Source: Alloascoidea hylecoeti (Eukaryota). From it: a DNA stretch of 64,000 bases. The notes under the pieces were generated by a model, which was not told the origin of the DNA, did not search any database, and worked only from the letters and a program-made list of their open reading frames with translations. This document shows positions 1 to 64,000 of this stretch, piece after piece. Position 1 is the stretch's first letter; each line of letters begins with the position of its first letter. The translations under genes were made by a program, and so were the position numbers. The stretch covers positions 475,622 through 539,621 of the forward strand of contig BCKZ01000011.1 in the NCBI GenBank assembly GCA_001600815.1, read 5' to 3'.

Positions 1-999
1 GCCACGGTTTTGCTTGTGGCTGTGAGTGGTCGGGTGAGGATTTTTAGGTGTCATATTGGTCGCTTTGGGTCATATAGGATCACCGCATTATTTGGCGTTC
101 CCTTCATTCCTTTGCGGAGCCCAATCAGCTTTGGTGGGCACTACTTGTTTTTTTTATGTTCACAATAGATTAGTTTTTCACCCTTCGTTGGGTACACATA
201 TATGCTGAATGCCGGAGACTTACCCAGTAATTTGAAAATCCAGTCTAGTCGAATTGTTAACGTTTTATTCTCACTATATTTCTGATGTTTAAATAAAGAA
301 AAGGTGGAGTATAAATCAATAGTTGTGCCCCACCCACACCGATATTTCAAAATGGTGTAATCAACTAGTGAGATCACTAACTTCAGATGATTGTGGAAAT
401 TTTGAATTTGAAATTGTCTTAATATACTAGTTATTAGTTAAGATATGATATTATTCCTAGACTCCTACTCCTCGCATGTGCAATGTGGAATTTTACATTT
501 ATATGCACATAGAACTAATTAGGCAATAATTATATAAAAGCTATAACATATTGATGATGAATCATGACCACGTTCAACTGGATCGGAAAATATTCTTTTA
601 TATGTTTTTTGATTCTATTGTCTTGTTTCCATGTCTTTATTATTATGGATAACTTTTATTATCTCTTGTTCCAACCTTGTCAAGACTCACAATTGAAAGA
701 TTGCGGGGGCATAAAAATATCGGCATATAAGTTTATAATTATTCATTTTATTATAGGTTATATAAATCTTGCTATCACACTAGTCGACCCGATTCAATAA
801 ATAACCCAAGATAAGAATATTTATCAGCTCGCATAATATATTCAAGTGCATATGTGTAAGGTTTATATCATGGTAAGAACTATATCAGGAATGGATATTG
901 AAAACACAATCAAGTGCTGGGAAGAATCAAAATAATAACCAAAGAATTCATCTATTCTATTCGAATATCCAAGAAACACTTATGATACCGGTTACTGAG

Positions 1000-1140
1000 T
1001 TGAGAGCTGGTCAGAAACTGTTGATCAACAACGTCAAGAGATTATGAAAGAGTTTCGTTTATTACGATCGTCATATTTAAGATTATGATTATGAAGTATG
1101 TGTTGGTGGAGGAAGTTCAAAAGGTATAAGTTATATTATG
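1000..1140 (+). pseudogene. Possible highly decayed Tc1/mariner transposase fragment
   Basis: Translates to W-S-E-TVDQQRQEI-MKEFRLLRS and, after a frameshift, GGGS. This loosely follows the Tc1 pattern WTVEQWKKVIWSDESKFNL...GGGSVMVWG. The frame is broken and the similarity is weak. Confidence 0.25.
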
Positions 1141-4100
1141 GTGAAGGGGTATCATGATCGAACTTCTACATTCAATTAGTCCATTTTGACCCTTAAATTG
1201 TTCAGTTGTACAATATATAATGCTGTATTTATATGTTAATTATCAATTGTGAAATAACTAAGTTGCAGGTTAAATATGAGGTATAGATCAGGTGGCTTTG
1301 GGCTATTTCAATTAACGTCAGAGGAGACTCAAACCCCGGCAAAAACTTACAAAACTTACGGGGTATACCCTTTATATAATTTTGATTGGAAAGATCTCAT
1401 TTTAAACTAGTAAGTACAATTATGAATAAAAAATTCAATATATCAGGTTTTTGGTTTATACATGTGAAATCTAAGCTATGACAAGTTATTATTGCCACTA
1501 AGAACTAAAGAAGATTCATGATTGTTGACATTTTAGAGAGTCCTCCATTTTTCAATTAAATCATTGATCATTGTGCTTTCGATCTTCCAGATATTCCAGA
1601 TATTGAGTGTATTTTCATTTTTGTTTAATCATTCTATCTCTTTTTACTTATTAAACTCCACAACATTATATTGAAATTTGCACTGCTGTGCTTCTATTTT
1701 CAGTTTCAGCTATGCTGACACTTTGAGTGGATATAATGGTTATGGAATAAGAAGATGGATTATTAGTTACAGCTAGCTATTGTAATTCGAAATTACTCTA
1801 TATTTTTATTTAATAGCTGTCAGTAGTTAATCAAGAATTCAAGCGCTCGGTTTGTAAATTGCAATTGTATGTTAACTAAAGATTAACGATTCTTTATAAA
1901 TAGTCGCAGATCTGAAGTTAATTATAATTATGTTTATTGTTTTACATTTGCAACAATGACAAATTCATAATCATAATTAAGTTTTTAAATTGTATTGTCT
2001 CCCGGAGAGTGTCCATTTCTTTTGGGTACCATTTCACCATTCACATTCGCTTTGCATTCTTATTTCTTACACACTTAATAATAACAACAACAGTTTCATC
2101 GCAACACAAATGTAACAAAATATTTGTCAGTGGCTATGTGTACGATTACCGTTTGTTGTCTTAGACAATTGATTGTATTTAAGACAATCATCGATATTGC
2201 AGTAACTGTCAATATTACTAATTATTTATTAAAGATGTGTCAAATTTTCAAATTACTGGTTGTAATTACCGGTAAGGCTGTCATCGATATCCGAAGCCTT
2301 TAATTTCCAGAAACTTCAACCCTAAGATTATGGTTAATATTCATTGATCAATTTGTAGTTTATAAATTAAGGGATAACGTTAACACCTCTATTTATACCA
2401 GTACCAGTTTTATCATAATAGCGTTACATGCACTCTCAACAGCGCCGTTTCAATACTATAGTCATACCATAATTATGATTTCAAAAATGTTAAACAGCTA
2501 AATGAAACCATGCAATCTATGCAAAAATAAGTGGAGTTCAAACTTCGAAGAACAAAAAGGCGAATAGTATGAGCTAGTTAACGTTTCTGGTAATAAATAT
2601 AATGGCGTTAAGCTAATGTATTACATTACATGTGTAAATTGAATACGTTTAAATTTCTTAATTAACTTGCATTTTGACATGTCATTATATTTCTTTAAAA
2701 AATTTGAATTTATATCAGTTATATAATACTTAAGCTTATAGAAAACATACAGCCTTAACCTAAAGCACAACCCGCTTTGATTATTGCTTTCATTATTAAC
2801 TATTTAAAGGGTAGAAATAATTAATTATCAATTTTAAGGCTTTTCTATATGCATGATTATTACTTTAGTTTTGTTTTGAAGAGCTGGCAATTATGTGAGG
2901 ATCCGAATAGAATATATTGTAATTAGTTAGTAGCGCTAGCTATAGTCACATATCAACAAAATAGTTTAATATGAAATATATATCATATATATTAATGGGG
3001 GTTTTTTTTTTCACCCTAAGAGTTTGATCGCGAAAATAAAGGGAACCAATTATTAGAGTTATATGAATTTAAATGAATTTATAATTATAAATATGGTTAT
3101 GTAACCTTCGTGTAATATATTAATCATAAGTTCATAACTACAACTAGATATTATATACATCATGATCAACGCTAGCATTACATGAATTATTATATTCTAG
3201 ATTCATATCTAATAGTACACGTATATTCGATGTAATATGCATAATATTTAATTTAATTGGTAATTGCAATGAATTATAAGCTAACAGTTATTTAATAGAG
3301 AATAGATAATAGAGAAACCATCCCAATTGCAATGATATCCCAACCTTCTTATTTTTGTTGATAACAATATCGATATATCAAATTTTAACCTTTGTGCATC
3401 AAATCACCAAAGTTAACTGTATTAATTTACTTTGTGCATTACTATCGTTAAAGTTGGCAGTATAGCTAGTGCTAGGCTATTGTTAGAATAATGAGGTGGG
3501 GCAGAATCGATGTTTGTTGACGTCAGTTCAGAGAAAATGTTGTTAATTATAAGCTTCAGTAGTTAAAGGATCATCTTATTTGATAGGAATTAAATATTTA
3601 ATGTCTTCTATACAACAATCACAATGAACTCAGTAAATAGCGTAATTAAGTTGTAGAAAGGACGAATTGAGCTTGTCCTGCACACGTTAGTATGGTTAGC
3701 TAGCAATAAACTAATTAAGATGTGACTAATACACGAATTTTATTTAGTCCCGGAGGGCGATATGATACACTACAGAAAATCAATAATTATTGAGTTTACT
3801 CCCTGAGCTACGGGCTCTAATTTTTTCATGGATTACTATAATAATTATGTATAAAATTTGTAATTGAAGTTATCATTAAATTTAAATTCATATTATTAAA
3901 CCAATAATTATTACAACTTTAATTTTCAAGTTAGTGAACTGGAGACTGGAGTGATTCATACATGTATGCATATCATATCGCATTATTCTTTACATTTAAT
4001 TACCATAATTTGATTGATTGATTGATTATTAGTTATGAAAACGATATTATTTTGCAATTGAGAGCAAAATATTAATATTAGCGCTAGCTAGCAGGACAGC

Positions 4101-4469
4101 TATAAAGGATCAGGACTCAGGAGTTATAAATTATAATATTAGTTGTTATTATAATAAATGAATTGATTGAATAAAACAATTGCCGTTTCAAAGGCAGAAA
4201 CATGAGTAGACATGGTGCGGTCTAGAGGGGAAAAGTTTCAATATTATGTGTTCTGTCGGTTTTAAATGAATGCAATTGGATGATATAATCCATTGATTAT
4301 AAGACTAAAGCGATGTTAATATTAATAATTGATGTTTATAGACATTGTCCATTATATTCATATTAAATGAACATTGATATGAAAAGGGATGGAAGATATG
4401 ATATAATTATGAAGGAATGCAGCTGAAGATAAATTTAAGTGCAAAAGAAGGTTAAAGTTAATTAGCAGA

Positions 4470-4770
4470 AACCAGGGTGGACGGGTCTTTTGGAATAACG
4501 TTAGCGGGTCGGGAGACGTATTGTTGGGATGCCGGATAACTGGCGTCTTCCGGGGTGGAACCGGGGTGGAACCGGGCAGGGTTCGGGCAGGATTCGTTCA
4601 GATGCCACTGGCTGCCAGGCAACGCTCCTTCTGAGGCACGCAAGGCGGGAGTCTGAGTTTACAGGCTATTCTAGATGCTGTGTTGCCTGAACGACTGCTT
4701 GTAGAAAAGGCCCTGGTGGTCTCTCTTGTAGACCTGCCCAGGAGACCTGGTGCCCGGATACGCCCGGTGT
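4470..4770 (+). promoter_or_regulatory. GC-rich upstream region of the PUF gene
   Basis: Abrupt GC-rich island in AT-rich DNA with many GGG runs and a tandem CGGGGTGGAAC repeat (~4551-4575), 250-500 nt upstream of the ATG. Confidence 0.45.
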
Positions 4771-4953
4771 GTTTGATTTTGTATATATTATTCTTTATTC
4801 TTTCTTCTCAACAACTCCAAATTTATTCTTCCAGTTGTTTTTGTCCTTCAGCTGTTCTGTTTTTCCATCTTTCTTCCTTCTTGTTCTCGTCCAAATCGAC
4901 CCTCGTTGAGATATAAAAACAGCCACTTCACCACTCCAAGTATATCCCTTATT

Positions 4954-5013
4954 GTAAGCATTTCCATCCAACTTCACTTTTTCCGTCTTTCACATTTGAT
5001 TAACTCCTTTCAG
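4954..5013 (+). other. Putative 5'-UTR intron ending immediately before the start codon
   Basis: GTAAGC at 4954, branch-like GATTAAC at ~4998-5004, CAG at 5011-5013 directly followed by ATG. Its 60-nt length matches other introns in the window. Confidence 0.55.
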
Positions 5014-6415
5014 ATGGATCGCTATATTGAAGTCTCGGATCAGCGAGCAGATCTAAGCGCTGATGATGATTTGTACTACAATTACCAAAATGCCCATAAT
5101 CTCAATAGTTTGGGTGTTTCTGAGCCTGTAACTCCACCAGAAAATGAAAAGGAGAAGGTGGACCTCGGTACTAAACAATTTTCATTTGGGTTGAACCAAA
5201 CCTCCAACTCTTACAATCACCACCGTCAGGCCTCATCTTTCTCAGGAATGTCTCTTCATACTAATTCAACCTCTTTTTCCTCTTTCAACACGGCTGCTAC
5301 AACCCCAACAAGCTCAGATCTACTGGCTGGTGTTACTGGTCCTTTGTCTAAATCTCCTGCTGTTAATTTGTTAATGAATGAAAACCCTCATTCTTCAATC
5401 CCAACAACTTTACCAACAACTTTAAATCAAGCAAATCTTATCAATAACAATAACAATAATAATTCTTATTTTAGAAATAATATCAGATCAACTTCAATTT
5501 CCGCTCCTGTTTCAACTTTACCGCCTTTCACTTCTAACCCAACTAGATACAGTTGGATTTCTCCGTATGAAAATAATGATGAGTTATCTTTAAAATTACA
5601 ATCTTTAAGAATTGCTTCTCCTTCAATGTTAGATGAAAATTCTCTTCGAACTCCAACAAATAATAAATTCTTCAATCAACAACCATCCTCAAATATTAAT
5701 GAACATGTTCAAATCTCTTCATCTTCCTCAAATTATCCAACTTCTTCAAATGCAAGTGTCAATGGAAATGCAAATGTAAATGTAAATCCAAATTGGAGAT
5801 ATTCTCAAGATTTTGGTATTACTGATAGTAGATCATTAATTGAAAAATCGATCAATACCCCTGTTACTTCAAATATTAATTTTAATGAGCCTTTAAGTAT
5901 TGGAAATGGTAATGTAAATACTAATGATAATGGACTTGGAAATGGAATTAGAAACGGAATTGGAAATGGAGTACCTTTTAGAAATAGTGAAAGTATGACT
6001 AATTTACAACAAACTCCAACAAAACAATTTGGTCATTATCATTCTGTTTCTGCTTCTGTTTCCGATATTCCTTTTTATGCTCAAAGAGATTTTTTGTATA
6101 GAAGTAAGAATCTTCAACAACAAAAAACTACCAACTCTATGAATTTAAATGGTATGCCAAATGTAACATCTGCTAATAACTTTATGAATCAAAATATTAA
6201 TCAAACACCGATGTCAATGTCTATGGGTAATTTTGATAATAAACAACGTACTATGCGAGGATCTGTTTCACTTCCAATTGATCGTTCTTTTAGACAACAA
6301 ATGCAATTACAAATGCAAATTCCTTTAAATAATCCTGCTTCATTACCTTTACAATCTCCTGGTATTAATAATTCAAATGTAATGAATTTACAACAACAAT
6401 TAAATTCTAAAAATC

Positions 6416-6456
<41 letters not shown>

Positions 6457-7686
6457 AAGAGAAGATCTACTGGTGAAAGAGAATTTAATAAATTAGCTTC
6501 TGTACCATTAGAATCATTAGTTAATGATATTTATTCTTTATGTACTGATCAACATGGTTGTCGTTTTTTACAAAAAAAATTAGAGGAAAACGTTTCAAAA
6601 AATACTGATTTAATTTTTAATCAAGTTTATTCTCATGTTGTTGAGTTAATGATTGATCCATTTGGAAATTACTTATGTCAAAAATTATTAGAATTTACTA
6701 ATGATCAACAAAGAACAATATTAGTTCAAACTGCTTCAAAATCAATGGTTAAAATTGCTTTAAATCAACATGGTACAAGAGCATTACAAAAAATGATTGA
6801 ATTTGTTTCATCACCTGAACAAGTTGAAATTATTATTGAATCATTAAGATCAAATGTTGTTATATTAATTAAAGATTTAAATGGTAATCATGTTATTCAA
6901 AAATGTTTAAATAGGTTTTCTCATAAAGATTCTCAATTTATTTTTGATGCTGTTAGTGAAAATTCTGTTGTCGTTGGTACTCATAGACATGGTTGTTGTG
7001 TTTTACAAAGATGTATTGATCATGCATCATCATTTCAAAAATTTCAACTAATTAATCAAATCATTTTAAATGCTTTAACTTTAGTACAAGATCCTTTTGG
7101 TAATTATGTTACACAATATGTTTTGGATTTAGGTGATTTAAAATTTTCAAAACCTTTAATTAAACAATTTTTAGGTAATGTTTGTTTATTATCAATGCAA
7201 AAATTTTCTTCAAATGTTATTGAAAAATGTTTACGTATTGCTGATTCTGAATTAAATAAACAAATGATTGAAGAATTATTAAATTGTCAACATTTAGAAT
7301 CTTTATTAAGAGATTCTTTTGCAAATTATGTTATTCAAACTGCTCTTGATTATGCTGATCCAATGACAAGACAAAGATTAGTTAATAATATTAAACCTAT
7401 TATTCATTCAATTAGAACAACTCCTTATGGTAGAAGAATTCAATCTAAAATTGTTACTTTGGAACAACAAGCTCAGGCCCAAGTTCAAGCACAGGCGCAG
7501 GCCCAAGCTCAAGCTCAAGTTCAATATCAACAACAAAATCAACAAATGGGGCAACTTGGTCAACAAAATCAACAATTGAGCCAACAAATGGGTCAACAAA
7601 ATCAGCAATTGAATCAACAACAAATTCAACAACAATATGGTGTTGGTCCAGATACTCCACTTAATACATTAAACTTTCAGTTTTAA
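5014..7686 (+). CDS. PUF4: Pumilio/PUF RNA-binding protein, Puf4/Mpt5 subfamily (890 aa from the first ATG)
   Basis: Eight PUF repeats: DQHGCRFLQ, DPFGNYLCQ, NQHGTRALQ, DLNGNHVIQ, HRHGCCVLQ, DPFGNYVTQ, QKFSSNVIE, DSFANYVIQ. Low-complexity N/Q-rich N- and C-terminal regions. The ORF-track start at 4906 is a TTG; the first ATG is at 5014. Confidence 0.9.
6415..6456 (+). repeat. (CAA)14 microsatellite encoding polyQ
   Basis: Pure CAA run immediately before the PUF domain. Confidence 0.95.
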
Positions 7687-10600
7687 TCGTGATAAATTAT
7701 TATACTACTCTTTACTCTACATTTGTTTATCTGATTCATTTTGGATTCATCTTTAACATTTCTTTTTTTATACATTTCTTTTTTTACCTTGCGTTTCCTT
7801 GTTCCTTGTTATTTTATTATGTCTTGTCTTGTCTCCTGTACTTTTTCTGGTTTTATGCTCTGGATGCTTGCTACTTTAATAATATTTTGTTGTACTCTTA
7901 TTACTCACTTTATTTACATTTCACTTATTTAATTAATAACTTGGTTTTTAAAAGAAATAAGTAGCATTACGCTTTCTTCATTGTATCATTAAAGATGACA
8001 AACGAACAAAAACAACTAAATATAAATTTTTTTATAACAAAAAAAAAATTACCAAAAATTACAAAAGAATTTCAAAAAAAAAATATTTCAAAATTTCAAA
8101 ATCTTTCTTTATTGTACTTGTTTCTTCAATTCTTACAATACATGATGATATATTAACATTGATAAATATAAATATAAAAATTATCATTTATTTATCTAAC
8201 AACAAAACTATATCCTTTTTTGTTTAATATTATTATATTCAAAATTTAGATTTATTTATGTCTGTCTAAGGTATATATATTTTTTGACGACATTACATTA
8301 CTTTTACCTCATAAAATGGAAGAATAAAAAAAAAATTATATTTGATTTTTAAAAAAGGGGAATTGAGATTGGTTTTCTCGTTTGTTTGTATTACACTATT
8401 ACTGTTAAAAAACAGTATACACTTATATTTTGATATATTTTATTGACTGTTTATTTTATAATTTAACTTACTTGTCTAACCCGTCATCTATCTACTAACT
8501 TATCATTTTCCTATATTTTAAAACATTTGCTTTATTTTCCTTTCTTTTTTTGGTCTTATTTTTAATTCCCCATTATACTAAAAATTCACATTTTACATTT
8601 CAATTTTCACATTTCAAAATTTTAATTACATTTGTCATTTTTTTGTTCAATATAAAACTCATGTGAAAAAAAACTATTCTCCCTTTTTCATTTTCATCTT
8701 CATTTATTTTTTGTGTCTTTATATTTTTTGATATATTTAGATGTGTTATATAACCGTATCATATTATATTTTGATTAAATCTTTTTTTATTTTTATTTTT
8801 TTATTTGATTATTATTAGTAATGTCGCTTATCCACTCGTTCTACGTCTTCATGCTATTTTTTTTTAAACCTAATTACTGTTACTACTATTACTATTATTG
8901 TTATACTTTTGTGTACTTACTAGAGTCGCTCGTTATGATTATTATTATTATTATATTATCATTATTTAATACTACGTACTATTATTCCTTCAAACTGCTT
9001 TAGATTTGTAATTTGTAATTGTAAATGCGAAATTAATGTGAATGGTATTATATTGTTTTTTCTATGATTAGAATTGAATGAGTAATAGTGCTTAGCATAT
9101 GGATATTGCTATAGCTTGTCATACAACTGATAAATTCAAATGTAACATTTATATTCCATCATGATTAGAGCAAACTCAAATTTTTTTAATTGCCCTAATG
9201 TATGTTATGGCGAATTATCATACTCTTTTATATCCTATAACCTTTAAATATTGGTCTGTTTATTAAGTTTGGTTCTTACAACTTGTGAGCTGGTCTCCAG
9301 ATTATATGGAATGTCATCAATTATGTTAAAGTATTGATTATAGTGAGTTAACACCATATAATGATCAGAATCTGGACAATACTCAATGAATAAGATTGAA
9401 ATAAGGTGCTAGGTCATCCTGATATTTATATTGACGAGCCTTCGAGGTCGAAGATGAGACCAAACTTTATTTAAAAAATGTCTGCATGCTCCTATATAAC
9501 AAACTTTAAAGGTCCACCTCTTCTTCGAAATCTATATAGTTCACGTAATTGATCTTCTATAGGTCTTTGAAATAGGAGGAAAAGCATGTCAAAAGCTAGA
9601 GCCAAAATAATATCTTGAATTTGGCTCTCCATAATAATAAAATCATAAAATTGAATTTACAGCAGAAAAATCCTCAAAGCAAACTACGGATGAATCGTAA
9701 ATCAAAACATATGTAGAGGGATTGTGAGAGATAAGAGCGATTCATTTTCGGTTATTTTTATTCCTAGTTTTTTTTCTAATGTTTAAAGCATATCAAGTTT
9801 ATTCACATTGAGACTAGTAATAAAGACTCTAGATAATAGTAATGGTAAATGTATAGAGGGAGCAGCTGAAGTGGGGGTTGAACTCAACATCTAGTTTGAT
9901 TAAATATAAGTGTTAACTTTAGGCAGATTGTAATCACTGTATTGAACAAGGCAAATGCCCGCAATTACCTAAACCCACTCCGGAAATTTCTCATGCTTTC
10001 ACCCGGGATTAATATATAAAGACCCTTACATAGATAAATATATGTTAAAACGTAGATTTCTCTAAAAAAAAAACCTTGTGGGCCGTATATTTGGATATAA
10101 GAAATATTGAGATGGAAGGATCATATATATTTAAAACAGTTATGAACTTATGGTACACCGGTTAAATTCTGAGTTAATTGAAAACAGGGATGAAGATGGC
10201 TCGTGCAGTATGTCACACATCTTAATAGGATATATGAAAGATTGAGGTGAAGGATTTAAAAAAGTTAAAGTTGAAAGTGGAAAAAGAAAGATGTGTATCT
10301 TTTTTTATATATATCATGATCAGTTGATGTTATTTATCTTATCCTTGCTAACTGATAAATTTCTCAGTTACTTATAATTAGCCTATTTAATAAATATAAC
10401 TTTTCGGTCTTTGTTGAAGGTACAATATACATGTCATTGTATAGTGTGAATATATATTGACGTTATATCTAGGTTATAATTAAAACTTTTTCCTTATGAC
10501 CAAAAACCGATTGCAAGTGACATGTATAAGCTTATGGTTACAACTTACAACATATTGGTTTAATAATTAGCGATATCGATATGCAATTAGGTAAGTGATA

Positions 10601-10866
10601 AGTATAAGTGCGTCCTATAAAACATAACATAATAAGTAGATCCAAAAAAAGCAAAATAAAAATATCATCGAAGCACCAGACCTAATGAGAAGTAAACCAA
10701 ACGAGAAGCAAGTGTAAGAAGGGGACATAAATAAAACAACTCAGAACTAAAATATTGCAAGTGCGTGCTAACGTAATTCTTGATTCAAATGCAATTCTAA
10801 TGTAGTATTGATAAAATTTTGGTCAAGTGAAACAATATATAAGCTTATATACTATGAGCTTGTAAT

Positions 10867-12006
10867 TTAAACATTATTAATATCATTATTGCCATTATTA
10901 TTATCATTGTTAGTATTGTTATTGTTATTGTTATTGTTATTGTTATTGTTATTGTTCAAATTAGTTCTTGATCGATCATAAGGACTTCTTGACATTCTTT
11001 CTGATCTTTGAGTTTCATTTGAAGTTGGCGCCCTACCACCACCACCACTATTTGACCTCGTAGTAAAAGTACGATAAATAGCTCTTGATGGAATTATACT
11101 GTGAGTTGGTAATAAGTTTCCTAAATGCTCTGGAAATGATAAAGGTGGGTCGTCATACATTGATGTAGCGGGAGGTGGAGAAGATATTGTATTTGCTGAT
11201 GTAGAAGAATTGAACATTCTATATAATTGCTGATTTAACATGCTTACGAAACGTGAGCGACCATCATTATTATTATTGTTGTTATTGTTAGGGTTATTAT
11301 TATTATTATCATTGTTATCATTTGGGGATTGTGTGCTTGTATTATTATTTGAGCCTGATGTTTCAAAGATAGCATTTCCGTTGGCATCAATCGTTATAAG
11401 ACTATTAAATAATTGCCCATAGTTTCCAGCTCCAAATATACCATTTTCATTATGCATATCACCATCAGCGACTTCATTATTTTGTCTTCTTTGCTCAACT
11501 CTATAATCATATTCACTTTCGATCTCACTTCTACAGAGAGGACAACTATGCGATTTCTTTAACCATTCACGCAAACACGACCAACCATAAATATGATTAC
11601 AAGGCATTTTAACAGGAGAATGTTCATCATCATTGGTGTTCATACTTAGATTATCATCCACATCATTCCAGTCTTCATCAATATCATAACCACCAGGTAT
11701 CATAATTGGAGGATCAGATTCTGTGTTTTTCTTCTCTTCGTCTTGAATTTTTCTTAATTTGGCTCTTTCATTTTTTTGATGTTCCCATTTCAATTTTAAT
11801 TCCGTACTTATTGGAGTCATTTCATCAAAACATATCGGACAGTCTTTTGATTCTCCATCTTTAAAATCATTTAAAGAAACCCTTTCCAAATTTCTTAAAG
11901 CTCTTTTTGAAGGCGGTCTAAGATTGGGACTTCGTTGATCGTTTAAACCTTGTACCAGCTCAGACAGGGCCTCTTCTAAATTTAGGGGGTTGGGTAAGAA
12001 GTTCAT
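10867..12006 (-). CDS. SAN1: San1-like RING E3 ubiquitin ligase (nuclear protein quality control)
   Basis: Split RING: CPICFDEM...[long insert]...HSPVKMPCNHIYGWSCLREWLKKSHSCPLCR, followed by a disordered N-rich tail. Start probably MNFLPNP at 12006; an upstream in-frame ATG exists at 12051. Confidence 0.75.
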   Translation of the reverse strand: MNFLPNPLNLEEALSELVQGLNDQRSPNLRPPSKRALRNLERVSLNDFKDGESKDCPICFDEMTPISTELKLKWEHQKNERAKLRKIQDEEKKNTESDPPIMIPGGYDIDEDWNDVDDNLSMNTNDDEHSPVKMPCNHIYGWSCLREWLKKSHSCPLCRSEIESEYDYRVEQRRQNNEVADGDMHNENGIFGAGNYGQLFNSLITIDANGNAIFETSGSNNNTSTQSPNDNNDNNNNNPNNNNNNNNDGRSRFVSMLNQQLYRMFNSSTSANTISSPPPATSMYDDPPLSFPEHLGNLLPTHSIIPSRAIYRTFTTRSNSGGGGRAPTSNETQRSERMSRSPYDRSRTNLNNNNNNNNNNNNNNTNNDNNNGNNDINNV

Positions 12007-12184
12007 CTTGATGGTGGAATTTTGATATGAGATCTTATGGGAAATTTGCATTTGATGTCTGGATGCACGGGTGTTGCAACCTACGTATTTGAGGGTTAAC
12101 GTTTAATTTGTTAAAAATGAAATATAAAATATAAACTAAACTATAAACTAAATTTATAAAATAAAATATATAAAAGAAATAAAA

Positions 12185-14158
12185 TTAACGACGTTGAGTT
12201 TTTCCCATTCCCCTCTTGCCTGCGTATAAATGTTTTGGTAAAGTCTCAGCAATATGTCTATCGGCTTCACCAACTCTTGCCATTCTATTCCGTGCTCTTT
12301 GTTGTATTTTAGCCAATTTAGCAGCTTTATTACGAAGTTTATCATCGGAAACACCATCATTTAATCTATCAGATTGATATCTGTCATTATTACCTGATGT
12401 TGTACCAGCAGTGGCGGAATCAACTTCACTCATTAACACATCTGCTCCACGTTGATCAGTTGGCCTTCTCTTCTTTGTCTTCATATTAGAAAATGGTGTA
12501 GCATCATAACCAATTTGAGTTAAATGTTTTTCTAATTGATCAAGTGTCCTCTTTGTGTCCTTTCTTGGAATAAGAGCCCTATTCTTTAAATGTTTCTTTT
12601 GTCTTGCTTGATTAATCATTAATTTCTGCTTCTTTCGGATCCATTCTGCCTTTTCATGAATTTCTTCATCTTCCTCATCATCTTCATCTATGTCATCATT
12701 GTAAAAACCGTCTTCTTCCAATTTCTCTTCTTCTTCTTCCAATGCCTCCATTTTGGCTACAATATCTTCATCAAAGAAATCAGCAATATTCCTACCATTC
12801 AATATTTCAGGTATAATGTCATTATTCCATTCATCATTTTCTAACAGATAATTTTCTTTCAAGTTGATATTAAATACTCCTGGACCGCCATTCTGAAGTT
12901 CGATATCCTTCATTGTTGTCGATGGTTTTGGACCATTGACTCCTTGGGGAATGAAAGCCTCTCTAGAAACATCATCTCTTGGTGTTGGTCTAGCAACATG
13001 AATTTTATTCAAAACATTATTAACTTGAGTATTATTCTTTAGTTTTTGATCAATTCTGGCAGCCAAAAGTTTTTCACAAGCTAAGTTTCTTACTTCCATT
13101 ATACCAGTTTCTTCAGCACAGGAAATAGGTACCATCTCAACATTAGCACCTTCAGTCATTGTACTTATTAAAGCTTGTCGTTCTGGTGATAAGTCGTTAA
13201 GCCCAATAATATCAATTTTATTAATCACAATAACAACTGATTTATTTGCAAATAGTGGTTTGATTGAGGAGAATAATTTAACTTGATCTTCAACTGAAAA
13301 CCCACACTGTTCAGACAAATCCATAAAGTATAAAACACATGATCTAATATGTGCTATAGCATAAATAGACTGCATTTCAATATTATTCATTTCTTCAGTT
13401 GGTCTATCTAAAATACCTGGAGTATCAATTGCTTGATATCTTAAATATTTGTAATCAAAATGTCCTACATAAAGAGATTTTGTTGTAAAGGCATATGGTT
13501 GAACATCAACGTCAGCTTTAGTAATGCATCGTAAGAATGATGACTTACCAACATTTGGGTATCCACAAATAAGTAAAGTACGTGTATTTGGATCAATAGA
13601 AGGCAATCTACCTAAATGTTGTCTGACTTGTTCCAAATATGCCAAAGGGTCTTTCAATTTCTTAACAATTGTTGCCATTCTACCTAAAGCTGCTCTTTTC
13701 AATTGTTTACATTGAAATAAAGATTGACCGAATTTTAATAATCTAACATAATCTCTTTGAACAGATTCAATAATTGCTTTTGATCTTGAAATTGCTGCTA
13801 AAGATACTTTAAAATGATTCTTTTCATATAATGTATCCATTAAATCTCTATGAAATGGATGAACATCGTTGATATTTGGGAATCCTTTTAAAATTTCATC
13901 AAATTTTTCACTAAATCCATCTGATGTAAAACGAACTTTTCTCATATAAAATGATCGAATTCTGGAGATCTTAAAACCAGCACGAATCACTGTTGGAGTC
14001 TTTCTTTGTGTTCGATTAAGAACAATATCAAGCATCCTATTATAATCATCAGTTAGATTTCGCTAATTTTTCTAATCAAGGTATATAAACATTTGATAAC
14101 TCATGACTTACTCATTAGATGTTGGAACGGTGGGAATATCTTTCCAAGTCAACTGCAT
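12185..14158 (-). CDS. NOG1: Nucleolar GTP-binding protein Nog1; exons 14158-14112 and 14036-12185
   Basis: Spliced N-terminus [31 protein letters not shown]. Intron 14111-14037 (GTAAGT...TCTAAC...TAG). GTPase motifs GYPNVGKS, DTPG, NKID. C-terminus PKHLYAGKRGMGKTQRR. Confidence 0.97.
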
Positions 14159-14278
14159 TTTGTCGATATATTTATCCTAAAATGACAAAGCAAACAAATA
14201 GTAAAGTTGACAAAAAGAAATTGAAGTAAAAAAGAGAAAAGGAAAATGGAAAAGGATTATTTTTTTTTCACCACTTCC

Positions 14279-14413
14279 AAAAATTTTTTCATAGTATGGG
14301 ATGAGATATGTAAGCGGTGAGTAATCATTAAGTAGTTCTGAAATGTACGCGTTTGAGTCAAAATGGTCAGTATAATTGAGAATGACTAACTTTTTTGTTT
14401 TTTCGTTACCCGG
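14279..14413 (-). promoter_or_regulatory. Ribosome-biogenesis promoter elements of NOG1 (RRPE, PAC-like, Reb1-type site)
   Basis: TGAAAAAATTTTT on the minus strand (14279-14291), GATGAG (14300-14305) and TTACCCGG (14406-14413). Confidence 0.7.
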
Positions 14414-17400
14414 ACATTTGACTCTAAGTAACTGGAAGATTTAGCGCCATGGTCTTATTGACAAATTGGATAAAATATTGGCGAATATAAAAGGTTGTCT
14501 TTTATTGTTATGAGATATTAGAGCTGGATTATCAGACTTTTATAGTTGGCTGACAGAAAAAAGATAATTGGTTATTTACAACAACTACTTCAGGCTAATA
14601 AAATATCTTTTCTGCAACTAATCATATGATTAAATCTTTTGTGAATAATTCTGACTTCCTTGGTATACCAAATTCCAATTTTTCAGCTCAACTAACTGTT
14701 CATACCCAACAATCTAATTTATCACCGTAAATGAATATTAAAATACAAATAACGATACATCAATAACACTTTTTCGTATTTTCTGTGGCTTATGACATCA
14801 CTGTAGATATTGTGAAGGCCATTTATACATGTATATATTGACCAGTTAGATGGAGATCTTTAATTTAGTATGTGCAGACCTGCTTGTCCAACGAATTACG
14901 GTCTTGTTAAAAGAAATCCCAATCAAGAATCAACCTTCTGAAGCTACAGATCTTTATATTTGTAAATATGAATATAAATGTTCAGCATCAATATGTATAC
15001 TGTCTATAATAAGGCATCCATTACTCCCTAACTATAGCTATGTATACCTAATAAAAACATGTATTAAGCCTGGTAACCAAACAAGAAGTTACATAGTTAA
15101 TATAAGATTATGGCTGAGCTCGCGGGTAGCATACCCTATAATCCTTCAAAACCTCCGCTATTATAAGTAGTTAATTTTTATTAATATAATGTTAGTTTAT
15201 GGTATAAAATATTAAAAAACATGTAAGTAGTTATACCAAAAAGTCGCATAACCTCTTATCGACTGTTTAAGACAGCTGCACAACCAACATATTGAACATA
15301 GATTATTCATCCATATCAGTACACGTTCGATCTTGCAATGAACCATTCATTTCTAATTATAATTACAGGGTGTTTCACCCCATAAATAGCTACCTAGTTA
15401 TGGATGAATAATTTAAGCTTAAGATTATAATTAATTATGCCCAGGATACTACAGATAGCTATGGTTAAAGAAGTATATGACCTTAAATTATATGCTTAAT
15501 GGACCATCTGAGAATGATGTCAACTTTTCAAGCCTATTTGATCTCAACAAAAGTGTTTCTATTTAGAAATATGTATCCTGACTTTTTAAATTACATTTCA
15601 CTATAGCAATTCTTCAGTAATTCTTCTAACTCAAGATAGAATAGAGCACGATCGAGGTTTTATTTGCATGTTTATGTAATTTGAATGTTTCCTTTGGGTC
15701 TTCATTATTGTTGGTATTGAGTTTATTTCTCTTCAAAATTGAGCTTAATTTATATAACTAAAACCAATCTCAATTTCAATTAAAATTATGATATTAATTA
15801 CAATACAATAAATTAATATTTCTATATATAGATAGATATAGGTAATTCCAATTACTATCAAGATATGCATAATCATAACTATAAGCTTGCAAAAAATTAA
15901 GCTTATAATTTTTTTTTCACAGTTGCAACTACTTATTCTAAACATAAGGTTTCAATTGACTTTGTATCTAAACTATGACAATATACTGATATCTATAAGT
16001 AAAGAATGGAATTATTATGTTTCTAATATTAATCTTCAATAATGGTACGTACTAGTGGATGCTGCTTTTTGTTAAATTGATATGGAGTTTAAAACTATAT
16101 TCTTTAAATTTTTCTGTAACGTTGTAGGCGGATTCAATTAATATTGTATAAATTTAATATTTCATAATTGAATAAGCGCATATATACTATTATATAGTAA
16201 CATTAACTCTCTGAGATTCATTATTTCTTTTTAATATTTATAAACATCATTGGGCATATGTCTTAATTATTAAATTAAACTTGATATTTATTAAACTTGA
16301 TATTTATTAAACTCGTAATTAAGAATCATTTGACTGGCTTGTTTAATATTTCAATATCAAATACAAGTATATGTATAAGTTTGAGACCTCGATGGTGCAA
16401 CTGCTCTTTTTCCTCTATAAACATCAGAATTTCAAACGTATCCAATATTTTATAAATTTGGATGTATGCTATAATGTTGTAATTTAGATCTATAGATCTG
16501 TGTGGTACCTAATTATAAAATTATGTAGGAACATGCACATGTGTGTTGGAAAGCGGCTGCGACTGCAGTGGACCGATTGTAAGTAATTATAATCCATTTC
16601 TTCATCTTAGTTTTCTACCATTTGTAATTATTGAAAGCACTGTGAAAGTGAAAGTAGTTATGACTAAGATGTGGGAACCTTTCTAAATATAGATATAAGT
16701 ATAAGCTGAGGAAAGTCTAGGAACTGATTTCTTTTTGTTGAAAAACTGTATCATTTGGATATAAAGCTGGAGCTCATACAAGTTGAACTCTAGAATATTC
16801 TAAGGAGTTAGAGCTGAATGTCTATAAATTTCAAATGACGTAAACGTTAATATCAATAGGATCAATTTTAGACTGTCTTAATGACTAGATTTGCTTTTTT
16901 CTTCCATTATCAAAGCATTCTTTCGCACCTTCCACCTAATTGGAATTGATAATCATCGGATCGGGTGACGACTTTATGTTGTCCATATAAACATATAAAT
17001 GTTACAGTTAACTCCCTCCCTTATACAGTATCTTGATACTATACCGGTGCATGTGTTCTAGATTAAATATGCTTACTACATATAGCTTTTTGTATATGGT
17101 GTAAATATAGAGAAGTCTTATAGAAGCGCTTAAGCTTATTCCTAGGGTTTCTTTCAACTGAACCAGTTTCTATATGATTGTAAATATTAGGCTTAAGGTG
17201 TTACCCATATTTATGTTGTATATACATGTATAGCTTTAATTGTAAATCTCCTTACGTTAGCTAGTTAAAACAGCCTTATAATAGAACAATCAGGTGAAAC
17301 CCAACATCAAACTAAATTGGTGAAGTGATGAAAAGTTTAAACTATCATCTCAACCACAATTACAATATATTATGACCATGGTTATTATATGGAAAGAAAG

Positions 17401-20400
17401 AAACTGGCGTTACTTACATCATTCACTGCCGACCTTTGTCCGAATTTAATCCATAGAAAAATTAGTATAAAAGGTATGCTGATATATAAACTGCTAGCTA
17501 TAGTGGCAACTTTAATACACTTTAATAATTAGATTGAAAATATAAAAATATTGCTAAAACTGCAATTATGCCTATTTTCATATAATTTCCGAGTGAACAC
17601 TCATTCTGTATATAATAGTTTGGTATATTAATATCTATCTTATATACGTAAATATGAAATCTGATGTTGTATCAGTAACTAGGTGTGATATAAACATCGA
17701 TTAATAATGCCAGTTTAAATTAATTTGAATGCACGAATTAATATAACTAATCTTTTAAGATATCGACAACTTCCATATTGATATATTTATTATGTACTTC
17801 AAGTAACAGAGTAACTTATTCATAGACTACTATTCCAACATATAACTAGATGTAGTATTATTGGTAGGCCTATATCTAAAGAAAATGAATCACTTTAAAT
17901 CCCTGAAATTGCTTATATTATAATATAGAATCCAGTAATTAATATTGATCATGATCAATTGAACGTTATAATGATTATTATTTTATTGCGTATATAGTTA
18001 TAGCCTTATAGGTAATACTTATATTTTGATAACTTATGGTATTAATTAGCATGGTATACAGCTATTATCAATATATTTATAAGCCAAAGTGCTATTATTC
18101 TAGTTATAGTTCCATGGAAAGATTTCTCTCTGGGTCTATGAAGATTGCAACATTAATGAGCTCGAGATAAGCTGAGTTAAAGCTATTTATCAATATTTAT
18201 ATACATGTGAATACATCAAGAATGATACTGTCATATAGAAAACCTGCAGCTGAACGAATATAGAAATGCGTGGAAGTACTTTGGAGTTCTAGTGCTATCA
18301 AAAATTGATAACCGGATAGCTGGAAATCCTGGGATATATTTAAGAATCTGCAACTGTAGTTGAAAGTAAGTGTATTGAGTTCAAATGGCCCTACTATTTA
18401 CACATACCTAGATATAGAAATAAGGTTAACAAAAAATCAAATTCTGTCTATAATTATAAGTAAGCTATGTATTCTTGCTGCATTCGGTGCATAATAATTA
18501 TTTACATACAATATAATATTAAGTACGATAGAGGGAAAAAATTTTAAAAGAGTAAAGAGTATCGAAAATCCTTCATTTTATTTTGTTTTTCCTTTCTTTT
18601 CTAAAATGTAGAAAACATAGAATTCGATTATTAAAATTATGGCAACTGAATTTGAGATGAAGTCATAATGATTTATAAAAAATTATGAGTAAAATTATAT
18701 AAGAATTGAAAAAAATGTGCTTAATTAGTAAATTGTAAGATTTAATTAAGCTATGTAGATATATTACACTACAATTGCTTAATTGTGAATTTAAAACAAA
18801 AGATCAATAGTAATTTATTATCATTAAGATGATTTATATTTACTTAAAAGTTTTCTTAAATATGGTCTTTATAACAAAGTTCTTTATATGATCAGATCGT
18901 ATATAAACCAAATTTAAAAGTTAGTACTAATTCTAATTGAAACTTTTTTTAAAAATGTGATTAAGATCTAGAAGTTATAAATTTATATAGTATTGTAAGA
19001 CTCATATAGCTAGTTAATCTCAAAAGTACTAGTAACTCGTCCCGAGATCTCAATCGACTGCAAATTTTTGTAAATATAGAAGAATGTTAGCCAAACACGT
19101 GCCCACGTGCACAAAAACTTACATACCATTTATAACCGTTATATATTCTTAGTTTCTTACTTCAACTCATTGCACTTGTAGTTAAGGAATGAGTTTATAA
19201 TGCATGTAATTATGGGGCTAATAGATAAAAGAATTAGCCGCATGTTGCGATTAGTAATTATTTATTAACTATTGCAATATAATTATTAGATAATATGCTA
19301 AAATACGATATAATTTTGTAATTGTTTTCACCAAATCTACAAAAGAATCTGGAAAGTGAATTGACAGAAAAGGTAACACGATATGTAGATCCGGAATTCC
19401 GCTTAACCGGCCAATTACATTCATTTAGGTCTCAAACTTCAACGGTTATTTTGTATAAAATAATAAAATAATCAGATATCGATTGATGAGTATGTTCTTA
19501 AAGAAATATGTGATAATAGTGATAAGAATGTACATGATGTGTTTTCTTGAAGTCTAATATAATTAGATATATAATTTTATTAAGGAGGGGAATATTTAAA
19601 ATTTGCGAGTTTTTTTTTTTTCTCATTCTCTTTTTATCGATTTTGTGTAGAGGACGATATAATATATTTTTTGTATTTTGAAGTCCTTGACCCTGTTAGT
19701 ATGTTTCTTACTTGATTTGGCACTTTGATATCTCATTTTGAGAAATTTAAGGACTGAATATTTTCTTAATGGAGATGGATGCATGATTTAATTATTTATA
19801 TAAATAAAGCGCTAATAGCAGCTGTATTCAGCTGATACATGCTGAAACTGACAGGCTTCTTTTCTAACAAACAGCTTATTAAGCAAACAATATAATTAAA
19901 AATTAAATTATAAGTCCGATCGGAGAAAACATCCAATCATAGATGTAATATATATCATGAGATAGATGGGGTGATAGAAAAATATCATTTTTCAAAACCG
20001 TTTTTTTTCTATCTAAAGCTTGCAATTGTAATTGATTATAGCTTAAGCCTGCATTCCTTTTTAAAATCAGTGATTTATTTTTCATAATTTAAACAGAAAT
20101 TCAAATTGGATCAAAATTGAACTAAAGCATAATTCGGAATTTCCCTCTTTATGTAACTAATGATATCCTGGCCCAAGGGTGATTTGTAATTATATAATTG
20201 GTCCTTAAATTTCAATATATTACATCCACTGTGGAGTCTAATCGAAACTATGAATGCAAGAAAAGCGTTATCAAAAGGCCACTATATAATTAAAGAAACT
20301 CCGCATAGTTTTTTGCAATTGATAAATTTATAAGAACTAGTATGCAAGGTCTCCCTCATCGATATGCATACACTAATACATATGCATTAGAGCTTTGGAG

Positions 20401-22359
20401 GGGTTCAAAAGTGTACAAAATGCGTAGAAATGTTCAACTTTTAACCAATTTAAGATAATTCCGGTATATAACTTATACAAATACCCCATAGTTTCCAAAG
20501 AGCTGGTCTAGACTCTAGACCAATTAAACCATTACTAAAAGCTCGTAAACATTCGGAGATATCTATTCATATGGAAGAAATATACATAAATCTCTAATAA
20601 TTTACAACTGTGACCTGGTGTCAAGATCCAGATCTAGATTGATATCTCACTGTTTGAATATTTATATGTAGCTGAAGAAAAAGAGGAAAAACTATGATGG
20701 ATAAAAAAAAGTTCAGAGTTTTGTGGTGGGAGGTCATAATTAATTAGAACCAAGTATTGAATCTGCATCTCAATCTGATTTCTGGTATTTGAATTTGTAA
20801 AGCAGAAGCTTTTAGATATATTAGGATACTTGATACTGGAAATATAGTTGTATTCGGTTGATAGTCATCATCTGGTTTGATTACTAACAGCGGCTATTTA
20901 TATATTCACCGAAACAGCTTCAGTTACAAGATGAGTTAGCTTGATTTAATTTGTATCCAAAAATTGCTCAATATTAATACACTGTATCAGCATGTCTGTG
21001 AAGGTCTCAAATATGTTCCAAATTTTGTATTATATGTGGACTTCCTATATAACCTATTGTACCTATTAATTTAGTACCAAACCCTCCGCCACCTTATTCT
21101 TAATTAAACGTCTGTTTAGGCCTAGCCATTAGATGGTGCCATCCTCCAGGTGAATAATAAGCAGCATGTTCAAACGTTGTGACAAATAAATGAACAATGG
21201 AATATGAATGAGAGTGTTGTTTCAAATATGTATTTCCATGACTAAGTCCTATATATATGATAGTATAAATCATTTTACGTCCAACTTCCATCTTTTATAA
21301 GTCAAATTAAAATATTCGTATATAACGCTTAAGAAATATATTGTTATTTATGTTTATATTAGTCCTAGAATAAATTAAGGTTACAAATATACTTATTATA
21401 TGCGCGCTTAGGCGTACATATGCATATAAGAACATCCATCTATTGGACGTAGTGATGCATGTAGAAGACTCGTACTTTATGTTCCTTTCAAAATATGTAA
21501 TAATAAAGCCTCTTTAGGTAATGACTCTATACGATAGATATAAAATTGAATTCCCAGTGCAAAATACAATGCTAAGTGACCATTTTATATGGATAGCTGA
21601 AATTTCAATAGTGGTATAATACTGTAGCTGGATGTTTACCATAACTCTTACTGGTTGATATTTTATAGCTATAGTAATATCCAAAGTAAGGGATTGTTTT
21701 TAACTTGTGATTTTATGATTGTAATTTGACTCCCAATAATCCGAAAGATTAATACCAACTAATATCAACCTTTCCATGACCAAACAATATACCAGAAGAT
21801 CAGATGATAAGTAGTAGTTTCTGATCTGTGCCACCGCCGGTTGTTGTGATAGTGTTATTATTTATATATAATTCAACTCTTCACACGAGAAGATAACAGA
21901 CTTAAATATAGCTTTCATAGCGAGTTAGGTGTAGTTGAGCTTATTGCATACTACATACTTACAGGAGGTTAACGGCATATGTGCATATGCATGCTTCAGG
22001 ATATATCTACATTTATTAATATTTACAATTGTACGAAACAGGGAAATAGTTATTATAAAATTCTAAAACAATTATAATTAATTATTTTTACTCGATTATA
22101 AATTTTAATAAAAAGGTCACAAAAAGGTCCATGTCCAAACTTTAAAGTACTTTATAAGAAATTGTTTTTGTCCTTTCTCCTAAACTGCTCTTTTTCCTTT
22201 CTAAACCTCCTATTTTGACTTCTTCAACATCTAAAACGTCTCATCACTTTGCTATTTATATCTATAATCTATTAGGCATAACTATAAATTATATTTATAA
22301 ATCCTCTCTTGCTTCTTAAAGGATCAAATAATAAAGATACTAAAAAAATCTTCAAAAAT

Positions 22360-24126
22360 ATGAACACTAGTCCACTTCTCCACTCAAGTTCTAGTTCACA
22401 GTTCAGTTTCGATATAGTATCTCCTTCTACAGAATCAAATATTTCTTCAGGTCTAGATATCCAACAAGATCTCCACTCTGATTCGGAAAGCAATAAGAAC
22501 TTCAACATATCTAATTGGTTTGGGAAGCTTGCCAGTTGCAATAATAACTATTCACTTAGCAGAGTTCCTACCACTACTAATACTCCCACAACAACTCCTG
22601 TCTCGACATATCACAATAATCCAGAATCTCCTTATTTAGAAATCAGTATGTCCTCCCCAAGCATGACTCCTTTATCTACAAATGGCATCTCGCAGTCGTC
22701 GGGTTCCGGGTCGGTCCCGGGTTCCGTTCTTTCGAAGCCACCTGCAGGTATCTTTCACAGATACTTTGATTCGAACGCTCAAACAAATAATGATTATCAA
22801 CCTTCTCCAAATCAGTACGGTCAAGAACATTCACATTCTTACTCAAGTACAAGCATTAGTTCTCTCCAGAGCTCTTTACATCCTGCCCGCTCAATTTCTT
22901 CTTTTTCATCAGCTTCAAGTGATGGAGTTTTACCTTTCACCTCCTATTCAATCGATGATCCAAACATCAGTCCCCCCAATGGTACGGCTGGGTCAGGTAT
23001 AGCTTCAATGGGATTATCTGCGTATCTTGATTCTGGTGCCGATAATGTTTATAAACCAAGAGATCAATCATATGGTCACTCAGTTCATTCATCTATCAGT
23101 GCAGATTTTATTCAAGATCAAGAGGATCTTTCAATTAGTAGCTCATCTCTTTTTGGTTGTTCAAATAATAATCAACTACTGCTTCACAGAAATAGCATCT
23201 CCTATCTTCCAGATTCAAACTCAAACCAACAAAGACGATATTCAACCACAACGACCTCATCATCAACAGCTGCAGCGCGAAGGCAAAGTGTTAGTAATAA
23301 TAACAATGAGTGGTACAATAACAATAATAACAGCAATACTTATTCTTTAAAAAGAGGCCAATTGAATGGCGACATGTTATTTAGTCCAAATTCCGATTTT
23401 AATAACAAAAGAAATTACCATCATGATAATTATATAAAAAGAGACTATGATTCTACTACCAATAATAACAATAACAATAATAACTCCCCTGAAAGTGAAA
23501 GACCAGATGTTTTTTCATTCTCAAGTTTCCATCGACCAAAATTAACTCCAAACAGTATCAGAAGAATTATATCGTTATCACCAGAGCAAAATGTTTCAAG
23601 TAGTGGATTATCAGATTCCAATTCATCATCCATAACACCGACGCCTCGTGACCAATCTCAAGTTCAAAATAATTTATTAATCCATAACCATACCAATAAC
23701 ATTAACAATACTTCATCATCATTATCAGGCAATCCAAACATGGATTTAACTGCATTCCCTGTAAAGAGAACCAAATCTGGTAAAAGACGCGCAAATTGCC
23801 GTAAAAGAAACATATGTCAATATTGTTCAAAAGAATTTAGTAGACCGTCTTCATTACAGACACATATTTATACTCATACAGGTGAAAAACCATTCATTTG
23901 CACTTTTAAAGGTTGTGGAAAGAAATTCTCGGTCAGATCTAACTTAGTTAGGCATATGAAATTACATGAAGCCAAGGCTAAAAAATTAGAAAATCAATTG
24001 CAAAATTCTTCATCAAGTGTTAACGTTGTAACTGTTACAACTACCACTATTGGTTTCCAAAATGATGATAAAGAAAATCATAATTTTGAAGAAGATAATC
24101 ATATTAAAGAAAAAATACAAAGCTAA
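22360..24126 (+). CDS. C2H2 zinc-finger transcription factor, FlbC-like
   Basis: Two C-terminal fingers [51 protein letters not shown]. The RPSSLQTH/FSVxSNL pattern is typical of FlbC-type factors. First ATG at 22360. Confidence 0.85.
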
Positions 24127-26544
24127 TTATTATTATATTATAATGTATTTTGAAATTGAACTTCCTTCTTTTTTGATTTTTTATTTATAAATTATATATA
24201 TGAAGAAATATATTTATTTTTTGTTTCTTCTCTTAAGCTTATGTCTTAACTTATTTCTCAATGCAATGAATGTATGGTATATTATCTCTTTACCTATTAC
24301 AAGGTTTCTCTTTTCTTTTAATTTTTTTTTTTTTTTTGGCCCTCGGTTAAAATTTCCTTCCTTTTGTTGTTCAATCTGATTGATTTTATTTGATTTTGTC
24401 ACTTTGTGCACTTATATATAGAAACATTGTATACTTTAAAATTACTATTATTATCATTATTATTATTATTCCCCACTTATGATCAATCAGTAGATATCTC
24501 ATAAGTTGCATGATATCTTGATTTACATATATAACGATTAATCAAGATCAAGATCATAGCGTTTTAATTCTAATTGGAGCTCAAGATCAAAAAAAATAGA
24601 TAAAACAAATAAGTTTAAAATCAGATGTAGTAGTTTTGTGATATATGGTGACTCTGAGGTGTAGAATTATGTAGCTACAGTGCTTTGTAGTCAAATCTTA
24701 ATAAATATGTATGGCTTATAAACCTGGACTTGGGTATCTCTGGATCTTTCTATTTATCTTGAGATTTCCGAAGTACTAGGCCTAGGGATTATAATTGGGA
24801 GCAACTTATAATTATGGTATCGATAATAATAATGGTACGTTATAAATTATAATACTACAGCTGGTTAATTTTAGGAGAATATTTAATACGTAATTTTTTA
24901 AGAAAGAATTCACCCTTTAAATCTGAACTCGATTCTAGATCTGAATTGATAGTGTGTGGCTAGCTGTCCTATAATACATTATTACAGCTCAGGGTCGGTT
25001 TTAATTAGCGACTCCAAGATTACTCGATAACCTTAAGATAGGTGAGCTATATTGATATTGATATTGAATTTTATTTTTATTAACTTTTTGAGAGATACAA
25101 AAACGGGTTGCGCTTTATTTAAGGTTTGTCTAAGCTTCTGACCATAGGGAGTCAAATAGTTTATAAAGTGTTTTTATACCAGAAATTGGACAGAAAGAGA
25201 AATATTAAATGTTTGCAAATGAAATATTGATCAATTTTTAATATTGTATGGATCGAAATCATTTATTACAATTAAAATTTAAATTTTGGTTCTGACTCTG
25301 TTGTTTAATTTCTATAATATTTTGTTTGATTTAAAAAGTTAGAATCATAATTATAAGAAGAATATGTATTAAATCTGGGTAACTAAACTGGTGCCAGTAG
25401 TTCTCCTAGTATCTTTATGAGCATATCCCACACAAGTGGTAGCCCAAAACAGTTTATCTTTAACTGTAGATCTGCCATATATATATGGAATTTATTTAAT
25501 CAATATTATTTCACTATAGAACAATGTGTAAAGGTAAAATATTATTATATATACTTATTATTAATTATAACTGCTATGATTATAAGGGGTAAATCAAGAT
25601 GTGTATTTTATTCATCTCTTAGCGCTATAGTACTCTTTTATCGATATCCATATTAATTTCAATTACAATATTATTATTATTTAACAATTCCAATTGACAA
25701 CGCAACATTAACGTTATAATTATACGTTAATACTACATGTATTGTAAAATTAATATAATCAGAATTATCATAATGGTTAGGTACTGATATACAGTCATTC
25801 AACTTAATTTCGGTCATATGATAACTACCTATTGGACCATACTGCTTAATAATTTTCGCCTTCCCCACTGAAACTAATCTCCAATAGCCTTCCATCCGGG
25901 ATGGCTGGAGGCTTCTGAGAAGTCGTGGAAGCTGGTTATAGAAAGCTTTCTAGTGGGTTATAGATGAATACCTTTCTGGAAATTGATAGGCGTGATCGGG
26001 ATAGCCGATTGTCTTGTCATCTCATTCCCGAATATTTAGTCTACGACATGGGCTAAATTAAGTGGAATCTCTGTATTTTTATTTAACTAGAGCATTAATT
26101 ATTGATTAATCAATTATTAACAATGATTATAATATTTTAAACTCCAAGCATATATAATTGTATATCGAAAATCTTAAACTTTGATTACAATTATTTGCGA
26201 GCTATATCTACAAAAAATAATGAAGGAAGGAATACATAAATGAAAAATATTATAGTCATAAAATATGAAGTGTTTGTATATAAATGTCTTAGTTATTACA
26301 TAAGTTTTAAATATATGATCATCATAATATAAGAAGAAAAAAAAGATAATTTATCTTCAATATATAGCTAAACCCGTAGCATATATATACCATATTTACA
26401 AGGCAATTGAAAAATGCATGAAAAAGGAAAACAAATATGAGGATGTATGTGATGTATAAAAAAAATGAAATCCCACCAAAAATGCAATGAAAAAATCCGA
26501 AATTTAGAAAAGAAAAATGTAGAAAAAGAGTAGAAAATTTTCAC

Positions 26545-28674
26545 TTAAATCTTCCTTTGTTTTTTCTGAGGACAATATTTATAATCAGGATATAAAGCTT
26601 TATGCACTTGTTTTTCTTTATTAGCAAACCTCTTAAACATTTCTTGAACGGATTTATCCTCAGTTTGCCACATTAAACCAATAACTTGTGAAATATTTTG
26701 ATGATTAATTTTTTTATAAACGGAATTATTGGTTGCATTTATAATCGGTTCATGTTTCATCTTCATTGAAGATCTTCTCCTTCTAACAGAAGAAGTGCCC
26801 ATTGAATTACTTAAAGGATTCATTGTAGAATTGGAAATCGAGGAAGAATAATCTTGATTGTGCAGGGCCTTTTGCAGTTCAATTTCTTTCTCTCGTCCTT
26901 CCATATGACCATGCAGAATGGCTTGTGCCAATGTGTAAGCGTTGGCAGCTTGTGTCTGGACTTTTCGATATAACATGAATGAATTTAATGGTCTCTTAAC
27001 ATAATTTGGTCCTTTACTTTTATGTTTTATTGCCCTTTTCTTATAAAATTCCATTAGATCTTGAAAATCAGATCCTTTTCTTTGCTCTTCATTAAGTGAT
27101 GTCTCTCCATGATCACCATCCACTTCATCATCCTTATTATCATTATTTTCATCAATAAAAGAATAGGATGTATCATCAGGATACGAAGTTTTAACTTGAA
27201 TGAATAGTTCACCGTCTTTGACTTTAACACATGTTCTAACTCCAACTTTTTTACAGATCTTTTCTGAATCTTGTTGGTTCATAATTTCTAAAACCGTACT
27301 AACAATGTCTTCTTTAATGGACTTCTCTTTTGCTAATTCTTGAATTTTTTGAATTCTAATGCTATCCATACTTGAAAGTTTTATCCAGCAAAAAGGTTCC
27401 CTAATTGGTAGTTTTGGTATTAATTGTGGAACAGTATTACTTCTTACAATTGTACTGTTATTGAAACCGTTGTTGAATGAGATATCATACTGTTGTTGAT
27501 CATGATAGTTTAAGCCCATAATATCTCCTTGAGATCTTAAAAATATAGTTGGATTTGAGACCGATCTTACTTTGAACCTAGTATCAGCTGCAAGAGGTGA
27601 TGAAAAAGGAACTAAATTGTTATTAAATCCAGAAAAATAAGACTCTGGTAACTGTAATGATCTTAGCATTCCATTATAATCATCACCATCATTAATAACA
27701 CCGTTATAGAAGATGGCACCGTTAGTGCCAGCAGAGTCAAAACTGTTCGGGGTAGTTGGTGTAAGTGGAAAGCCATCTGGTATCGATGTTGTTGATGTTG
27801 AAATGCTGAAATTTTGATTTGATGGTGACTCTGTTTGTGGTGTGCTCCAACTGCATGCGTTATTATAATTAATATTTGCGTGGCTAGAAATGTGGGGTTG
27901 TCCATATGAATTATTACCACTCAAATCCAATTGTAATTGATCGTTATCAGACATCATAAGCGCAGGATCATTCATATTAATTCCAAAATTAGAATTATAG
28001 TTATAATTAGCATCCAATTGCAAGGGGCCAGGGTTAGCAACAATGAAATTACTATTTGCTATAGGACTATTCGGATCATCGTTAGTAAACATTCCTAATC
28101 GATTAATAGGTAAGGGCGAATTAAGACTAGCATTTTCCTCTTTGATATATTGTTGCTTATGCAATTGTAAAGGAACATTTGAAGTTGAAATCATTCCAAT
28201 TGTGTTACCATTGTTAGCATATGTGGAAATATCTTGAATTGGGGAATTTAAAGAGCACATGGATGCATTAGATAAAGGACTATGATAAATTTCCGACATC
28301 TCACTTATTGCACCAACGCTACCGCTATAGCTAGTATTATCTGCATCAGTAGATGAAGGGCAGTGACGGCTATCAGTAATTGCTGTAGGTGTTGCAACTC
28401 GCTGTAATTTAGTACCGAAGTTTGAAAAATTATCAAATATATAATCGGAGTCCAAATCAACATGATTATTTTTATCATTATTAGAAGATGCCATCACATC
28501 GAATGAACGTTTTAAACTTGGTTTTATGCCATCAATGGTGAAGGTGGTGAGATCATTTAATGATCCATATTCTAGGGTCATGGGTCCGCGTGTTCTTGGG
28601 GTCATTCTATTATATTCAGATTGGATATTAGGGTCAGATAACCAGCTTTGAGATGAGATTTCATTAGCATTCAT
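26545..28674 (-). CDS. Sequence-specific (SOX/MATA-type) HMG-box transcription factor
   Basis: KRPLNSFMLYRK ... NHQNISQVIGLMWQTE...FKRFANKEKQVHKALYPDYKYCPQKK at the C-terminus of a 709-aa ORF. Confidence 0.85.
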   Translation of the reverse strand: MNANEISSQSWLSDPNIQSEYNRMTPRTRGPMTLEYGSLNDLTTFTIDGIKPSLKRSFDVMASSNNDKNNHVDLDSDYIFDNFSNFGTKLQRVATPTAITDSRHCPSSTDADNTSYSGSVGAISEMSEIYHSPLSNASMCSLNSPIQDISTYANNGNTIGMISTSNVPLQLHKQQYIKEENASLNSPLPINRLGMFTNDDPNSPIANSNFIVANPGPLQLDANYNYNSNFGINMNDPALMMSDNDQLQLDLSGNNSYGQPHISSHANINYNNACSWSTPQTESPSNQNFSISTSTTSIPDGFPLTPTTPNSFDSAGTNGAIFYNGVINDGDDYNGMLRSLQLPESYFSGFNNNLVPFSSPLAADTRFKVRSVSNPTIFLRSQGDIMGLNYHDQQQYDISFNNGFNNSTIVRSNTVPQLIPKLPIREPFCWIKLSSMDSIRIQKIQELAKEKSIKEDIVSTVLEIMNQQDSEKICKKVGVRTCVKVKDGELFIQVKTSYPDDTSYSFIDENNDNKDDEVDGDHGETSLNEEQRKGSDFQDLMEFYKKRAIKHKSKGPNYVKRPLNSFMLYRKVQTQAANAYTLAQAILHGHMEGREKEIELQKALHNQDYSSSISNSTMNPLSNSMGTSSVRRRRSSMKMKHEPIINATNNSVYKKINHQNISQVIGLMWQTEDKSVQEMFKRFANKEKQVHKALYPDYKYCPQKKQRKI

Positions 28675-31600
28675 GTTTAGAGAAGTAATATATATGAAAC
28701 AATGAAAATATAGTTTTAAAAATGTGATCTTGAGTAGTTCAGTTATTAGGGTTGGAAGTGTTTCTTAAAAATAGAAAACAAAAAAATTGTCGCTTTAAGA
28801 TATAAAAGATGAAGAAAAGGTTTTAAGAATAAGATTTAAAAAATTAAAGATAGAAAAGGGTTGAGAGTGGGTATTTCTTGTGGGTTTTATATTTTCAATT
28901 GGTATACTATTTTGAGTGTTATTACTCTATATTTTATCCACTGATCTAGAACTTAATTATAATTAAGCTTCCTAGCCTTCCTATATGCAGACACGTATAT
29001 GCAACTATTATGCATATCTAAATATGCTATCAGGCTCTGTTTAAGGTTCCCACCCTACATTATGCATATGCACATATAATGTGATGCTCTTTCCATCCAT
29101 ATTCTAACATAAAACCAAGTAATATTGAAACTTGGGTACTAATTAGGAAGCCGTAGCTATAGATGAGATATTATTCACTTCTTTATTTGCTTCTATTTCA
29201 AAATATATATATAATAATTACCAGAGGACACTTTGAAATACAATTGACTTGAAATTAATTAATATTTAAAAAGAGGAAAAAGGATCCGGAGGCTAATGAG
29301 CAGATACGAGACTAACTTCTATTGAGGTTCCAGACATATTTAATGAATTATTATATGTCTAAGAAGTTTCTGATTCGATTTCTATGTTTTTGCGTTTTTT
29401 GTTTAAATAAATAAAGCTGTAATCAGAAAAAACTATAAGCCTTAGACCCCCCATAGCTAGTACCAATAAATAAAAACTATGTATATATATATTCAGTATA
29501 AATTACCATTTCGGTTCATTTGAAAGTAACATCGTATATATAGACATATATATCTTGCTATAGATTTTTTTCTTAACATATGATAAATATCTCTTTAACA
29601 AACCTTATATATGGAATATATGAATAGATAGAGATTCATTTTACATATGTTTACCCTTATTTTCAACTTTAACGATTACAAATTGCAGTAATTTTTAAAA
29701 TATATTATCAGCTGTCGACCATTTTATATATATGATGCAGTGGGGTAATAGCAGTATTATAGTACATCAAATATTGGAGAAATGTGATGATTTAATGTTT
29801 GATTTCTAAATCCATAGCCTAATGAGGTATTAACTACACCCGTTGAGGATTAAATATTTTATATACGTATATGATAATGTAATATCCACACGGATAATAA
29901 GGATTGAGTTTTTTTCATATTCATCTTATAATTATGGAAGTTTTAGAAGCTCTTTGTACTTACTTAGAAGTATGCAATAATCTGTAAGTCAAGGGATTAA
30001 GAGAATCGTATTATATTTGATTAATATTTAAAACAATGAGTTTGCTTCGTGGGAATCTCTCTTCCACTATCAAATATTCTACCTATATTTAATAATATTA
30101 ATATTGAAAATTATTTTCAATTTATACTTAATTATCTACAATTGTAATTTGCAAGCTTAGAAAGAAAAAAGTAGTTATAGACAACTATTTTCGATATTAA
30201 CAAGATGAAAATTCAGCAGTTGAGCATATGTAAATATATGTAGCATCACCACTACTACTCCTATAAATATTGCTAATTATATTATCATCATGGATTTGTG
30301 AGTTATGTTACTGAAATTTAAAGTGACATCACCTTTTTATATAAAAATAATTGAAGTTCGGTATCATTTTCATGTAGTTAAATTCAGTTCCAAAAGAGTT
30401 GATTATATCAGTTTAATATAGGGTTCCACACCCATATACCGGTATGTAAGCTTTTAAAGTATGCGGTATCATCATTTTGATATAGCTATAACTTATATAG
30501 TCAGCATAGAGAATTTATCATACTATAACCTTTTTTTAAACTCAATATAGGTTAACATAGAGTATATGCATTATTGATCATTGCAATTGCATTACATCAA
30601 CAATCGATCACAAGCATCATCCCTTTAATCCTAGATTTAAATTACCTAGATCATCTATTTATTAATTGCTGATAGCTTTTACTCATAACCGCAGGTTAGG
30701 TTCTCTCAGATATATGACAATTACAAGATTATCATCCCATCCACAAACGTTTAGTTTATCTAGGATTTTCTGTTCTTTTTTTAGAAACAATTCCAATTGA
30801 CTCAAAAAAAAATCTATATTGTAATTACTATGATAGACTGGCTGTTAGTCTAAATCCTTAATCAGTAGGTTCATTATAGATTATGTTTATATACGTATAT
30901 TACTAATTCAACACTTATACTATTATCAATTATGACTGAGTAATTAGTATGAAAACACGACCTCAAGAAACTTCTCGAAATTGCTAATTTGAAGATTATC
31001 ATCATTGTAATTCCCATAACTCTGTCTCTGCTATATCTGTAGAAAGATATATAAACGCTATACTATAAGCATACTCAAGTGTACTTTAACTCAATTATAA
31101 TGTTAATTAAAGAACGATCTAAGCCTATTATATAATATAGAATACTATAGCCAATATATAATTATATATATGTAAGTCGGCCTAAAATAGAAATAAATTG
31201 CTGAACAGAGTAATTTCAGTTGTGCAACTAAAATATTTATATCGGACTTTTTTATTCCTAAATAAAGTAAACAAAGAATAATTTGAGAACAAAAAAAAAG
31301 TTATAATGCCCAGTTGCAATCTGGAGACCATTAGATTACCTTTTATGGTATCGAAGATTGAAAACGGATGAATCATGAGATAAATTTTAATGGATCCTAA
31401 GAAGGTTACTAATTTAGCTTCTACATGTGTAAAATGGTAATATTGAGAAGCATATACGAATAATTATTAATGCAAGAATGAATCTAGATCTAGATCCATA
31501 GATATAGCTATAGTATATTATGTTAGTTCCATTTTCGGTTTGCACTCGAATTAAATTTTTTAATTTTGCGAATGTTTCTGTATACATATAAGCAGTGTGT

Positions 31601-33120
31601 AAGCACATGAGATCGAGATATGGTTCTATAACATTAAAAACAGTATTTTATAGAACAAGAAATCCTGATGTTATAACAGCCTTATATATTACTCTGCGAT
31701 ATAAGCTTAAGTAGATCAAAGTACTCGATTTTCTAGATATAACAAGTATAGGATAAAATCTAGCTAAAGCATGATTAATTGTAGTTGGGAATCATGAATT
31801 ATAAAATGCTCTTCAAATTTAATTAAGTGTACCCACGGGTATGCCAAACCTACATAGTCAATTACATAATCTATTGCTATAGCTATATGCATATTTTAGC
31901 TAGCTATGACCAACGGTTAAGATTTCCAAATTAATAACAGTATGGCTATAGCATTGATATCTGTTATATATGTTCAGCAGATTTATGTTACACATACGTG
32001 TATGTCATGTATTTATATTACACATGTCATACACTTCTACTTACTTTAGCATGACAATTAAATCAAATTCAAATTTGTATTAATAAGAGATTCATATTTA
32101 TTTCTATGAGCTACACATAACTACGCACATGTATTAATTGCACCCACACCTGTAATATTAAATAGTTGCAATTTCTCCACTTTTTCTTTTACCTGAAATT
32201 ATTATCTATACATTATCACCTCCTTTTACAAGCTGGTAATATAAATTCAGAAGCTTAAATATATAATTAAGCATAAATATTAGTATAAGGTTATAACTTA
32301 TAATGGTAAGCTCAAAAATGGTACAGGTATTTTATAATCTTAGTCACCATATAGGCCTATGTAAGTTAATCCGGGCTCACATTTAGGCGTATTATAATTG
32401 TAAGATAAGAATATTACAAATACCTAAGGTTTATCTTTCTTTTGCATATTATATTAAATTTATTATATAAAATAATCCTCATTATAAGGCTTGTACGTGT
32501 AATTGTAACTGTAGCTGCAATTATAATGGGTAAATTTCGACAACTGTTTAGAGATATGATTTGGTTCAAACTAGATATCAAATGTTGAATCAATTTTAAC
32601 TAACTATATCCCATACATCTATATAGAACTAGTTATTGGTACACAATATATAGTATCAGGTAAAATGTGGTAGTGTTGTTATGCGTAAATGTGCCTTTCT
32701 TCCCCCTTCATCAAAGGAATCAAAATTTATATTTCTTAATGATGTAATTCGACAGTATAATCATCTGATTCCAGATTTGTTTACAACGCTTGGGTATATG
32801 ATAAATTTAAAGATCATGATCAATTAAGTGTTTGGTTCAATTGAAATAATCTGTCTTCATATCGTCACTGTTCACAGGCGATATGATCATGTGTAGGACA
32901 AATATTAATTCCTACAGTGTAATTAATAATGAGTGAATTTAAAAATAATATATCATTTATCCCTATATTTATAGTTTACCTTATACAACCCCTAAATTAA
33001 AATGAAATCATTTCCGAGAATAATTAAAAAAAATTACGATTCATCAATTGTATTAAGTTCACACCATAATTGTCATGGTCTTAATAGAAATAGGATCTGC
33101 TGAGGTTCTGAATATTTTGG

Positions 33121-33342
33121 GGACTAATTATTCGGACATGTGATACACTAATAATTGGATCACTTGATCACTAAATAATCAGGCATGCGATGAAATAATA
33201 TTTGGACATTCGGTTCTTCGATCCTCGGGGTTTCTTATCGGATTTCTAAGTAAACACCTTTATATACAGCAGGTCATTTATTTACTACGTACGGGTAAAT
33301 GTATCTGAATATTATTTCATCGCATGTCCGAATAATTAATCC
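33121..33342. mobile_element. MITE-like inverted-repeat element
   Basis: 33184-33202 (CATGCGATGAAATAATATT) is the perfect reverse complement of 33308-33326. 33121-33140 pairs with 33323-33342 with one mismatch. No clear TSD. Confidence 0.5.
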
Positions 33343-33632
33343 ACCGATCGCGAGTGTCAGATATTAAGTAAAAAGACTGCTACTTCTAACTGCAGATTTG
33401 ATATAACCGGTACCGTTAATTATAACGTTATAATTATGTTTCTTTCCAACTTTACAATATGGCACCTCATATAAAGCTTTAGTATCTGCTTTTGAAAGTT
33501 GTGAAATTTCAAGCTACATATATTTAAATAGCCATAGATAATGTTCATTGATCTATATTTAATATAAGGGTGAATCTACCTAGTACACTTTTGGTTGGGG
33601 ACAACTCCCTTTCATGAATTATGGAGACTTAT

Positions 33633-33715
33633 TGTTGGAAATATATACTCTTGATCAGTCAACAAGAAGTCATATGGCTTTTTGGCGCAACGATACAATT
33701 AGTTTGAACTTAACG
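33633..33715 (+). mobile_element. Diverged solo copy of the ~90-bp mini-LTR at 44772-44862
   Basis: Starts TGTTGGA, shares the exact 17-mer TGGCTTTTTGGCGCAAC (33675-33691) and TTTGAACTT near the end, and ends TAACG instead of TAACA. TSD not preserved. Confidence 0.7.
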
Positions 33716-33824
33716 TATATATATCACGTGATATAGAACATCTATACACCCAATAATTATCAAATTTTATAACTAAAATCAAAAAATATTTTTTACTTGA
33801 CTTTTCTGTTTTTGATAATTTAAG

Positions 33825-34460
33825 ATGGCTACGAAATTTGATGCTGAAAATGCTGAGAATCTAGATGATGTAAGTTATATTATAAAAAATAATATGCGAA
33901 AGATTCAAATTGGAGATGGTTAATATGGGAAGAAGACAGATTAAAGAGACATAATTATCTCTAACATTTATATGTTTAAAATATAGATTGAAAAACAATT
34001 TGCTGTTAAAGCTGTTATGCAAGCTGGTATGTGATGATTATACATATATATATATATATATATATATGTATTTATATATATGTACTAATGCTATATTATA
34101 GAAACGTACTGGAATTTGTTAAAGCGAGTACCAGCAGATAAATTAAAGCTTACAAAACATGATGATGAAATATACGAAGCTTTATTAGAAAGTTTCCCTG
34201 AATATAAGGACAAAGAAAAAGTCAAAAAGATCAACGAAGAAGAAATGAAATCAGCAAAGGGGAAAGAAGCTTGGAGGAAATTTATGACTAAATTCGAGAA
34301 GACGATCAAAGATTATAATTTTGGAACCTTGCTACGACTCGATAGTGACGGAGAATATGATCAACATGGAACCATGTTTGCACTTAGACTACAATTTTAT
34401 GCTATTGAAATCGCTAGAAATAAACTAGGGCTTAATAATTGGATTAGCGCAGGAAAATAA
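33825..34460 (+). CDS. PBDC1/YPL225W-like protein; exons 33825-33869, 33987-34026, 34102-34460
   Basis: Spliced product MATKFDAENAENLDD-IEKQFAVKAVMQA-ETYWNLLKRV...DYNFGTLLR...RLQFYAIEIARNKLGLN. Introns GTAAGT...CTAAC...TAG and GTATGT...TACTAAT...TAG keep the frame. Confidence 0.92.
34044..34067. repeat. (AT)12 microsatellite in intron 2
   Basis: Direct reading of the sequence. Confidence 0.9.
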
Positions 34461-34989
34461 TGGTTATAATAATAAGATTAAGTATATTATTGTCTAATGG
34501 TTTGTATAAATAACCATTATACAATTAACATATATTATGTTATGCTACACATTTTAATATAGGTATAGATGTGTCTTACATCTTTCATTTTGCTTATAAT
34601 AGTCATTATAAGTTATAATCAAGTAATAAATTTAGATGAAGTAGAATTAATTATATTTAGATACACATCAGTTAGATACCATGAAATCAAACAATAAGAG
34701 TGTAATTATTTATATTTTAACCCAGCTGATAATATAATATAGGATATACATTTGTATATTTTGGCCATTTACTAGTTTATGGCTATCTAATATCAATCAA
34801 CTATAACATCTCTAAGACCGTTTTTGTAGAAGTGACAATAATGCTTTTAGATATAATCTCATTTTCCTTCTTGTTTTTCCTGAGAATAATAATAATATTT
34901 CAAGTTATTGTTGTATTAGTTCCGAAAAACAACCGGCTTTTTAAATTCAATCACAAACTTGATTATTGTCTTGATTTAATGATCTTAAG

Positions 34990-35740
34990 GATTTTTCAAT
35001 AACAATGGAAGCACCTTGGCCAATTGGTATCATTCATCACTCTAGTATCATCTTCAATAATTTCCATAATAGATGATTTAACTCTGGTTCCATCCCGGAA
35101 ACTCATTGTGGAAACAATTAACTCTCTCACGGTATAAACCCAATTAGCACTAGCAACAAAAGCGGTTGGGCTATGCAATCTTTGATGCCAGACATTTGCA
35201 ACAAGAATACTAAATCGTGTTTTTTTTCTAATAATATTGTCAGAAACAAGATTTTACAAATTGATGCAATATTCCAGGTGCAATCCAAGCAGCACAGCTT
35301 TAATATCAACAGATGCTTCTGGCCTTGAAACTGTAGTTACTGCTCTATAAGAATGTGATTGAAAAAGTCGACTGAGTGTGTCTATCACACCAGCTGGCAT
35401 TAAAGGTTCAATAATTATGATAAAAAGACTATGCCCAATACCATGTTGGTTAAAGATATTCCACCCTTAAAGTACGAACTTGGGTTTCGAAGTAATCTTC
35501 ACTATAGAAAATTTTTAAAATATCTGAATAAGTCAGATACTTCACCTTGTGAATGGAATACCCTCCACCAACACCTACTATGAACAATAAGTATCATGAT
35601 GTCGAAAAATGCCCTGTCCTTGTTATCCATAAATTCCCTTATTACCGACTCTTTCTTTAGATAACGAAGTTGCTGAGTTTGTATGTGAAAGAAAATGCCT
35701 CAATAGTGAGCTTCGATAACTTTGAGGACACAATTCACTT
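34990..35740 (-). pseudogene. Decayed hAT-like transposase
   Basis: Minus-strand fragments in the expected order: BED-finger-like LCPQSYRSSLLRHFLSH (~35735-35683), then RFSILVANVW...AFVASANWV (compare FSLTTDxW...FLxITAHWI), then RCFHC (CxxH-like). Stops and deletions throughout. Confidence 0.45.
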
Positions 35741-38700
35741 TAATTCGAATGAAAAGCAGGCTGTGGCTGCGTACGGCAGTGCCTACTACATAGTATGTGC
35801 AATCCTCCCTTTTTTGGTGGTGATACCCGAAGTTGAAGGTGTATAATATGTTAATTAAAATACACAATAATCTTTAAACATAATGGATGCCAACGACCGA
35901 TGCCGAGTCCGACATTTGGAATTTAGAATTTAGGCGCTATTTTTCAGAGATTTAAAAGATTATGAAAAGAAAGTATAATAACGATTGTAAGCGGTAGCTA
36001 TTGATATTTTAAACTCTCTTACCTCCTAAAATATCAAGTATATATATATTTTTATGTTGTATCAATACTTGCATTTATTGGAATTTCTAGTAAAAATAGA
36101 AGATCTCACAAATCAATATCAAGTCATTAATATAGCTGTTAGTGATCATATTCCTATACTAATAATAATTCATCCCTTTGTAAATACCTGACCATAAAGC
36201 TACCTAACAACAATTATCGCTACTAATAATCATAAAATGTTAATATATATTGATAGCACTGATGTTGATGCAGATTCTCCCAAGTTCCTTTTTGACGTCT
36301 GGCATATAAATTCTGTGATTCTGTTGAATAACTGTCCCCAACAGAATTTTTGGTAGTTAATTTAGCCAAATTTGATTCACACAGTTACCGGTCGTGATTT
36401 GAAATATAATTATTTCTATAGCTATATCAAAATATATAATACTACGGTATTCAAATAGTGAAATAAGTGATTATAAATTAATTGAATTACAATATGAATA
36501 TTGAGTGGATGGGAAATAACATAATTATAGTGAGGTATCTAAAATTAGTAGGTATTGCTTTTTTATGTACCTGTACATATACCGAATATCATGAAGTTAT
36601 ATATTCCAATTGACTTATCTACAGTATATATGCGGATGTATATTTCTCCTATAAGATGGTATAAATATGCAAGAAAAATACGAATCAATTTAATTTAAAG
36701 CTTAATTTATGCAGACTTAGTATAATATATATTGAAGTTAATAATGATAATAAATATGTTGCATATTTAAAAAATGGTACCCAGGAATGGCTTCGGATTA
36801 CATGTATAGAAATAAGCTGTAATTCGGGGCCTTAAATAAGCTGATCATTAGTTCCAGTAAGATTAGATTTTAAGACTGGTTTTTGGGGGATAATTATAAG
36901 GTAATATTATATCAGAATTATCCGAGCCTTTCTAATTTTTAGTAATTCAACAACGATGGTAAAGCCTTCCATCGTCAATGTCTGATAAAACTATTGTTAT
37001 TCATATATGATTTCGATTCACATTGGAATTTTCTGAAGCCAGTTATCTATCTATAAACAATTATCAGTCATAAATATAATTGGGATTTAAAATAAGTAGA
37101 GAGAGAGCTGGTATAATGATTGTAAGCTAAAGTATCAATTTAACTTTGTTTTATAATTACAGCCGCATAGGCTCGGCACAAGAATTTAAACTTAATTACA
37201 AAAAATGTTGCAATTATATGGCATCCACATGCATGATCAATATAAGCATTGACACTGTTTGACAGTGATAATTTGTACGAACTACAACTATAGTTCCAAT
37301 TCCAAGTGTATTCTTATTAATTGTTGATAATTTCCCTCTTAAATTTAATACAGATTTTTTAATTGCAATTTCAATTGTTCCCCGAGGTTTATTCTCAGTG
37401 AAGCAGATAGTGTTTTCAGGAATATTCACGCTATTAATCAGTTTTGTAGATTTTTAGATCTGGAAAAGATTTCTTAAACCAATAATACAAAAGAAATATA
37501 CGTATAGACTAATTGTATATATACTTCTACAAGGCTTATAATATATCTAGAGTCGTACTAAAGTAGTAGAGAATTAAAATATAGTATTATTTTGGGTTAA
37601 TATAATGAACCTTCCTTTTCTTTATAAACCCTTTCTCTAGGGTCACATCACTTTTATTTATAAACTCATGTTCGAATATTCGACTTCCCTAGTACACGCG
37701 TAATAATATTTGTTTTTGCTGTCTGTCGTATTTTAAGGCCAAAAAGCCTTTTCAATTAATTTCTTCTAATAACTACAGATGTGCTTATTCAAAATATCAG
37801 TTCAAAAAACAAGGGACGGTTATCATTGGTGAATTTCAAATATATAACGGATATAATGCTTTTAGAATTCTGCTATATGGGCCCACATGTCATATATATA
37901 TGATCCTAAATTCACATCCACTTAAATAATTACATGTAATCAGTATTAAAAAAATATATCCAGTCACCCATTAGTGATATCTTGCATTATTGCCTATGCT
38001 TTAATGCTTTAATTACAAGTTGGACCAAATTAAACTACACCAAAAGAACTATGTATAGTTATTTAATATTTATATTATATGCAAAAATGAAGAACTACCA
38101 TAAAATTATATATATAAATTTAACATTATTAGCTAGTGGTAGCTTTCTAGCTTAAAGTACCTGTAACTTCATTTTCATTTATTAGGGAATGGGTTCCTTT
38201 TTAAGCTTCTTGTAGATTAATACCATTATAATTAAGCCTCCTTTTTTGCAAGTTTTTTACAATTCACATTTGAGATCCAATTCGATTATGGAAATAAACA
38301 CAACCTAGTAAGAACTTTAGAGATAATTCGTAAATAGAGGAGACGAAAGTTAACCATTCTTAAAGCTAATTGTAACATGAGAATATTGAATATTTATAAG
38401 CCTTATAGATGTATTAAAATGATTTCTATGATAAGTTTGATAACGTTCCAATTGAATTACATTTGTAAAATGTTTCGTATATAATATGCAGGTATCAGTA
38501 GTTAGGGTGCAACGTTGTTTGACTCAGAACGTGTAAAACTCTTGATGATATACATTATATCTTCGACTGTTTGAGAGTATCTAATCGAAACATTAATCAT
38601 TTTTGAGCTTTCAAAATATAAATGGCCGGGCGCAATACAAGAAGAAGTGATATATTGTCCGTTTAGTCGGATCATAGGTCCGATACTGGGTTTCGCGTCT

Positions 38701-38949
38701 CGCAAAACTAATTTCAAAATCACTGGCACAATAGAGTACACCTAACCAACTAGCAAATAGCCAAAGTTATTTTCTCTTGATCCCAGGGGCCTAATCAGAG
38801 ACTTACAGAAAAGGAAAAGTGCAACGAAACACATGGAATATGAGGTTGTTACGGAGAGGGTTTGGGAAACATTAATTCAGTTACAGTGGTGTAGCAAAGA
38901 AATATTACGACGAGTAGCAATACCTTTTAAATTTGTTCAAGCTTTTAAA

Positions 38950-39075
38950 GGTGGCATTTTCCAAAAGTACAATTTTCCAATCCATAAATCCAAACACTAG
39001 AAGGAAAATTAGATGGAGCTAGTCTGTGTTAGCCTGCGAGCTTTCCAGATCTAACTCCCACTGAAAAACGTGTGG
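38950..39075 (+). pseudogene. Tc1-like transposase remnant (DD34E region)
   Basis: GIFQKYNFPIHKSK (compare IFQQDNAPIHTSK), then *PASFPDLTPTE and, after a frameshift, NVW (compare WPAQSPDLNPIENVW). Confidence 0.65.
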
Positions 39076-39986
39076 ATCGAAAATACAAGCACCCAGAGTG
39101 ATATCGCTATTTGGCTAACTCATCTCATACATGCCAAAGTGCCCAAAACAAGTTATCGCAGTAAAAGTAAGCCAGGTCATATTGACTACTAGAATTGTTT
39201 TACAGTGCTACGTACGTAGATAGGTTAGGGAACTATTTGTTTCGGTAATATATCCTTGAGAATTGATCCTTTAATCAAGACTGTATCTTTATAGATTATA
39301 TGTTATGAGTGAAATAATGTAACACTCAACTACCGATGGCCTACTGTATGTTCTCCGAAACATCATGATCACATATAATATTGTAATTAACGGTAACAGC
39401 ACTAAGCCTAGCTTCATATATCCTCTCAGATAACCGTAGTTTGAGACAATATCTTGCTCCATTGTCCATTGTAGACGCCGGATACATGCTTTTATTTTCT
39501 CTGTCAAAGTTACGTGTAAAATATAGCTGCAGTTTATTTAAGATCGGATCAAACTCCCTTAAGCGATTAATCGTTCGTACCATCATCAATTGAAATTTTT
39601 TTAATGCCATACAATGCCATACATACATGATACATGTATACCCATCAATGTTAGTTAGGTAGTAATATTAATTCTTTAAACCAAGAGCCATATTTTATTC
39701 AAAGATGATGTTATTTTAATATAAATAAATAGATTTAAATACACTCATACGCGTATTAATATATATCATGATTATGATTACCTATAGAGCTATATATCCG
39801 ATTTAACAATCATTGTTGACTATAAATTCAAGCTTGATTTCATAATTTCTTCTATATCTTTCAATTGTTTTTCAGTATTCAGTCTTATAAATCAATTATT
39901 GGAGCTGACTACACCGAACTAAACGTATCAAATACAAAACAAGTCATTGAATTTCTCTCTAATTGAACTTTACCTTTATCGCTAAA

Positions 39987-40067
39987 ATGTCAAAGTGTTC
40001 TTGTGCTAGCCCAAAGGCATGTACCTGTGCTGCTGGTTGCAGTTGTTCATGCTGTTCACACAAATAA
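39987..40067 (+). CDS. Metallothionein, 26 aa (Neurospora Cu-MT type)
   Basis: MSKCSCASPKACTCAAGCSCSCCSHK*: 8 Cys in a CxC-x5-CxC-x3-CxC-x2-C spacing, no aromatic residues, AAAATG start context, upstream TATAAA motifs. Confidence 0.88.
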   Translation: MSKCSCASPKACTCAAGCSCSCCSHK

Positions 40068-41039
40068 ATTATGGTTATGAAAATTGAACAACCTAAAATG
40101 ATCTGAAGGAATTTTTAAATGCCAATAAAAAGTATCATTAATATAGTTGTTCGGTTGAAAATTTTTGTTGTCTTTCTATATATAGCTACGTTCATTGTTT
40201 TAATATAGCTACAGTTACTTTCTTTTCTTGATTTATGGGTATAATATTTGACCGATATAAATTAATCAGTAAATTATATCTGAATGGATAATATACTCTT
40301 TTTATTATCTTTATGCATATAAGCAAAAATTGCTTCTAATTGTAGTTCGTTAAGCTATTATTATAGTCCATAGTCCAATTACATGTAACAATAGCTATAG
40401 CGATCACACTAATATGATCAGTATACGTAATTGTAAAAAATGTAATTATAAAGTTTTCTGAAGCTGTCTTCAGCTTTATAGAATGTGGCATATGGCTTAT
40501 TTATAGGGTATACCCGCTTTTCAGCATATGAATAAGCATTTCAATTAATTGTTATTCCAACCAAATATGTACTGTAAGAAATATATTCCCCAATAGCTAC
40601 AAATTCCAAAAGGTACCTTGAGTTTAAAAATTTTATAATTATAATATGTATCATATATTATCCATTTATTATATAATTTTATGATAACACATAAATAGTA
40701 AATATTGAAAGGTATAATGCATACTTATCATTCAATTTTACTTCATATATAAAACCAATCGCCAGATTTCAGAAAAAATAAACAGGCCCCATACAGAAGC
40801 GTGTATATTCTTCACGCAATTAAAAAGTTTAAACCTCTCTATTATGAAGGCCTAAACAAGGGAAAACCCCTCGATCAATACATCTTGGTCCACAAGGCAC
40901 TTGGGACGTTTGGCGCTTGTTGGCCATGATTTGCCGTTGGAAAATGGCGCGAAACAATATCGGTTCAAAACAGTGTCCAGATAAAATCCCGATGAGCTTC
41001 TTATCTCATATTCACAAAATTGGTGAGATATCTATCATG

Positions 41040-41110
41040 TCATGGTTTCAAGAGAAATGAGTTAAAGTGATGGAATGTTAATCCGGATCTGAACCCAATT
41101 GAAGTGTGAA
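41040..41110 (+). pseudogene. Second Tc1-like transposase remnant
   Basis: SWFQEK*VKVME, then after a frameshift PDLNPIEV* (compare WFxxxGVKVLEWPxxSPDLNPIENVW). Confidence 0.65.
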
Positions 41111-41179
41111 AATAATCATGAATAAAACGAACCAGCCCTTATAATACGGAGAAGCAAAAAAAAAAAGCTGATGAATCAA

Positions 41180-42150
41180 CTTATAAAATATATAATTAAT
41201 ATTTTTTTTCTGTATAAAATATTCGCTACTAGAGACATATATAATATTACACATGCTATACCATCTGATGAGTTACGCGTACCCAGGTTTAACAAATATT
41301 CCTCTTCTTCATGAGTAAAATGTGGTCTCCAAACAGTTTCCATGCAACTGGTGAATACTACCGTATGAGGAAATATATCAGCATACATATGCATGCACTC
41401 ATCTAGGTGTTGAAAAGTTTTAGATTTTCCCCCAAACTTGTTCATTTTGAGCGTCCCACACCATATCTAAAATTTCCTTCGGTTCTGTTAAATTAAAGTA
41501 ATTCCCCTAGCGACTTCCTATCTTAAATTTAAAATGTAAATGAGTATTAGTGCTTAAGGGAATCACAAAGTTTATTGATTTTTTGACTATCATGATCATC
41601 CGGATTAAGTTTTCAATCAAAATGTCCAATGTTTTTTTCCGGCATCTTTCCACTCTTTTTTCTATAAGAGCTTATATGTAGGTAACAATTCATTTGAGTT
41701 CAAATTGAAACCAAACATACGATATATATCTTTAAAAAATCAAATGTTTCTAAAATTTCAGTTCCAATTTGATCACAAATATCATTTTGAAAATTTCTTA
41801 CCGATTTCAAACCAGAGAATTCACTGGAAAACTCATTACGATGTATGAGACACCAAAATCGACAGCTCGTTAAGGTGAATCAGAAAACCTTCTTCCTTCA
41901 ATTTGAAAAGTAAAGAATCATTGCGACAATTCATTGGTTTTAAGAGAAACAAACTTTTCTGTATAATTTCTTAAAATGACCGAAGTCCTCCCAGAGCTTT
42001 GTTCCATTTACCCTACATATTTGGAGTGATGCCTTTATAATATCTTCTTGCTCTATACTCTCATTATAAGAAAATCGACGAGGTCATTATAAATTCTTGT
42101 TTTATGCGACAATCAGAAGGGAAATCCAGGACTAAACTTAAGGAAATAGA
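41180..42150 (-). pseudogene. Decayed coding sequence of unidentified origin (probably a transposon)
   Basis: Coding-like composition with several stop-broken protein-like stretches on the minus strand. No family could be assigned with confidence. Confidence 0.3.
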
Positions 42151-43215
42151 AAAGCTCTTACTCTCTTCCTATTTCTCTATTATCTCCTTCTGATGGATCT
42201 TCCATGGTTGTGAATTTAACGTACGCATTCAACTAATTAATATTGCTTTCACACACACGATTGATTTCGCACCAATTTATGTTATGTACTTATTATTTAA
42301 CAATAGATTAGATTAAAACAGAATCAACAAATTATAATTACGGATTAGCTTTCTTGAACAACAATGGGTCAAACTTGGATATAGATAATTCACAAAATTC
42401 TGACACTGAAATAGAATCTCATACCAACAAATCTGCTGGACTTTCGACATCATCAGAAACAGAAACAGAAACACTGGAAAAATATAAACTTGCAATAAAT
42501 GAAATTCAGCATTGGGAAACGACACCCCAAATCTTCAGTAACTCATTTTCTAGCTCTTGATAAGTGTCTACCGCGACGTAACTACCTTCAATTCATTCAG
42601 GTACCAATAACATCACATTCCCAAACGTGAAGTAAAAAGCAAAGACTATCCTCTTCTGCTTCGTCAAATTCATCATCAAAATCCAATAAATCTTCAGACA
42701 TCCCAAGATTAGCTGAATCTTTAACATATTATCCTGAATGGCTAGAAATTACACGTGCAACACATAAATATTTTAATACCTCCTTGACACCTCTTCTAAC
42801 ACTGAATCAACTCCAAATAGTTCATTACAGAGAATCCCAGATATTTTAGCAAATTCAGATCCTGTAGAGTCAAAACTTGAACGTTCAAATCTGTTAAAAT
42901 TAATAGATGATTTGGGTTAAAGAAAATAGTTGATAAAAGTCTTCTTGGTATCCCAATGACTATTGATAAAAGCGCACCTTCTCATAGCAGTGAATTCCAA
43001 AGAAGTCTAATATAAGAGAACAACCACCAGAATATAGAAATAAAATGACGGATTATATTTGTGATTCATTAAAGATTGATAATAAAGTATGGAAAGGCGA
43101 TCGTTAGCTACAATTTATATATTAATAATATTTGTATAAGTTGGATACTAAGATGCTCATATTTGTTAAAGTATGATACCATGTAACATTGTGGTTAACG
43201 CTTGTAATTTATTAT

Positions 43216-43467
43216 TGTTGAATAGAATTAGATGTTGATTCCTGTTCGCTCATTGTTAATTGATGTCCTCAGATTGTATAAACACGTTGTTCTTAAACTC
43301 TTGGAAATTAAATATGAATATAATTATTATATTATATTTTTACGATATTTTCTAAAATGTGGGAATTCCTCCATATAAATTATGGAATCCCCAAAAACTA
43401 TTCAGTCTAATTAATCTAAATAATGAACTATAAAATTGTTCCACCATGTTCTTCCATATAATCAACA
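43216..43467 (-). repeat. Ty1/copia LTR (252 bp), left arm
   Basis: TGTTGA...TCAACA termini, preceded on the minus strand by the PPT GAGGGAG (43474-43468). Near-identical inverted copy at 44317-44563. Confidence 0.9.
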
Positions 43468-43493
43468 CTCCCTCTTAATTGTATTCAAGTCAC

Positions 43494-43984
43494 TTAAAGT
43501 GAGTTGTTCAATTTATCTCTTAATAATAGGAATTCACCCTTGGGTATGGGTTTAGTAAGATAATCACTTAGATTCAGTTTACCATCAATTTTGATAAGTT
43601 TTTCATTCCATGAATCTACCTCACCTTTTGATTTAGATTCTTTATTGAATCTCCTTCTTAACACTTTCAACTTGTTATCCAAGGTTTTTGTTCTCATCTT
43701 GTAATTCTTTATTCCAGTGATCCAATGAATTACTGGCATATTGTCTTCATAAATGTTGATTTCTACCTTTTTAAATAATCCCAAGATATTTGTCTTCAAT
43801 CGGTCTATTTTATCCATTGATAAATCTAACGAACAAAGTTCACTTTCTGAACTACTCTTGACATCAATTCTCATCAATTTGCTATGTTAGTAGATAATGT
43901 TGTTGTTCAATAACATCAAAGCACCAGAAGTACTATATCTATCATCTCTATCATTGGCGTGATCTGCATCAATATAAAAATCGA
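43494..43984 (-). pseudogene. Ty1/copia RNase H domain (pol C-terminus) with a stop at the conserved Trp
   Basis: IDFYIDADHANDRDDRYSTSG...IY*HSK...SSSESE...IYEDN...NLSDYLTKP, matching the copia RNase H motifs DADxAxD, RxSTSG, SSxExE, EDN and ADxLTK. TAA at 43889-43887. Confidence 0.9.
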
Positions 43985-44290
43985 TTGAAGACAAATATCT
44001 TGGGATTATTTAAAAAGGTAGAAATCAACATTTATGAAGACAATATGCCAGTAATTCATTGGATCACTGGAATAAAGAATTACAAGATGAGAACAAAAAC
44101 CTTGGATAACAAGTTGAAAGTGTTAAGAAGGAGATTCAATAAAGAATCTAAATCAAAAGGTGAGGTAGATTCATGGAATGAAAAACTTATCAAAATTGAT
44201 GGTAAACTGAATCTAAGTGATTATCTTACTAAACCCATACCCAAGGGTGAATTCCTATTATTAAGAGATAAATTGAACAACTCACTTTAA
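43982..44290 (+). pseudogene. Inverted duplicate of the copia RNase H C-terminal part
   Basis: Translation identical to the left arm (KTNILG...NNSL*). Confidence 0.9.
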
Positions 44291-44316
44291 GTGACTTGAA
44301 TACAATTAAGAAGGAG

Positions 44317-44563
44317 TGTTGATTATATGGAAGAACATGGTGGAAAAATAGTTCATTATTTAGATTAATTAGACTGAATAGTTTTTGGGGATTCCATAAT
44401 TTATATGGAGGAATTCCCACATTTTAGAAAATATCGTAAAAATATAATATAATAATTATATTCATATTTAATTTCCAAGAGTTTAAGAACAACGTGTTTA
44501 TACAATCTGAGGACATCAATTAACAATGAGCGAACAAGAATCAACATCTAATTCTATTCAACA
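44317..44563 (+). repeat. Ty1/copia LTR (247 bp), right arm
   Basis: PPT GAAGGAG upstream, TGTTGA...TCAACA termini, followed immediately by TGGTAGCG. Confidence 0.9.
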
Positions 44564-44574
44564 TGGTAGCGGCG
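44564..44574 (+). promoter_or_regulatory. Primer-binding site, tRNA-iMet type
   Basis: TGGTAGCGGCG directly after the LTR's CA. TGGTAGCG is complementary to the 3' end of yeast initiator tRNA-Met (the Ty1 PBS begins TGGTAGCGCC). Confidence 0.8.
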
Positions 44575-44771
44575 CCGCCCACGAGAGGCATCAGGTTCGA
44601 GTCCGCCGTAGGACGGTAGTTTACATCAGTCTAGTTGAGGCTTAGTAGGGTAACGCATAAATGGCCCGAAAGTAAAATGTCCGAGTCAGTCTGCAAGAAG
44701 TCCGCAACCCGAAAGATCACGGGCGTGAGCAGATATGGCGATTAGTAAAGTGACCTGACTAAGGTTGGGTG
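44564..44771 (+). mobile_element. Non-coding internal domain of a miniature LTR element (PBS, B-box, hairpins, G-rich PPT-like end)
   Basis: GC-rich 208 nt with no ORF in the track. GGTTCGAGTCC at 44594-44604, nested complementary segments, and AAGGTTGGGTG directly before a TG. Confidence 0.65.
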
Positions 44772-44862
44772 TGTTGGATATATTACACTCTTAGAACAGT
44801 TCACTAAAGAGTCAATTGGCTTTTTGGCGCAACTGGGAGAACAGGCACTTTGAACTTTAACA
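44772..44862 (+). repeat. 91-bp mini-LTR
   Basis: TGTT...AACA termini, followed by the TSD. Homologous solo copy at 33633-33715. No similarity to the copia LTR beyond the termini. Confidence 0.75.
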
Positions 44863-47327
44863 ATTATTCATAATGTATTTATAAATTTATCCATCTAGTT
44901 ATAATATTCAGTCTCTGTTATTTACATGAAAAGAGTTTGAGGTTTAAACAATTGCAACTTTAAATTATACAATTACGCTGTATATAAAAATCATAATCTA
45001 AGTAAGATATAGTTGGTGGAAATATAAACGCATACGACTTGTATTTATATTTCTCGTTCAAACACATGTAAGCCTTAAGCTTATAATTATATATCAATTA
45101 GGTTTGCTATAATTGCAATTCGTCATATTGCAATTATCATATTCCTTTTTATATAATTCCACCAAATTGTGTATGTAGTGATATTTTTGGAAATTAATTA
45201 ATCTACTCTTTGAAATTTGTTTGGTTTAAGAGGGGAAAAAACCACATATTTGTCTATATTACAACGATGGTAAAATTCAGCTGCAGAGCCTAATTATAAG
45301 AGAATGTAGTTAGTTCATATTTCATTTGTGTATTAAAATTTAAAGTATATTTTACAAAGCTCAAGAATTAATGATAATTATGAGCTAGTTAGCTTTATCT
45401 ATATTGCAATATGATCACTAGTGAGAGAATTCCAATTATTTTGCAATTCTATCATTACAATGCATTAATATTGATATTAAAGATCCCTCGATCACCTTGC
45501 GTGGTCAAAAAACTGGTGTTGTGTCATTGTGTTCGAATATATATAATTAAAATCACTAAATTTAAACAAATCTATATAATCATAATATATTAATATCTCA
45601 CTACTTTAGCAGTTAATTAAATTTAGCTATACTCTGACATTTATTCCAGTTGATGATTTTCAACGTTCTAATATACATAAATGTTGCAATATTGGTATCG
45701 TTGCTATCGTATCGTAATGATATTTAATCACTGCACGAATAAGTTGTCTCCATAGTCACGAAAATGGTTGTAGCAATTACCGATAATAATAAGTTCTATT
45801 TTATTAATGATAATGTGAGAACTGACTCAACTGAGCACTGAGCAATGAGCAATGCATATAAGCAATGAGCATACCTAGGCCTGTACTATATGTATTGTTA
45901 ATATTTATTAGAAAAACTAATACCAGGTAACAACTATTATCAATGTGTTTCGCTTTTGTATATAAATGACCAAAAAGGACATAGCATAGACGGAAAAGTC
46001 ATTGTACATGCAACCTACATAAATATTGCAAATAATCGTGATTGATAAAAGTGTGGTGACTGTGGTGTGGTCTATTCTTTCTTTCTATAAAATAATTAGG
46101 CTATGATTAATGCAAATTATGATATCAAATCAGAAATAAATTAATCTAGTGTCGCCACTTTCAATAATCTCTCAGTACCATGGTTATAACTTACAACAAT
46201 GAAAACAATCGATACTATGAATTTCATGAAACCCTTACATAGTACATACCAGTGTCGGTCCCTGATCGGGGTTTTCCCGATTATTTCAGATATTTGAGCC
46301 GATGGTTAGAAGTCAGAACCAAACATGTTTGTTCAATTTAACAGAAAATAAACAGAATCACGGCATAGGGAATTTATTACCGATCGCGGTGGTGAAGCCG
46401 TTACGTATACAGCTGTGGCTGCAGTTTTGCTAAAGTCATATAATTTTATATATATGCCTAGCTATATATATATGGTTGTAACTTATAACGTCAATTTCAG
46501 CCTTGGGTAGGGTTAGTACGATAAGTCGCCCATAACTGACTATTTATAATATAACAGAAACTTTATATAGCTATATAGAGTGAAATATACAATGTTTAAA
46601 AATGATTTTCTAAGATTATACACTTAAAATTTTGAAATTTTAAGCTTCATTATTATAATTAACAATGCATACCTATTACCTATATAAGTTTTATATATCA
46701 CATATACCGGCGTGTACTGATTTTTCTATCTATATCTTAACTTATAGATAAGGACAGCCACGGGGCGATATGAGTACCATACTTATTACTTAACATACTA
46801 CCAAATTTACCAATGCTGAGATGCTTAAGCTTAATTATAATCGATATACACCTTAATTGTAATATATATATTATTACCAGATGATGGTTAGCGCATATAA
46901 AACTTTATACATTCGAAAATGATGAGTAGATCTAGAACCTGCATGTATTACATGTAGTCATATAAAGATTATGGTGTATGAATAACGGGATGTATGTAAG
47001 GGAAACTTTAAAGTACAGGGCGGGATAATGTTTTGCAATTGGGCTCATGACCATTGCCATTTATCACAAGAGGTGAAGCCACACCTTTCTGGTTGTATCT
47101 TATCCCACGTGTGGATTACAAATTATATGTGCATTTCTGTAAGGAGGTTGAGCAATTTAGTTCTTCCTTGCTCACTTAAATATATATATAATTGCCAAAA
47201 GGAATCAATTTGTTCTGCTATAATACACCTTTTTATTATAAAAGATGCTTTGACTTAGAGATATAAGTATACTCTTACCTAATTCGATCAGTATTAGAAT
47301 GCTATGATCATGAATATATGTAAATAT

Positions 47328-47639
47328 TAGACATGCAATGAAAAAATAATATATTTTTTTAGCCCGATACCAACCCGAAACCTGGTTTCGGCGGGGGCAA
47401 ATTTTTGACCTTCTTGGTATCGGACTGGTATCGGATTGGTATCGACCTGTCTGGATTTCCATTTGCTTATGTAATAAGATAGAGTAACCTGCCTATTCAA
47501 ATATTTTTGAAGTAAATTAAAGTGAAGACAAGACGATTATCACGTTACTAAAGAGGTGTTTGGTGGTATCGGTATCTGGGCATCTGGTATCGGCCCCTGA
47601 CCCCAAAAATGCCCGAGTCCGAGCCGATTGCATGTCCTG
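47328..47639. mobile_element. hAT-like non-autonomous element/MITE
   Basis: Terminal inverted GACATGCAAT / ATTGCATGTC and repeated GGTATCG(G)/CCGATACC subterminal motifs. The left end resembles the 33180 element (CATGCRATGAAA). No clear 8-bp TSD. Confidence 0.5.
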
Positions 47640-48583
47640 AAAGTATATAATGCTATAATTAATAAATATTACATACCGTACAGAATCTACAGATGTATAA
47701 TATAAAAAATATTTAATTGCTTGATGCAATCCTCATTTCTTAAATATAAAATAGCTAGCTCCGTGAAATATATAATATTAGCATGTTATAGATATCTAGC
47801 TAGCTATAGATAAATGAAAAAACATGGTCATATATGTGAAAAGCATTGGCATAAAATTGATTAATTAGCTAGAGCACTTTCTATGATTTAAAATACATGG
47901 CGGTATAAGCTTTAGATAAAGATAAGGTGAATAAATATAAGCTTAAATGATAAGCTTAGGCTTATAATTGACATTATTGAATTTAAGGGTATAAACGTAG
48001 ATATAATATGGTTTACGTAGATCGATTTAATAGATCTATCAATTAACAGATATGCAGAAATCTAATTAAAGAACATGTTTATGCACATGCAATATATATC
48101 TAGTCCAATGCATATGCATACAACAGCGATATTTTGTTGCAATCTTGGCCGGAGAAAAAAAGTACATAAAATCCCCTTTATGCCTAATACCAACCAATCA
48201 TCAACGTGAATTAACTCAATAATAAATTGTTTCTCCACCATGAATCAAAATAGAATCCAATCAAATGGTGGGCACTTAGTGCTTTCCAGATTAGGAATGA
48301 ATTGTTCGGTTTATAGGTAAAATAATATATTAAAATTTAAAAATAATAATTAATATTCCCCGGGAACACCCTGTATTATATCAATATTTAAATATATTAT
48401 TGTGTATGAGTAGAAGTACAAAATTTTATTTAAATTGAATTTCAGTTTCTTTTTTTCCCCTTTCCATAAAATTTAGAGAGATTTAACTTAACATTTAAAC
48501 ATTTAAAACATTTTATTCCCTTAATTTAAATTAATGTATAATAATATCAGCTATATATAGCGATAGCAACAAACCATAATAAT

Positions 48584-50163
48584 ATGTATTTTCAAGATGG
48601 CCAGCAAAGGAGGGTAAGACCTTACTACAAACGATCAAGGAATGGGTGTCTTAGTTGTAAGAAACTAAGAATAAAGGTAGGTTTGGTTTTGTTGTTTCTA
48701 TTACATTGAAATTTTAAGGTTTCATTCTAATCTTATTTTCTTTTTTGACACATCTTTAGTGTGATGAAGCAAAACCAAGTTGTGAATATTGTCTTAGTAC
48801 GAAGCGAAAATGTGTCTATCTACCACCTGTTGTTAAAAAGCCAAGATCCAAAATTTCGAAATGTTCAACAATTTCAAGTACAACGGATTCAAATAATAAA
48901 TCATATCGGTCGAATCAAAATACAGAACAGGGCTTAGAGATGGTTAACTCAACAGTAAAAAGAAAAGTAGAAAAAGATAAGAAAAGAGCAGAAAAACCAT
49001 TATCACCATTTTCAACAGTTGAGTTATTTCCAAGTTCTATATATGATGATTATGGACCCAGATTAATAAACCATTACATAAAATATACTTATAGAATCTT
49101 AGCAAGTGATTCAACACCAACTAAAGTTGAAATTTGGAGATCGAAAGTACCAAAGTTAATGAAGAGTTCAAGCTTAATAACTGAATGTATTTTATCATTT
49201 ACAAGCTTACATTTATGGATTTTAGAGGGTAATTGTGATAATGAACTAGAATCAAAGTCTAGTTTACACTATTCAAATAGTTTAAAGTTATGTGGTAAAG
49301 AATTATCAAAATGGACAAGATTTGACGCTTATGATTGTTGTTATAAACAAAATATTAATGAATTTCAATCTCATGACTCATTAAAATCACAGAATATCAA
49401 CAACTATAATTACAATTGTAAAAATGAATCACCAGTAATTACTTCAAAAAGCTATGAAGAGATATACATTGCAGCAATTTTAATACTGTTTTTTACAATG
49501 TTTCATCCAAATTTAATACCATTAGTTTCAACAATAAATTATGACAATAATGATTATAACAATAGAGAAAATTCAATAGACTTATTAAAAATTACTCAAT
49601 CATCAATGGCAATACATAACCTCACAAAAAACGAAATCTCAAAGACAATATTTGAAGATTCACTATTTGATAATGGTTTGGATCTAGATTTAAATATTCA
49701 TGTTATTGAGCATGATCATATGCATGAGAATGGTGCAGAATTCGGAGATAATTTATATCTTTTGATACCAAAGGAATTAATTAAGAAACTTTATGAATTA
49801 AAAGATCAAAATTTGATTTCCAAATCAGAATTTGAAATCAATTTAAAAGCATTAAATTTATTAATCAATTGTATTAAAGAAAATAAAATTAATCTAATAT
49901 TTAAATTTTTATTCTTTTTACCAAATGAATTTTCAAATTTAGCAAGAAAGAAGAAAATATTTTCATTGATTTTATTAAGTTATTTCGCAAATTTATGCAT
50001 TATTGGACATGTATTTTTCACAAAGGATAACAATATTTGGAATAACTTTTTAATTCAGACAAGGGAGTTTTTAAGAAATTCAAATGATGATGGTTGGGGA
50101 GTAGAAACAATGAATTATATTGATGAGAAAATCGGTGATTTACCTCCCAATTTATGTAGTTGA
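48584..50163 (+). CDS. Zn(II)2Cys6 transcription factor, Upc2/Ecm22-like family; exons 48584-48676 and 48760-50163
   Basis: RPYYKRSRNGCLSCKKLRIK|CDEAKPSCEYCLSTKRKCVY. Intron GTAGGT...TTCTAAT...TAG; exon 2 is in frame with the ORF at 48940. Confidence 0.88.
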
Positions 50164-51030
50164 TACAATATTTAATATAATGCTATGACGTTTATGATTG
50201 TAATAATAAAAATGACAGTGTCACCTCTGTATGTACCCTCATTCTCACCCCGGCAACATTACACATATTTATTATCTAGGTTAAATCAGGTTCGTATTGA
50301 AGTTGCAATTGGTTCGATTTCAGAGCCCGGATTTTTCTTCTCAGAAATGGTCTTATTTTCTCTGCTGAGGTTGCAATTGTAGGTGTTTTATTGTTCGAAT
50401 TTCTATTTCTCACTAGCTAAGCGGGAGAATTGAAAGCTCTTGCAATTGAGTCTTGACTCAACAAGCCCTTGTTATATGCTAGCGCTGTTAGCGGTTTTAC
50501 CCATATGTCTCCTCCGCCTCTACCGGTTCTACCGGTTCTGCCCCTTCCCGGACACCCGGACACCTTCTAATTAGTCGGAATTCTGGTATGAAAACTAGTT
50601 TTCCTACTAATCATGAATACTGCCTGATATGCTTTTCAAGTCTATCAAATAAATAATAATAATCATATAGGTATATCAATTTGTCAATGGTATTAAATTA
50701 AAGACAAGTTATCTATTTTTTTGTTAATTTAATAGATCAATGGAAATTACAAAGAGTGCATAAGCATTCTGCACAGAAACCCAATTAGTTGCTTCCGCAC
50801 ATGCAGCCGAGGACTACTTGGGCTCTGTGCGTGCGCTCAAAAATTATAATAAGTGCAGACACATAATTTATTATTAATGTACGTTTTCAAACCAGTTTAA
50901 ATCTGGACAAGATTAATTCGTATTTTAATACCGGAATATTTGGCAATAAATCCATTTCTTTCGTTTTATATATTATGCCTGTCAACCGGTCATTATCACT
51001 TTTAGGATTTTAGAATATTTTTGACTCAAA

Positions 51031-52813
51031 ATGATAGTTGATGGAAGGAAGAGGCCGTATTATAGACGTTCTCGCAACGGCTGTCGAAGCTGTAAGAAGT
51101 TACGAATAAAGGTACTAAATCTTTCAATTTACGTAAATATTGTTCTACATCTAAACATACTAACTTTCTTCATAGTGTAGTGAAACAAAACCAACCTGTG
51201 AATATTGTCAAAGTACAAACAGAGAATGTGTCTATGTTGCTCCTATTAAGAAGATACCAAACAAGAAAAAGCAGAAAGTTAGTACTTGTACGGAAGAAAC
51301 TATGTCTCTATCTGATGATCATCACAAGGTAGCCCAAAATATCCCCACCGACCTTGTTCACACTAGTACTATCCCTATTACCACTGACTCTATTATCGTT
51401 AATTCTCCCGGATCTGACGATTCTTCATTCAGTTCAGAAACCTCATCACGAGCTTCATCAACATCAGTATCTTCCACAAGTACGGAGGCCACCATATATG
51501 ACCCTTCAAATAACAAAGGCTTGAGCAATCAATATCATGATCACGTGAAATCATATAAATTATCCAACACACCAATTGGTTCATTATTAAACGTATCACA
51601 GTTTAACTTACATCTGTTACATCATTTTGTTAATCAAGTTTATCCGATTTTTGTACGTGGTCAAAATGGTTCATATAAATATCAATTTAATGATGTTTGG
51701 TTGAATAAAGTACCAATTTTATTTAATGAATCAAAATTAATTTCAAACGGTATAATGTCAATTTCATCACTGAATTTATGGTATCTAAATAACAATTTCC
51801 AAAATCTTAGTTTAGAATCATCTTCTTCATTGTATTATGATTCAACTTTAAAATTATATCGGAAAGAATTAACATGTTTACAATTAAAATTATTAAGAAA
51901 TAATAATAATATTAGAGATGATGCTGAAAATCAATATCGTTATAGTATACTGTTCTTATCATCAGTTATAATTTATTCATTTTCAATACATCATCCAAGA
52001 TTAATTCCATTGGTATCTTTTAACAAAAATAGTTATTCAAATATTAAGTCATCAACAGATTCAAATAAATCTGATGCTGAAGAAGTTGAAGAAGTTGAAG
52101 AAGATGATGATCATGATGAAATAATTGATTTGTTCACTATTATAAACGGTATAAACTTAATTGGCAAATTAAAACTATCAGATTTATCAAAAACGTTTTT
52201 GAAACCATTTATTTTTAATGATGCAATTCTAATTAGAAAAAAGTTTATCATACCGGAAAGTTTTAACTTTCCATTTTTAAGGCTATTAATTAATAAATTT
52301 AAAGAGTTTAAAGAAAAATCGTTTTATAATTATAATTTATTTATTAAAAATGATAATCATAATGAAATTTCAATAAATAATAATTATGATATTTCAGTAA
52401 ATGAAGAAATTGAAATATATAATCAATCAATCATAAAATTAAAAAGATCATGTTATGATTCTTATAAAGTAAATTGTTCAGTATATATTTTTCGTTGGAT
52501 ATTTATAATCGATCCAAAATTTCAAATTTTATTAAAACAAAAAAACCCATTTTCATTATTACTTTTATCTTATTATTGCGTTTTATTACAGTTAACTAAA
52601 CATTATTTATCAAAAGATGAGAATATATGGCTGAATTTTATAAATACTACTAGAAAGATATTTAAAGATTTTGGAAATGATGATAATAGCAATGAAATGA
52701 TATTGCAAATGGATTGGGAAAAGGAATTAGAAATTCCTTTAAGATTTTTGAGAAATTATGAAGATTTTGTTGATGGAGATTTTCAAAAAATACTTAATTT
52801 ACCAATAGACTAA
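51031..52813 (+). CDS. Zn(II)2Cys6 transcription factor, tandem paralog; exons 51031-51111 and 51176-52813
   Basis: RPYYRRSRNGCRSCKKLRIK|CSETKPTCEYCQSTNRECVY. Intron GTACTA...TACTAAC...TAG at the same position as in the paralog. Shared motifs HPxLIPLVS, FSLxLLSY and NIW. Confidence 0.88.
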
Positions 52814-53833
52814 CTAAACCTGTATATTTGAACATATTACAATAATATTCTAAACTTAAGCTTTATCTGACGAAGGAGAAAATATAACGCATATGGTTAT
52901 TACTGATTGGTATTGATCATCGTTAACTGCTCGGATATTAATTGTTATAAGCTCAAGCCATTTAACATGTTATCATTATAACTCATATAATGTAATATCA
53001 AAAGATTCATTCTACGCGTACATAAAATTCTTATAATTTGATTATATAATTAATATTTGATGCTAGATTAAGGATGAATTCGAAAAAATGTTATTCTGAT
53101 GATTTTCATTAAGGAAAGTTTACCTATTTATATACTAACCTATTTAATAACTGATATGAGCTCAGAGGGATGAAGTAGAAGTATGGTGATAGCAAAAGTT
53201 CTGAGGGGAACTGAAGTGAGAATGGAATGTTAAATATAATGAGTTTTTAGGTGATTGATTCACCTAAGTCAAGGTTCTAGCTTATTATAATTATATACAT
53301 ATATAGTAGATAGCTAGACTTTCCTTTACAGATACCTAACGGGTATACATATCCATCTACTGTTTTTATATCATATCATTTAAATTTGTGTATGTGTTGC
53401 ATACATGTACTGTACATATATTTTGTTTGTTTTTATCTCCGTTAACGTTCATTTTCACTCTTTTATTCCCCTTTTTTTTTTTCAAGTGGCCATAAAGGCT
53501 TTATCTTAAACTTTTATATCTATAAATACTATATTTATAACAACTAAAAAAATTGTGAAAATAAAAAAAAAATTACTAATGTCACCATTTCCTACTTTTA
53601 CTCAATCAATACTAATAAATGATCATGATATATCATCTGTACATGTGTACATCTTTCCTCTTTTTCTTTTTATGTCCGTAGCACCTAAGTGATTCAGAAC
53701 AAAGCTTTTTGTGGAGTCCCTTTCAATCATTTTAGACCATTGTGGTTCTGATAATTCTCCTGTTGTGATATTATTTTTTCAAGTGGCCATTAAGGCTCTA
53801 TTATCTTGGGGAGTGTAAATTTAAAAAAGTAAA

Positions 53834-53907
53834 TGGACGACACCGGAATCGAACCGGGGACCTCTCGCATGCTAAGCGAATGTGATAACCAACTACACCA
53901 GACGCCC
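53834..53907 (-). tRNA. tRNA-Ala(AGC)
   Basis: Cloverleaf with A-box TGGTGTAGTTGG, anticodon loop TTAGCAT, GGTTCGATTCC, G3:U70 pair and a downstream T-run. Confidence 0.95.
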
Positions 53908-53909
53908 TC

Positions 53910-54481
53910 CTATTGGAAGAAGAAAACATATCCAAATACTCGATTAAATCAATAAGCCAAAAGTGGTATAATAAAAACAAAATTATATTGAAACCAAACA
54001 AATGGATGCAGTTAATTCCGGAACTAAAAAATGAAAATTGGAAGAAATGGTGGGGATTTATCAAAGAAACATATAAGGAACACCCTGAGGAGACACAATG
54101 GATACATTTGCTCAGCTTGGGATGCATTACTCATATGCTACATCCTAACAAAAAAAGCAAAACAATGGTGGCAAAAATCTGATATTTGTAGTTTATGTCA
54201 ACAAGGTAAAGACAACATATTACATCTATTTGAAGATTGCTCAACCATAAGAATACTAAAGAAGATGATGTTAGGAAGCGATAGAATTGGGATCAAATTA
54301 TTGATCATAAATCCAAAAGATAACCATATAGAAAAAAATGGGGCTTTTATCAAAAAGGCACTAGAGCTAAGGAAAAATATTAGATTTGCAGGGACACCAC
54401 CACAAATATTAAATGAGATTGATTGGGGGATTCTAATATCTAAAAACTTGAAAAAGTAAAATATATCTAAAAAAAAAAAAA
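53910..54481 (+). mobile_element. 5'-truncated non-LTR retrotransposon (L1/Tx1-like) 3' end with poly(A)
   Basis: Two overlapping ORFs joined by a frameshift in an A5 run (~54173-54177) give ...WKKWW...HPNKKSKTMVAK-SDICSLCQQGKDNILHLFEDC (CCHC knuckle of ORF2). Stop at 54459, A-tract at 54469-54481. Confidence 0.75.
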
Positions 54482-54665
54482 TTTACTTTAAAGGTGGTCT
54501 AGGCACATAAGAAGGGAAGAAAGAAGACTGGCAAGAATACACAAAAATAAGAAGAATAGAAAAAGAGGTTTTATTTCACTATATATAGTAGAGATTTCCT
54601 CAGAATTTACATAGTTTCTAGTTATATAATTTAATTTGAAAATATATGAAAAGTTAAAAAAAAAA

Positions 54666-54793
54666 TTGGTTATCATTTCGCGAGTACATTTAAAATTTCT
54701 TAGATGCATTTTTATATTGGTTCGGAAACACATGCCACAGTTCTTGAGCTCATTAACAAGAAATGTTAAATGTACTCGCGAAATAATAACCAA
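54666..54793. repeat. 36-bp inverted repeat with 56-bp spacer
   Basis: 54666-54701 versus 54758-54793, 2 mismatches. Confidence 0.9.
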
Positions 54794-55510
54794 AGGAAGA
54801 ACCAAAATAATGACTATGTCATGATGAGTTCCTTCACATCTTCTCGTTTTCTTCTGTTAAATTCTATGGTTCCAAGGATCTCAGAAAAACATCCAAAGTT
54901 AAAAAAATAACATCTGGGGGGAGGAGGGGTTTAGTGGGTATTTCCAGGGGCCCTGGATTTACCAGAAGGGTTGAGTCTCCACACTGTTGTCTTACTGATG
55001 TAATGCTTCGTCCGTGAAATTAATTAAAAAAGAAATGTTGAAATAAATGATCCAGCTCTTACCCATATAATCTTCCTGATAATAACTAATGAAAATAAAT
55101 TACGAAACTATCAATCTGTTGGTTCAAGTTGATTTGATTACAGTTTTTCCTGATATTTTCGTTTCTAGTAATATGCATGCAACTCTACACATTACGATAT
55201 GAGGTAGTATATCATTTGAATATGTATGCACACAGATCTATGTAGAAGTTTCATCGCATTTATTAATGCAGGTGATTATATGCGAAGATGACTTTATTTG
55301 TCGTGAAATCTGTGGAAACCTACACAGTGAAGTAAGGTCAAAATTTATTTTTACCATTTGTCCTATTTAAGATATATGAATTGATTTTGCCACCATTGTT
55401 TTGCATTTTTATTATGATGTAGCATATGAGTAACATATCCCAAGCTGAGCAAATGTATCCATTCTGTGTTCTTATAAGTATATACTATCTTTTTTGATGA
55501 GCATGGAAGA

Positions 55511-55584
55511 GGGCGTCTGGTGTAGTTGGTTATCACATTCGCTTAGCATGCGAGAGGTCCCCGGTTCGATTCCGGTGTCGTCCA
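55511..55584 (+). tRNA. tRNA-Ala(AGC), identical to the copy at 53834-53907
   Basis: Same 74-nt sequence with a T-run terminator downstream. Confidence 0.95.
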
Positions 55585-55984
55585 TCTACTTTTTTAAATT
55601 TACGCTTTCCTTGACATCCTTTACTCGAGTAAGAAGTTGGAAATGGTGACAATAATACTATAAAAAGTAACAACATTACTCAAAAAAGAGTGAACTTCTA
55701 ACATTAGTAAGAGGTATTTTTGCCTAGTAATAGGTCTTTTTATTTTCATAATTTTTTGGTTGTTAAGAATAAAAGTTATAAATTATAAGTACAGTATCGG
55801 GTTTTATAGGGTGCCAAAACCCACGGTCCCGGATTAATAGCCATATTTTTAATAAGAAATACATGTATATTATTACAAATAAATGCCAAAATCATGCTCT
55901 ATCATCATAAATTATAATCATATATATATTTATATGGTTATATATCATTCGTTATTATTGGATGCTTCCTTAACATCTAACTCA

Positions 55985-58900
55985 TCAAATAGTATTAATA
56001 ATTCTTGTGACAAATAACTCATATTTTTGAACTTGTTCCACCATCAATGAATCACTTATTGAAATTGCGTTTAAATCGAGTCTCGCAAGCTTAAAATCAT
56101 TAACAAGTTGAATTAATTGTTCTGAATATTCGTCTCTCTTGTCGTAGTCAAATTCACAATGAGTAAGGGTTTGTGTAATAAATTTCTGAGTAACGTCAAT
56201 TAAGGAGAACGATGAAGAGTGTTGGCAAATATCCTGCAATTTATTCGTGATATAACAAAATCTATAAAAAAAGTTAGAGAACGGAAAAAAAAGGAGACGT
56301 GAAATATTCTACTCACATCAGAAATTTAGTTCGTGCAACATTTTTGCCATTATAAGCCATACAACTAACAAATTTCTCTATTACGAATTCTTCGCACTTG
56401 TCATCATTAATGAGTGAAGCGGCCATATACAACCCAATAATGGATTGATCAGAGTTTCTTCCAATGTATTTTAGCAATATATCCGGTGCGAGATATCCAT
56501 TCTCAAACTCAAAAAATTTGGTTTCATTATTAAATTTGTGCAAAATCCTTTGGGATTCCTTATAAGATCTGGAGTGTATATATAAAAATACCAAATACAC
56601 AGCTGGATTGAGCAAAAATTCCTGAGAATCGGGAATCTCCATAATATGCTTTTCTTTGAAGATTAAGGCATTCCTTGAAAAAATATTGGTAAATACTTCC
56701 ATAACTTCCAAAGTAGGATATCGGGTTCTAATAAAATTAAGTCCCTTCATTAAAATTGCACAAATGTAAATATGAAATTGTTGAGACGAATATTTCAAAC
56801 CTATAAGATCATCTAATTCTTCAAAGTTAATCCCTAACTCATTTCTCTTTTCAGACAGATACCCAACAATATCCCCATCAGGAAACTTCTGAAACTCTTC
56901 TAGTTTCTCTAGTGCTCGGCTCATAAGAGTTATCGCCCCAAGAAAAATGCCTCGATGGGATAAATGTGCACTCGCACAACCAAGCCAAAATAAGATAGGC
57001 AGCCAATTTGAATTAGGCGAAATTCTGTCTAATAATTTTGTGAAACAAAACAAAACACATTCAACCAATTCGGAAGTCTTACTGTCAATAGAAATATCAA
57101 ACCCGAAGGCTTTTGTAGTGATATTAAGAACTCTTGGTATCAAAAGATCGGAGGAATCACCTCCAGATAGTATTCCTAAAATTATTAAAGCTCTCCCTCG
57201 CACCAAAGATGCCTTTTCAAACGCGGCCTCTGAAATATGAGAAGCCCAAACATCTCGCCAATTGTTTATTTCACCCTCTTCTCCAACTATTTCAAAAAGT
57301 TCTAAGAAGTTTCCACAAATAAATTCCAAACCAGCCAAGGCATCTGATCCAGAGATTCTTCCATCACCAGATTTCGTTTTATTTAAACCAAATATCAATT
57401 TTGCACGGCTACCCGAAAACCTTTCAATGACGAGATTTAATTTGTTGTATTCATCAGTTGGTAAGTTGGTCAATGAAGTAAATGTATGCAAACAATTCAA
57501 AGTTAGTTCTTGTAGACAATAACGAAAATCATGTGGCCCAATATCAATAAAAGCTGAACAAAGAAAACATAAATCAGGTAAGAATTCTCTAGAGAGCTTC
57601 AAAGAATCAAAAAAGATCACAATGCATGCCTTAACTAATACTGTAAGTTCTATCCAACTTCCTTGTACATGAAAATATGAGGTGTTTGATTCTATAGGGG
57701 CAGTGGCCACCTTTTTCAGCCGTGTGATTAATTTATTACAAATGTCAACATCGTCAGCATTAGTGAACAATGATAATATATCTTCAAAATATTTTCCGTC
57801 TGTTTTCTTATCAATGGCTGATTCAATGATTTGATCGACTAAAATATCCATAAACTCAGGCTTTCTAAAAATGGGCTGCCATATAAATTTGTGAAAAGAA
57901 GCCGTATGTCCTGGAAATGAAACCATGAGATTTATAAAATTCCTAAAAATTTCTCTCGTATGCTGTTTTCCTCTTCTTTCATCCATTAAGTAAACATATT
58001 GGTAAATATTATCCATCCAGTCTTCCATATAAACTAAGAGATCATCGCGCTGATCATCGTCAGTATTTATATATGCTGAATAGAATGCCTTTATGAAATC
58101 ATGAGTAATCTCTGGGCGAGTTTTTGAAATAGTTCCAGATACCATGGAACAAAAGTTAACATGGTGTCTCGGAAAAGATAAACCTTTTCTTGCAACTTTT
58201 GACTTCCCTGTTTCTATTCTAAATAATGTACAAGTTTCACAACCTAAACCATAAGCCATAGACCTAACATTAGCATCTCTATGGTTTAACCCAGCAAGGG
58301 CCATCATTAAGAACGAAGCCGCCACATCATTAATCGATTTTTCGATTCTCTGGAACATGGGTATAGAATTAGTAGAAGAGGAATCGGCATATCTCGAAAC
58401 CATGATATTAATATACCGAACGATCTGTACTCTTTGCTTGCTATATAAAATCAATTCTGTCCCATCATTTAAACTAATAGAAAACCCATCTTCAATATCC
58501 GTTATATAAACTTTCTTTATATCTGTGGCGTGATACACATCCAGTGGCCTTATATATCTCATTGCGTCACCGCATTTAAAACTGATCGGGTCGATTCTAC
58601 AAATTTGGGTATATTCCTCGTTGATTTTCAGCTCTATTGCAATTCTTTCACTTTTGTCTTGTATAAGTTGAGAGACATCTTTGAATTCGATTCTGGCATC
58701 TTTAATAATACTCTTTGTTTTTATCGTTAAGCCAAAGGGTACCGATCGTGAATCTATTTCTTCTGTATCATAAAACGATGACCCAAAATACCAAGGAATA
58801 CAATTGGGATTAAAGGTAGTGAATGAACCTCTTGAATATTGTTCTGCCGTTATTTTGAGATGAGGTATCATGCAGCTTGAAATATTGTAGAAGTATACAG

Positions 58901-61900
58901 CTGAACAAGTTTTGATGGCTGGTGGAAATAATCTATCAATCATCATGAAAAGTTGGGGTGGAATTGAATTTTTACTTGAGAAACCAGAACAATCAAGCAA
59001 TGCAACCCATTTTCTATCCCAGAAATTAGAAACCACCTGAAAGTATCGATATATAACCATATCTATATCACCAATTGTTGTTTTATCAAAAAGACTTACA
59101 TTGACAACAAGATAAGGAAGACCTTCTTTGGAAAAGGCTTCCCTAATTAGCTGTCTCTCTGTCATATCTCCAAAATCCTTCACTGCATTCTTCGTCATAA
59201 ATTTATAGAGTCTTATTCCTTCTTCTGATTTATCCGATGTAATAGATTCTGAAAGCTGATAGTCAGGTGAGCCTTTTGGCGGCCCTAGCGATTCTAATAA
59301 ACCATCTAATGTATCATAATTCTTTGGATCTGAAATATAGATATTATAAAAATCTATATTTTCAATCGAGGTATGTGATGTAATTGAATCTGCTATAATA
59401 TTAAAGCTTGATTCTCCTTTTACCTCTGATGATCGATGCAAATCATACCAATGGTTAAATAAATGTTTATGAATGTATTTCATATCACTTTTATTAATGA
59501 CTGTTTTGTTGTTTGCTTCAGTAGTGAGAGAATTTTTGAGGGGATTATCATTGGGTTCCAAAATTGGTAAATCAGAGGCTTCCTTTAAAAACTGAACGAT
59601 CCCATCATTTATTAAATTTAACTCATTTATTTTGTCCTGAAGTAATGGCAATTTTAACGAATACAAACCTCCGTTCGCCATGTTTTGGATAACCTTTGCA
59701 ATAAGAAGTAATGAGCGACGAACATCATCACGCCTCTGAGTTTGTTTTAATATATCAATTGTTTCGGGTGCAACAATTGCAGGGCAGAAAAAGCGAAGCA
59801 ATAAAAATGCACCTACTGATGTAGTTGAAGCTTCTGGAAATTTTGCGACAGTTGAGCTTTTGATAATGTGGCATATTTCTCTGAATGAATGTGGCATCTT
59901 ATTAAGAGAATTTAAGAAAGCGTCGGAGAAAGCTGAAAGAGATCTCATAAATTTCCCGACATCTTCTTTTGCTTTAATATTTTCTTTACCTATTTTTTCA
60001 CTGATGTCAAAAACATAATCATCCGGAGAATCCAGAAATTGCTGAATTAAGGGAGATAATGTAGAAGCCAAATATTTAGAACCATACTTTCGTGCATAGA
60101 TACCAAGCATTCTTGTAGCTACAGTATTTCTTCTTAGTAGATTGCCTGCCCTATTGGTACTGTTAATTTCTCTAAAAATAGCAGCCTTTAACAAAGCAAG
60201 ACCATTTCCTTGGCTCTCATAAATATTCATTAAGGAAGTTGCCAATCCTTCAACTCCACTTGCTGGACAAAATTTACAAATATCAATGCATACAGATACG
60301 TTTCTTCCGAGAAAGGACATAAGAGAGTGGTACTTATCTTCCTCGCTAGCATCCATGATGTTTTGACTACCTTGTTGGAGGAGTCCTGTGAAAATTTCAA
60401 GGAATGCCGATCTGATCTGGGCATTTTTATGATATCCCATCGGGGAAACAAATTTGAGAGCCACATCCATATTTGCTTTTGTTATGTTTCCCAAAGTTTC
60501 TATCAAGTATTGATAAATCTTAGAAGACACCTGCTGTGTATTCGAGTACTCTGATATACCCAATATTGAATGTGATGATGGTTTTAATTTCATAGTTCTC
60601 GAATCCGAATTCAATACAAAGGTGGTATTGATATTAGTTCCCCACTTTTCCAAAAGTCTAACTTGTAAAGAAAATTGACCAGCAAATATACAGGACCTGG
60701 TTTGTAAATAATCTTCTTCATTACCATTATTGGGGACGTCTATCATGACAAATTCTGTCAACTTTGAAACTGCTCTTGCACTTTCAAAAGCCAGATCTTT
60801 AAGTATATGCTCCAGCTCGCTAAGATGACGTTCGGTAAAATCACCGGACGGTATGAAAAAAGACGCTTCCTCACACCATGCCGAAAGCAAAACAGACTCT
60901 TTATATTTTAAGATCCTTGAAACTCGAAAAGAGATTGTATCCCAATTATCCGTTGATAGACTGATGACTCTGCAAGATCTTATTTTCAGTTTTGAAGCAT
61001 AAATGTTATGGATATCCGCCTTCGATAAATAGTTAATAACAAGCCATGCTATATCAACAACTGATGAGCATATTTCCATCTTTTCTTCTATGCATTTAGA
61101 TATGTGTAGCTTCATAATTGAAATTATTTGGTCTAAAAGTCTGTATACTTCTTCCTTATTCGGTAGTTTCAAAATATTAGTAGTCAAAATATGCAGTTTA
61201 TTAAAGCCTCTGGGAATGGCTTCCCTACTTAGTTCCCGGCCTAGCAATTCTTTGCAAGACTCCGCGACCCAAAGATCAGGAGAATTGATATTTTCAGATA
61301 ACTTGTCAACAAATTGATAAACTGATGGTATTATATTGGCAATTTTATCGTTGGTATCGGCATCACTAGCAAGAATACAACCACACAGACAGCACAACAC
61401 TCCCAAATAATTTTGCTCAACAACAGAAGAAGATGAAAATTTAATAATTCCTCCTTTCTTAACTTCATGACTTCTCGAAAAAATAACTCCCCAAGCATCG
61501 ATGATGCCATCGGTTGCCATTGTAAACTGTGATAAAAATTTTCTGATTCTTTTTTGTAAGGCAACCTGTCCGGTAATTACATACCGGTTATTACAAAACT
61601 CCCTATATTGGTCCGCATTATATATAAAAGGGCAAGAAAAAACATGGTTAGCAATGTTTTCGGTGGCATAACCATCTTCCAATACGTTTTCAATTATTTG
61701 AGTGGATAGCTTGTAAACCTCAAAATCTGGAGAACAGAGACAGATAAGCAATGCAGATTCTAAAGAGGTGTAGAGAGTTTGCCTTGCATCAAACATTTCA
61801 ACAAGGTCAAAATTATTGTTACTCTTTTTAAGTAACTGAAATCTGTCACCAATATATGCTCTTGATTTTAGGAGATCATTGATTAATGTCAAGAAACCAA

Positions 61901-63974
61901 TTATACGAACATCATCAAGATTGGTTTCGATAATCTTAGTCGAGAGAGCTCTTATCAAGTAGCCTGCAGAATTGTAGATTTCAATGACAATATGATGTCT
62001 ACTTCTTGAAGCAATGTTAATCTCATCCAGATCTATCGTCGAGAGTCCCATAGGGCAAACCAAGGCTGAAACAAATTGTGTGGCAGCCATTACTAGATTC
62101 TTGTCTTCATCGACCAATGAAATGACAAGTGAATCCAAATGTTCGATATGATTGTGGGTAAGGACTGGTTTCAGATCAAAATCTTCAAAAAATGCATGAG
62201 GATAAGGAATGAATGCAAAATAAACATTTATCAGAATTGGAAGGCTGATCACATCAGAATTATTTGTTGAACTAGACCTTCTAGATAAATTGCTACTTAA
62301 AAGTCTTGATTTTAAGAGCAAACGGGATTGTTTGAAAATCATATTCCTTAGAATCCGACCATTGCTTTTCATATACGCAAGATATGTCTTTCTATATCCA
62401 GGAACAGCAGCAAGTGCTCTCAATCCGGTTGCTATATAGCAAACTATTGACGGCTCAACATCAGAACTTTCCAGAAGTTTATGTAAATCGTTAAAGAGAA
62501 ACTCTGGTTGTACAATTGAAGTTGATATAAAAAATCCAGTATATAGATGGATAACAGAAGGAGACATATCATTAGTATATTTGTAAAAAGCCGGTTTCAC
62601 ATCTTCCCTGATAGAAAGACTAAATTTCACAATGGGATTTTCAGGTTCATAATCGAATAGTACAGCCCCGGCAGTAGAGATGATAGAGATACAATTTAAT
62701 TTCCAGTCACCAACCCTTTGACTGCGCAATTGAGTTCTGAGAATTTCCAGAAGCTTAAGCTTTTTAGAATTTGAAAATCTTCTTATTACAGCTGATTTAG
62801 ACGATGTATAAAAACTAAACACATTAGGTGTTAAACATAATAGCGTTGTTAAAAATCTCATCATTATCCCCTGATACTGAGTGTCCTCAATTGCAGCATA
62901 CATGTAGTCAAAAAAAGCGTTTGCTTTGACTGAAAGTGGTGAAGTTTCGTTAGTAACAGTTTTATAAAACTCATCTGACCTTGCTATTGTCCAATATTCC
63001 ATACTCTCCGACCAAAAATAGATTATTAAGGCTTGATGTAAAGGACTTCTAATATCTTTGAACAAGCTCCTCATCTCTTTGAACACTGTCAATATCGAGT
63101 TCTCATGGAGGTAAATCATAGATAGTAAATCAATATCCGATGAAATTTCATTACCATCCGAAATTTTCAAGGTTTTATACTTTGAGACACGAGAAGTCAA
63201 GATAGAAGAAGATGCTAACCAATTAGAAGCTGTCAAAAATCGAACGACCATACTACAGTATTCATCAATTTCGTCGATCAGCTCTTTGTTAGGATGCCCA
63301 TCTAATCCAGTATAAGGTTGAACTCCCCCATTTGAAATCAAAACCATTGCATCGGAAATCGTCACTTCAGACCTTAAAGTGAGCATCTGATTCAAAAGTT
63401 CCAAGACTATGATATCATCAATGATTGGTGGAAGAACTGTATGATATTTTAAAAATGGCTTGATATAGCCAAATTGACCAAATGTAATTGGAATTCGTCC
63501 TCGTCTAACAGGCTTTTCCTCATAATGATCCCAATTCGCTTCTGTGCATCCAGTAATGAGTTTTGTTATAACAACGAGTGATCTGAGAGAGTGAATATTT
63601 CTATTTTTGGTTGGTTCAAATTGATCTCTCTAGAATATAATGCACTTGTTAGAATAATCTGTTTTAATACGTTTCAAATAAAAAAACTTACCTGAGAAAT
63701 TTGGTTCAAAAGAGTGTTGAATCCGAAAAGAACTTGAGCAATGGTTTGGGATTTAGAGAGCTTCAAAAGAGACTCTCTTGTCGATACAAATATTTTATCG
63801 GTCTCTGTATCTTCAACGGTTTTACCGGTTTCGATTGGCAACTAATATATGGTTTTTTGGTTAGTCTTTATCTTCGATGTGCTCGGTAAATATTATACTC
63901 ACGACTTTCAATAATCTAGAGACCATCGTTGGAACAGCAGACAGTGTATTTATTTCATGACTACCGACTGTCAT
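55985..63974 (-). CDS. IRA2: Ira1/Ira2/neurofibromin-like RasGAP (~2603 aa); exons 63974-63903, 63841-63692, 63629-56317, 56261-55985
   Basis: Arginine-finger LLRRNTVATR, RasGAP motif LLRFFCPAIVAPE and LIAKVIQNMAN. Three short introns (GTGAGT, GTAAGT, GTGAGT ... CTAAC ... TAG) join all exons in frame. IRA1 versus IRA2 cannot be distinguished by eye. Confidence 0.9.
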
Positions 63975-64000
63975 ATTGATTAGTTTTCGAGTGAATTTGG

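Follow-up and report, generated by a model that had tools for sequence, protein, structure and literature searches.

A hybrid of inverted Ty1/copia and TRIM sequence in Alloascoidea hylecoeti, and its recurrence in the genome

Composite products of reverse transcription are already known from yeast Ty1 and from the Triticeae. The available text of Friedl et al. 2010 (PMC2939329) describes Ty1 'composite elements' in Saccharomyces cerevisiae, laboratory events involving transformed DNA and frequent in yku70 mutants, in which joins at 12-nt primer-copy ends were integrated as composites. Template-switch 'complex' insertions were reported from Triticeae, rice and maize (Sabot and Schulman 2007, PMC1950507), where they amounted to 2 of 400 insertions, and unrelated RNAs packaged together are expected to recombine only rarely (PMC6894440). 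Among the TRIMs, use of Copia by fungal Helenus has been inferred from its PBS and target-site duplication (TSD) in the accessible part of Kojima 2024 (PMC10886601), which also states that it is unknown how a TRIM devoid of LTR similarity depends on an autonomous element. A sugar beet survey (PMC13570524) reports, in its accessible part, chimeras between TRIM families and suggests use of 'any available machinery', with experiments pending.

Within the window, i.e. the whole 64-kb stretch of Alloascoidea hylecoeti DNA analyzed here, we identified a 1,647-bp insert flanked by two forward-strand copies of ATTAT (43211-43215 and 44863-44867) and ending on both sides exactly at LTR U5 termini (TG...CA). 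A read-derived contig of 2,496 nt from run X1 preserves the empty allele: it joins 43210 to 44863, skips 1,652 nt and keeps one ATTAT, with flank neither lost nor gained, at a depth of 62.1 of 119.9. Of four runs, X1 alone shows this allele, and X1 may derive from the very sample that was assembled; X3 and X4, being without cover at 42955-43176, are uninformative there. The first-pass annotation had proposed that a single ATTAT duplication brackets the molecule, had cautioned that this 5-mer is common, and had suggested a search for an empty site with one ATTAT. The 5-mer is indeed common (0.62% of those in the window), yet the recovered allele retains one copy, and therefore the repeat is a true TSD and a chance match is ruled out. 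The annotation also correctly placed an inverted copia LTR at the left end, a mini-LTR at the right end, and an inner copia LTR with a polypurine tract on one side and the PBS and mini-element body on the other; the two CA ends that it supposed integrase to have used are LTR termini, both of them U5. The exact 5-bp duplication relative to the empty allele, taken together with the LTR-terminus ends, supports a single, integrase-mediated LTR-retrotransposon insertion.

The largest feature of the insert, which was absent from that annotation, is a 587-bp inverted duplication with a 179-nt loop and a 5-nt microhomology join, 43216-43802 being an inverted copy of 43982-44563 (97.7% identity over 606 aligned nt). 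The left arm, on the reverse strand, consists of a 252-bp LTR of copia family A (43216-43467), whose U5 terminus bounds the insert on the left, the copia polypurine tract (43468-43480), and the 3' end of pol with the RNase H tail (43481-43802). It continues on the same strand into the unpaired loop (43803-43981), which is antisense pol sequence from the RT/RNase H boundary. At the turn-around junction CGATT (43982-43986, forward strand) the antisense run and the sense arm overlap, these five bases serving as the end of the former and the start of the latter, and they pair with 43798-43802. The right arm, on the forward strand, comprises the pol 3' end up to its stop codon (43982-44290), the polypurine tract (44304-44316) and a 247-bp internal family A LTR (44317-44563), so that only the pol tail of the copia internal region is present. 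Two other copies match positions 1-770 of the left arm plus loop, other family A copies diverge in sequence past the turn-around point, and the RNase H tail protein is 95-97% identical to that of other family A copies. The loop carries one stop codon at a position where another copy has Tyr; as a single T-to-A change from a Tyr codon, it is neither a G-to-A nor a RIP-like change. Both arms carry 14 sites that none of the 12 other aligned family A copies has, and only 3 events separate one arm from the other, so that they derive from one template or from sibling templates.

The family A part belongs to Ty1/copia given its copia-type RT, RNase H, polypurine tract and LTR order, and the copia-type Gag which follows the same LTR and PBS elsewhere. 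Its RT/RNase H region shares 38% identity with the PF07727-positive Pol of family E (E 3e-24), and an ORF after the same LTR in L125 matches PF14223 (E 9.4e-08); Pfam gave no match for the RNase H fragments of the window or for the L127 ORF.

The internal copia LTR is followed by a 12-nt PBS (44564-44575, forward strand), the exact complement of the 3' end of the host tRNA-iMet including its CCA, and the change to TRIM sequence falls at the end of this complement. The same PBS is common to the TRIM, to copia families A-E and to one gypsy family, and the host genome has three tRNA-Met(CAT) genes. The remainder of the insert, likewise on the forward strand, comprises a non-coding TRIM internal region (44576-44760), with one extra C directly after the PBS relative to other copies, a purine-rich tract (44761-44771) and a 91-bp TRIM LTR (44772-44862), whose U5 terminus closes the insert on the right; in intact TRIMs the PBS directly follows the same U5 end. 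We take 44594-44604 in the body to be a B-box-like motif and 44825-44836 in the LTR to be an A-box-like motif. The mini-element is multicopy and less than 1 kb long, with two short LTRs, a PBS, a polypurine tract and a TSD, and has no coding region; in plain copies with both ends found, an exact 5-bp TSD was seen in 7 of 7, and the LTR pairs are 97-100% identical. On all these structural features it can be classed as a TRIM.

The mini-LTR is, as the first-pass annotation held, unrelated to the copia LTR (local score 15, z -0.7), and the sequence common to the TRIM and copia A is limited to the 12 nt of the PBS. The TRIM does not appear to derive from the local families, given that its LTR and body are unlike the LTRs or leaders of families A-F (z at most 2.0); a by-eye resemblance to the family E leader is statistically not significant. 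The annotation had proposed comparing the sequence after the PBS of copia copies with the mini-element body: both copia A 5' ends examined (L037, L050) have the same LTR end followed by the PBS and gag, the mini body being absent, and hence the latter is not an ordinary copia leader.

It is quite probable, in our assessment, that the insert was dead on arrival, having been made when a single reverse-transcription reaction went astray in a Ty1/copia particle that held both family A and TRIM RNAs. A copia minus strand would be primed by tRNA-iMet, undergo a normal first transfer and run through U3, the polypurine tract and about 500 nt of pol. Its 3' end would then turn back at the CGATT microhomology, 179 nt behind it, and the minus-strand DNA would be copied to plus sense, yielding the RNase H tail, polypurine tract, LTR and 12 primer bases. 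Next, this PBS copy might pair with a completed TRIM minus strand, whose 3' end carries the PBS complement, with both strands being extended, and integrase would join both ends of the resulting 1,647-bp duplex, a copia U5 and a TRIM U5, to produce the 5-bp duplication. The top strand of the insert begins exactly at the start point of a tRNA-primed minus strand. The PPT-LTR-PBS order is absent from a normal element; under the established scheme of LTR replication (PMC7197481) it is expected when a plus strand stops on the copied primer. Of the template switch at the shared PBS and the co-packaged RNAs suggested in the first-pass annotation, the switch within the PBS stands, as does the entry of both elements into one reverse-transcription reaction. 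The PBS switch alone cannot make the inverted left half, which therefore needs a prior turn-around of the copia minus strand. The order of the steps and the residence of the two RNAs in one particle are inferred. Folding at the turn-around is no better than that of shuffles (z -0.75), and a pre-formed structure directing it was dropped. The loci examined included no intact family A element, the one candidate (L126) spanning a 3,509-N assembly gap, so that the family A enzymes are only candidates for the activity.

Related hybrids recur across the genome. A copia U5 precedes the TRIM body in 6 of the 20 TRIM bodies at exact PBS sites (copia A 1, B 3, C 2; among 75 such sites in all), and a seventh case is the fusion of family D to the TRIM at L013. 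Hairpin-type hybrids, with an inverted copy of the PBS-adjacent U5 at the left end and the TRIM 3' half at the right end, are present at seven loci, namely the window (family A), L006, L010 and L011 (B), L007 (C), L013 (D) and L009, which combines a TRIM U5 with foreign sequence around an N-filled center. Six of the seven have an exact 5-bp duplication, the expectation for two random 5-mers being 0.2%; L006 has no exact duplication, and the left end of a further family C hybrid, L002, was not found within about 4.5 kb. The TRIM takes part in every cross-family join among assigned families at the 75 sites (6 copia U5-TRIM body, 3 TRIM LTR-copia leader and 2 PBS-to-PBS loci). None of the 29 copia-LTR sites leads into another assigned copia family, and the gypsy family with the same PBS shows hybrids with the TRIM in 0 of 10 cases (p 0.07, not significant). 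Copia families A-D have unrelated LTRs, and their Gag proteins are 23-34% identical where alignable. The same route, operating with other copia families, probably made at least five more hybrids.

These loci bear on how the center of the hairpin formed. The same reverse-transcription origin and PBS transfer could be combined with a switch to a sibling minus strand, or with the integration of a longer palindrome that later lost its center by microhomology deletion; the 14 private sites would likewise be common to sibling RNAs transcribed from a single source copy. The loop polarity expected of a simple snap-back is seen in only 3 of the 7 hairpins (the window, L006 and L013), sense loops being found in L011 and, with short foreign inserts, in L007 and L010. 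Moreover, the family E hairpins L100 and L114 have the same loop in opposite orientations, suggesting that loops can flip or be remodeled. Against this, the loop in the window is an unbroken antisense extension of the left arm and ends in a 5-nt microhomology, just as snap-back predicts, and L006 and L013 share its geometry, so that a sibling-strand or remodeled center seems unlikely here.

A different origin, through post-integration rearrangement, would have separate copia and TRIM insertions fused by ectopic PBS recombination, by nesting and deletion, or by break-induced fold-back. TRIMs are nested in copia LTRs at L012 and L038, and in the Triticeae recombinant complexes outnumber template-switch complexes 20 to 2 (PMC1950507). 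Recombinants of separate insertions are, however, without a common TSD (PMC1950507), and the single exact duplication with both flanks intact, as read from the empty allele, largely refutes this origin. The insert also has no TRIM 5' LTR remnant and no second duplication, the 12 nt of shared sequence offer little for recombination, and the pattern recurs with matched duplications at 5 other loci, all of which makes a rearrangement highly improbable.

At the level of contigs, X2 record 11 (43087-43263) bridges the left junction with zero differences and includes, at the left end, one of the 3 differences between the arms, and at the right junction 24 LTR bases are covered in all 4 runs, which is below the 31-base rule. 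The two inner junctions come from the assembly only, being not visible among the contig pieces listed for X1-X4, none of which spans the stretch. At several arm-private sites the letter of the window is in no contig, which lends the interior no support but does not amount to absence given that contigs drop rare variants; at 43593 the alternative letter accounts for 462.2 of 462.2 in X1, 99.3 of 99.3 in X2 and 55 of 55 in X3. These observations, together with the N-filled centers of other hairpins such as L009, might point to an interior produced by misassembly or by an amplification chimera (a fold-back artefact) between two real ends. Yet the assembly has no N in 43000-45100, the arms differ by 3 events of which one is in a read-derived contig, and an artefact would not set both ends on U5 termini within a duplication that matches the empty allele; we give this explanation very little credence. 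Even were the interior wrong, a single insertion would still have the copia U5 at one end and the TRIM U5 at the other.

The first-pass annotation suggested that the structure would identify the copia family as the helper of the mini-element. This identification is not supported, given that the TRIM is also fused at the PBS to the U5 of families B, C and D: copia A is a helper candidate and not the helper, and the TRIM probably travels with several copia families. We lean, with modest confidence, towards the TRIM being a generalist passenger of copia particles primed by tRNA-iMet. Each integrated hybrid is a physical record of the RNAs that came together in a single reaction, and three copia families are named in this way, or four with L013. 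The helper question thereby becomes directly testable on native particles, and other genomes can be screened for a foreign U5 before a TRIM PBS under one TSD.

On its own, the insert is a dead fossil. The genome encodes an Argonaute (983-aa open frame) and RNase III. It is conceivable, though doubtful, that a generalist TRIM offers a PBS acceptor along with another end fit for integration and so regularly salvages hairpin cDNAs of its helpers that would otherwise be dead ends, and that the inverted repeats so planted (copia together with captured foreign sequence) are, by read-through, candidate siRNA sources against those helpers in an RNAi-competent yeast; if true, this would give palindromic silencing loci a reverse-transcription origin. 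The palindromic siRNA loci of Naumovozyma castellii are reportedly of Ty origin. As in the available text on those loci (bioRxiv 10.1101/2019.12.12.873604), a long inverted repeat is found here in a genome of budding-yeast type that encodes Argonaute and RNase III, with the difference that the present hairpin is known as DNA sequence and that both its predicted LTR promoters point away from its center.

The literature searched, in which older retrovirus and Ty1 work was thinly covered, yielded no TRIM-copia hybrid combining fold-back with PBS transfer and no such recurrence, which is weak evidence that this architecture is new to print; the family and chimera lists supplementing PMC13570524 and PMC10886601 may bear on its novelty. 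Relative to the Ty1 composites, as described in the available text of PMC2939329, the present case is natural, unites unrelated retroelement families and has a long fold-back. Ku loss, suggested there as a cause of many composites, was set aside here, as the genome has two Ku-domain genes that look intact, their open frames being 411 and 672 aa long. The complexes of Sabot and Schulman (PMC1950507) likewise have three LTRs within one 5-bp TSD and arose when two RNAs packaged together were reverse-transcribed in a single round; in those complexes, however, the copies belong to one family, lie in direct tandem and are joined at R, and their outer LTRs are nearly identical. The present insert has the flanking TSD and lacks near-identical direct outer LTRs and two complete internal regions: its outer LTRs, one of them inverted, are unrelated, the parts are joined at the PBS and both ends are U5. 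Autointegration inversion circles (accessible part of PMC7197481) also contain inverted retrotransposon DNA made inside the particle, with LTR ends joined to internal sites and no duplication; here a 5-nt microhomology within pol marks the breakpoint, and the duplication spans 587 bp. The mini-element resembles described TRIMs (Kojima 2024, PMC10886601; Yin 2014, PMC4079214; both as far as accessible) in its short identical LTRs, PBS, purine tract, 5-bp TSDs and lack of an ORF, and, as in TRIMs including the Pol III-type Cassandra and Helenus, its LTR is unlike those of autonomous elements. Its putative tRNA-type boxes are split between LTR and body, in contrast to the tRNA-like stretch inside the LTR described for Pol III-type TRIMs. 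Finally, where the accessible TRIM papers infer helpers from similarity, the fused molecules in this genome record the TRIM with at least four copia families.

The insert, 1,647 bp of N-free sequence (43216-44862) flanked by ATTAT on both sides, lies in a window of ~30% G+C with long, single-exon, eukaryotic ORFs, probably of a yeast-like fungus, from an assembly of 24.8 Mb in 136 contigs. Its left end is an inverted copia LTR (43216-43467, minus strand), followed by an inverted PPT and inverted pol tail (both minus), a 179-nt loop (43803-43981), the pol tail again in sense orientation with its PPT (both plus), a sense copia LTR (44317-44563, plus), the 12-nt PBS directly after it, ~195 bp of mini-element interior and, at the right end, a 91-bp mini-LTR. 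The entire left 587 bp repeats 43982-44563 in inverted orientation, a feature absent from the first-pass annotation. That annotation had read the ATTAT pair as bracketing a single insertion, with the caveat that this 5-mer is common and the advice to look for an empty site. ATTAT does make up 0.62% of window 5-mers; nonetheless the empty allele exists, as a contig from sequencing run X1 links 43210 to 44863 across one ATTAT at depth 62.1, and a separate X1 contig carries the filled allele at depth 57.8. The left junction is bridged by a contig from run X2 (48 LTR bases, 0 differences), and at the right flank a half-depth contig starting at 44839 in all four runs (X1-X4) holds 24 LTR bases, fewer than the 31 that the tool requires. 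X1 and X2 represent one sample, possibly that of the assembly itself, and X3 and X4 come from other studies. The two inner junctions are read from the assembly sequence; the window's letter at several arm-private sites occurs in no read-derived contig, but contigs lose rare variants, so that the interior is neither backed nor contradicted by them. In X1-X4, heterozygous regions yield paired contigs, each at half depth, which indicates a diploid source organism, and the insertion appears to be hemizygous. Within 42400-45050, divergence between the flanks of the empty haplotype and those of the filled one amounts to several percent (334 nt on the left contain 7 differences and 5 gap letters); this exceeds the divergence between the two inverted arms, so the insertion postdates the split of the haplotypes. 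The insert is a real, single, dead integrant, with its anatomy and single integration established. Its two direct LTRs share no common R region, and by this LTR comparison the product should be immobile.

At two other loci (L037, L050) the same large LTR, defining family A, leads into the PBS and a gag frame matching PF14223 (E 9.4e-08); this match, together with 38% identity of the family's RT/RNase H to a PF07727-positive Pol, assigns the LTR to copia. The family A gag frame (L037, L050, L125) opens within the LTR and crosses the PBS, and the hybrid consequently has an LTR-TRIM fusion frame of 44 codons (44511-44645). The mini-element is a multicopy TRIM with at least 56 matches (40 of 173 candidates scored) and exact 5-bp duplications in all seven plain copies with both ends located. 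Its LTR and interior show no resemblance to the LTRs and leaders of six autonomous families (z ≤2.0). All six share with it the 12-nt PBS, an exact complement of the 3' end of host tRNA-Met(CAT) genes, three of which were found; the exact PBS is present at 75 genome sites. Since the PBS-adjoining LTR end is U5 in every family, the insert has U5 at both ends. Among the copia families A-E the LTRs are unrelated and Gag identity is 23-34% over aligned parts, family B being classed as copia by Gag similarity to family C, with its own copia Pfam match absent. Family B LTRs (L010, L011, L113, L118) start with TA and carry AAAA before the PBS, and their duplications match solely when the non-CA end is counted as the integrated end. 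Elsewhere in the window, a diverged solo mini-LTR relative (33633-33716; 81% over 62 nt) is without an obvious matching duplication, and an inverted tRNA-Ala(AGC) pair (53812-55606; genes at 53834-53907, minus, and 55511-55584, plus) encloses a LINE-like 3' end (zf-RVT, E 0.0011); a poly(A) run lies near 54470, and a partial copy in inverted orientation occupies 55385-55467.

The top strand of the insert starts exactly at the point expected of a tRNA-primed copia minus strand. The antisense LTR-PPT-pol is one unbroken run, all 770 nt of which are matched in two other copies, and the switch to sense occurs at CGATT (43982-43986), 179 nt back, with five bases fitting either side. The sense arm terminates in PPT-LTR-PBS, as a plus strand does after copying its primer, and TRIM sequence begins at base 1 past the 12-nt tRNA complement. 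The arms differ by 3 events and have in common 14 sites found in none of 12 other aligned family A copies (four of which extend past the LTR); they thus derive from one template or siblings, although post-insertion conversion between them could contribute. The simplest account is a two-switch route, in which the copia minus strand would turn around, the plus strand would use the PBS to move to the minus strand of a TRIM, both strands would be filled in, and integration would proceed through the two U5 ends; we infer the step order and the co-packaging. The template switch at the PBS proposed earlier is retained, with TRIM beginning right after the 12 nt, but the additional minus-strand turn-around is needed. 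Retroviral strong-stop DNA is known to prime itself in vitro.

Seven loci combine a TRIM 3' half at right with an inverted copy of PBS-adjacent U5 at left: the window (family A), L006, L010 and L011 (B), L007 (C), L013 (D, lacking a short stretch at the PBS) and L009 (TRIM U5 together with foreign sequence). With left ends placed by LTR-end homology, independently of the duplication, six of the seven have an exact 5-bp duplication, the exception being L006. Only some of these hybrids are simple snap-backs: the loop is in sense orientation in L007, L010 and L011, and in the first two it also contains short foreign inserts. All 75 exact PBS sites were sorted by upstream and downstream sequence, the upstream side being unassigned in 17. 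TRIM interior lies downstream at 20, preceded by TRIM U5 at 14 (whole 5' LTR in 9) and copia U5 at six (A 1, B 3, C 2). At three sites a TRIM LTR leads into a copia leader (C 2, E 1), and PBS-to-PBS joins of TRIM and copia LTRs, each within a matching 5-mer, occur in L025 (A) and L118 (B). Of the 29 copia-LTR PBS sites, none continues into a different assigned copia family and one continues into an unassigned leader. Gypsy sites are homotypic in 10 of 10; joins to TRIM number 8/29 for copia versus 0/10 for gypsy (Fisher p 0.07, sites non-independent). Family E likewise shows fold-backs ahead of its own PBS (L100, L114, L108), so turning back is general in copia replication of this genome.

Several more complex structures were encountered. 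In L121 (3210-6289) a TRIM LTR stands at each end of gag-integrase sequence from family C (734-aa frame), which folds back to an inverted PBS, and an ATATA duplication encloses the element. TRIM hybrids in L025 (354-1894) and L113 (~4360-6320), each within a matching 5-mer, have captured coding sequences of ~190 codons that are related to each other, in hairpin or inverted form and polyadenylated in L113. In the TRIM of L130 (G000:C3:488500-496000; ~1950-4683), ~2.3 kb of non-TRIM sequence with a terminal poly(A) separates a partial 5' LTR from the final LTR bases ahead of the PBS, with an ATTAT duplication outside; the structure is either a retrocopy-like capture or a nested insertion. In L102 (4318-5480) two gypsy 5' ends lie head-to-head with a palindromic LTR fusion at the centre.

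The insert places templates of family A and TRIM in a single reaction, and the other fusions do the same for families B, C, D and E. The proposal that family A is the helper is not borne out, since these four are fused to TRIM as well; family A is probably one helper among several, and no intact element of this family turned up at the loci examined. The absence of copia-copia hybrids suggests, on small numbers, that each copia family forms its own particles and that TRIM enters all of them. The series provides a countable fossil record of one TRIM copied beside at least four unrelated copia families.

The genome encodes Argonaute and several RNase III genes, and in N. castellii palindromic loci are the source of 74.1% of siRNA reads (bioRxiv 10.1101/2019.12.12.873604). 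A transcript spanning the 587-bp hairpin, if made, would act as a trigger directed at family A; both LTR promoters point outward from the hairpin, and such a role is speculative.

Among known systems, Ty1 forms composites through joins at 12-nt primer-copy ends, which then integrate, mostly in yku70 mutants (PMC2939329), whereas two Ku genes, both with open frames, are present here. Cereal three-LTR complexes under one TSD are direct tandems of the same family (PMC1950507); the insert shares the flanking TSD but not identical outer LTRs. Helpers of TRIMs have so far been inferred via PBS, TSD or partial similarity, PMC10886601 calling the dependence unknown; use of any available machinery by non-autonomous elements is a suggestion of PMC13570524. 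Recombination across families is expected to be rare (PMC6894440), and the term "TRIM" is absent from a yeast transposon review (PMC7175516). No description of the fold-back and PBS-transfer architecture was found in the literature searched, in which older work is thinly covered. The insert is best viewed as a variant of known template-switch composites.

Follow-up and report, generated by a model that had tools for sequence, protein, structure and literature searches.

What is the 299-nt segment at positions 44564-44862, and how did it come to lie directly behind a copia-type LTR? The initial annotation of this locus in Alloascoidea hylecoeti had proposed a miniature LTR retroelement, transcribed by RNA polymerase III (Pol III) from a tRNA-type promoter that is split between the LTR and the body. 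Here, the segment was analysed within a 64-kb stretch of DNA, which as a whole is called the window, and together with contigs from four public runs. The window is A+T-rich DNA of the yeast type (G+C about 31%) and carries ordinary genes (PUF, NOG1, RING, C2H2, HMG, PBDC1, and a RasGAP of 2438 aa).

The site at which the mini-element is inserted is a gene-poor region of about 14 kb (34500-48700). The longest frame in this region has at most 130 aa, and among 121 frames of at least 40 aa the sole credible Pfam matches were pieces of DBR1. The other Pfam matches had E-values of 0.004-0.08, under the curated cut-offs and at chance level. Perhaps this gene desert is a centromere-like or a decayed region. 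The C-terminal domain of DBR1 was matched by two adjoining frames on the plus strand at 42499-42846 (E = 1.2e-9 and 4.6e-4), and the N-terminal phosphatase domain of DBR1 was not found among the frames of at least 40 aa in 34500-48700. Apparently, a fragment of a broken lariat-debranching-enzyme gene lies here, just to the left of where the retroelement is inserted; for Ty1, DBR1 acts as a host factor. To the right of the desert, the genes at 48760-50163 and 51176-52813 look like tandem paralogues, as the 88-nt sequences at their starts (48757-48844 and 51173-51260) are 75% identical; neither gene had a Pfam match.

Anatomy and abundance of the mini-element

All the features that the initial annotation had listed were found in the segment. 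It starts with the primer binding site (PBS) TGGTAGCGGCGCC (44564-44576, plus strand), which lies directly after an LTR end, is common to the copia element and the mini-element, and forms the junction of the chimera described below. We take TGGTAGCGGCGCC to be complementary to tRNA-iMet; the window itself contains no tRNA-iMet gene. The PBS is followed by a non-coding, G+C-rich internal region (44577-44760, plus strand). This body contains the B-box-like sequence GGTTCGAGTCC (44594-44604, plus strand), a perfect match to the pattern. Next come a polypurine tract (PPT)-like sequence AAGGTTGGGTG (44761-44771, plus strand), read directly from the sequence, and the mini-LTR of 91 bp, TGTTGG...TTTAACA (44772-44862, plus strand), the ends of which were set by the loose ends of contigs. 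The PPT and the LTR start resemble their copia counterparts. On the plus strand of the mini-LTR, we located a TATA-like sequence ATATATTA (44778-44785, LTR positions 7-14), a T5 run (44821-44825, LTR positions 50-54), and the A-box-like sequence TGGCGCAACTGG (44825-44836, LTR positions 54-65). The T5 run is, as claimed, the sole run of at least four T's in the 299 nt (44564-44862).

The window holds a second copy of the mini-LTR, solo and diverged, on the plus strand at 33633-33713 (BLAST, 80.6% identity over 62 nt). The 17-mer spanning the T5 and the A-box-like motif had been described as exact in this copy, and we confirmed this block, which comprises the 16-nt GGCTTTTTGGCGCAAC and the preceding T. 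GGCTTTTTGGCGCAAC has two exact matches in the window, one in each mini-LTR copy, compared with 0.14 expected. Directly after the 16-mer, the copy at 33633 has GAT where the copy at 44772-44862 has TGG, and its motif reads ...CAACGAT. Of the two mini-LTR copies of the window, one thus has an A-box-like motif without the terminal GG. A clean target-site duplication was not found around the copy at 33633, which is flanked by CTTAT and TATAT.

We found no ORF of at least 50 aa inside the body or the mini-LTR, and no Pfam match among the frames of at least 40 aa that overlap the mini-element. The body as a captured piece of a cellular non-coding RNA or rRNA was considered and dropped, given 0 Rfam matches in 44500-44900 at E-values up to 10 and folding z-scores no better than shuffles (+1.46 for the plus strand and +0.54 for the minus strand). 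Its similarity to the T-arm region of the tRNA-Ala genes of the window extends over 24 nt (79% identity) and nothing more, with the T stem unpaired. The body might also be a read-through copy of the primer tRNA, or extend the complementarity to it, but the reverse complement of 44577-44610 presumably has only a patchy likeness to parts of the initiator tRNA. We also rejected an origin of the mini-LTR as a deletion derivative of the copia LTR, since their likeness is limited to the PPT/LTR start and the U5 end. The body 26-mer and the LTR pattern had no match in metagenome contigs, and the LTR pattern and P0001, the copia protein introduced below, had none in viral contigs.

The abundance of the mini-element was evaluated in four runs (X1-X4), which cover three samples from three studies and include one wood-decay metagenome; all abundance figures are summed contig depths, not copy numbers. 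In each of the four runs, 5-9 contigs carry AT-rich, mutually unrelated loose ends that stop exactly at 44772 and 44862. These varied flanks indicate that the two positions are true repeat boundaries. The mini-LTR reached a summed contig depth of about 500-1000 times single copy, which is a measure of contig depth and not of copy number. In X1, for example, the contig depth of the mini-LTR bins is 50-60 thousand, compared with about 62 for single copy, and the ratios in X2-X4 are similar. For the body, bin depths were 1733-5039, and contig depth was about 20-80 times single copy. Over the copia parts, contig depth was about 20-100 times single copy on the LTR and about 3-10 times on the pol piece.

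Contigs that join the mini-LTR end, the PBS, and the body were found at about 11-32 times single-copy depth across the four runs. One contig of X1 (depth 1538) contains this arrangement and matches 44560-44704 with 0 mismatches and one 1-nt gap; corresponding contigs cover 44560-44754 in X2 (depth 720) and 44560-44711 in X4 (depth 185). Such body-covering contigs, starting from 44560, were obtained in three of the four runs (X1, X2, and X4). In all four runs, the loose end before 44560 is the 3' end of the mini-LTR, represented by 11-23 letters per run, which shows that the mini-LTR directly precedes the PBS and the body. Both junctions, that of the 5' LTR with the PBS and body and that of the body with the PPT and LTR, are present at multi-copy depth, and the window itself holds the 3' LTR only. 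Compared with the abundant form, the copy in the window has one extra C at 44578.

Since these junctions are repeated many times with almost no variation, the family is apparently young. Taken together, the contigs indicate that the non-coding LTR-PBS-body-PPT-LTR family is real, multi-copy, and young in Alloascoidea hylecoeti. The initial annotation had postulated an intact LTR-body-LTR element of about 390 bp, and our joined model has a length of 390 nt (91 + 208 + 91). The multi-copy family and both of its junctions were recovered in contigs, but among the four runs there was no single contig that spans the whole LTR-body-LTR unit across both LTRs.

Variants of the family were also observed in the contigs. 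They include deletions of 2 nt and 6 nt at 44699 and 44702, an insertion of GGG in the PPT after 44766, and an insertion of AT after 44777; the letter in the window is not the majority one at 44705, 44712, 44724, and 44814. In one single-copy subfamily, the sequence that directly follows the PBS is a different one. Furthermore, single-copy contigs from elsewhere in the genome join the U3 start of the copia LTR to the middle of the mini-LTR, inside the A-box-like motif, and other contigs join the copia LTR end directly to the mini-LTR start (joints at 43460-43467, 44563/44772, and 44829-44836). These contigs suggest that the two families adjoin or nest at other loci too.

The 1647-bp insertion and its origin

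We found that the segment at 44564-44862 belongs to a larger unit, which the initial annotation had missed. Positions 43216-44862 form one insertion of 1647 bp with outer ends TG...CA, flanked by a 5-bp target-site duplication with identical copies of ATTAT on the left (43211-43215) and on the right (44863-44867). From the base composition of the window, the chance of matching 5-bp flanks is about 0.002. A contig joint from 43210 to 44863, which skips 1652 nt, was present at single-copy depth in all four runs, with 6 letters that fit either side. We read this joint as the other haplotype's empty site; this allele has a single ATTAT and no extra letters. The left junction is crossed by record 10 of X2 with 0 differences. 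In all four runs, contigs that start at 44839, only 24 nt inside the LTR, cross the right junction with 0 differences.

Compared with the window, the empty-site haplotype shows 7 letter differences and 5 gaps in 311 nt on the left (42900-43210), and 10 letter differences and 18 gaps in 188 nt on the right (44863-45050). Its depth is about that of the window haplotype in the same runs. The source organism is apparently a diploid, either strongly heterozygous or hybrid.

The part of the insertion left of the mini-element is a copia-derived fold-back. Its left arm starts with an inverted copia-type LTR of 252 bp (43216-43467, minus strand), which is part of the inverted-repeat arms; the duplication directly adjoins its U5 end, with no PBS after it. 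Next to it lies an inverted C-terminal part of copia pol (43497-43985, minus strand), detected by tblastn with residues 704-869 of P0001 at 43994-43497 (95% identity). The right arm contains the C-terminus of pol in the forward orientation (43982-44290, plus strand; tblastn, P0001 residues 767-869, the final 103 codons, and the stop codon), the copia PPT AAGAAGGAG (44308-44316, plus strand), read from the sequence, and a forward copia-type LTR of 247 bp, TGTTG...CAACA (44317-44563, plus strand), identified by its sequence, the arms, and BLAST. P0001 is a database protein of 869 aa with gag and RVT_2 as its only precomputed Pfam domains; it is 96% identical to the pol piece of the window, and a search for longer relatives of this piece returned P0001 only. 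An intact autonomous copia copy was not seen in the window, which holds only two short C-terminal pieces of pol, and no retroelement Pfam family matched any of the 121 frames of at least 40 aa in 34500-48700.

Complementarity between the arms (43216-43802 and 43982-44563) is 99-100%, and they enclose an unpaired loop of 179 nt (43803-43981) within the inverted pol copy. The arm break falls at 43981/43982, where a CGAT microhomology (43982-43985) pairs with ATCG at 43799-43802. According to the junction sequence, the true homology of the inverted pol piece begins at the Ile-Asp codons ending at 43985, and ...AAAAATCGAT ends there. Between the two arms there are 2 substitutions and a 5-nt indel; by BLAST, the left and right copia LTRs are 97.2% identical over 250 aligned columns with the 5-nt indel. 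These differences suggest that the insertion is not very recent, or that the second template was a sister copy. No contig across the fold-back junction was found among those explicitly listed. In the four runs, the bin at 43978-44054 is covered near single-copy depth, as a junction-specific contig would give, although this is no proof of one.

A PBS follows the right copia LTR only. An ATG at 44526, inside the forward copia LTR, opens a Gag-like frame in which residues 1-19 of P0001, a protein that starts with MSEKESSSNSIQHGSGA, align at 44526-44582 with 15 of 19 residues identical. This frame runs across the PBS, and the match to P0001 stops at residue 17, which corresponds to 44576, the last base of the PBS. 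Beyond residue 19, tblastn with P0001 gave nothing here at E-values up to 10. In Ty1, the gag frame likewise begins in the LTR and crosses the PBS. These matches indicate that the copia element includes the forward LTR and the PBS but not the sequence beyond the PBS.

That the body is simply the 5' leader or the gag start of the neighbouring copia element, a possibility that the initial annotation had itself raised against a separate mini-element, is thus very improbable. The body does lie directly after the copia LTR, and the Gag-like frame runs from this LTR through the PBS, as this explanation would predict. However, P0001 diverges right after the PBS and continues with a different sequence. 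The contig depths also disagree with it, since the body is at about 20-80 times single copy and the pol piece of copia at about 3-10 times, and abundant contigs place the PBS and body directly after the mini-LTR end. On the sequence and contig evidence, 44564-44862 is the right-hand part of a chimeric insertion and not a free-standing element.

U5-type LTR ends are present on both sides of the insertion. Such a configuration is impossible for a normal cDNA, which suggests that the molecule was already aberrant before integration. Probably, a TRIM-like (terminal-repeat retrotransposon in miniature) element was fused in one aberrant copia/mini-element cDNA, having been co-reverse-transcribed and mobilised in trans by the copia element. 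We infer the order of the reverse-transcription events from the anatomy. A minus-strand cDNA of the Ty1/copia-like element would have stalled inside pol, and its 3' end would have folded back on the 4-nt CGAT/ATCG microhomology. The folded-back strand would then have copied itself or a co-packaged sister cDNA, through pol, the PPT, and the LTR, and finally 13-14 nt of the tRNA primer, generating the PBS. The left arm would carry no PBS because the primer there was RNA, and snap-back copying into the tRNA primer would place a PBS on the right arm only.

The PBS end may subsequently have made a "second strand transfer" onto a minus-strand cDNA of the mini-element bearing the same PBS, and the transferred strand would have run through the body, the PPT, and the mini-LTR to the end of the template. 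Extension of the mini-element strand back would yield a duplex. The integrase would finally have inserted this product, which has a ...CA-3' U5-type terminus at each end, to give the 5-bp ATTAT duplication. Guidance of the second strand transfer by PBS homology is described in the available part of PMC6894440. Mobilisation in trans by the copia family is the best reading of the chimeric cDNA, together with the identical PBS and the similar PPT/LTR start and U5 end.

An assembly artefact, or a composite that formed after integration by nested insertions and a deletion or by a replication fold-back, would offer another explanation for this structure. DNA repair also yields fold-back inversions at short microhomologies (excerpts of PMC11724301), inverted repeats are a known artefact of assemblies and libraries, and the arms are not identical. 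However, both outer ends are exact LTR termini that are flush with a single 5-bp duplication, and the empty allele contains the single ATTAT without extra letters. The U5-type ends on both sides argue that the molecule was aberrant already at integration. As for an artefact, the right-flank contigs have 0 differences in all four runs, from 3 samples and 3 studies, and the left junction is crossed in X2. We therefore regard an origin after integration or during assembly as improbable, and retain the aberrant cDNA as the source of the insertion.

Pol II or Pol III transcription of the mini-element

Which polymerase transcribes the mini-element? As the default reading, LTR-driven transcription by Pol II is rather likely. 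The initial annotation had favoured Pol III, acting from a tRNA-type promoter that would be assembled in full at the 5' LTR alone, with the TATA-like and A-box motifs in the LTR and the B box in the body, and ending at the T5 of the 3' LTR. As a statement about transcription alone, this model does not conflict with the structure of the chimeric insertion. We consider it unlikely, although several features of the element agree with it.

There are three perfect matches to GGTTCGANNCC in the window, the B box of the body and those of two tRNA-Ala(AGC) genes, which are identical and in opposite orientation (53834-53907, minus strand; 55511-55584, plus strand). Shuffling gave an expectation of 0.07 matches per window, none of 100 shuffles reached three, and the expectation within the body, estimated from its composition, is about 0.001. 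A 31-nt block is repeated near one of the tRNA-Ala genes (53474 and 53771). In the joined LTR and body model, the A-box-like motif lies 68 nt upstream of the B box, start to start. An A-B spacing of 68 nt is within the workable range. By general spacing rules, a start directed by the A box would be expected about 25-30 nt downstream of the TATA-like motif.

Other properties of the element point in the same direction. The 299 nt contain a single run of at least four T's. The body is G+C-rich in an A+T-rich genome: the G+C content of 44564-44771 is 52.9%, a value reached by just 3 of 1276 windows of equal size. A further point is the very small size of the element, whose 91-bp LTR leaves scant space for a Pol II promoter and 3'-end signals. 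The T5 and the start of the A-box-like motif make up the sole block that is exact between the two diverged LTR copies, and none of the 40 contig variants listed, out of 70, falls in the boxes. A precedent is provided by the class TRIMp3, with Cassandra, Helenus, and Ajax (available text of PMC10886601).

However, ARAGORN detected no tRNA in the mini-element region or in the joined model, the relaxed threshold included, and Rfam gave 0 matches at E-values up to 10. Matches to the loose A-box pattern in the window are about as frequent as expected by chance (6 compared with 4.96), and the tRNA-Ala genes of the window do not fit this pattern; the copy at 33633 is without the GG of the A-box-like motif. 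In addition, the copies are young, so the conserved boxes say little. That the body is without T runs is expected from its base composition, since 77% of its mononucleotide shuffles are also without runs of at least four T's.

The position of the putative terminator raises further objections. Pol III starts 10-20 nt upstream of an A box. The T5 abuts the A-box-like motif on the upstream side, and would also terminate transcription in the 5' LTR, at about +13 to +19. A start downstream of the T5, on the other hand, would leave no R region for strand transfer. Moreover, both native tRNA-Ala genes use a T6, which begins after 5 nt downstream, and the mini-LTR has a T5. The LTR can also be read as a set of yeast Pol II signals, with TATA-like/UAUAU as efficiency element, an A-rich stretch as positioning element, a U5 tract, and CAA as the cleavage site. 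With Pol II, the efficiency element would be in U3, and would thus be active only at the 3' end.

A more elaborate scenario can be drawn from the Pol III model, and we hold it to be doubtful as well. The element would be a yeast TRIM with a Pol III promoter split across the boundary of LTR and internal region, and a leaky T5 would give an R region of 15-20 nt. Packaging and reverse transcription of the RNA would fall to a copia helper that is itself driven by Pol II, and the chimera would be a fossil of this co-packaging.

Relation to known retroelements

The mini-element was likened to named TRIMs by structure and description, not by sequence similarity. Like TRIMs, it is well below 1 kb in size, lacks coding capacity, and has a PBS, a PPT, and a 5-bp duplication; an intact copy would have short direct LTRs at its two ends. 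It also shares their many solo LTRs and, probably, their dependence on an autonomous element. Specifically, the contigs and the sequence place the PBS right after the 5' LTR and the PPT right before the 3' LTR, there is no gag/pol coding in a length of less than about 1 kb, and the copies are dispersed, with a target-site duplication that was seen at the composite insertion only. TRIMs are well described in plants and animals, whereas the mini-element belongs to a budding-yeast-like genome. Our literature search found no TRIM from budding yeasts, which is no proof that none is published. In terms of size, the mini-LTR of 91 bp is shorter than the LTRs of each of the 34 LTR families of C. albicans, which measure 127-780 bp and comprise 355 LTRs in total (accessible portion of PMC4139406).

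The closest fungal description is that of Helenus, reported by Kojima (2024) as TRIMs with tRNA-like LTRs from rusts, some mushrooms, animals, and one plant (PMC10886601, as far as its available text goes). The same text proposed the class TRIMp3, of which Cassandra is the only validated member; functional Pol III promoters of Helenus and Ajax remain unvalidated (PMC10886601). Helenus and the mini-element are alike as fungal TRIMs that are probably mobilised by copia elements and produce a 5-bp duplication (PMC10886601). Both have A-box-like and B-box-like motifs, and a length of 390 bp fits the range of 311-1263 bp given for Helenus in that text. However, Helenus has a recognisable tRNA-derived sequence with both boxes in the LTR, whereas the mini-element has its B box in the internal region and no detected tRNA-like sequence: its LTR contains only the A-box-like 12-mer, with 0 matches by ARAGORN and 0 by Rfam. 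Furthermore, the fungal hosts of Helenus listed in the available text are Pucciniales and a few Agaricomycetes, and yeasts are not among them (PMC10886601). The initial annotation, which knew of no tRNA-type split-promoter version in yeasts, is out of date in so far as tRNA-type TRIMs were described in 2024 as Helenus and TRIMp3, although these are not reported from yeasts there and carry both boxes in the LTR (PMC10886601).

Cassandra resembles the Pol III version of our element as an LTR-type element that is transcribed by Pol III (parts of PMC10886601 and PMC7215508). It is a plant element, however, with a 5S-type promoter wholly inside the LTR, as given in those parts, whereas Rfam found no 5S match in 44500-44900 and no 5S rRNA-derived sequence was recognised in the mini-LTR. 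The element also differs from SINEs, which have a head derived from a small RNA, no LTRs, and a LINE-type tail. Here, LTR, PBS, and PPT are present, and no such head was detected.

The flanking LTR, the pol piece, and the PBS belong to an element of the yeast Ty1/copia type (available sections of PMC6894440 and PMC4139406). For such elements, strand transfers between co-packaged templates are described to yield mosaics (PMC6894440, in part). The chimera differs from these recombinants in that its partners are unrelated families, which share only the PBS and terminal motifs. A snap-back inverted duplication and the pair of U5-type ends set it further apart.

Should the family be what it seems, it would be an unusually small LTR retroelement, with an LTR of 91 bp and a total length of about 390 bp. 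It would also be abundant, in fungi whose LTR families are usually low-copy and far larger. The chimeric insertion would be a rare natural record of a non-autonomous element that was reverse-transcribed together with its helper, a process that is usually only inferred. Another step that is as a rule only inferred would be recorded as well, namely that PBS homology can carry a growing strand between elements. As a culturable yeast, the organism may offer a convenient system for asking if a Pol III transcript can template LTR-type retrotransposition.
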